The position numbers and the translations under genes were made by a program. The notes under the pieces are model-generated. The model was given only the letters and a program-made list of their open reading frames with translations, was not told where the DNA came from and searched no databases. From NCBI RefSeq assembly GCF_009914755.1, contig NC_060936.1: a DNA stretch of 64,000 nucleotides. One strand, written 5' to 3'. The DNA is from the human T2T-CHM13v2.0 reference genome, Homo sapiens. Positions 1 to 64,000 of this stretch are shown here, one piece after another (positions within the stretch are counted from its first letter, which is position 1; each line of letters opens with the position of its first letter).

Positions 1-540
1 GAAATAGTCTTAGTTTGTGCCTGTTGTCCCGGCATAATTATGGCATTTTATCTCAGGTATCCCAGTTTAAATAATGAATTATACTCTAAATAGGAAAACA
101 TCTGGAAGAATAGACATCAAAATGTTAACATTATTTATCTCTAGGAAATGAAACTGATAAGACTTTTATGTTTGATTAATACACTTGCATAAGGCAACAA
201 GTGAATTATTTTAATAAAAAAAATACACATTGGATTCTCTCTCAATAACTCAAAACATTATCACATAGATTCCACTTCAGAGACAGTGACTGTAGCCGAA
301 AGGAAAGTCCATGGAGATTTCAGCAATGGAGAGAAATGAAAGAATCACTTCCCTTTTTGGGTGCGCAGAAGTCTCCACACGATTCATTGCTCCACTCCTG
401 TTTCTCAGTTGTACAGGCCATAGTCTCCCTTACTATGGTATGGCTGGCATCTTTTCTAGGCTTCCACCTCTTACAGATAAAAGGGGGAATTAAGCAAGTG
501 GGCTGTGAGAGCTAGATAGTTAAGAGAGCAAAGAATCCTA

Positions 541-700
541 AAGCTAAGCCACTGGGATGAATCAGAGATGTTAGGCAGAAAAAGGAAAAAAAGAGACATC
601 CTCCTTCCCCCTCTTTTCCCTGCCTCCTTCTCAAGCTAAGCCACTGGGATGAATCAGAGATGTCAGGCAGAGAGAGGAAAAAAAGAGACATCCTCCTTCC
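541..700 (+). repeat. 68-bp near-tandem direct duplication
   Basis: 541-608 vs 633-700, 65/68 identical, 24-bp pyrimidine spacer. Confidence 0.9.
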
Positions 701-2613
701 TCACTGCTTTATTTGTACGGCTCTTGAGGAATGGGTGATACAAACAGCCTTTGATTTTAACAATATCAAAATAGAATAAAGTGTTAATTCACCTATACAA
801 AATGAAATTTTATCATTTGCGATTCATTCCTTTGCAGTAAGACACTGCAATATAAGGGACTATCAGGCTTTGACTTGAAGCCCTGAATGCAAATGTGGAT
901 CTTACCACAAAGGTTCAGCACAGTAAGGAAGTTTGCGAGTCCCAGAGCCAGACAGACCATTTTCTAACTATGTAACCCTAACCAAGGTCCTTAAGCTCTT
1001 TGTGGCTCAGTTTCTCCATCAAGAAAATGATGATCTTAACATCCACAAACATCCTTAAAAGAGGAGCTGATGCATAGTAAGCATTCATTAAATGCTAGCT
1101 CTGGGCATTACTGACTGCCTAACTGCCCTTAGGTAAATAATTGTTCACAGCCTGTTTCTTTGTAAAATAAGTATAATAATATCTTCTTCATTTTGCATTT
1201 GCGAATGTTAAATGATAAGACTGTGTAGAGTGCTGAAAATAGTGCCTGGCATATGGCAGACACAAAATAAATAGCAACTCTATTACTGAAAATACTATCA
1301 TTATTGTCTCAAAAATGGAGCTGATCTAGGGTTAAATTGACTGATAAAATCTGCATTAAAGCATCTAGCACTGTGCTTGCATACAGTTGGTACTCAATAA
1401 ATGTTCATTAAATCTGAACTTAATTTTCCATATTGCATCTCTGTTTTAAAAGTCCAAAGAGAATTTTTTGGACTACTTATAAGTTATAAACCTTGACACC
1501 TGATACACGAGGAGCAATCTTCTGGCTTCTTAATTGGTTCTTTCCTTTTGTAACAGAATGCTCAGTGGGATTTTATGCCAGAATTATAGTTTCAGTCCAA
1601 GGCTGGAGATGCAGCTTCTGAGTATGCTGCATGAGTTGGGAGAGCCCCTGGACATATGGCCCTCAGCAGGGCTGGGGGAAGAGTCTGACTGGCAATCCAG
1701 CGCCCCCACTATAATTGCCCTTCACCTTGGCGAACATGAAGGGAAAATTGGGAGCAAGAAAAACCTATTGAGAATGGGGATTCTTCCCTCCCCTGAAGAA
1801 GAGGGAGGCCCCAAGAGAATCAAAGTTGGGGGTACCTAGCCAGAGGGGCATCATTCATCATTCCCCATTTGGAGTCTGCTTAGCTAGGAGGTGTGTTGAT
1901 CTGACCACGAGCTTCCTAAGCAAGAAGAAAAGGAAATTTTTAAAAAGGCAGTGAAGAGTGATTCTAAATGGTGAAGAAACAGTTCAAGACATTCACGGTA
2001 AGCCCCATAAAAAGGAGGTGAGGGGCTTGGGCATCTCATTTGTAATGGGAAACCTTGATTTCTTGCTTAAGATGAAACAGAATGGACTCAGTTGAGCATT
2101 TCCATATGACATAGACCTGCAGAGATCCTTTAAGAAACAGTACACAACAGATTGGATCTTTACAAATTATATGAATATATTAAATTATCACATGTACCCC
2201 AAAGCTATGTACATCTATAATGCATCTATTTAAAGAAAGAAAAGGAACTTAGCTGGTGTACAATAACTAAGCTTCATGAAGGTTCAAAGACTTATCCGGG
2301 GAATAAGTATAACAAAGTGTGAGGATTTTTCCCTCTTATCTGGGAATTACAGTCAAGGCCCCACCCTGAGGCCAAAATAGGCTAAGTACCCCATCTTTTA
2401 TGTTTACCACTCCACAGGTTTTCTAAGAGGACCAGTTCTGGCACCACCCAGCTGATTTATACTAGGGAAGGAGCTGCCTTGGGAGTGGCATGCTTTTGTG
2501 GTGAGGCCACAGCCTTTCCACCCCCACGGAGAGGGGAGACAAGGGCTTTCCCTCCCTGCCAACACAGAAGAGGGGTAGAGGAATCTCCAAACAAATCACC
2601 TGTAAAGAAGTGA

Positions 2614-2880
2614 AGCCGGGAGCGGTGGCTTACGCCTGTAATCCCAGCACTTTGTGAGGCCGAGGCGGGAGGATCGCTTCAGCCCAGGAGTTCGAGACCA
2701 GCCCGGGCAACATAGGGAGATCCCTTCTCTACAAAGATAAAAATTAAAAATTTGCTGGGCCTACAGTCCCAGGTACTTGGGAGGCTGAGTCAGGAGGTTT
2801 CCTTGAGCCCAGCAGGGCTGCAGTGAGCTATGATTGCACCACTGCACTCCAGCCTGGGTGCAGAGAAAGACCTAAAAAAA
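2614..2880 (+). mobile_element. Alu (AluJ-like, internal deletion in right arm)
   Basis: gccgggagcggtggcttacgcctgtaatcccagcactttg...gcactccagcctggg; old J-type features (aggatcgcttcagcccaggagttcgag). Confidence 0.9.
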
Positions 2881-2996
2881 AGAAAAGAAAAGAAAGAGAG
2901 AGAGAAGAAAAAAAGAAAGAAAGAAAGAAAGAGAAAGAAAGAAAGGAGAAGGAAAGAGAGAAGAAAGGAAAGAAAGGAAGAAAGAAAGAAAGAAAG

Positions 2997-3055
<59 letters not shown>

Positions 3056-3090
3056 GAAAGAGAAAGAAAAGAAAAGAAAAGAAAAGGAAG
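2875..3090 (+). repeat. (GAAA)n/purine-rich microsatellite grown from the Alu tail
   Basis: ~215 bp of pure A/G including (AAAG)n. Confidence 0.95.
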
Positions 3091-5423
3091 AGTCTGCAGA
3101 ATCAACCAGACACCAGACACACCAGGCACCAGACACACCAGGCACTAGACACACCAGGCACTGCACTCCTGGATGTTTTCTCTGGCTGTCCCTGAGCCAT
3201 GGAGAAAGCGGAAAGGGAGACGGAAAGATAGATGGTGAGGCTGAGAGGGGTGGGAGAGAAAGAGCCCTTTGGCGTGGCAAGGATAGGGGATCTCCCTGTG
3301 GATGGAGTGTTTATCAGGACCCCACCTAAGAGGGCTGCCCGCCAGGTGAAAGAACCAGAACACTTTGCCATTAGAAGGCTGGGCAGCCAAGCAGGGTTCA
3401 CGCGGAAGCAGCCACCCCCAACAGAGAAAGGGACTATGAATATTCCCCTCCTCCCTGCCCAAACTGAAGCAGCAGCTCCTAGAGGAGGGTGGAGTGGGCT
3501 CCACCTCAGCGATTGCTCTTCTTGCCTTCTGCCGCAAGCGCCTAGAGGTTCTAGAGCCTGAGCAGGCGGAGCTGGTAGACGCCAGAATTTTCATTGTGCT
3601 TTAAAATAAACAAAACTGAGCTAAATACCAGAGTGAGACTGTCCCAAGAATCAAAGTGAATAAAAAATTAATAAAACCTGGCCAAGTTGTTCAGAGACCC
3701 ATTAGAGCCAGCTAACTGGGGTGCGGGGTGGAGGTCAGGAGGTAGATTTCACATGCCATAGTTGGAGCAGTTATTAGGAAACAATAAAGTGACTGTGTTT
3801 TTACCCCAAATTGAGACTCAGCTCACTGCCTACTGACTCAGCTCACCAGAGTCTTGCTGCCGGCCCCTCCACTTCCTCTTCTTTGCTATTGCAGGGTGGC
3901 AGGTTGAGTTGAGAACAGTTGCTTACAAAGTGAGCAATCCCCTTCCAAGCCAGCCTGCCTCTGTCTCTTTGATTCTACCAGTAATTGAGCTTTGTGTTTC
4001 CCCATGGGCTCATGTATCTTTCAGCAAGGTTTTAAAGTGCTTTTCCTCTCCAGCATTTCACATGTTGCATAGGTTAGCAAGAGTCCAAAGATATCATACC
4101 ACTGAACTAGACGGAGACCTCTGCCATCGCAATCACGATTCAGGCACCACACTGAATGGACCAGAGTGGAGATTTGGGCCCTTTATGGACTGAATCAAAT
4201 ACAGGCAGACACAGCTAAGTTCTGAAAGCTACGGCAAACCTGTGTTTGTTTTTCCTCCCATATAAAGAAGTGGAGAGACTGGAGAATGTTGCTGCTCCTT
4301 TCCCATTGTGTGCTGCGTGCTTGTTTGCTGTACGGGGGAAGGCCTGCGTCCTCTTGGCCTATCGCTCTGTTCTCAGTAATTAGCATTGTGCCTGGCACAT
4401 AGAAGGCATCGAATATATATTTGTTGAATAAAGGAATGAAGGAGTGAATACATGAATTAGCAGTGAATATTTAGAGCCTAGAGTCTTAATAATAGACAAT
4501 AAATGAAACTGTCCCTAAAAGGTATTCAGACAGCTGTCTACCAGCCTTTCAGATAATCTGATGTTTTTATTCATCCAATACTCATTAGACATTTAGTAAG
4601 GCTGTGACCAGGGACTTGAGACAGACATATATCAACAAGACTTCATTTCTAGCCCCAAAGCACCAAAGCAACAGTATGTGGAGCCATTTCACACAAGTGC
4701 AAGGGAGTAGAAGGACACAATACAGATGATATCGAGCAATGTCACAGTCACCAACACTTCACCACCAAAACACTGACCCAACAAAATATCATCATGGAAT
4801 TTTTGTGCCTTTTTATGACGCCTCCACCCTTCACCAGGTGGGTATGATCTGCTGCAGATTCATGCTGAAGACGTTTAATTTTAGTAAATAGGAAAATGAC
4901 TCTTAAAATTAGAGTTGTGAAACATAGTATTTCTATTTTATCCAGGACACTTTTCTTTTTCCTTGAAATCTCTACCTTATCATGAAGTAAAAGTTCATTT
5001 TCCTTTTTAAATCACAGTTTTATTTAATTGCTTAAGTCCTAGAAGAAAGAAAGCTATTGCTTTTTAAATGGAGATAAAACACCATGCTAATTATCAGCTG
5101 TACTGTAATGGAGCTGATAACCATGAAAAATAAAAGCACATGTACCACTGCACTACATAAATTCCTCATAGCTGGGTCTCTGCAATCCCAAATGAAGGGT
5201 TTACCTGCCACTGTACATATCCAGTTGTATGGGGATCTTTTTTCATTGCCTGACCTATTGTAAATCCACCTAAGGGAAATTTTATAATTTAATCTAACAA
5301 TCATAGTATATCTATTTATGCAATCACTTTGCACACTGAAAGAGGCAACACCCCAAATCTGCACTTAGCCAAAGCCAAAGATTTTCTATGAACAATCAAA
5401 GATGCCAGATATAAGAATTGGTG

Positions 5424-6068
5424 TTTACTGATGGAGGGAGTGTAAACTAGTTCAACCATTGTGGAAGACAGTGTGACAATTCCTCAAAGACCTAGAGGCA
5501 GAAATACCATTTGACCCAGTAATCCCATTACTGGGTATACACCCAAAGAAATATAAATCATTCTATTATAAAGATATAGGCACACATATGTTCACTGCAG
5601 CACTATTCACAATAGCAAAGTCATGGAATCAACCTAAATGCCCATCAATGACAGACTGGATAAAGAAAATGTGGTACGTATACACCATGGAATACTATGC
5701 AGCCATAAAAAGGAATGAGATGGTGTCCTTTGCAGGGACATGGATGGAGTCGGAAACCATTATTCTCAGCAAAGTAACCCAGGAACAGAAAACCAAACAC
5801 TGTATGTTCTCACTTATAAGTGAGAGCTGATCGATGAGAACACATGGACACATTGTGGGGAACAACAACACACCTGTCAGGGTTGGGGTGAGGGAAGAAA
5901 GAGCATCAGGAAGGATAGCTAACGAATGCTGGGCTTAATACCTGGGTAATGGGATGATCTGTGGAGTAAACCACTACGGCACATGTTTACCTGTGAAACA
6001 AACCTGCATATACTGCACATGTACCCCTGAACTTAAAATACAAGTTGAAAAAAAAAGAAAGAAAAAAC
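5424..6068 (+). mobile_element. 5'-truncated L1 3' end (L1PA10-12-like)
   Basis: ORF2 C-terminus ([20 protein letters not shown]...), 3'UTR with gagcatcaggaaggatagctaa...gggatgatctgtg, A-tail at ~6048-6068. Confidence 0.9.
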
Positions 6069-7623
6069 CAATATAGAATTAAGACAACTTAAAGTCATCA
6101 AATGACAGTGTTATTCATGATCATAAAAATAGTAGATAAACTAAATTTCCAACAAAGATCATTGGTTAAATACATTTAATGATATTCATATGACAGAAAA
6201 TTATGCAAGCGTTAAAATGTATGTCTGGGCTAAAGTTTAGTGGCATGGAAGAAATGCTTGTAGTAGCATTCGTTTTAAGTTAATAAACTCAAGGAACAAA
6301 AATTTTAAAAAGATTTTAAAAAAAGAACTGGCGCTTCAAACTAAAAAGTGTGAAAAGATTAATTCTAGAAATTTATAAGCAGGTAAGTGTTTAAGATGTA
6401 TACAAAAGGATGGTCACCACATCTTTATTCATAAAAGTGAGAAATTACAACATAAATATCCAATAACAGTATATTAATTAAATACATTTGTATCTATCCT
6501 AACAATGGAAAATCTTACAGTCATTAGAAGAGATGATGTAGACTGCATATACTATTACTAGAAAAATATTTGCAATGTACTGTTGAATTCATTATATTTT
6601 TGTTTCATTTATACACACATTGGCATTGAATGATCCAGAAGAATATAAACCAAAATATTAGCGATGTTTGTTAAATGTCAATTACTTTTACAAATGAAAA
6701 TAGTGTTGCTTTTATCCTTTAAATATCAACCTCGAGACAGTACAGATCTTTAAAGAGGCTTTTTAATTTCCTATGCTCAGCTATACAACAACTACATATG
6801 AAGAAATCATTAAAGAAAAAGTCTAACATAAATTTGTCAGCAGCATAATCTTTTTTTAAAGTATTTTTATGGTAATACTTGGACAATAAATAATTATTTT
6901 TCCAAAATAAAAAATTATAAAGCTATTTTTTCACAAGTTTATAAATTAAAAGTTATTTAATTATATGAGAAAATTCTAAAGGTATAATTTTGAGTGAATA
7001 AAAGAGGATATAAAATTAAATATACAAAATACATACAATTTAGTAATACACACAAACAAACATACACAAAAGAGACTGTTTACAATAAGTACTTCCGAGT
7101 GAGGGAATTTCAGCAGGCTTTTTCTTCTTTTTTACTACATTTAAAAGTTTTCTATAGTAAATATGTATTCTTTCCAAAATCAGACAAATAATAAACACTA
7201 TAAATTGTTTAAATGAACATGGGGGACATAAAATCATGTACTATATATGTTTATTTTATCAATAATGGAAACAAACTAAAGATTTTGCATCCCAGGCAAG
7301 ATGTAGTGGGACGAAAGGCCCTTTTCTCATTGTGGTCACCTGGAAATCTCTGATAGTGTCTTCTGTGTTTAAGATCTGAAAAATGGAGAATGTGTGGCTC
7401 TGAATTCATTTCCACTTCCTCCTGGCACCTAATTAGAGCGACACAGCTCTTACGGTCTTGGCTGCTTCCCTCTCATGCAATGCCACAGCTAGAAGACAGT
7501 TCAACAGAAAGGGATAAAAATCGATTCCTTCAAAACTCATTATCATTATCCAAAACAGTCAAACTGTAAGCCTTGGAACCCCATGTTACTTGGTTTCTTA
7601 CTGATTTAAGGAATGAAACTAGG

Positions 7624-8159
7624 AATCTCCTCTTATCTGTGGAGGATACATTCCAAGACCCCCAGTGGATGTCTGAAACTTCAGATGGTACCAAGCCCTA
7701 TATACCGTTTTTTCCTATTTTTTCCTATACATACATGCCTATGATAAAATTTGATTTATAAATTAGGCACAGTAAGAGATGAACAATAATAACTAATAAT
7801 AAAATAGAACAATTATAACAATATACCTGCATCATCAGTCTTGCATTTTGGGGCCACTGGTAAAATAAAATCGGTGTTCCTTGAACACAAGCACGGTGAT
7901 CCCACCACCAAGATGGATATTAAGTGACTCATGGGCAGCAAGTGTCAACAGTGTGGAGACGCTGAACAAAGGGAAGATTCGCATCCCAGGCAAGACATAG
8001 TGGGACAAAGTGAAATCTCATCACGCTACTCAAAACAGAGCACAATTTAAAACTTATGAATTGTTTATTTCTGGAATTTCCATTTAATATTTTGGACCAA
8101 ATTAACCATAGACAACTGAAGCCATGGAAAACAAAACCACAGATATGGGAGAACTGCTG
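7624..8159 (+). mobile_element. MER44/Tigger7-family DNA transposon
   Basis: Ends ctcctcttatctgtggaggatac... and ...accacagatatgggagaactgctg match Tigger7-type TIRs; typical internal sequence. Confidence 0.8.
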
Positions 8160-8739
8160 TTAATTAGATTATAAAATTTGTTAATTAGATTAACAAATCA
8201 GGGACCACGTTCTTGTATTCATCACTGTATTGCCAGCACCTAACTGGTACATGGTAGACATTCAGCAAATGTGGTTGAATGAATGATTGAAATCAGTTGA
8301 TTTATTGCTGGGCTCTGCTGTCTTCCATAAAATTTTGCCGGCCATAGTACAGCACCCTCAGCACTAACTCTGTGAAAAAAGAGCGTGTGTCACAAGGTCA
8401 CATTTCATTGTCAGATATTCTTTTACTGAAAGTACAATTAATAGGCACAGAATTTGTCCAAAGACATGGATTTTCTCCTCATTATGGACTAATAATTAGC
8501 ACTTATCCAGCAACTAATCCTCTCAAGGTAACTATTGCCACCTGCGGCTAAGGCTCAGCAAGACCAAGTAAATTTTTCAATGTCACAAAGTTGATAAATG
8601 ACAGAACCAGGATTAGATCCTTATCTCTGGGACTCCAAAGTCCAGACATTTTCCAGGTGGGAACAAACTTCCTATCATCCCACCCAGCCAAGTGAGGATG
8701 GTTATGGAGTCTACATTCTTTATCTGATTTAATTATCAT

Positions 8740-8850
8740 CACAAACCTATGAAGTAGATTAGCACATTATACTCATTTTTCAGATGATGCAACAAAGGTA
8801 CAGAGAGGTTAAGTAACTTGCCCAAGGTCACACAGCTCCTGATAGAGCCA
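8740..8850 (-). mobile_element. MIR fragment
   Basis: cattttcagatgatgcaacaaaggtacagagaggttaagtaacttgcccaaggtcacacagct resembles the MIR core. Confidence 0.75.
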
Positions 8851-9997
8851 GGTCAGAATGAGAAGCTAAAATAGATTATTTTACCAGAAATCTATCAAAT
8901 CCATCATGAAGAGTGCATTAATGATACATAGTATCATTATTTCCAAGATGACTCACAACTTTGTCAAAAGACTAACTGACCACATTCTATACTAACTTAC
9001 ATAATTATTCAATTGATCCAACTAGTTTCCTAAAACACTTTGCTCTCAAAGAAGACTGATAGACTCCCAAGTTACAAAAAACCCACTATAATTTTTCACT
9101 CGAGTATTGATTATACAGTACAGACCAAAAACTCTCCAACCACCTCCATTTGCAAGGCAGAGAACAAAAGTACAACTGTATCTAATATTGAGAAGTTATC
9201 ATCAAACCAACAAACCGATAAAACATGTTCTATTCTCCTCCCTGGACAAACAAATCTGCATAACAATCTGGAATGCCAAATTCAAATTTAGACTCCTGAA
9301 ACTCCAGGAAGTTTGGTCCTGCAATCTGGGGACACAGGGCAAGCCTATACCACTTGCATATGTGGGCCCCACAGAACCAAATCAAAGATCCTTCCACAAT
9401 GTCTCCCTCAAAGAGCTGTCCCTTAGCCGTTCCTTGCCCCCTCTGATGTGTGGACTAGGATTGTACATACCAGGGGGGCAAGCCACTCTCAGGAAGAAGA
9501 TTGGGGAAAATGCCCCACGCAGGCAGGCAGGCTGCAGAAGTAGAGTTGGGTCATTTGGGCAGGAAATTCCAGAGTCTAGAAAGATCCCATTAACACCCTG
9601 CCTCACTGAGAAAGGGTGAAACCAGAGAAAAAGAAGGATGTGGCCCCTTAAAGTATAGGGCACAGAGCATGGACCCCTCTCACCAGGGATTAAGGGGAAC
9701 ATTAGTGAAAATCTTAAACAGCTGTTATATTACTTTCAACAGAGACGGTTGCTTATATAAATATCCTAAAACGCCTCCCCTCTCCTGACCCTCCCTAACC
9801 AAGACCTGTCTATCAAGTACAGTTCATTCAGGCCTCTTCCAGGAGGCCTTCTCCAACAACTTGAGCCCACAGAGACACCTCCTTTCTCTAAACAGTCAAA
9901 GCATTTATATTGTAGTTTCCAAATTTAGTTCTTAATTACGCATACTTTCAAGGTTTCTTAAATCCTGTCGATAGGGCAGGTTTTGTTTCTGCAAATC

Positions 9998-10188
9998 AAT
10001 GGTTCTCAGTCAGGGGCAATTTTCCCCCCAGGAGGTATTTTGCCAAGTCTGGAGACATATTTGGTTGTCTCATTTAGTGGACAGAGGCCAGGGATGCTGC
10101 TGAACATTCTACAATGTACCGGACAGCACTCCACAGCAAAGCAGTATGCAGCCTAAAATGTCAGGAGGGTTGAAATTAAGAACCTCTG
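9998..10188 (+). mobile_element. MER20 (hAT-Charlie)
   Basis: caatggttctc...ggagacatatttggttgtc...gaggccagggatgctgctgaacattctacaatg... Confidence 0.75.
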
Positions 10189-12329
10189 CTCTAGAGTAAG
10201 AGCTCTTTGAGAATACAAAGGATGCTTACTCCTCTGATCTGCTACACTGCCAGAGTGCTGGACACACAGTAGGTCTCATTAAATATTTGTTGACCAATTG
10301 GGTGGCTATCTGGTTCCACACCTTCCTAAACATTCATTCACATGATATCTAAGCAAAATTTAGTGTGCCAGGGACCATGCTGGGCTCTGGGAATGCAACT
10401 AAGAATGAGGCACAGTTCCTGTCTGTGAGAAACTTAAAATTTAGCAGGGAAGGCAGGCAAGTGCACTCATATTTTTAATACATCATCACTAATGCACCTG
10501 TCGCTACCAGTTATTTGTATATTTCTCTGTTTATTTTCTGTCTCTCATCATTATCCTATAAATTCCAAGAAAACAAAAATTTTATTCAGTTCACAGCTAC
10601 AGACCCAGCATCTCCTATCCTACAGTAATAGTGGTAGACACAGAGTAGTAGGTATTTTGAATAACTGAAAGGATTACAATCATACATGCATGGTATAAAG
10701 AAAACAGAGAGGAGGAGTTCTAAGCACAGCCTGGGAAGGGAAGAAGGAGTAAGGGAAGCCACCTTGAGGCGAACTAACAAGGACTGAGCATTAATTATAT
10801 ACTGGAAATAGTTCTAAACATTTTAAACACATTATCTAATCTAATTCTTACAACAGTCCTATAAGAAGCCCCATTTTATGGATAGAGAAATGAGCAATGA
10901 AGGCTGATTTGCTCAAGAACACAGCAAGTGATGGAATCAGAATTTGAACACAGCTGACTTCAGAACCTTTGCTCTTACCCACTATAATGCACTGTCAAGA
11001 GATGAGAAGGAACTGGCCAGGTAAAAGGCAGGAAGATGTGGCCTTCAAGTCAAGTCATTCCAGGTGGAGTGGGTGGCTCGAGCAAAACCAATATAGCCTG
11101 GCCTATTTTTAATTATTCCAATATTAGCAAAGAATAAAAACAAAAACTGATGAAAGATGACATTGGAGAAGTAATCAGAGCCAAATCATGAGAGAGATGT
11201 ATACAGCATTGCTTCATTTATCCCAAATGAGCAGGGAACAAGCATGAGGTTTAGAATTAAATAGCTCCAGGTTGGAAATCAAACTCCATCATTTTGTTCA
11301 TGGATCTGTCTAAACCTCCATATCCTCATCTATAAAACAAGGAACATACACAAACCTACTTTATAAGGTTGCTTTGGGGAAAAAAAAACATATATAAGTG
11401 CTAAGAACTAGGCCTGGTATATTTTACGTATCCAGTAAGGGTTAGTGATTGATTTTTGCTATTGTGATTATTGCTGATGAGATTTTTTTCCACATTTGTA
11501 AATTTGCAACATAACTGTAGCATATTTTCTTGAGCATCAAAACTTATTAAACCCTCTTTTTCCCAAACTACCTTTTCAAAGTGAATTCCATAAACCCCCA
11601 ACTTACAAACACTAAACTTATATTTTACCTGTACAGATGGCTGCACCTATGCTCCTCCCCTCCACTCCCAATGCCCTTTTCCTGCCACCAGGACAATTAT
11701 GGAAATTGAGCTTTTAACATCCCTGGATTCAAAAATAGGGAAATAAAGAGGCCACATAAAGGTGGAACTGCTGAAAACAGTCGTTTGTTCAAAATTTTGA
11801 AAAAGAAAGGACTTGACTGCTTAGAGTAACGGTTACCACCCAATGAGTCGACAGAATTTTCAAAACAACCACTTCACTGTATTAACCTCTATTCTACTTC
11901 CCAAACCCACTGGTAACAGTGATGTGCCACCTCTGCTGATAGCTAACATGCAGCCAGTACCATTAGATCCTTGATGTTTGTCCATTTCTAATGAGCCATA
12001 CCTTAAATACATTCAAAGACTCCTGGCTTCGTCCTACCACCCAGCCCACTTTTCTATGGTGGTCTCCATGGGTGACTTAATAACTTTCCATACAGTAAAC
12101 ACATCAGGCACTTCCAAATCTCTCCGCCTTGATCTTTGCTGTTCTCTCTGCCTGGCATATACTTCTATCCTCACCTCTTACCACTATGCCACCCTACCAT
12201 CCTTGGAGGCTTACTCCAAACACCACCTCCTCTCTGAAACCCGATTTCCCTCCCTTCAGTAGAATTAAATGTCATGTTCTGGGAACATCCCCAGCACTTC
12301 ACTGGTGTTTCTATTGTTATAACAATCAC

Positions 12330-12560
12330 GTATTAAACAGAGCTATGTGGCAAGCATCATTCCAGGCGCTGTCTATATGCTATCATGTAATTTTCACCAC
12401 AAACTTGTAAGACATTCTTACAAGCCCCAATTTACAAATGGAGGAACTGAAGCTCTGAGATTGGACTTACCAATGATTGCACAACTAGAAAGGGATACAG
12501 CCAGAATTCCAACCATGTTCTGACAGCTCCCAAATCCATAAGGTTTTCACTCTGCTATGT
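12330..12560 (-). mobile_element. MIR
   Basis: ccccaatttacaaatggaggaactgaagctctgaga...ccagaattccaacc, MIR-like. Confidence 0.6.
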
Positions 12561-15500
12561 TTCCTGTCTTTGATGGCCCTATTTCCAGTTAGTTAATTAT
12601 ATACATTATCTGTCTTTTCCATGGGATTATAGCAACTCCCTTGAAGACCAGGGCATGTTCATTTTCATAAATGTGGATAATGATATATCAATTTATACAA
12701 GATTCTTATGAGGATTAAATGAGACAATACATACTAGCATAGTGTCAGGCAGATAATAAGCACCTAATAACTTGTTAGCTTAATTGTTACTATTATTGTT
12801 ACCATGTCAGGTGCCATGAATAAAGCCTTGCACATAAATTCTGAATTCAGGTTCATTTCTGAGGAGCAAATGAAATGGGTGAGGATCTGATGGAAGAAAC
12901 AAACACTGCTTTGGTTTGGCATTTCCCACAGTATCACTTAATCAAAAGCAACAAGAATTAAGAAAGTTTCTATAATAGGATCTATTGATTCCTTTATCTT
13001 TCTATCACCACATAAACATTAGGAAAACTTCCTGTTCTATTCAAAACTCTTACAGCTTTCTTACTTTCTTCCTGCCATCTCCTTCGCAGTTTGACAAGGT
13101 TCTTCTCTGAGAATTCAGTACATATCAAGTACTGAGCTAGAAGAAGAAAATTACAAAAGTAAATGGAAGCACAGAGGGCAAAATAAAATCTTAAATTTTG
13201 GTGTTTATAAACATAGTGAAACACTCCCTTTTCTCTTCACAGAATTTAACCGTATGTTAAGTCATCGTATTTATTTGTGTGTCAATCATCCTCTACTAGG
13301 AGGAAAGCTCTTAGAGGAGGCAATCTATCCATCCTATTCACTGCTATCCCCCAGGGCCTAACACATATCTGATGTAGAGTAGTCACTCATGAAATATTGT
13401 TTAATTGACTGATTGCAAATGTTTGTATTTATGTATGTATACACATCTATATTTTTATACATACATGACACCATTCCATGATTTGTGAATAAATGCACCT
13501 ATATCTCAACATATAAGTGCACCTTGTGCATTTGTGTGCATATATCTGTATTTATGCAGAAGATGTTTCAGACTGGAGAAAAACAGATGCTTGTTTGTCA
13601 AAGTTGTGTCTCCTTAACATGATAATGGCTTCTGACTGACTGGTCTAATATTTAACAAATAAACACTACTGCCATATACTGACAATCCAAATGTTAAAGA
13701 ACATTAAATGTGCAGGTAAAAAATAATTAACTCAAACCATGAAACTTCTCCTACCTTTCAAAATGTCTTGTCCCTGTTCATTAGCGTTAAGTGTACATGG
13801 CTGGGGAGAGGGGTAGGGACCAATAATGTTTACCTGTAAATCTGGCAGGAGAAACATTCCAAATTCTCATGGGTTGCCCAGATTTCCTTATTTAAGTTGT
13901 AACATATACCAGAAATATAATTTATAACAATTATAAGGCAACCATTTTCTGGGTACACAATGTACCAGATACTTGGCATCAGTTTTTATTAAAAATGTAA
14001 ACCTTCTAACAACTCTGCAATGTAGATAAACAAGAAAGCCAGGACTCAAAAAATATACTAACTTGCCAAAGATTCTCTGCTGTTTATCTAGTCACAGCAT
14101 ACTCAGTGTAGAAATTCAGAATTCTACTCTGAAGCTCAAACTTATTTCAATAAGCAATGGTGCCTTTTACATGGTTTTACAGCCACTAACTTTGAGGGAT
14201 ATGTGTTTAGGTAGTTTTCATAGTGTGTGGATTTTAATAAGTAATTCTCTGCACATAGAGACCAGACCAGATAACAGCCAAACACACTGAAAATTACTCC
14301 AGGCTACAGAAAGCAAGGAACAAATGTGTCTCAGAAACTATCAGCCTGTGTGTCTCAGAATTTGAAGCATTTTCCACTTGACTGTATCCTCCAACAAGAA
14401 ATCTATCCTCTAAGAGGGCTTCATTATTCCTCCTCCTATATTAAAAAAATGGACTCTTTCATTGCAAACCAATGGGAAGTTCTTAACTCATTTCCTTAGA
14501 TCACTTGAAATGAAAGTGCTTTCTGTCTTTAGGGAAAATAATTGCTGGATGTGATGCCTTTTGCCTGCTCTTGAGTCCCACAATCAATACTGTGAAGGAA
14601 AGAAAAAATTAACCCTTAGATACTTTTAGGAAGAGTGAGGTTATTTTTAAATTCAATGATGGTAGAGTTCTAAAAAGGGAGAAGGAAAGTCCTCCCTTCC
14701 AAGGAGAATGCAGTTGCCTTCCTCTAAACAAATTGGCTCTGTTATCTTTTTAATCCTCTTTCCAGGAGGAGGCCTGAGAAGGAGATGGAAACCATATGTT
14801 TAAAAAGTTTTTAAAAATGTATAGATGCTCCTGAATATTTGTAAATAACTGCAGTGAAAAATGTTTACATTAGAACTCACCTGCCCTTGCACTGATTAGA
14901 AAGATCCTCTACAGAGCAGAGGAGATCATTTCCAACCACCCAGACCACTACAATCACAGGAAGAAGCCAACAGCAGCATCTTCAGCCCCAGAGACTAAAG
15001 GTGAAAGGGGCACCTCGCAGTGGTGGAAGCACCCGTGTGTTCCCTCAACATGCCTGGGGAGGTGGAGAGGAAGGGGAAGCAGCTCTGCCTTCCCTCCAAT
15101 CTAACTACACAACCCCTGCTGCCGTAACTTATTTTTAGACATTTAATCTAAAATTCCCAGAAAGGAAGCGGATCTACAACCTCTGAGTGATCCTCAGAGT
15201 TCTGATTTCCAACCTGGCTTGGGCATTTTGTTTGTTTTCTGACTTCAGGTGCCTACTTAAAGTACATCTCCCATCTTCCAGAGGCATCCACAGCCTAAGC
15301 CAATAAAAAGAGCTGGGAGCTTTGGAGCTTTAAGTGATGAAAAATCCAGCACCCACAGGTCAAAAGTAATGACCTTGGGGAAGTTACTCATCCTTCTAAA
15401 GAATCAATTTGTGGTCAACAAGATGAGATAATAATACTAGAAAGCTGTTCGAGATTTCAACACAAAAATTGCACAGTATCGTCTCTTAGTAGACGTCAGT

Positions 15501-16024
15501 CAGTACTATGCACTTGCTGTGGGCACACTGCGCAAAGCTGCGGGATCCGTCCATGTTTCCACTGCCCATCACTCCGACGTTGGGGACTTATGTTACCGAC
15601 TGTGCACTCCACCTCGGGGAGATGCCTTTTACCTGCTTCTTGTTCCCTACAGCTTCAAATGTCTGCAGAGCCCAAGAGGTAAATTCTTATTAAGTGCAAG
15701 AGACTAAGTTATCCTGGGTTCTCCTTCCCTCTGTTTTGTTTATCCGTAAATTGTTAAATAAAACTCCGCTTTGGGAAGAAATGCGTCGAGTCTTTACATG
15801 CGCAAAGCAGGTGTCTGCACATCTCTGGGGATCAGGGGTGGGGAAGGAACCCTGACTAAAGTCTCCAGGTTGGGAATGGCACAAATGGAGGGAAAGGACA
15901 TGGAAGAGCGGATGAAAGGGATGCCTCTGCGAGACGGTGCAAGGCGGTCCTCGCCGGTGACCCTGTCCTCTGCACTCGGGGAGGAAAGGACGCTAGAGGG
16001 GAGGAGCCGCGAGGGCAGGAGTAC

Positions 16025-16260
16025 CTGAACGCTCTGGCCGCGGTCTGGTTCCTCCTCCACGCCGTGCCCTGTTGCAGCACCCCCTGCACGATCTCTTTCT
16101 CGTTGGGCAGCCGGTAGACGGGGAAGATGTAGAGCCAACAGAGGACCACGACACAGAGGGCACTGGCTCCCATGGGCAGCCGGGTCCGCGGGAACTTCCA
16201 CGCCAGTACAGCCATGGCCCCTCTGGACGTTTGTCGCCGGGCCCGCCCGCAGGGGCTCAT
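16025..16260 (-). CDS. ST8SIA1: ST8SIA1 coding exon 1 (GD3 synthase N-terminus: cytoplasmic tail, TM anchor, start of stem)
   Basis: Translation MSPCGRARRQTSRGAMAVLAWKFPRTRLPMGASALCVVVLCWLYIFPVYRLPNEKEIVQGVLQQGTAWRRNQTAARAF(R) is recognised as the ST8SIA1 N-terminus (type II membrane anchor ALCVVVLCWLYIFPVY, NQT sequon). The exon ends at TTCAG|GTACTC (GT at 16024-16023); 236 nt, phase 2. The ORF-track continuation past FR is intronic read-through. Confidence 0.97.
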
Positions 16261-16789
16261 CGCAGCCCCGGCGTCCCAGGGGCGGGGGCCGGGGCCTCAG
16301 CACAAAGCTAGGCGAAGTGGCAGCGGAGGGTCCCCCACCGCCAGCCCCCCATGCACACACACCTTTGGTTCTCTTACTTGCAAACGCACGCACGCTTCTT
16401 CGGCCCCGTCGGCCCCAAAGGTCAGCGCAAGGATTTTTTCAAATGCAACTTTTCCAAGGATTTCTTTCTAGGGGAAGTGGCTGGGGGTGAAGTCACGATC
16501 TATGGCCATGGTCGCTTCCCCTGCAGAAGGCGGGCGCTGGGGTCTCCGAGTGCGCAGAGAGCGGCGGCGGCGAGTCGCTCCCGCCGGTTCTGCAGCATCA
16601 CGGTCGCCCTCGGCGAGGGTCCGGGAGAAGGCTCGGCTCCCTCCTAAACATGTGGCCCGTGGCGTCCCCTTGTCCCCTCCGAGCGATGCTCCTGCGCCCT
16701 TCGCCGCCTCCCGCGCTGCTGCGCCGCCAGGCAACCCCCCCCCCCCCCACCCCGCCCCGAGACGCGCTCTCTGCGCCGCACCAAGTCCT

Positions 16790-16801
16790 TGGAAATTTCC
16801 A
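16790..16801. promoter_or_regulatory. Palindromic NF-kB(RelA)-like motif TGGAAATTTCCA
   Basis: Perfect 12-bp palindrome with a GGAAATTTCC core, near the presumed TSS region; motif match only. Confidence 0.45.
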
Positions 16802-17343
16802 CGGCGGCCCGGGACCGCTATCCTGCCCCGGGCTCCTCCGCCTCGCCCGCCGGGACCCTCGCTCCCCACCCCTCCCGGAGAAGAAAAGAACTCGCTCTCA
16901 TCAGTTAATTCAGCGGCGCGCCGCAGCCTTCCGCTGCGCCCCGGACTTCGCAGACAAACGCCCGGGGATTGGTGGAAATCAAGGTCTCCCCCTCCCTCCC
17001 CCACCCGCAAAATTGCCTCCTTCGACCCGATCCGAGCCGCGACACTCGCCCAGAGCGCGCACCCCTCACTCGTGCCCTTGTTCTTTGGAGATAACGGCAG
17101 ACAATAAAAACCAACAGCCCCCCGCCAATAGAAATATATCAGTCCCTGAGTGTGGCGGAGACTGGCTAATATCCTGATCCTTCGACAAGCGGCCGGTGTG
17201 CCCAGGCTGTCACCCTGCTGCCGTCACCCTAGTCTTTCTCTAGCTGGTTGGATATTAACCCGCAGCCAGGCGCGAGGAGGCTGGCGGAGATTTATTCCTT
17301 CCTGGGCCCCCACCCCCATTAGCCGGTCCCGGAGCCGCGGCCC

Positions 17344-17362
17344 GTGTGTGTGCGCGCGCGCC

Positions 17363-17402
<40 letters not shown>
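17344..17402. repeat. (GT)n(CG)n...(CA)~18 alternating purine-pyrimidine tract, potential Z-DNA
   Basis: gtgtgtgtgcgcgcgcgcccgcacacaca... about 1.1 kb upstream of the ATG. Confidence 0.9.
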
Positions 17403-17404
<2 letters not shown>

Positions 17405-18642
17405 CACGGGCGCAAGCGAGCGCGCGCACGAGGAGGTGCGTGCACTCCGGGGTCCTCCGCCTCGCCTCCTCCCTGAAAGGAAGTGCTGCATCCAGATGTG
17501 CAGGCAGCTGGTGCCCAAACACTAGACCTCAAGATGTCACATTGCCTTGGAGGCGCGCGGCCTTTTAGATTAAAGGACCGTTGGTTCTTAGACGTCCTTC
17601 TTGCCCTTCTTGCTTGTGATAAGCGATAAGCTTATCGCAACCCCGACCTTGGAAAAGCACCACCCGCCTTGACCCACCGAGCCGAGAGAGTCGCTGTTAG
17701 CCATTTCTGCTCGCCCCGGCGGCCGACGCATAGCTCGGGTACCTCCTAGCGGTCGCCTATTCTATTTGCTTAAGCATCTCGTCAAGCATAAAGTGTGCAA
17801 GGACAAAGAAGAAACCTGGTCAGCTTAGTCATCACGAAAACAAAATCTAAGGCTATAACTCCATTTGTTCAGCCGACCAGGCTGCGGTGTCTGGTACCTT
17901 TGTCTAGCATCCGTCTCCACTGAGAGGTGGAACTTGAGAAGTTGATGCAAAGTTATTTACCAAAAGCGAAGTAGCATCCCAGATGACCACTTTAGTGTCA
18001 TTTTCTCAACAATACTGTGCTCTTAGTTGAGTGACCTACTGCCCTCCACCGGCAGGCATGCCCCAGAAATCTCTGTCCTACTTAGGTAAATCAGTAGAGA
18101 CAGGGGAAACCTTGAAATCCCAGTCACATCTTACCACAGTGGAGGCTGATACAGATTCTTTAAAATGAAGATCATCTTAAGTCCTGCAAAGTAACCAGCC
18201 AACTCTCTTCTATCCTGGAAAAGGGGAAGGGAAGGGGGGGCTTTTCCTACTTGCCTGGGCTTTGGATAAATCATCTGCCATCTTTGATCTTATAATTTAA
18301 GTAAAACACAAACCATTCCCATTTTTCTTCCTCAAGTTCAAGGACTATTTGTAGAGTAAATAACAAAGAAATAAACTGACAAACAAAACTAGGGCATATT
18401 ACAGTTATGAAGGGGCTATGTAAATGTTTCCCTATATAATATCATAAGAAGGCATTAAAGTCATGCTTTACATCAAAAGATCTGTGTGACACAATGTGCT
18501 GTTTTTCTTTCTTCTGCAAACTAAGAATTCTCTTACCTTGGTGGGCTTCTGCCCACCCAACAATCCAAACTTATTCCCTGCTTTTTCTTAACATGAGCAC
18601 CAAATCTAATCAGGTCATCGCTCTCACCCTTCCAAGTCACAC

Positions 18643-19015
18643 TACATTGGTCCGTTCTCACATTACTATAAAGAATACCACTGAGACTGGGTAATTTGTA
18701 AAGGAAAGAGGTTTAATTGACTCACAGTTCCACATGGCTGAGGAGGCCTCAGGAAACTTACAATCCTGGTGGAAGGCAAAGTGGCATGTCTTACTTGGTG
18801 GCAGGCAAGAGGGAGAATGTGTGTGTAGGATGAACTGTCAAACACTTATAAAACCATCAGATCTCGTGAGAACTCGCTATCATGAGAACAGCCTGGGGGA
18901 AACAGCCCCCACGATCCAATCACCTCTCACCAGGTCCCACCCTGGACACAGGGGGGTTACGGAGATTACAATTCAAGATAAGATTTGGGTGGGGACACAG
19001 AGCCAAACTATATCA
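18643..19015 (-). mobile_element. THE1 (THE1C/D-like) MaLR solo LTR
   Basis: Reverse strand begins TGATATAGTTTGGCTCTGTGTCCCCACCCAAATCT; 5-bp TSD cacac at 18638-18642 and 19016-19020. Confidence 0.9.
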
Positions 19016-20203
19016 CACACAGGTCTCAGTTCTGTCACAGTGTTGTGATCCGCTCATGTGATGTGTGTTTGTTTTTGTTTTCTTTTTCTCCCCATGTATA
19101 AATCCAGTGCATTATTCAAGACCAAGCCAAGTTATCTAGAAAGTTCTCATTCAATAATGTGTTCCCAGGACACCTAAAACACAGACTTTATGAGAACTCA
19201 ATAAATATTTGTGGTATCTGCTTCTACTCTCTTTGACCTCCTGTTCTGATGTCATAGTATTTGCTGGCTCTGACTGATGATTAAACACTTAGTTGTGTTG
19301 TGTTGTCTTGTATTGCTAGTATTTTTCATATATAACTATGTCTCACCAACTAGGCAGGAAGGGGATTTAGTTTTATGTATCAAATGAAAAGCCTGTGCTT
19401 TTGATCAAATTAGGACTCCACAGGGCATGGCTAAGTGTCTAGGAGAAGAGCAAGAACAATATTTCACATTTTCTTCATGTTCCTCCAGGTATCAACTCAG
19501 GCACTTCAACAAATAATTGTTGCTTGGTTTTATAATGAGATCCTCAAACTTATTCAGTCTATTGCCAAGGCATCACTGTTTAAGGAAAAGTATGAACCCC
19601 CAAGTTTTAATGTTTTAAATAAAATATTTTAATTGATATTTAGCCATCTTGTTTGTATGACTTATAGTAAGTAGCTTAGGTATTCTTTTATACTTCTGCA
19701 TCTGAGTATGCTTAGCGGACACAAACAGGATTTCCTCAGGGACTAAACAACTTTTAAAACTCTATAAATGTGTAGTAGAAAAATGTAAAGGCAGGAGTCC
19801 AGATTAAACAGAATTGTCAGTGATTTGAGATAAAATTTTAAAAGGCCAATCTTCAGTCTCTGCTCAAGTTCTTCTTGTCAGAATGGCTTGGAATGGCCAG
19901 TCAAAAGCATAAAATGATGCCTGTTTCACAACCAATTACAACACCAAGGTAAATAAGGTTGTAGATTGAGAAAGGTTATAAATATAGTTTATCTGAATAA
20001 ATGCATTTATTTATCTCCACTCCCTATTGTGACCTCACTAAAAGAAGAGTAAAGGAGTAAAAGTGAAAAAGATTCAGAAGAACAAGAAAAAACGAAGGAA
20101 TACAAAAGCAGACAAAGGATGTCAAAAAGTTCACAAGCAGGAAAGCAATTAAACAAGTGTTAACTGACTTATCAGGAGAGAGAAAGGTCTGGGCCTTCAA
20201 GTA

Positions 20204-20207
<4 letters not shown>

Positions 20208-20256
<49 letters not shown>
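20208..20256. repeat. (GT)~24 microsatellite
   Basis: Read directly. Confidence 0.97.
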
Positions 20257-20258
<2 letters not shown>

Positions 20259-21576
20259 ACGTGCACAGAAAATTGAGGAGCATAGAGAGAAGCCAACAAG
20301 AATCAAGCTAATTTATACTAGAGAGTTCTTGAAAGGCTCAGAAACGAAGGCACCTAGGACCTCTGGAGATGGAGGTAATGAATGAAACAAACTAAGAGGT
20401 TTGTTGGAAATCTTTAAAAAGGAGCAGTTGAAACATCTAGATCTTATTCCCCAACTGGCTTAAAACGGGAGGTTAAATCTCTAGAGACTGACCAGCACAA
20501 AAGAGAAGACCTACAGATTCTGATATGTTTAAGAGATCTCCAATCGAATGGCCAAATCCCTGTCTAACACCCTCTAGTGAGACCCATTAGTGTATAAGCT
20601 CTGCCTACACCGAGTTTCGTGGCCTCTTTTTCAGGCCTCCTTCTTAAATATGAGGGGAGAGTCAAGGATCCCTAGACATTTGAAGAGAGTCTCCAACATG
20701 AAAGTAGAGACAAAACAAGCAAATAATCACACACAGAAATCAACTCTAGGAAAAAATGATAATGCAGGAAACATAAGAAATCTTCAATAAAAACCATAAT
20801 TAATATTCTCACATGGACTGAGACACAATCCAATGAAGCAAGAACAAAAGGAATGTTCAGATGACTAAAAATAAAGTCCTTTGAAACTTAAAATATGGTA
20901 ACAAAATATATAACAGAATTCATAGAAAAGTTGAATTACAAAGTTAAAGAAATATCCCAGAAAGTAGGCCAAAAATATAAAAGAGGGTAAACAAGATAAT
21001 AAATTATAGGCTCAAAGAAAAAATAAATATCCAAACAACAAGAAACAAAAAGCAGATTTTCAAAGACATACTAAAAAGAATCCTAAAATTTAAGAGTTCA
21101 TTAAGGACTCAATAAAATGAATTTTTTAAACCTACACCAAAGGTATATAACACTGAAATTTTAGAAAATAAGAAACAGAAAATAATGGAAGTTTAAAGAA
21201 GAAAATGCATGCAAAAGATTGGAAATTATGTTGGGATTAGATTTATTTAAAGCAAGAAAGCTGAAAATCAACAACTTTACTTGGGCTCAATAAAGAACTA
21301 AAGTTACAAGGCAATTCCCCTCTCCTCCAAAATGGAGAAATGGACAAATCCAGAGCCAGAGTTGAGGTATGTTTATCTGGAGCAGAAGATGTTGAAGCCA
21401 TAAACTGGTAGGAACGCTTCAGTGGTCATTTGGAATTGGCATAGTGGAATTGCTGGAGGCTAAGTGTGGACTAGAGTGAAAGGGAGAAACTCCTGGGGAT
21501 CACAATCAGGAAGTCCTGGAGATCATAGTCAGGTGGGCCTCCACACTTTTTATAGTTTTACCTCCAAGAATCTCAC

Positions 21577-22431
21577 TCACACAGGATGGGGGCCAGGGAA
21601 GTATTGGGTAAAAAAGGACAGTGTCCCTGGAGATGGCTCCACCCTCAGGCCTGTGCCCACAGACCTAAGTGAGAACAGGCACTCCTGTTTTCGTGCCCAA
21701 ATGTTGCATTTTCCAAGACTGCTCTGGCCTACCATGCCCCCCATCCTGTTCCCATATAAACCTAAGGCCTTAGCAGGCACAGACGCAAGCAGCTGAAGGT
21801 TGAGCGAAGCAGAAGAACACACCAGCAGACACCAGCAGACCGGCAGACCAGCAACGGCAGAACGACATGGCAGAGAAAGAAAGAAGAGCAGGGACATCTG
21901 GATGCCAAGAGGAGTTCGGCCGGGGGCGGTTAGAGAAGAGTCTGGCAGCTGGGCAGCCCAACTCCTGAGGAAGACCACATTTCCATTCCATCCCCCTCTT
22001 CCAGCTCCCCATCCATCTTGCTGAAAGCCACCCCCACCACTCAATAAAACTTTGCACTGATCCTTCCAGCCCACATGTGATCCGATTTTTCCAACACACT
22101 GGGTAAGAGCTCAGGATACAGAAAGCTGTCACACTGGCCCTCTGCCCTTGCAATAAGGCAGAGGGTCTATTGAGCTGATTAACACAAGCTGTCTGCAGAC
22201 AGCAAAGCTGAAAAAGCACACTGTAACACATGCCCACTTGGGCTTCGGGAGTCGCAGACACCCATCCCTAGATGCTGCCATGGGGCCAAAGCCCAAAAGT
22301 GCTCCACACAGCCTCTGCACCTACCCATCTGCATGCTCCCCCTAGGAGTTTGAGTAGCAGGGCCACCGAAGGCGCAAGCCACACCCCTGTTGCATGTCCT
22401 GTGAGGAGAATAAGGGAACTCTCCTGTTTCA
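21577..22431 (+). mobile_element. LTR1-family (ERV1) solo LTR
   Basis: ...ctaagtgagaacaggcactcctgttttcgtgcccaaatgttgc..., TATA-like cccatataaa (~21752), AATAAA at 22043, ends ggaactctcctgtttca; tcac/tcat flanks. Confidence 0.8.
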
Positions 22432-23819
22432 TCATCAGGTTTTCAGGAAGAGAAACTGAGAAAGATCATCTTAAGGTTTTACATGGGTAGGGAAGAGTAA
22501 CCACTGTGAAATATACCCAGAAGATTATCTACAACAAAGCCCTACTCTTCAGGGCAGAAAACCTTACCATATCATTATCTCATCTCAGGGAAGGGCATTT
22601 CTTCCACTCCAATCCCCTCTAGGCTTTCTATCTCTCCTAAGCTGGGAAAATAAAGCTAAGAAACACTTGCAAAGTTCATTGTCCAAGGACACAGGGCCAC
22701 TAAACACTAAAATGTAATAATAAGATTATAGAACATTTCTCATCTCCCACACCTTATCACCACACCAGTATGGCTCTGATATAGTATCAACGGATTACAG
22801 CTGAAAAAGATATAAGACACAGATTCTCTCTGAGGAGAAGTACTTAGACAAGCCCAGACAGGAGAAACAAAAACTAGAACATTGGAGAAATTTGAAGACT
22901 GATACTCACAGCTATAGCAAACATTAAACACAGCCCAAATCTTAGCCAAATTAACATAAAAGTTCACACTTGAAGGCCTGTTTACCTTTGCTTGTATTAC
23001 CCAATACATCATATCTGCCTTTCAACAAATAATTACAAGGCAAGAAAAAAATTCTGAAGAGACAAAACAAGCATCAGAACCAGTCACCACACAAAACATA
23101 AGGCATACATGTTGGAATTATTGGACAGAGAATTTAAAATCACTATGATTAAGATGTTAAAGGCTTTAATAAAGAAGTAGACAACATGCAAGAACAGATG
23201 GCTGATGTAAGCAGAGGCATGGAAACTCTAAGAAAGAATCAAACAAAAATGCTAGAAATCAAACCCACTATAACAGAAATGAAGAATGCCTTTGATGGGC
23301 TCATCAGTGATTAGATCTGGCTGGGGAGAGAATCAGTAAGCCTGAAGACAATAAAAATTTGCCAAGCTGAACCACAGGACAATTTCAAAGGGTGTAACAT
23401 AAAAGTAATTGGAATACCAGGGGAAAAAAAGAAAGAAAAAGGAACAGAAGAAATATCCAAAGGGATAACAGCTGAGAATTTTCCAAAAGTAATGACAGAC
23501 ACCAAACCACAAATTCAGGAACCTCAGAGAACATCAAGCATGATAAATCACAAAAAAAAAAATACATGGGTATATCATATTCAAACTACATAAAACCAAA
23601 TACAAAGAAAAAAGTCTTGAAAGAAGCCAGAGTGGAAAAAAACACCTTACCCATGGAGGAAAAAGTTAAGAATTACAACTGACTTTTCATCAAAAACCAT
23701 ACAAGTAAGCAGATAATGGAGGGAAATACTTAAACTGTGAGGGGGAAAATCACAACCTAAGATTCTAAATTGAGTGAGATTATCTTTCAAAAGTGAAAGA
23801 TAAATAAATACTTTCTTCA

Positions 23820-29405
<5,586 letters not shown>

Positions 29406-29574
29406 ATAAATAAATACTTTCTTCAACAAAAACTGAACTGATTCATCACCAATAGATTGACCCTGAAAAAAATATTGAAAAAAGTTCTTCAGAAAGAAAG
29501 AAGTGATACAGGTGAGAAACTCCAAGCTACATAAAAAAAGAAAGAGCATTAGAGAAGGAATACATTGAGGTACA

Positions 29575-29890
29575 AGCCAGGTTCAGTGGCTCATGCCTGT
29601 AATCCCAGCACTTTAGGAGGCCAATGTGAGAGAATTGCTTGAGCTCAGGAGTTCAAGACAAGCCTGAGCAACATAATAAGTCCTCATCTCTACTAAAAAA
29701 AGTTTTTAAAAATTGGCTGGGCCTCATGGCATGTGCCTGTAGTCCCAGCTACTCAGGAGACTAAGGCAGGAGAATTGCTTGAGCCCAGGAGGTCAAGGCT
29801 GCAGTGAGCCATCATCATGCCATTGAACTCTAGCCTGGGTGACAGAGCAAGAGCCTGTCTCAAAAAAATTAAATTAAATTAAATTAATTA
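29575..29890 (+). mobile_element. Alu (AluJ-like)
   Basis: gccaggttcagtggctcatgcctgtaatccc...gaggtcaaggctgcagtgagcc; (TTAAA)n tail. Confidence 0.9.
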
Positions 29891-30192
29891 CGGCATAATA
29901 AAATGTTTTATTTTTCTTATTTTTAATTCAACTAAAAATAATTTTTAAGAGTGATAGTAATAACAACATATAGAATGATCATAGCATACAGATAAGCAAA
30001 GTGAATGATAGCAATATCATAAGAATCAGGAGGGAGGAATTGGAAATGCTCTGTTATCAAAGATACCTGTACTACACTTGAAGATGTATAGTGTTATTTG
30101 AAGTTAGACTTAGAAGAGTTAACAATATATGTTGAAAATAAGAGTTGAAAAAACTCAAAAAATATATATTGCAATCTCATATCATATAACTG

Positions 30193-30501
30193 ATAAGGCA
30201 GAGGGTCTATTGAGCTGATTAACACAAGCCGTCTGCAGACAGCAAAGCTGAAAAAGCACACTGTAACACATGCCCACTTGGGCTTTGGGAGTCGCAGATA
30301 CCCATCCCTAGATGCTGTCATGGGGCAAAAGACCAAAAGTGCTACCCACAGCCTCTGCATCTGCCCATCTGCATGCTCCCCCTAGGAGTCTGAGTAGCGG
30401 GGTCACCGAAGGAGCAAGCCATACACCTGTTGCATGTTCTGTGAGGAGAATAAGGGAACTCTCCTGTTTCATCACCAAGTTTTCAGGAAGAGAAACTAAG
30501 A
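30193..30501 (+). repeat. 309-bp local duplicate of 22153-22461 (LTR1 3' end plus flank)
   Basis: Ungapped alignment at offset 8040; about 20 mismatches counted by hand. Confidence 0.93.
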
Positions 30502-31259
30502 GAAAAGATTAAATGGAGTCATATAGAATGCTCAGTTAAAACCAGAGAGGGCTGAAAAAGAAGCCGAGGAAAAGCAGAGGAAAAAGAGCAAGCAATCTTT
30601 TTTGAAGTAGAAGAATAGAGACCCTGAGAAAGAAGTTCTCCCAGAAGAAAAAATTAAGCTGAGAGACCACCTGGTAAGTTTGAGTGTGTTTAGAATGAAC
30701 ACTGTGTTAGCTAGGTTTCTAGGTACTAACTAAGCCAATGTAAAAGCAAAGCAATAATTAACTCCAGATAAAACAAAAAGTTGTAAAAGAAAAGAAACAT
30801 TTCAATATATTTAATCCATAATCTTAATAACATAAACAATAAATACTAATTTAACAAAAAATGTGATATAATAATATTGGGTGAGAGTCGGTTAATATGA
30901 GGGTATAAGACAACAAAATTCTATCTTCCTTAGAAACAATATAATAGATCACATTTTTTAAAAAGATCTAGGAAAGGCAACATAAGAACATTATTTCAAA
31001 ATTTGAAGTAATGGCCTAAAGAAATAACTAAAACAGCTAAAAAGGATAGGATAAAGAAATAACTAAAACAGCTAAAAAGGAATAGGGAATTAGGGATGGG
31101 GCAGGTAGTACTATTTGTTTGTTTGTTTGTTTATTTGTCTATTTATTTACTATTCAAAGCCTAGTAGTTCTCATAGTACTACATGGCTTTTTAAAATATG
31201 TGCTTTTATTCATTTTGTAAAACAAAAAATATAAACTTTAAATAGAAAAAAACAAGCAG

Positions 31260-31900
31260 GAAGAGAGCCAAAGTATATTCAGGGAGATCATTTAGAGTCT
31301 GAGATGTTTGCAGTAGAGATGAAGAAAAGAGGGTGGATTAGAGAATCATTTAGGAAATAAAATTGATGGGAGTTGAAGACAAATTTGAAAACAGACATGA
31401 GGGAAACGTAGGTGTTGAGAGTAATTCATAGATTTCTGGCAAAATAATAAAAGATGCTATTCTTAAAGACAGCAAACACCAGAAGGGGAGCAAGTTGGGT
31501 CTCAGGACTTGAGTTTGGTTTTGGACATGTGAATTTGAGGTACCTTTGAGGCATCCAGGTAGATATATCTTCTAGGCAGGGAAGTATTTGTACCTGGAAC
31601 TCAGAGAAGAGGTTTGGGTATGATATATATTTGGAAATGACACATCTGTAGATAATGACATCGATAAAATTGTTGAGTTAGTGGAGGAAAACACAGGGCG
31701 GAAAGACTACCTAATATTGAGCTATAAATACCCAACATAAAGGTGGACCCATGGAAAAGAATAAGTGTGTAAAAGAGTTAGAAAAGGATTGGCCCAAGAG
31801 GGAAAGAAAATCCAGAGTATGGTGTCATAGAAGGCAAGGGAGTACTGAGTGGCAGAAGACATGATCAATGGTGTATAAAGAAAGAATATATTTCCTTCCA
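31260..31900 (-). mobile_element. L2 remnant
   Basis: ttttggacatgtgaatttgaggtacctttgaggcatccagg is typical antisense L2. Confidence 0.6.
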
Positions 31901-32373
31901 TATGGTCCATTTTTTTAGGTGATCCAAGGTCAGAGTCTGGTTGGAATATCAAAGGACAATTTTGTGTACTGATATTTAATCATTTCAAAACTACTTTTAG
32001 CAAACTATAGTTTGAGGAGAAAACAACCATTTTAGTATGCAGCAATTGTTCTAGTACTTCAGAAAAGGCTATTTCAGATACATTAAAAATAAGACAAGAG
32101 GAAGAAGAGAAGGAGGAGAGAGAGCTAACACTTACTGAGACACTAAGTTGACACTTCACCTGTATAAACTCATTCAATCCTCATGAAACCCTAGGATGTA
32201 CTATTTGTTGTTATCCCTATTTTTGAAAGGAGCAATTGAGGCATATAGAGGTCAAACAACTTACATCATTTTATTCTTTTTTAAGGTCTACCTAGAAATA
32301 TCTTGAGAAAACTTTTTTATAAATGGGTAGCTTCCTTATGGAGTAACCCTAAGCAACAGAACTGAAAGGGCTT

Positions 32374-32664
32374 CAGGGTTCCCCAACCCCCAGGTTGTGG
32401 ACCAGTACCAGTTCATGCATGGCCTGTTAGCAACCCGGCAGCACAGCAGAAGGTCAGCACCAGGCAGTGAGCATTACTGCCTGAGCTCTGCCTCCTGTCA
32501 GATGAGCTGTTGCGTTAGATTCTCACAGGAGCACGAGCCCTATTGTGAACTGCGCATGCAAGGGATCTAGGTTGCGTGTTTCTTATGAGAATCCAATGCC
32601 TGATATCTGAGGTAGAACAATGTCACCCTGAAACCATCCATCCTAAAAAGGTTGGGGACTGCTG
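32374..32664 (+). mobile_element. MER1B (hAT-Charlie)
   Basis: TIRs cagggttccccaacc / ggttggggactgctg; typical internal sequence. Confidence 0.85.
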
Positions 32665-33913
32665 GCTTAGGGTATTATTCTTCCTACATACATTCAGAAA
32701 TTACTTAATGAAAGTGTGTTGACCTTTTTACATGGAAAAGAATATATTATTGATTAATTTTATGTATGATAAATATTTGTCTTAACCTTAAGAAAATCCT
32801 AGGTCCCTAGGTTATGGGTAGAAAGAATAAAGCATTGGTGAATGTCTCCCAGCTGATCAGTGCTGCTAAGTTCTTCCAATTCTTTCTTTGTTATGTTTTT
32901 AGAAGACAATCTTCCCTTCCTAGTCCATTTGCTACCATTCCAATTCTGCTTCTGGTTTTTCTTTTATCTCCTAACATTATCTTTCCCAGCAGTTCTTTAA
33001 CTCATCCCTCTTGTGTACCACTGACATATTTATCTTTCTAAGACACCTTTAATCACGCCGTCCTGCACTTCAACAAGAACCACCAGTTGCCTACAAATAC
33101 GTGTCAAAATCCATAGCCTAGCAGGCACGATGAACCACAATCTCAACAACCCTTATTCTCAGCCTTATATCCTCATACACCCAGTTGCCTGCATCTGAGT
33201 CATTCTATACTTCATCTCAGCTTTCTTGGACTTACTTCATGCATGTAAGTTCCTTCACTTGAAATTCTGTTCCACTTTCTCTGCTTATTCAGATCTGAAC
33301 CATTTTCAATATCACATTCTTTTCATGAATGTTTGTTTTTTCCTGCAACATTCCAGGTCCTGATCATCTCTCCCCTTGTGATTTTATGCCAGTTGTTTAT
33401 AAACCTCTTTTAGCAGTGCATCAAAAACTATTGCAATATGGTTTGAATTTTAATTTTGTTTTCTTACCAGCATATTGGAATTACATGATTTGATATCTCA
33501 ATTTTATTTTAAGCTACTCGAGAGTAGACACCAATCACATACAAATAAAAAGCCACTATTTTAAGCCAAGTCACTACTGTAGGGGTAAAGATACAGCTAT
33601 GACAATTCAGACAGAGTCCCAGTTCACACAAAGCATATTGTCTCCATTCTTTCTAGCACCAGCCAGTCTTTTCTGTGTTAATGGAGATAAAGCTGTATTC
33701 AGTGACTATACTTACCGATAACTCCTGCTAGCATATCATAAATCAGGCTTTTTATGTTATACAAAGTGCCCATGGAACATGAAAAAATTATCAAAAGAAG
33801 TCTATCTTCCCAACAAAGCAAAGAAATTCCCTCCTTCTCCATACCCAAATATCTTTTCTCCTATCAGTAAAAATATCCAGAAGAAAATTTGTATTGAATC
33901 TTGTTTCAGTTGC

Positions 33914-34325
33914 TGTCCTAGTCCATTTTCTTATAACAGAACACCAGAAACTGGGCAATTTATATAGTAAATAAATTTATTTCTTACAGTTGTAAGGGCT
34001 GAGAAGTCTAAGGTTAAGGTGCCACCTTGGTGAGGGACTTCTTGTTGGTGGAGACTCTTCCCAAGGTGGATCAGGGTATCACATGGTGAGGGAGTGAGCG
34101 TGCTGGCTCAGGTTTCTCTTCCTCTTCTTATAAAGCCACCAGTCCCACTCCCATGATAACCCATTAAGCCAGTAACCCATTAATCCGTTAGTGAATTAAC
34201 CCATTCAGCAGGGCAGATTCCTCATGACCCGATCACCTCTTAAAGGCTCCACATCTTTATACTGCCACATTGGGGATTAAATTTCAACATGAACTTTAGA
34301 GTAGACACATATTCAAATCATAACA
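33914..34325 (-). mobile_element. MST/MLT1A-type MaLR LTR
   Basis: tgtcctagtccatttt...ggggattaaatttcaacatgaac...caaatcataaca. Confidence 0.75.
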
Positions 34326-34619
34326 GTGACCTAGGGTGTTTTATTATGGGGACCATGTTCAAATAAATTCACTGTATACTTTGTAAGGTCATCTGTTTTA
34401 TGAGACCCAGTGGAGACTAAATGCCCACTCCCTCTGGCATGATATATTCCTTTTTTTCTAAATGTCAATATATACACTATACCAAATTCTACCCATGGTG
34501 GATTACAAAGCCACCTAATCTTTCTGTGCTACATTTTCTCTCTTCTAAAATCAGAGAATTATAGTTGATAATCTTGAAGATTCCTCCAGTTATAGATTTC
34601 TATTATAGATGTATAATAG

Positions 34620-34865
34620 TATATGTATATAATTATACATTATCTATAATAATATATGTATATAATTACATATTATCTATAATATGTATATAATTACATA
34701 TTATCTATAATATGTATATAATTACATATTATCTATAATATGTATATAATTACATATTATATATAATATGTATATAATTACATATTATATATAATATGTA
34801 TATAATTACATATTATATATAATATGTATATGATTATACATATACATAATTCTATTATTATACAT
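34620..34865. repeat. AT-rich ~28-bp minisatellite (tatataattacatattatctataatatg)n
   Basis: About 6-7 tandem units read directly. Confidence 0.9.
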
Positions 34866-34914
34866 ATATGCCCACATATATATGGGTAATATTCTCCAGC
34901 CAATATTCATTGTC

Positions 34915-35202
34915 TGGAGAACTGATTGTTAAAAAAGAGCATGGCCTCCTCCTCCTTCTTCTTCTTCTTCTCTCTCTCTCTCTCTCTCTCTGTCACTCCT
35001 CTCTCTCACCATGTGATCTCCACACAGTTGGCTTCCTTTCACCTTCCACCTTGAGTGGAAGCAGCCTCAAGCCTCACAAGAATCAACTGCTGGTGCCATG
35101 CTTCTTGTACAGCCTGTAAGCCATGAATCAAATAAATCTTTTTTCTTTATAAATCACCCAGTCTCAGGTATTCTTTTATAACAATGCAAATGGACTAAGA
35201 CA
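34915..35202 (+). mobile_element. MST-type MaLR LTR 3' part
   Basis: Ends ...aataaatc...cagtctcaggtattc...aatggactaagaca. Confidence 0.75.
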
Positions 35203-38200
35203 ATTGGCTTTTGGAAAATCTCTTTTATACAATATAGTATATTTGACAATATCAAAACCAGATAAAGTCCCTAATTATTCCTTCAGCTCTACTGACAGAA
35301 ATAGAGGCAATCCTGCATTATGAGAAGGACAGATAAAGCCTATTTTAGTGTTTCTCAAACTTTGATGTGCATATGATTCACCTGGGGAATCTGGTTAAAA
35401 TTCAGATTCTGATTCAGAAAGTTTGGAGTGAGGGCCTGTCATTCTGAATAATAAACCATGATCCTTAATTTGTCAAAAGCCAACCAATTTGTACCACACA
35501 GAATATAAATGCCTTTTTAATTTGTGGCACTGTGAGTGTGATGAAACTGATATAAAGGCATCTAGTGACTAGTGACACCTCGCCATAGTTTAGGCTTGCC
35601 ATAGTTCCCCACCCCCAAATATATCCTTCCAGCCTGATGCTTCATTATACCTTGGCACTTCCCTGCAAGTATATCACATTCTATTGTAAGCAATATGCCA
35701 AGGCTCATGTCATCCAAAGATGTTAGCAAGCCTAATTCTCAATCAGTTTGGTAATGGGCAATATCCATTTGCATGTTTCTTTATCATCTTTCCAGACCAA
35801 CTGTCAAGCCCATGGCTGTCCTTCTAGTTGTCCTTATCTGACTTAACAGGTCTATCACAATGGTGAAGCTTCAAAAGGACTGTTATCTCCACTTGTCTCC
35901 ACATACCAAGCCCAATTACTAAGACCCACAAGCCCCTTTTAGCACATTGCAGCCAGTACTGGTTAAGGGACAACAAATGTTGCCACTGTGTATTTGTGGT
36001 GTGGGTGAAATTCAAGAATTGTGTTATTTGAGCCTATGCAACTCTTAGATACAGTTCTGAGTAAGTCATAACATTTCCATAATTATCCTTTTTGAAGTCC
36101 CAGGGATGAATTATCTGTGATATATGATAAGCATATCAAGCCAATATTCACTATCTGGAGCACAAGCCCAATCCTATCAAGATGAGCTTGTCTAGCACTC
36201 TGTCTGTATTCACATCTGGTATTGTCAAATGAGCAAAGTAGACCCTGACTTACAAGGCAGGCAGCAATGCGCAAGTCAGCTCTCATCATGCACAGTTGCC
36301 TTAACAGGCTGTCATCTTGGTTCATGGCAATGCAGAGTATCAGCTACAGATGCCAAAATCACAATGTATCCTCCAGTTCAAAGAAAATTTTCTCTAAAAA
36401 CTACAAAAGAATAAATACAATAAATACAACCAACGAAACACAACCTAAATGGCAAATGCGACCTGCTCATATTCAAGAGTCATCAAGGGATGCTAATTAA
36501 CCTATTTTCTCTAAACTTCCCAAGTGCATTCTTTGAGTGAATCTCATAGTATGGATTCAATACAATCTTTTTCCTCAGGGAAAAACAAATCTAGGGGCTT
36601 TGCCTAGCATTGGCCATGATTCCACACCACATCTGAGACAGCTAAAAATATTATTTTCCTGCTGTGAGATATTGTCTCAAGAAAAGAATGATGGTTCCCT
36701 TTCCTAGCATTGTTACCAGTTAAATACCCCATTCCCATCTCCCACACTTTCCACTTGTTTCCACTTATTACCTAGTTTCAGCTTCCATGGGTGGGAGTTT
36801 CTGCCCAATCATAAGGCAGGTAGCAGGCATAGCCTTGCCAGAGGTTCCTCTTTTCTCCCTGTCCAAGAAAGAAGAGTAGTGTTTACAAAAAATGTTAGGG
36901 ATAATGGGACTTCTATTACTAAACAATAAAGTACATATATGGTCAGGCCTCAGTTAGCCATACGACAGAAACTCACTATCCAGCTCACTGTGTGCTAAGA
37001 ATACACTGAGTCAAATTTGGAGTAATTTTAAAAATGTCCTGAATACTGTCTCTCTCTTCCACACACACAAGGGCAACCCAGACCCAAGACATTTGGATAC
37101 AGGAAAACCAAAAAATTTTGTGGGAAAGGAGGAATACAGAATCGCTGTGATGGCATCGAACCCTATTCCTTTTTTTCCCAATGCCACATTCCAAAAACTT
37201 GTCCAAAGGTGTTCCTCCCCTTTGCTGCCTATATACTTGGATGAAACACATGTTCACCCAAGTGAGTCAGCAATCTTTTCATGCCTCATCACCCCTTAGG
37301 TTTATTAATAGGTATTCTAATTGCTCATCCCAGTTCTTATCCAAACTGTTACACTGTGTGTGATCAGGGATACCGGTCCCTGCGTTACTATTTTTTTAGT
37401 TCAGTTTTTTACATTGCCAGCAGCTAAACGCATACCTTAGTCCAATGAAATGTGGTTTGAGGGACCAAACTTGGTGCTGCATACCTTAAATGACATTCTT
37501 AGCCATTGCTTGGGTGACTAAGTAAGAGGAGACCAAAGCAGATTACATGTCTACTCCAGGAGGACCCATATGAAGCCAGCTGGGACTACTAGTGAGGGTC
37601 CTAGGTATTCATTTCCTAGCTAAATGCCAGCTCCTAAACTCAGGGAATCTTACCTAAAGCCATCTTTAGATCTTTAGATGATTCTTTTGTTCTTGACATT
37701 CACCTTATTACCAGCTTCAATGAGAGGCAAATAAATATATCATTTTTCCATCCAACATTTCATAACTTGAAATGCTGCTCGGCTTATGTACCTAAGTAGC
37801 TATTTCCAGAGGCTGGACAAGACAGCCTCTACATCTCAGTCCTCCTCTGAGCCACCAACTGCACTTTTCTGGTTGGCATATGCATAGGCCATTTTAATTC
37901 ATCCTTGAAGTTCCTACAGGGATTTCATAATTACAATCTAGGAAGGAAGGAAGAAGGGAGGGAGGGAGGCAGAGAAGGAGGGAGGGAGAATGTGTTGCCT
38001 GACTATACATCAAGGCCTTGGCAAGTCCAAGCTCTTACTGTTCTATGGGTATACTGCCCTCAATTTTGAGTGTTGCTCAAGTTACCCCTGCTTCTTCAGC
38101 CAAGGTTTTATGACCTACTGATCAAATGGGGGCAAACATCCAGACTGCAGTGCATCCTTGATTTGAGGGCTTCCATCAGTAAACCAGGAAACTCACTTTA

Positions 38201-39494
38201 CTTTAACAAGGAGAGAAACCTATGATTAAAACCACTCAGCACCAAGAGCTGGCAGTTTTGGGGGCTCCTGTTGTTGGTCCTAAGAGCAAAGTAGCAATAT
38301 ATTTATGGATACAATGTCTTCAGGGCCATAGCAAGTGCAGCGTTCCTATAAATATATCATTTCTATTTTAACACTGAGCTCTGTTGAGCTGCTCCTTCCT
38401 TATCAGAATGAATCTGACATTACCTATGACATCAAGGTACTTTAGATCTCAGAATTATTTGAAATCCCTGAGTGGTGGGAACAATCTCCACTAAAGCCCA
38501 GTAAAAGGGCAGTAATTGTCTCTCAAAGGGGCCATATCTTGTCTTGACATCAAGTATCTTCAAATTCAATATTCTTCCAGCAGTCACTGCTTAGTGCAAG
38601 GAGAACAGTGTTAACAACTTTGGCAAGAGACTACAATCTGCACATATCTATCTAGATAGTAAAAACCTCCAAAATAATTTGTACAGTAGGCCAACCCAAA
38701 TAGTGCTGTTTTGGGTTACAGCTCTCTGTAAGTCTTCAAAGCCTGTTTTTGTTTTGGGATATCTTTCAAATTCACACTTTTCTTTCTTGTCACTCGATGT
38801 ATTTTAGCTAGCAAGATGCCCAGGAACAGCGAGTGGTGTCCCCCAAGCCCAAAATGCCCCACAGATTTTTGTGTCTCCTTCTTATTAGCAGAGCCTAGCA
38901 AACACATTCATTTATTCTCTGCCTTCGGTGGACTGTCTCTTGCGGCCTTCACTCCAAGCCACGTTCAAGTGTTTAACTGATTGAGCTGTATTTTAACCAC
39001 ACAGATTAGCCATCTTCAACTACTCATAGATGCCAGTACTGTTCTCAGATCCTCCTAGGCTTCCCGCTCTGACAGGGAAACTTTCCTGTTATCATTAATG
39101 CATATATCAACTTGCATTTGACTGTGATTAAGTCTAAACCTTACCTCACCAACTCGTCAAAATATACTGGAGAATTCAACTACTTGTAGCAGAGAATGGT
39201 GAGTGTATATCAATCATTCCCCTGAAAAGGGACATTTTGCCTGATTTCTTCTAAGACTAGGACAGAAAAGAAAAAAAAAAACACCACGACTTTCACAGCA
39301 TCCCAGTCATATTACCCTATTGGTTTCCTAAATAGGTTCACCCATGTCTGACATGATGGGGGTTATCAATGGAGCTACTTGGTTTAAGCCACAATAAACA
39401 AGTTACTTTACAGGAGTCACCCATTTTTCTTCCCACAAGCAAGAGAGGACGGTTGTAAAGCAAGCTGTTGGAAATTAGTATCATTCTACTATAT

Positions 39495-41335
39495 TTTAAT
39501 TTTAATTTTTATTATTTTTAAAATAAATGCTATTGTGTATATTTGAGGTTTACAATATGATGTTATTGGATACATTTAAATAGTAAAATAGTTACTGCAG
39601 TGAAGCAGATTAATATATCTATCATCTCACATGGTCACTTTCTTTTTGTGGCAAGAGCAGCTAAAATGTGCTTAATGAAATCCCGAATACGATATAATTT
39701 CATTAACTGCAGTCCTCATGTACATTAGATCTCTAGACTTGTTCATCCTACATATCTGCTACTTTGTATCCTTTGACCTTCATCACCCCATTTCCTTCAC
39801 ATCCCCCCACCCCAGTAACCACTGTTTTATTCTCTGTCTCTATGTATTTGACATTTTTTAAAAGATTCCATATGTAAGTGAGATCATTAAATACATTTCT
39901 TTCTGTTTCTGGCTTATCTCACTTAGCATAATGTCCTCCAGGTCCGTCCATGTTGTGACAAATGGCAGGATCTCCTTTTTTAAGGCAGAACAGTATTGTA
40001 TCTCATATATATATGAGATATATATATGAGATATATGTAGATGAGATATATATGAGATATATAGATGATATATATATGAGATATATGTATATGAGATATA
40101 TATGAGATATATGTATATGAGATATATATATGAGATATATGTAGATGAGATATATATGAGATATATGTAGATGAGATATATATATGATATATGTAGATGA
40201 GATATATATGAGATATATGTAGATGAGATATATATATGTTATATGTAGATGAGATATATATGATATATGTAGATGAGATATATGTATGATATATGTAGAT
40301 GAGATGTATATGATATATGTAGATGAGATATATATATGATATATGTAGATGAGATATATATGATATATGTAGATGAGATATATATATGAGATATATGTAG
40401 ATGAGATATATATGAGATATGTAGATGAGATATATATATGAGATATATGTAGATGAGATATATATATGAGATATATGTAGATGAGATATATATGAGATAT
40501 ATGTAGATGAGATATATATGAGATATGTAGATGAGATATATATGAGATATATGTAGATGAGATATATATGAGATATATGTAGATGAGATATATATATGCG
40601 ATATATATGAGATATATATGAGATATATGTAGATGAGATATATATGAGATATATGTAGATGAGATATATGAGATATATGTAGATGAGACATATATGATAT
40701 ATATGTAGATGAGATATATATGCGATATATATGAGATATATATATGAGATATATGTAGATGAGATATATATATGAGATATATGTCGATGAGATATATATA
40801 TGACATATATGTCGATGAGATATATATATGAGATATATGTATGAGATATATATGAGATATATGTACATGAGATATATATGAGATATATGTAGATGAGATA
40901 TATATGAGATATATGTAGATGAGATATATATATGAGATATATGTATATGAGATATATATATGAGATATATGTAGTTGAGATATATATGAGAGATATATGT
41001 AGATGAGATATATATACAAGATATATGTATATGAGATATATATATATGAGATACAATACTGTTCTGCCTTAAAATATATCTGAGATATATATATATCAGA
41101 TTATCTTTATCCATTTGCTCATCAGCAGACACTTACACTGTTTCCCTATCATGGGCATTGTGAATAATGCTGTAATAAACATGAGAATGCAGATATCTTT
41201 ATGAGTTGGTGATTTCATCTCTTTTGGGCATGTAACCAGAAGAGGGATTGCTGGGTCATATGGTTGTTCTACTTTTAATTTCTTTAGGAATCTCCATACT
41301 GTTTATCCATAGAGGCTACACCAATCTACATTCTT
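39495..41335 (-). mobile_element. L1MA-type 3' end containing an expanded minisatellite
   Basis: Antisense L1 3' sequence (gtacattagatctctagacttgttcatcc; ggcttatctcacttagcataatgtcctccagg; gggattgctgggtcatatgg). Confidence 0.8.
40001..41050. repeat. ~1.05-kb (ATATATGTAGATGAG / ATATATGAG)n minisatellite
   Basis: Read directly; source of the spurious YIYLIYIS ORFs. Confidence 0.97.
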
Positions 41336-43965
41336 ACTATAGGATTAAACCACTCTATTATATATTTAAATTAAAGCTGGAAATTTCTTGTTATCCTTCT
41401 GGGATTTGGGTATTGCTTAATATTCACTATGGAGGAGAGTTTGGACAATTCTAAGATTTCCTAATTAACATACTCAATTAAAATCAGGCAAAGGGTAGAA
41501 GAAGTCCCAGCAACAGCAAAGCCTTCCATTCACAATGACACTTATTCCAACTATGCACTCAGATGCATGTTTTGTGTCTTGGGTTTTTGTTGTTGTTTTG
41601 TTTCTTTTTCACTTTTTAAACAGTGGCTTCACCATAACCCTAGGACTTACCATGACAACATCGCTATGCCCCTAAAAGGCTCTTTTTTGGTTTCCTGATA
41701 TTTTCCTCCCACTATATAGCAGATGTTATGGTTTATTGCTCACCAGAATCCAATAATTGCATCAACCCAAGGCTGTTCTGTTTAGACATAACATGTAGTC
41801 TTGGATCCCCCAGTGGAATTCAAGTCAATCTTCTTTGCTTTATTTAACAGGTAGAGTAAACCCAGAACCCTGGTCTAACACATTCTTCCACTTCCCATCT
41901 GCATCAGTGGATTTAAGTTCATCCAGTCTGGGATAAAAATGGGACAAATTTGCCAAGACCCTTTAGGTAGAGTGATCACCTGGGCTAAAGTAATTTTTCT
42001 TCCTCCCAACTAATAACAAGGTGCAACCTGGCAATGTGCAAAGTTGACACATCTTTCTGGTTTTTCTTTTTTCTTTTCTTTTTTTTTTTTTTTTTTTACT
42101 GGCTTCAACTTCAAGGGGTCTGGCTTCCCCCACCCCTCTCCTCCAGCCCAATCAGTTATTTAATGTTCACTAAAGCAGTCTGTTGTAACCAGTATTTCTG
42201 GCTATTTCTTCCTCATTTTCTCTCCCCAATGCATTTTGCCAACTCTTCAAAGGTCAATGCTTTATCATTCAATCTCCATCAGTAATATTTGTCCCTGCTA
42301 ATCTGCCACAGATCTTCTGCTACTTCAAACCTAGGATGGGCAGGCAACCACCCTGGCTTCAAAATGTTGTCATGTTTCCATGCTGGCCAGGAAGGATTAA
42401 GTCTACTATAACCTGATTACAACTCTGGACAAGGTACAAAAAGCAACTGAGCAACTACCTGAGAGCTCTAAAAGTAGGAGGCAGCGTGGGAAGAGACATC
42501 AAAACTTTAAGAATAACCAGTATAGCAGTGAATTTTCTAATTTTTCCCCTCTTTTATCACCCCACTTTGATCTAAGTTTGCCCAGTGCACAGCAGGCACA
42601 GATAAAAACTCCAAAAGAAACCCTCTTTTTCTTGACAGGGGACAGAAAAATACGCCCTTATTTATATTTTGTATTTCTTTAACACTACTTTTTCCATTTG
42701 TTTCAAGCATGTTTGTAATTGCTTATTGAAATGTTTTTATGATGACTGCTTTAAATTTCCTTTTGGATAGTTCCAACATCTCTATCAACTCAACGTTGGT
42801 ATTGGTTAATTTTCTTTTCTCATTCATGTTAAGATTTTTCTGATTCTTATAATGAGTGATTTTTATTGTATTCCGGACATTTCAGGTGTTGCTGTGAGAC
42901 TCTAGGACTTACTTAAATCTTCTGGTCAAACAATTTTTTTCTGACACCAGGCCAGTGTGGGAGAGGAGAAAGGAGGAACCTTTTCATTACTGCTAGATGG
43001 GGATGGAAGTCCAAGCTCGCGCTGTGGTCTCTACTGACAGCACAGGGGAAGGAAGGGGTCCGTTACAGGCAGATGAGGGTGGAAGTCCAGCTTCCTCACT
43101 CAGCCTTTGCTGAAGGGGATGTAGCCAGTTTACTCTGGGTTGTAATGATTGCATTAGGGTAGTTAGTGTCTAAAATATTTCATTCTTTCTAGACGGCCAC
43201 TTTCATGGTCCCTTAGCTAGAGAGAATTGCTTTTCTTTGGGATTTTTTGGCCTATGCCCATTGGTATTTCCAGACTGCCCCCTTCTCCAGTGCCCAGTCC
43301 AGGGTATGTAAATCAATAGCAACAATAACAAAACAGAAACAAGAAACTCTGCTAAAGTTTCTACAAGTCCCAGGTCTCTCGCCTGTCATCTCTCTACCTT
43401 CAAAAGTCTTCTGTGTTTGCTTCATAAATAATGTTTAGGATTTTTAACTGTAATTGGTGGGAGAACTAGGAAGAAGTTTGTCTATTTCATCTTATAACCA
43501 GAGAAAGCTGAATTGTCTTTTAAAACAGAATAATCAACTTTCTCCAGAAAATTTTAACAGGACTCCAGAAAATTTAACAGGACTCCAGAAAATTTTAACA
43601 TGACATAATATTCAAAATGTTCAGTATGCAATCTAAAATTACTCAAAATATCAAAATCTATGAAAATGTGCCCAATTACCAAGGGCAAAGACAATCAAGA
43701 GATGACAACCCTGAGATGACTTAGATATTGGAATTATCAGAAAAATACATTAGAGCAGCCATTATAACTATCCTGTGAGGCAAAGGTGAAATTCTTAAAA
43801 TGCATCAAAAGATAAAAGCTTTCAGCTAGAAATAGAAACTAAAAACAAATGATATCAAAACCTTACAATTGAAAAATACAATATTGGGAATAAAAATATC
43901 AGTGGATGGGTTCAATAGCAGAATGGAGGTGAAAAGGGAAGACACAATTAGAAGATAGGTTAAGG

Positions 43966-44431
43966 CAGGAGTCCCCAGCCCCGGGCCACAGACTGGTGGC
44001 CTGTTAGGAACCAGGCTGCACAACAGGAGGTGAGCTGAGGATGAGCGAGCATTACCGCCTGAGCTCCGCCTCCTGTCAGACCAGCAAGGGCATTAGATTC
44101 TCATAGGAATGCAAACCTTATTGTGAACTGAGCATGTGAGGGATCTAGGCTTCACATTCCTTATGAGAATCTAATGCCTGATGATGTGTCACTGTGTCCT
44201 AGCACCTCCAGATGAGACCATCTAGTTTCAGCAAAACAAGCTCAGGGCTCCCACTAATTTTACATTATGGTGAGTTGTATAATTATTTCATTATATATTA
44301 AAAATAGTAATAATAGAAATAAAGTGCACAATAAATGTAATGCCCTTGAATCATCCCCCACCCACCCCTTGCATGGAAAAATTGGCTTCCATGAAGCTGG
44401 TCCCTGGTGCCAAAAAGGTTGGGGACCACTG
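43966..44431 (+). mobile_element. MER1A-type hAT transposon
   Basis: TIRs caggagtccccagcc / ggttggggaccactg; duplicated flank gttaagg on both sides. Confidence 0.85.
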
Positions 44432-45420
44432 GTTAAGGGATTATTCAATCTGAAAAACAAAGTGAAAAAGAGATTAAAAATAAAATTAAGAGAGCTTTAG
44501 GAACATGTGAGACAATATTAAATGGTCTAATATTCGTACCATTAGCATCACGGAGGAAGAGGAGAAACAATTAGTAAAGGGAAATGTATCAGAAGAAATA
44601 ACACTGAAACTTCCCAGATTTGAGGAAAGGCATAAATCTACAGATTTAAGTAGTTTGGCACACTCCACACAGGGAAACCCAAGGAAAACCAAACCCAGAC
44701 ATGTGGGAATAAAACTGCTAAAAATCAGGGGTTAAGAAAAGCCATGAAAGCAGCCATTAAAAATGCCACTTTACATATAAGGGAGAAATAATGTGAATGA
44801 CTGTGGATTTCTCATCAGAAACTAGGGAGGCCGGAAAACTGTGGGACAACATCTTCAAAGTGCCAAAAATAAATAAATAAATAAATAACTGTCAACTCGC
44901 AATTCTATGTCCAGTGAAAATATCCTTCAGGAATAATGACAAAATAAACATATTCTCAAATGAAGGGATCCTAAGAGAATTTGTTGCCAGTAGACTTGCT
45001 CTAAAACAAATGGTAAAAGACATTTTCCCAGCGTAAGAAAAATGATACCAGAGAGATCTCTGGAACTTCAGGAAGGAAGGAAGAACAACATATGTAGGTC
45101 TATATCTGGGTAAATATTTTAAAAATTGTTTTTCTCTTCCTAAGTTCTTTATACATAGCCATCAAAAAGAAAAATTGTAACATTTCTTGATGCAGGTTTT
45201 CAGTTTATGTAGATGTAAAACATGTGACAACTGTAACAGAAAAGGAAAAGTTAAAGGGTAGATTTCTACGCTTTCCTTGAAATGGCAAAATATTAACTCA
45301 AAGAAGACTGTTAAAGTTAAGTAGGTATATTGCAATCCTTAGAACACACGCACAGGTGCACACACATGCTAGATAGCCAAAAAGCCAAAAATGATATAAA
45401 ATACATCATGTTAAAAATCA

Positions 45421-45752
<332 letters not shown>

Positions 45753-47690
45753 CTATCAAGTACTCAATGCCCACAAATATAAAAATGTAGATAAAACAGA
45801 ATAATTGTTTGAATAACAGAAACTACCAAGATTCGCTGATAAATTTGATAAAGAAATAGACAAAATAATCATATCTCCATTAAAGAAATATTAAGTTTTT
45901 ACATACAAACGTTTCCACAAGAAAAGTCGATTCCCAGAGTATTTGACCGAAAAATTCTGGTGTACTTTCAAAGAAATAATATAAACTCTATACAATGTCT
46001 TTCCAGAAAATAGAAGAGAAGAAAACATTCCTCAATTCATTTTATGAGATCAGCATAACCCAATACCCAAATCAGACATAGATATAGCAAGAAATAAAAA
46101 CTATAGAAAAATATTCATGAATATGGACACAAAGATTTTCAACAAAATATTAGCTGATAGAATCTTGCAGCATGTGCAATATGTTAAAAAGATAATATAT
46201 CATGACCAAGTGGGATTTTCCCAGTAATTCAAAGCTGATTCAACATAAAATATCAATCAATATGGTTTACAATATCAACAGAAAATATTACATAATCATC
46301 TCAATAGATGCAAAAAAGCATGTTATAAAATTTAATAGCCACTGATATAGACTAGGTATATAAATTTCATTAGCCTAATCAAGGACATCTAAAAAATCTC
46401 TACATTCTACATCAGACTTAATGATAAAAGAATAAATGCCTTGCCCCTGATAATGGGCAGCTACAAAGAAACAAAAAACAAGCAAACAAACAAAATAACC
46501 TATATACTACATTACAGTTAACAATTAAAGATGTAAGCCTTTCCCTTAAGATCATTGATGAGGCAAGGATGTCTGTTTTCACCTCTCCTATTTAATATCA
46601 TATTGATAGTCCTAGCCACTGCAATAAAGCAAGAAAAGAATAAATGGCCTACAGATTGGACAGGAGCAAATAAAATTATCTCTATTTACAGATAAATGAC
46701 CATCTACACAGAAAGTCTAAAGTAATCTAGTAAGACGCTCCTAAAACTAATAAATGAATTTAGCAAGGTTGCAAGATACAAGGTCAATATATAAAAATTA
46801 GTTGTATTTCTATATTCTAGCAACAAACAAGTGGAAACCAAAATTGGGTGGGGGGCGGGTAGCACCATTTAAAATAGCATCAGAAATACAAATAAATGAA
46901 ATATGTACACATTTAACAAGATATGTGCAAGATAAGTATGCTCAAAAATATTACACACTGATGAAAAAAGCCAAAGAGACCAAAACAAATGAAGAGATAA
47001 TGTGACCACAGATTGTGTTAATCAATATTGTTGAGTGCCACTTGTCTCAAAATTTATCTATAGATTTAAGGCAATTCTAAACAAAATCCCAGCAGGACTT
47101 TGTAGAGATATTAGCAAACTTATTCTAAAATTTGTATGGAAAGGCAAAGGACCTAGAATAGCCAAAACAATCTTGAAAAAGAAGAACAGAGTTGGAGGAT
47201 TCATATTATAATTACATAATTTCAAGACCAAAAATAAAGCTACATAGTGAAAACTGTGTGGTGTTGGTGAAAGGACAAATATAATAATGATGCAGAATAG
47301 GGAACCCATAAATAGATTCACAAAAATATAGGCAATGATTTTTTTTACAAAGACACAATGGAAGTTTAATGGAGCAAAAATAGTCATTTCAACAAATGGT
47401 GTTAACTCGAATGGATCATAAGCCTAAATGTAAAATATAATAGCATACAACTTTAGGATGAAAACAAAGGAGAAAATTTTTGTGACCTTGAGTTAGGCAA
47501 AGATTCCTTGGATATGATATCAAAAGCACAAGCCATTTTTTTAAAAAGTTGATGAAATCAATACCAGCAAAATTAAATTATTTCAGCCTCTGAAAAACAC
47601 TTTCAAAATGAACTGAAAGCCACAAACTGAGAAAAAAATGTTTACAACAAATTTTATTACTGACAAAGGGCTTGTATAAAGAGTAAAGAA

Positions 47691-54156
<6,466 letters not shown>

Positions 54157-56276
54157 AAAGAGTAAAGAAGTCTCAAAACTCAGCAGTAAGACAATTAAAA
54201 ACAGTTTAAAAAATAGGCAAAAGATTTTAAGACAGTTTAGCAAAATAATTATACAAATGGAAAATAAGCACATGAACAAATGCACATTATCATTATTCAT
54301 TATGAATAATTATTTAAAACTACAGGAAGTTATCACTAAACACCTATTAGAATAGCTTTATTTATTCATTTATTTACTTATTCATTTACTAAAAGCCATT
54401 AACAATACCAGATGCTGGTAAGGATGCAAAACAACTAAAACTCTCATACATGACTGATGGAAATGCAAAATGGCACAGTTACTTAAGACAACAGTTTGAC
54501 AGTTTCTCATATAGCTACACATTAATTACTATATGACTCAGCAATTCCATTCCCAGTTATTTATCAAAGACAAATACAAATTTATATTCACACAAAAACC
54601 TGTACATAGATGTTTATAGCACCTTAATTTATAACTGCCAGAAACTGGAAACAGCACAAATGCTCTTTAGCTTGTGGATGATAAACAAACTCTGGTCCAT
54701 CCATAAAAAGGAATATGATTCAGCAATTTTTAAAAATACTCAACTGGATACCAAGCAAAAATAAATCTCAAATACATCATGTTAGGTGAAAAAAACCATA
54801 GGCTACATGCTGTATGATTCCAATTATACAATATTTTGGAAAAGGCAGAACTACAGGGAGAGAGGATAGATCAGTGGTTGTCAGAGGTTGGGACTGGAGA
54901 GTGATTTGATGCCAAAGGGATATTGAGAAATGTTCTTTTCATGATGAAACTGTTATGTATCTTGATTGGGTGGTGGTGATCCTATGACTCTATGCATGTT
55001 TCACAATTCAAAGAACGGTACACTAAATAGTAAATTTTACTATATGTAAAATTAAAATATAATCAGACATACATTTCTAAATAAATTAAATTTTAATCTT
55101 GTTAGATTCTCTCTCCATGTAGTTTTTATCAACCCAGTGTGCTTTTGCCTTATATCTAGCCACAATTCTATGAGTATAGCATAAGTGGAAAACAGACTTT
55201 TATGGATAATCAGTAGTCTCCACCATATAAAGTTTAATTCTGCATGAAATCATTCTCTAGTACAAACCCTTTCTATATAGATCTGCAAATAAAATGATGT
55301 GAAGATTAAAAATTTTCAGGTTGCAGAACAAAAACATTGTGCCAATTCTGTCCTCTATGTAGAAGCTTGGTAAGACCATTGCAGGCTGTTTGATAAACTA
55401 TAAAGGGAAGAGAAAACCAACTGCAAGGGACTAGACAGAGGAAAAAAATGAAAGTACAAGGCAGGGTAAAAGAGAAGAATACAGTGTAAACAGAGAGGAG
55501 AGACAGGATTAGAAAGGGAAGAAAAGATAAATGGGGAATAAAATATGAAAAAAATAGACAGTGTATGAAATTTTTATATCTTTGTTATGTGGAATAATTT
55601 TTCATGGTTGTAGCTATAAAGCAAAACTGAAGTCAATTGGGAACTATGTGTTACTTTGTTTTGGTAAGTTAAATTAAGTTTCTCACACAATGAAACAAAT
55701 TACTAAAAGTCTCCCTCATTACAAAAATATTGCCAATTATTTCTCCTTAGTTCTAGCTTATAACATCACTGTCTATCTCAGAAAATGAAATTGTCTAAAT
55801 GTCCTTTTAAGAGTATCTCTGATGCTGGTTCTCACGTCCTTCAAATGTAGAAAAACTACTTTCTCCATAAATGTTAAGTTGCAAACAACATTGAAATCAA
55901 TTTATAAGCTAGATAAAGACTACCATAAAGTTTCCACAAAAGTACACTCACCTCATGCTGCTGATGTAAGCATTTAACATAAAAGGTTTATATATGCAGT
56001 TCTCTGGAACCTCTCTCTAAAAGTTAGCAATCCCTATCCATCCCAAACAACCAGAGAACAACCAGTCTGCAAATCTGAGCGCAGTCTGCTTTTCTGCTTT
56101 CTACTACACTTGGTGCCATTTTGGTCTCTCTCAAGGCCTTCAGCTTTGTGTTGAGAAGGGGACCCCTCTCCTCCCTCTCCATCAGCAATATCAAGGTCAG
56201 GGAAGCATTTTTAAAAGTTTCTGCTTAGGTCTGATTCTCCATACCACAGCATATATTTGAATTATGACATGCGTGT

Positions 56277-56485
56277 CAGTGATTTTCAACCAAGGAGATG
56301 TTGTTCTCAAGGTTTGGCAATGTCCAGAGACATTTTTGGCCATGATTACTGGGGGAAGGATGCTACTGGCATCTAACAGGTGGAGGCCGGGAATGCTGCT
56401 AAATTCTACAACACACAGGACAATCTTCCACAACAAAGAATTAATTAATTCAAAATATCAGTAGTGCCAAGGTTGGGAAACACTG
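56277..56485 (+). mobile_element. MER20
   Basis: cagtgattttcaacc...gctactggcatcta...gccaaggttgggaaacactg. Confidence 0.8.
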
Positions 56486-57657
56486 ATCTATATATATATA
56501 TATATTTCAACATCTACCTCTTTATCTGTATCTATTTTTAAACCAAGTAGTCGTTTGGGGTTTCTGGTAGTTTTTGTAATTAGGGATGTTTGGAGTTTTC
56601 AGGTAAGCATGTTTGGTTGGTTAAGAGACCACCCAGATTAATTAGCAGACTCACTGGAGACCTTGAATAATGTCTTCAGTAATACTGAGCATTGGGAATT
56701 TGATTCTGACTCAAGCTGCAGAACCCTGGTTTATGTAGCCACATAAACTCTGAAGAGGAACACTGTCTCTTTCAGAGTGGAAACTTCCACAGTTCTAACG
56801 TTTTCACTTCCTCCCTTCACAAGGGAAATAATAATATTCTTGTGAAACTTAAAAAATAATACCAAAAAGCGAGAGAAAAAAAGGAAACAAGCTTTAAGCA
56901 TGAAACACCAGCATAATTATACATGCAAATACTTGGATAATTACTACTTCTTTACCTGGCATTATAGTACATTAATAACATAATAGTAAACTGAATTTAC
57001 CCTTAAATGGATCCTTAGGCTCAAGTAATATTGTTCATCTCTAAAAGGCACTGGAAGTACAAAACAAGTTCACCCTGGTAAGTGGATAGATAATTTATAA
57101 TATAAAATAAATCCAATAAAATTCTTGATGTCTTCTTTAAAACTAAAAAAGTATTAAAATGCTTTTGTCACTCTGACAAAAGCATTCAAATGGGGGATAA
57201 ATGAGAGTGAAGCAGAAAACTTTAGTTTGCAAGTTCCAATTTCCTCTGTAAGAGTCAAAAGATAAGGTTAGCTTTTGAGGCATCCTATCAATACTTTAGA
57301 AACCAGTGTTGGTTAAGTATAATGAAAAAAAATTAATCATTGTGTTGTTTTATGTGCATTTACAATTTTGTTTATTTTTAAAAAATTTCTATGGGTACAT
57401 TTATGGACATATTTAAGAGTCTTTACAACACGAAAAAAATTCACTCTATTGGACTTATAGAAATATTAAGAATAAAATCTATGTTTAAATATTTCAAAAT
57501 TTTAATTGGCTACATTAATAAGTTTTTATTTATAGTTGCATAAGGAGTTTGTGAATATTTGGAAATACCTAGATTAAAGATTAAACAGACATTACTTGAC
57601 ATACAAATAAAAGTAAGGGGATAAAGTCCTCCGTAAAACTATAAGTTTTACAAAATA

Positions 57658-57948
57658 TAGCGACAGCCAAGTAAAAACGGGTTCTGGAAGAATCTCCCAC
57701 CAGCCTGCACAGTGGGAGGACAGGGCGGGACCTCGGGAAGTTCGCGTTGTTTGCAGCGGGGAGGATCCCGGCCTCTCCTGTCCCTGGGATTCAATCTGTG
57801 AGATGAAGGCCTGTTAACAGGAACGCCTCTCGCTTTGCTGATTTTTTTTTTTCTTTCACCCAATAAATTCCACTCCTCGCCCTTCTGTGTGTCCACGAGC
57901 CTAATTTTTCCTAGTCATGTGACAACAGCCCGTTTTTTTCCTACAACA
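57658..57948 (+). mobile_element. MER61-family (ERV1) solo LTR
   Basis: gacagccaagt...ggaagttcgcgttgtttgcagcggggagga...caataaattc...ctacaaca. Confidence 0.75.
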
Positions 57949-58109
57949 GTATCATTTGGTGTCTGCCCCTGATTTAGGTCACTCTAATTATAATGTCATA
58001 AGAAAAAAGCAGGCCCACAGAAAGAACGCCTTGGTCAGAGAAGACCACATTGCTCCATTATAAAATCCTTCTCCCCCTGCATCAAAACTCATGTTTAAGA
58101 GTCCATATT

Positions 58110-58330
58110 TGAGAACCAGACTTCCTGGGTTTAATTTCTGTGGTTCTACCACTTAATAGTGGTATCATCTTAGGCAAATATTAAATGTGTTGAACCATTC
58201 TCTGACTCAGTTTATTCATTTATAAATGATAATAACAATAGAACCTGCCCTATAGGGTTGCTATGAGGATTGAATGAGGTAACATTTTTAAAGAACGTGG
58301 CATAATGAATGGAAGATGGGTAGCATTATT
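58110..58330 (+). mobile_element. MIR
   Basis: gactcagtttattcatttataaatgataataacaatagaacctgccctatagggttgctatgaggattgaatgag. Confidence 0.7.
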
Positions 58331-58778
58331 ATATATTACTCTCTTAGCACTGAAACCATTCTCCCTATTCCCTATGATAGGCAGGGCTGTTACTTTTTTA
58401 ACATGTTATATATCCAATCCTGAAAATCAGAACGGAAACTAGCGAAAAGCTTTCAAAATTTATCCTTGACTTCAACAAACTGTGACAGAAATATAAAGTT
58501 ACTTTTACTAAAGCGTTCTGTTAACTCATGTCATAAATACAAAAAAAAAAAAGTACAGGGTTGAAAATAAAACCTAAGATATATCATTGAGTTCTGATTA
58601 AAAACACTCAACAAATCAGACTGAGATAACATTTAGAATAAAGGAGACATAGAGACCTTCACGGGGATGGTGACAAAGACGTGGGGATGGTTGACATTTG
58701 CTGGAATGCTTACTGTACACCACACACTCTTCTGAGTACCTGACATATGATGGCTCAAACTGGTCCTCAGCATCGTTG

Positions 58779-59263
58779 TGAGAGGTGACAGCATGCTGGC
58801 AGCCCTGGCAGCCCTCGCTCGCTCTAGGCGCCTCCTCGGCCTCGGCGCCCCCTTGGCCTCGGCGCCCACTCTGGCTGCGCTTGAGGAGCCCTTCAGCCCG
58901 CCGCTGCACTGTGGGAGCCCCTTCCTGGGATGGCCGAGGCCGGAGCCGGCTCCCTCAGCCTGCGGGGAGGTGTGGAAGGAGAGGCACGGCTGGGAACCGC
59001 GGCTGCGCGCTGCGCTTGCGGGTCAGCTAGAGTTCCGGGTGGGCGTGGGCTTGGCGGGCCCCGCCCTCGGAGTGGCCGGCCGGCCCCGCCGGCCCCCCAG
59101 GCAGTGAGGGGCTTAGCACCCTGGCCAGCAGCTGCGGAGGGTGCTACGGGTCCCCCAGCAGTGCCGGCTCACCGGCGCTGCGCTCGATTTCTCGCCGGGC
59201 CTTAGCTGCCTCCCCGCGGGGCAGGGCTCGGGACCTGCAGCCCGCCATGCCTGAGCCTTCCCC
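58779..59263 (+). mobile_element. LTR12 (ERV9; 12C/D/E-like) 5' portion, 3'-truncated
   Basis: Starts TGAGAGGTGACAGCATGCTGGCAGCCC; GC/CpG-rich U3; stops abruptly after gccatgcctgagccttcccc. Confidence 0.9.
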
Positions 59264-60727
59264 AAGGTGTCTACATGCTGGAGGGGGAGGAAAATGCATC
59301 AGGTCACACCAGACAATCTGGATCAAAAAGGCATACTTCCTCCTACCATGAAAAAATAGCCTCTCCACTTTAAAATATTAAATGAAAAATACATGTTGTA
59401 TATGTGAAAGTTATAGAAAAGGGCTAATTATAAAAAAATAGTTTAGTGCCAATACTGGTTCATAAATCCTTATTTTTAACTAATGCTGTTAAAATGCATA
59501 CCAAAATCTTTCTTCTTAGTGACAATCCTGGCCTGAATCACTGAAATTTATACAAACAAATTACATTCAAAGAAAAATCTGTGTTTAAAGACAGGGCCTT
59601 AAAAATGTTTCTCTAGTTGAACTAGATATTCAATAGATTCATAAAACTTTCATTGCCAAAGCGTACAAAACATTTATTTTTAAAAGCTCTGCCTCTATAT
59701 TATCTATGCCAAGTAAAATAGAATTTTATTTGGATTAAATGTCTTTGAGACATTTATAAGGCTCACTATTTGCAGGGAGGTCTATTTTACTAAATTAAAA
59801 AATGTCACTGAGACAAAGCAATTAAGTGTTAAATAACTTACTTTCCTATTTCAGACATAAATCTGTGTAGGTAGAGATGGTCTTGATAAACTATGATAGA
59901 AGCAATCTGGCATCATACCTAGATGTCACCAACATTTTAAGCAATGGAAAAAAAATAACATGGCTTAGGATCATTTGAGACCTTGGCTGGAGGCCACAGC
60001 TTCTGTGGCTTCTGAATTGTTTAGGAAAGAAGCTGAGGTTTGGTTGTTCCTTTTTTGCATTCTTTCATGAAAGGAGAGAGATATATCCAAGGGATGAAAT
60101 TAATAAAAGAAAAAAAAATCTGTTATCAGAGTTGGTCAACAGGCATCACAAGCTCGGATTCCAAGAGCCTGGAAAAACAAGTGAGAGGCGAGAGGTTGGT
60201 TCTCAAACTAAGAGCTGATGTGAGGTGCCTGACTTTCAGCAAGCCGGTAGACTTCCCCAGTACCTATCCTGCACATGCAGAGACCCTGACCACAGCCAAG
60301 CAGACAAAGCCAATTTAAAAACAGAATGTCAGAGAAAAACTGGAGAAGCAAAGCAATGCCTAAGAGTGGGAGAGGCAGAAGCAGGCTTGAATGAGTAATC
60401 GTGACTAGCTTCATGGAGAAGTAGATAATCTCTGCCCCAGAGAGATAAAGGGTAAAGCTATAGACATTCCCCTCTCACCTAGAAAGACAAAGTGGCCTTT
60501 CTGGAAATTGATGGTATGAAACCTAGATGTGAGATCACTTAAACCTTATGTAGTGTTATCTTAGGTAGTGTTATGTAGTGCATATATGTGCTGTTTAGAC
60601 TTGCAAAATAAGAATCTAATACCTACTGGCTCCAAACAAATAGTTAATTTAGGGGAGTTAAGCTCCAGGGAATCACATGTATAGTGATAGCCCTACAAAG
60701 CCCAAGCAATGTAAAAAAAAAAAAAAA

Positions 60728-61036
60728 TTTTTTTTTTTTTTTTTGAGACAGAGTGTCACTCTTTCACCAGGATGGAGTACAGTGGCATGATCTCGGCTCA
60801 CTGCAACCAGGAAAGATTAGGCTTGGGGACACACAGAAGGGCGAGGAGTGCGTTCAAGCAATTCTCCTGCCTCAGCCTCCCAAGTAGCTGGGACTACAGG
60901 TGTGCGCCACCACGCCCAGCTAATTTTTGTATTTTTAGTAGAGACAGGGTTTCACCATGTTGGCCAGGATAGTCTCGATCTCTTGATCTCGTGATCCTCT
61001 CAACTCGGCCTCCCGAAGGGCTGGAATTACAGGGGT
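60728..61036 (-). mobile_element. AluS-like, antisense, with a 42-bp foreign insert
   Basis: T-tail, gagacagagtgtcactc...gagccactg; aaaaatttttt duplicated at both ends. Confidence 0.9.
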
Positions 61037-64000
61037 GAGCCACTGAAACCAGCCGGAAAAATTTTTTTGTGACTTTCATTTCTGGAACTCAGTCTGGCTG
61101 CATTTCTGGACCATCACTCCAGCTGAGAACAACCATAAATGCTGAACACATTTAAATGTTGTTGTATCATTTTAAAGGCCTTGAAGAGAAGAGATGACAA
61201 GCAATTACTGGGCCTAAATCTAGGAGAAGGCAGAAACCCAGAGAGGAAAACAAAGCTCCGAAGCTAATTTTGCTCTGAGAGTGTTTGCTGAACCCTGCGG
61301 ACTTGTAATTTTGTTTTCACTGCTCGAGGGCTGTGGGACCACCATAGACAGGTAAGACAGAGACTGGCTTTGTGCTCACAGATCCTGTTTCTTTATTCTT
61401 GGCTTACAGGAAGATTGTATTTCCTATTGCTTCTTATAGTTATGTTGGAGACACATGTCTAGTTTAGTCAATAGAATAAGTACAGAACTTATGAATGTCA
61501 CTTCCACACCCAGCCCTTAAAGTCATCCTCAAGAGCTCAGTTTCCTTTGCCAAATATTAACAACTTCTTGACAGATGCCTTGGAGGGGACACACCTAAGA
61601 GAGTCATTTGACCTATGTCTGACTATGACATGAATGAAATAATACATTTTTATTTTTTTAAGCCACCAAGATTTTGGCTACAGAAGCTGGTGAGGATTAT
61701 GCTGACAAGTTCCAGGGACTGCAAAGAAGCCCTTTGGAAAGACTTGTAAACAGGAATATATATATTAATATATATTTTTAAAGTTTTCATGATGAAATAT
61801 TTTAGACTTACAAATGAATAGCAAAAATAGTACGAAGAGTTCCTGTACACTCTTCACCCAACTTCTCCAAATGTTTAATCTTACATAATTGAGTAAAATG
61901 ATCAAAATCAAGAAAATAACACTAGTAAATGCCACTAATTCATCTATAAACTGTATTTAAATTTTGTCAACTGTCCCTATGTGCCCCTTTTCCTGGATCA
62001 GGATGCTATCAAAGATCACACAATGCATTTATTTATCTTCTTACTCTTTAATCTGGGATAGTTTCTTAATCTTTCTTTATCTTTTGTGACCTTCACAATT
62101 CTGAAGAGTGTGTGCCCATAGTTTTGTAGAGTGTCCCTCACTTTGGATTTGTCCGATGTTTCTTTTTGATTAAATCAGGTTATATATGTTGGCCTCATGA
62201 CTGCAAAAAAAAAAAAAAAAAGAAACCCTCAGCCTCAAAAATGTAAAAAATAATATCAACCCACCAACCCACTCTATAGGCCCAACCACAGACCACAACG
62301 AATGTTATCTTAGTTGAACAGAAAAGGGGAGAAGTGGAGAGACACTTGAAAAACCATAAACAGAAGTAAGTGAACACATGGATGACTAAATCATGATCAC
62401 ATTTGCTGGACTGTGTAAAAAAAAAAAAAATTCCAATTGAGAATTCAGTTTAAAATTGTATCCGATTATAGTATAGCCTAGAGTCCAGCAAATGCAAAAA
62501 CAAATCGTTTTTGTAGGGATTCGTCTTTATCCCAGGCATCAAAGAACTTTCACAAATAGTTTTAGAGGGAAAATGCATGGATCACAACCCAAAACCACTG
62601 AAAACAGCAGGCAACAAAGCAGCATGAGCAAAAATAGCAGAAATAGCAGGCAGCAGGAATAGACATGAAAAGAGATGATATATTGGAATTGACAGAAATA
62701 TAATTCCATACTTGCTATGCCTAAAAAATAAAAGACTAATTTGGAAGTATCTATAGGAATCAGAAAACTATAAAGAATGACCAGCAGATTTGAAAATGGT
62801 ACAAATAAAACTTATCCTGTTGAAGAATGTAATACCAAATTTCATAAATATAACATGCATTTATTTTCTGACTATTACTTCCTTTCAGCTGAAAGGCCAC
62901 AATCTATGGCAATATTGATTCAAAGAAACATGGTCATTGAAATAAAAAGTCATTGGAAAGTTTTAATAGCACATGAGACAAAGTTAAAAGGACAATTGGT
63001 GAGATGTAAAATGAGTCAGAGGGAACCAACCATCCAGAAAGATGCACAATGAGAAAAATAAATGAAAAATGTGTTTTTTGAACAATTTTGAAACATGGAG
63101 GAGAAAGCACTTCCAAAATTACGGAATAAAGATCTATAATCTTTATTTTTAAGAATGCTGGAAATTGATGGCTTGCCACAATCCAGGAGCATTTATTAAA
63201 GAAAAACAGTTGAATTTTAGTTATAATATTACAGTGAGCCCTGTGATGTTTTAACTTGCTCTGGTCTCATCTGCCTTCTCTAGTTCTCCAGTAGCCTTGA
63301 AAGCCAACAGCCTCAAAAATGTCATAGCTGTGAAAACCACAACCTAGCATCCCTGGAGGGGACAGAACAGGTTTGGACCACCCCAAAAACTCCATACTCA
63401 GAGAATTGTCAGTATTTGACCAGTCTGTAAGCTCCCTGAAAAGTTTCTTTCTCAGAGCTTGGTCTGTGTAACTACCTTAGGCTATTGTCTTAAAAACACT
63501 CAACAGTAGTTATTTAACACTACAGTTGCATGAAGCAGTGATAAAAGTTGGGGATAGTAACAAGAAGCTACCACGAAATTCAAAAGGAAGAGTGGGGAAT
63601 GAGATGTCCGTGGGGTCATTGAAAAGCTCTGACAAATTTCTGGGAATCTAGAAGGCAACGTGCATGTGCCAAGGAAGACCTGACAAGGCCCTGATCTCTT
63701 ACCTTTGGCAGATCTTAAGGCTCTGTGCAAGCAAGAAGAGAAGGTTAAGGCAGAGTTGTGAACTACTTGCTTGCTAAGGACTGACAACATGTTCCAACAC
63801 ACTCTGAGAGATTCTTAGCAAAGACTGGTGTACTTACTGGTTTAAGACATTTGAGGAAATAGTGTTGAATTATTACCTGATTGGTAAGTTAACATAAAAG
63901 AGATTTTAGAGACTACACACTACAAAGAATACAGAGTTCAAAAAATTGGTCCAGGAAAGTCACTATACGACCAAACAAACAACAGCAATAACAACATCAA

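What the first reader, a model, noticed from the sequence alone, without database searches (positions are those of the whole stretch)
60809..60851. Alu carries a 42-bp inverted copy of the MER61 LTR 3 kb upstream
Seen: the expected Alu ctgcaacc-tccgcctcccgg-gttcaagc instead reads ctgcaacc-AGGAAAGATTAGGCTTGGGGACACACAGAAGGGCGAGGAGTG-cgttcaagc. The insert matches the reverse complement of 57871-57912 at 39/42. Inference: a deletion-plus-templated-insertion repair scar (template switch/MMBIR or polymerase theta end joining) copied from a nearby locus.
Basis: partly seen in the sequence, partly recalled or inferred. Interest (0 to 1): 0.72.

Follow-up and report, generated by a model that had tools for sequence, protein, structure and literature searches.

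The report
Old DNA-repair patch inside an Alu
Inside one Alu repeat on human chromosome 12, 12 bases are replaced by 43, of which 42 resemble a retroviral LTR, likely copied backwards from the LTR 2.9 kb away during an ancient repair event: a real but ordinary kind of mutation scar.

Summary
A minus-strand Alu has 43 bases (60809-60851) where 22 of 24 comparable Alus have 12. Forty-two of them match the reverse complement of 57871-57912 at 39/42.

Genome-wide, only the local copy and one chr3 copy lie within 3 mismatches; a chr5 copy also reaches 39 with one gap. Sequence alone gives the local copy 32-40%. It shares one rare base with the insert (2 of 99 other copies) but differs at two well-conserved positions. 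Proximity decides: published complex deletions have 871 local against 41 distal templates, so a local donor is about 95% likely.

A 3-base microhomology at the left junction (84 of 99 family copies) points to a microhomology-primed template switch. The most likely route is repair after the Alu had inserted. Polymerase theta and MMBIR cannot be told apart. A double switch by L1 reverse transcriptase during Alu insertion is not excluded, because the ages overlap.

The donor is MER61-related; its subfamily is untested. No functional role is evident. This is a known, common class; a second likely example lies in this window.

The parts
60809..60850 (-). 42-bp LTR-derived insert; LTR-sense when read in the Alu's sense (minus strand), inverted relative to the local LTR
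60851..60851 (.). Right junction base that matches neither the donor nor 20 of 22 Alus (both have G in register): junction error or later substitution
60806..60808 (+). Left junction: 3 Alu bases that are also the flank in 84 of 99 family LTR copies (candidate priming microhomology); the local copy matches 2 of the 3
60728..61056 (-). Host Alu with 17-T tail (60728-60744), full-length apart from the 12-bp loss in the right arm; AluS-type, probably AluSc (subfamily diagnostics recalled, not tested)
61057..61068 (.). A/T-rich stretch resembling the A-run/T-run at 60713-60734: probable target-site duplication of the Alu (inferred)
57871..57912 (+). Likely donor segment, starting 3 nt after the LTR's AATAAA (57862-57867); 2,896 bases from the insert
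57662..57948 (+). MER61-related LTR (part matched by family copies; 5' end not traced, shorter than several relatives)

Best explanation
The Alu carries a 12-bp deletion filled by 43 bases, likely copied in inverted orientation from the LTR 2.9 kb upstream by a microhomology-primed template switch during repair of a break or stalled fork, probably after the Alu had inserted. Shown: the 12-to-43 replacement, the 39/42 match and the family-level 3-base microhomology on the left. Inferred: the plus-strand 3' end at 60808 paired through about 3 bases with the plus strand of the LTR (fold-back on resected DNA, or the sister chromatid), copied 42-43 bases, let go, and rejoined the Alu 12 bases further on, where donor and Alu share 1-3 bases. 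The differences between insert and donor are later mutations or copying errors. The enzyme (polymerase theta or an MMBIR polymerase) is not determined. The scar is predicted to be old, fixed and neutral.
For: Genome-wide, only 2 places other than the insert lie within 3 mismatches, and one of them is 2.9 kb away. The local copy ties for first among 102 copies compared. The base at 60842 is shared with the local copy (57879) and with only 2 of 99 other copies; the base at 60834 with 13 of 99. The chance of any family copy within 3 kb is 0.06-0.6% for an assumed 300-3000 copies. Sudmant et al. 2015 (PMC4617611, passages): of 1,651 complex deletions, 871 had a template within 10 kb and 41 a distal one, with microhomology at the template boundaries. 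With a prior of only 1% for local templates the posterior for the local donor is 0.97-0.999 (rough model). 84 of 99 copies share at least 3 uninterrupted bases with the Alu flank at the left junction. Reverse-complement inserts are the described outcome of in-cis fold-back (PMC5068794, passages) and of MMBIR (PMC8421209, passages). A second duplication with a clearly local donor lies in the same window.
Against: Sequence alone does not single out the local copy: its flat-prior share is 0.32-0.40, with L003 and L008 close behind. The local copy differs from the insert at 60815, where 90 of 99 other copies agree with the insert. It also differs at the junction base 60808, so its own uninterrupted left microhomology is 0. 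If five Alu flank bases are added, a chr16 copy (L002) scores 43/47 against 41/47 for the local copy. The right junction is broken by the mismatch at 60851. Timing is unresolved: 3/42 divergence (95% interval 1.5-19.5%) overlaps the Alu's 13-17% distance to its nearest sampled Alus (P 0.11-0.19). In worms about 85% of polymerase-theta inserts prime within 10 bp of the break, and MMBSearch looks only within 100 bp, so 2.9 kb is atypical for both model classes.
Confidence: 0.8

Rival explanations
1. The insert arose during the Alu's insertion. L1 ORF2p, copying the Alu RNA from the poly(T) primer at 60728 rightwards, switched at 60808 onto the nearby LTR's sense strand (a local nascent transcript or DNA), copied 42 bases and switched back to the Alu RNA 12 bases further on.
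For: The insert is LTR-sense within the Alu's sense, the orientation expected from reverse-transcriptase switching (PMC13174262, passages). The clearer microhomology is at the junction that first-strand cDNA reaches first. The donor segment starts 3 nt after AATAAA, in the part of an LTR that is transcribed. Insert age cannot be separated from Alu age.
Against: It needs two switches with a return to the same RNA; the chimeras described in the passages read are single 5'-terminal joins. Orientation is a one-in-two coincidence and is equally predicted by fold-back repair. The point estimate of insert divergence (7%) is about half the Alu's (13-17%).
Confidence: 0.12
2. The patch came from a distant copy of the family, or from its RNA or cDNA (class 2 templated sequence insertion), and the nearby LTR is a coincidence.
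For: chr3:193,666,980 ties at 39/42 and chr5 L003 ties with one gap. Some distant copies give 5 bases of left microhomology (17 of 99). Distant-template patches are described (PMC5110952, first quarter of the text read).
Against: It needs a family copy within 3 kb by chance (under 1%), which also ranks in the top 3 of 102 and shares a base seen in 2 of 99 other copies. Distal templates are the minority, 41 against 871 (with different match thresholds for the two classes).
Confidence: 0.05
3. The source Alu already carried the insert (a chimeric Alu lineage), or the junction is an assembly artefact.
For: None direct. Reads and other assemblies could not be examined.
Against: The 42-mer occurs exactly once in the genome, and no other place among the 40 candidates scored spans both junctions. 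Three internal differences from the donor, one of them of CpG-decay type, are unlike a misjoin of modern reads.
Confidence: 0.03

Closest known systems
Complex deletions with locally templated insertion ('Ins with Dup and Del'), Sudmant et al. 2015, PMC4617611
   Same: Deletion plus an insert of at least 10 bp copied from within 10 kb, forward or reverse complement, with microhomology at the template boundaries.
   Different: Those are polymorphic deletions of mean 3.1 kb; this one loses only 12 bp, is net +31 bp, and is predicted to be fixed and tens of millions of years old.
MMB-TI, MMBIR-type templated insertions (PMC8421209)
   Same: Inverted copy of a nearby template that replaces reference bases, flanked by microhomology; found as germline variants.
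   Different: Defined there with templates within 100 bp; here the template is 2.9 kb away.
Polymerase theta (TMEJ) templated inserts and snap-back delins (PMC5068794)
   Same: Small deletion with an insert, 1-3 base priming, reverse-complement orientation for in-cis snap-back, error-prone copying with mismatches near the end of the tract.
   Different: In worms inserts are mostly under 25 bp and primed within 10 bp of the break; about 3% come from distant sites.
Class 2 templated sequence insertion polymorphisms (PMC5110952)
   Same: A patch at a break with small deletion and microhomology, no poly(A) or target-site duplication of its own.
   Different: Defined as coming from a distant region; here the likely donor is local.
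L1-mediated chimeric retro-insertions (U6/L1, Alu/L1; PMC13174262)
   Same: Sense-oriented foreign RNA-type sequence inside a unit bounded by one target-site duplication.
   Different: Described chimeras are terminal joins; this is an internal out-and-back replacement.

Membership tests
Deletion with locally templated insertion (Sudmant 2015 class) | Reference bases lost and at least 10 bp inserted at the breakpoint | tested here: met
   43 bases where 22 of 24 Alus have 12; ancestral state inferred from paralogues, not orthologues
Deletion with locally templated insertion (Sudmant 2015 class) | Template match within 10 kb | tested here: met
   39/42 at 2,896 bp; tied best in the genome
Deletion with locally templated insertion (Sudmant 2015 class) | Microhomology between breakpoints and template boundaries | tested here: inconclusive
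   Left: at least 3 bases in 84 of 99 family copies, but 2 of 3 and interrupted in the local copy. Right: donor and Alus agree at 1-3 positions, but the window differs at 60851
MMB-TI (MMBSearch definition) | Inverted orientation relative to template | tested here: met
MMB-TI (MMBSearch definition) | Template within 100 bp | tested here: not met
   2.9 kb; it works like an MMB-TI but falls outside that operational definition
Polymerase theta templated insertion | Dependence on POLQ | not testable with these tools
   Ancient germline event
Polymerase theta templated insertion | Template in the immediate flank of the break | tested here: not met
   2.9 kb against about 85% within 10 bp in worms
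L1 ORF2p template-switch chimera | Foreign sequence in the same sense as the retroelement | tested here: met
   LTR-sense within Alu-sense
L1 ORF2p template-switch chimera | Foreign sequence arrives together with the element (same age in orthologues) | not testable with these tools
   No primate genomes held; divergence dating inconclusive
MER61 LTR (donor) | Homology to a Dfam-called MER61 copy | tested here: met
   70% over 57783-57931, E 1e-14, to the LINC01021 promoter MER61C of PMC5732690
MER61 LTR (donor) | Best Dfam/RepeatMasker subfamily call | not testable with these tools
   No repeat library; the donor lacks the p53-like 20-mer found in the MER61C copy (motif recalled)

The most novel reading that the evidence does not exclude
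The insert is a fossil of L1 reverse transcriptase hopping, in the middle of an Alu insertion, onto the transcript or DNA of an LTR 2.9 kb away and back onto the same Alu RNA: an out-and-back switch onto a locally supplied template. Old Alus with internal foreign patches would then be a datable record of local template capture.
Probability: 0.12. Interest if true: 0.5.

Novelty: new member of a known kind. Interest (0 to 1): 0.2.

Why it matters
As a single event it matters little: it is intergenic, about 44 kb upstream of the ST8SIA1 start, has no listed functional element, and the insert leaves the LTR's AATAAA behind. Its value is methodological. An Alu supplies its own pre-mutation state from paralogues, so ancient fixed templated insertions can be read from one genome and dated by insert-donor divergence. 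A genome-wide census could give the distance and orientation spectrum of kilobase-range template switching over primate evolution, a range that MMBSearch's 100-bp window leaves out.

Tried and rejected
'Local copy is the unique best hit': tested, and it is a tie. Identity alone as evidence: rejected, because 21 of 153 same-register pairs are as close. Chimeric Alu subfamily: rejected, the 42-mer is single-copy. Alu inserted into an LTR remnant: rejected, Alu sequence continues in register on both sides. Transfer of a poly(A) signal or p53 site: the insert holds neither. An RNA hairpin between the two arms: the isolated strands pair (-48.8 kcal/mol with DNA parameters), but no annotated transcript covers both. 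A full genome-wide mismatch distribution beyond 3 mismatches was not obtainable; the 101 copies are a sample chosen by similarity to the insert, the local LTR, L002 or L008, not a census, and 2 poorly aligned copies (L023, L061) were dropped before the counts. Abyzov et al. 2015, which I recall reporting micro-insertion templates at 20-60 bp and 2-6 kb, was not held, and searches for that statement did not return it; it is recalled only. A search for this locus in print (ST8SIA1 + MER61 + Alu) returned 0 papers; subscription journals are mostly not covered.

Full report
Observation. The window holds a minus-strand Alu at 60728-61056. Bases 60809-60850 match the reverse complement of 57871-57912 at 39 of 42 positions without gaps; the next best place in the window scores 24. 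Of 24 other Alus, in the window and in fetched loci, that carried both flanking anchors, 22 have 12 bases where this one has 43. The lesion is therefore a 12-bp deletion with a 43-bp insertion. The last base (60851) matches neither the donor nor 20 of those 22 Alus.

The donor family. 57662-57948 is the part of a plus-strand LTR-like repeat matched by dispersed copies (635 first-look candidates, not a copy number). It is on average 19% diverged by substitutions from 50 aligned relatives, with AATAAA at 57862. To test the name I located the LINC01021 promoter, which PMC5732690 calls MER61C (passages and supplement rows), using a published primer. It aligns to 57783-57931 at 70%, E 1e-14, and has a perfect p53-like 20-mer that the local LTR lacks (motif recalled). 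The donor is MER61-related; the subfamily is untested.

Is the local copy the donor? A genome-wide pattern search with up to 3 mismatches found the insert itself, the local copy and chr3:193,666,980, the last two with 3 mismatches each. Among 101 other copies fetched (chosen by similarity, not a census), gapped alignment gave 39 matches for two (L008, and L003 with one gap) and 38 for five. With equal priors the local copy takes 0.32-0.40. In its favour, the base at 60842 is shared with it and with only 2 of 99 usable copies (two poorly aligned copies dropped), and the base at 60834 with 13 of 99. Against it, it differs at 60815, where 90 of 99 agree with the insert, and at the junction base 60808. 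Adding five flank bases puts L002 (43/47) ahead of the local copy (41/47). Also, 21 of 153 same-register pairs are within 3 mismatches of each other. Sequence alone thus leaves a three-way tie.

Proximity breaks the tie. A family copy within 3 kb has a chance of 0.06-0.6% for an assumed 300-3000 copies. Sudmant et al. 2015 (PMC4617611, passages) found a template within 10 kb at 871 of 1,651 complex deletions and a distal one at 41. Even a 1% prior for local templates gives a posterior of 0.97-0.999, and a 0.1% prior gives 0.78-0.99 (rough model). Allowing for the fact that a window reader can only notice local matches, I put the local donor at about 0.95.

Junctions. At the left junction, 84 of 99 family copies share at least 3 uninterrupted bases with the Alu flank at 60806-60808 (17 share 5). 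The local copy shares two of the three and differs at the innermost, a base found in 4 of 58 other copies; a later change in the donor is the simplest account (inference). At the right junction, donor and Alus agree on G at the position of 60851 (20 of 22 Alus), on G at 60850 (12 of 22) and on T at 60849 (6 of 22), but the window has C at 60851. Priming microhomology is well supported on the left at family level and weakly on the right.

Mechanism. A plus-strand 3' end at 60808 that pairs with the plus strand of the LTR and copies it gives exactly this inverted insert. In repair terms this is fold-back onto a resected overhang, or invasion of the sister, followed by release and rejoining 12 bases on. 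Reverse-complement inserts are the described outcome of in-cis snap-back by polymerase theta (PMC5068794, passages) and of MMBIR (PMC8421209, passages). Both model classes use templates much closer than 2.9 kb, so I do not name the enzyme. The kilobase range fits the human complex-deletion data. I recall Abyzov et al. 2015 reporting a 2-6 kb mode, but the paper was not held and this is unverified.

The rival that survives. The same geometry describes first-strand cDNA synthesis during the Alu's insertion: the cDNA is the plus strand growing rightwards from the poly(T), and the insert is LTR-sense within Alu-sense, as expected for reverse-transcriptase switching (PMC13174262, passages). It needs an out-and-back double switch, which the passages I read do not describe. 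Dating does not exclude it. Insert and donor differ at 3/42 (7%, interval 1.5-19.5%), or 5/44 with both junction bases. The Alu differs from its closest sampled Alus by 13-17% (9-13% outside CpG-like sites); the chance of 3 or fewer differences at 13-15% is 0.11-0.19. With a recalled neutral rate of 1-2 per billion per year, the point estimate is roughly 18-36 million years, so the scar is predicted in all apes. No primate genomes were available.

In-window comparison. 30193-30501 is a 309-bp direct copy of 22153-22461 (20 differences). It comprises the 3' part of another LTR plus about 30 bases of that LTR's own flank; the local match is 94% against at most 87% for the other 38 hits listed. 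There the local donor is clear, so two likely locally templated insertions sit within 64 kb, which fits a common class.

Verdict. No function is evident: it is intergenic, has no RefSeq element, and carries no poly(A) signal or p53-like site. One search for the locus in print gave no paper. Supplements of the structural-variant papers were not read and could list this site only if it were polymorphic. Interest 0.2.

Noticed in passing
window 22153-22461 and 30193-30501: A 309-bp direct duplication, 93.5% identical, 8,040 bp apart: the 3' part of an LTR plus about 30 bp of its unique flank, copied to a site just after an old interspersed repeat. The local donor is clear (94% against at most 87% for other copies). 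Likely a second locally templated insertion of similar divergence; an L1-like stretch and an Alu lie between. Nine of the 20 differences are C versus T and six are C/A transversions.
   Followed up: partly
window 538-608 and 630-700: A 71-bp near-tandem duplication, 94% identical, period about 92 bp.
   Followed up: no
window 23865-28927 and 49132-54159: Two long repeat copies of about 5 kb, 87% identical, same orientation; L1-like by size and masking (family not tested).
   Followed up: no
window 60713-60744: An A15 run directly followed by the Alu's T17 tail forms a perfect short palindrome; the A run looks like an expanded part of the target-site duplication.
   Followed up: no
window 57662-57948: The donor LTR matches relatives over only about 290 bp; several close copies extend 350-430 bp upstream of the donor segment against about 250 here, so the local copy may be 5'-truncated.
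   Followed up: partly
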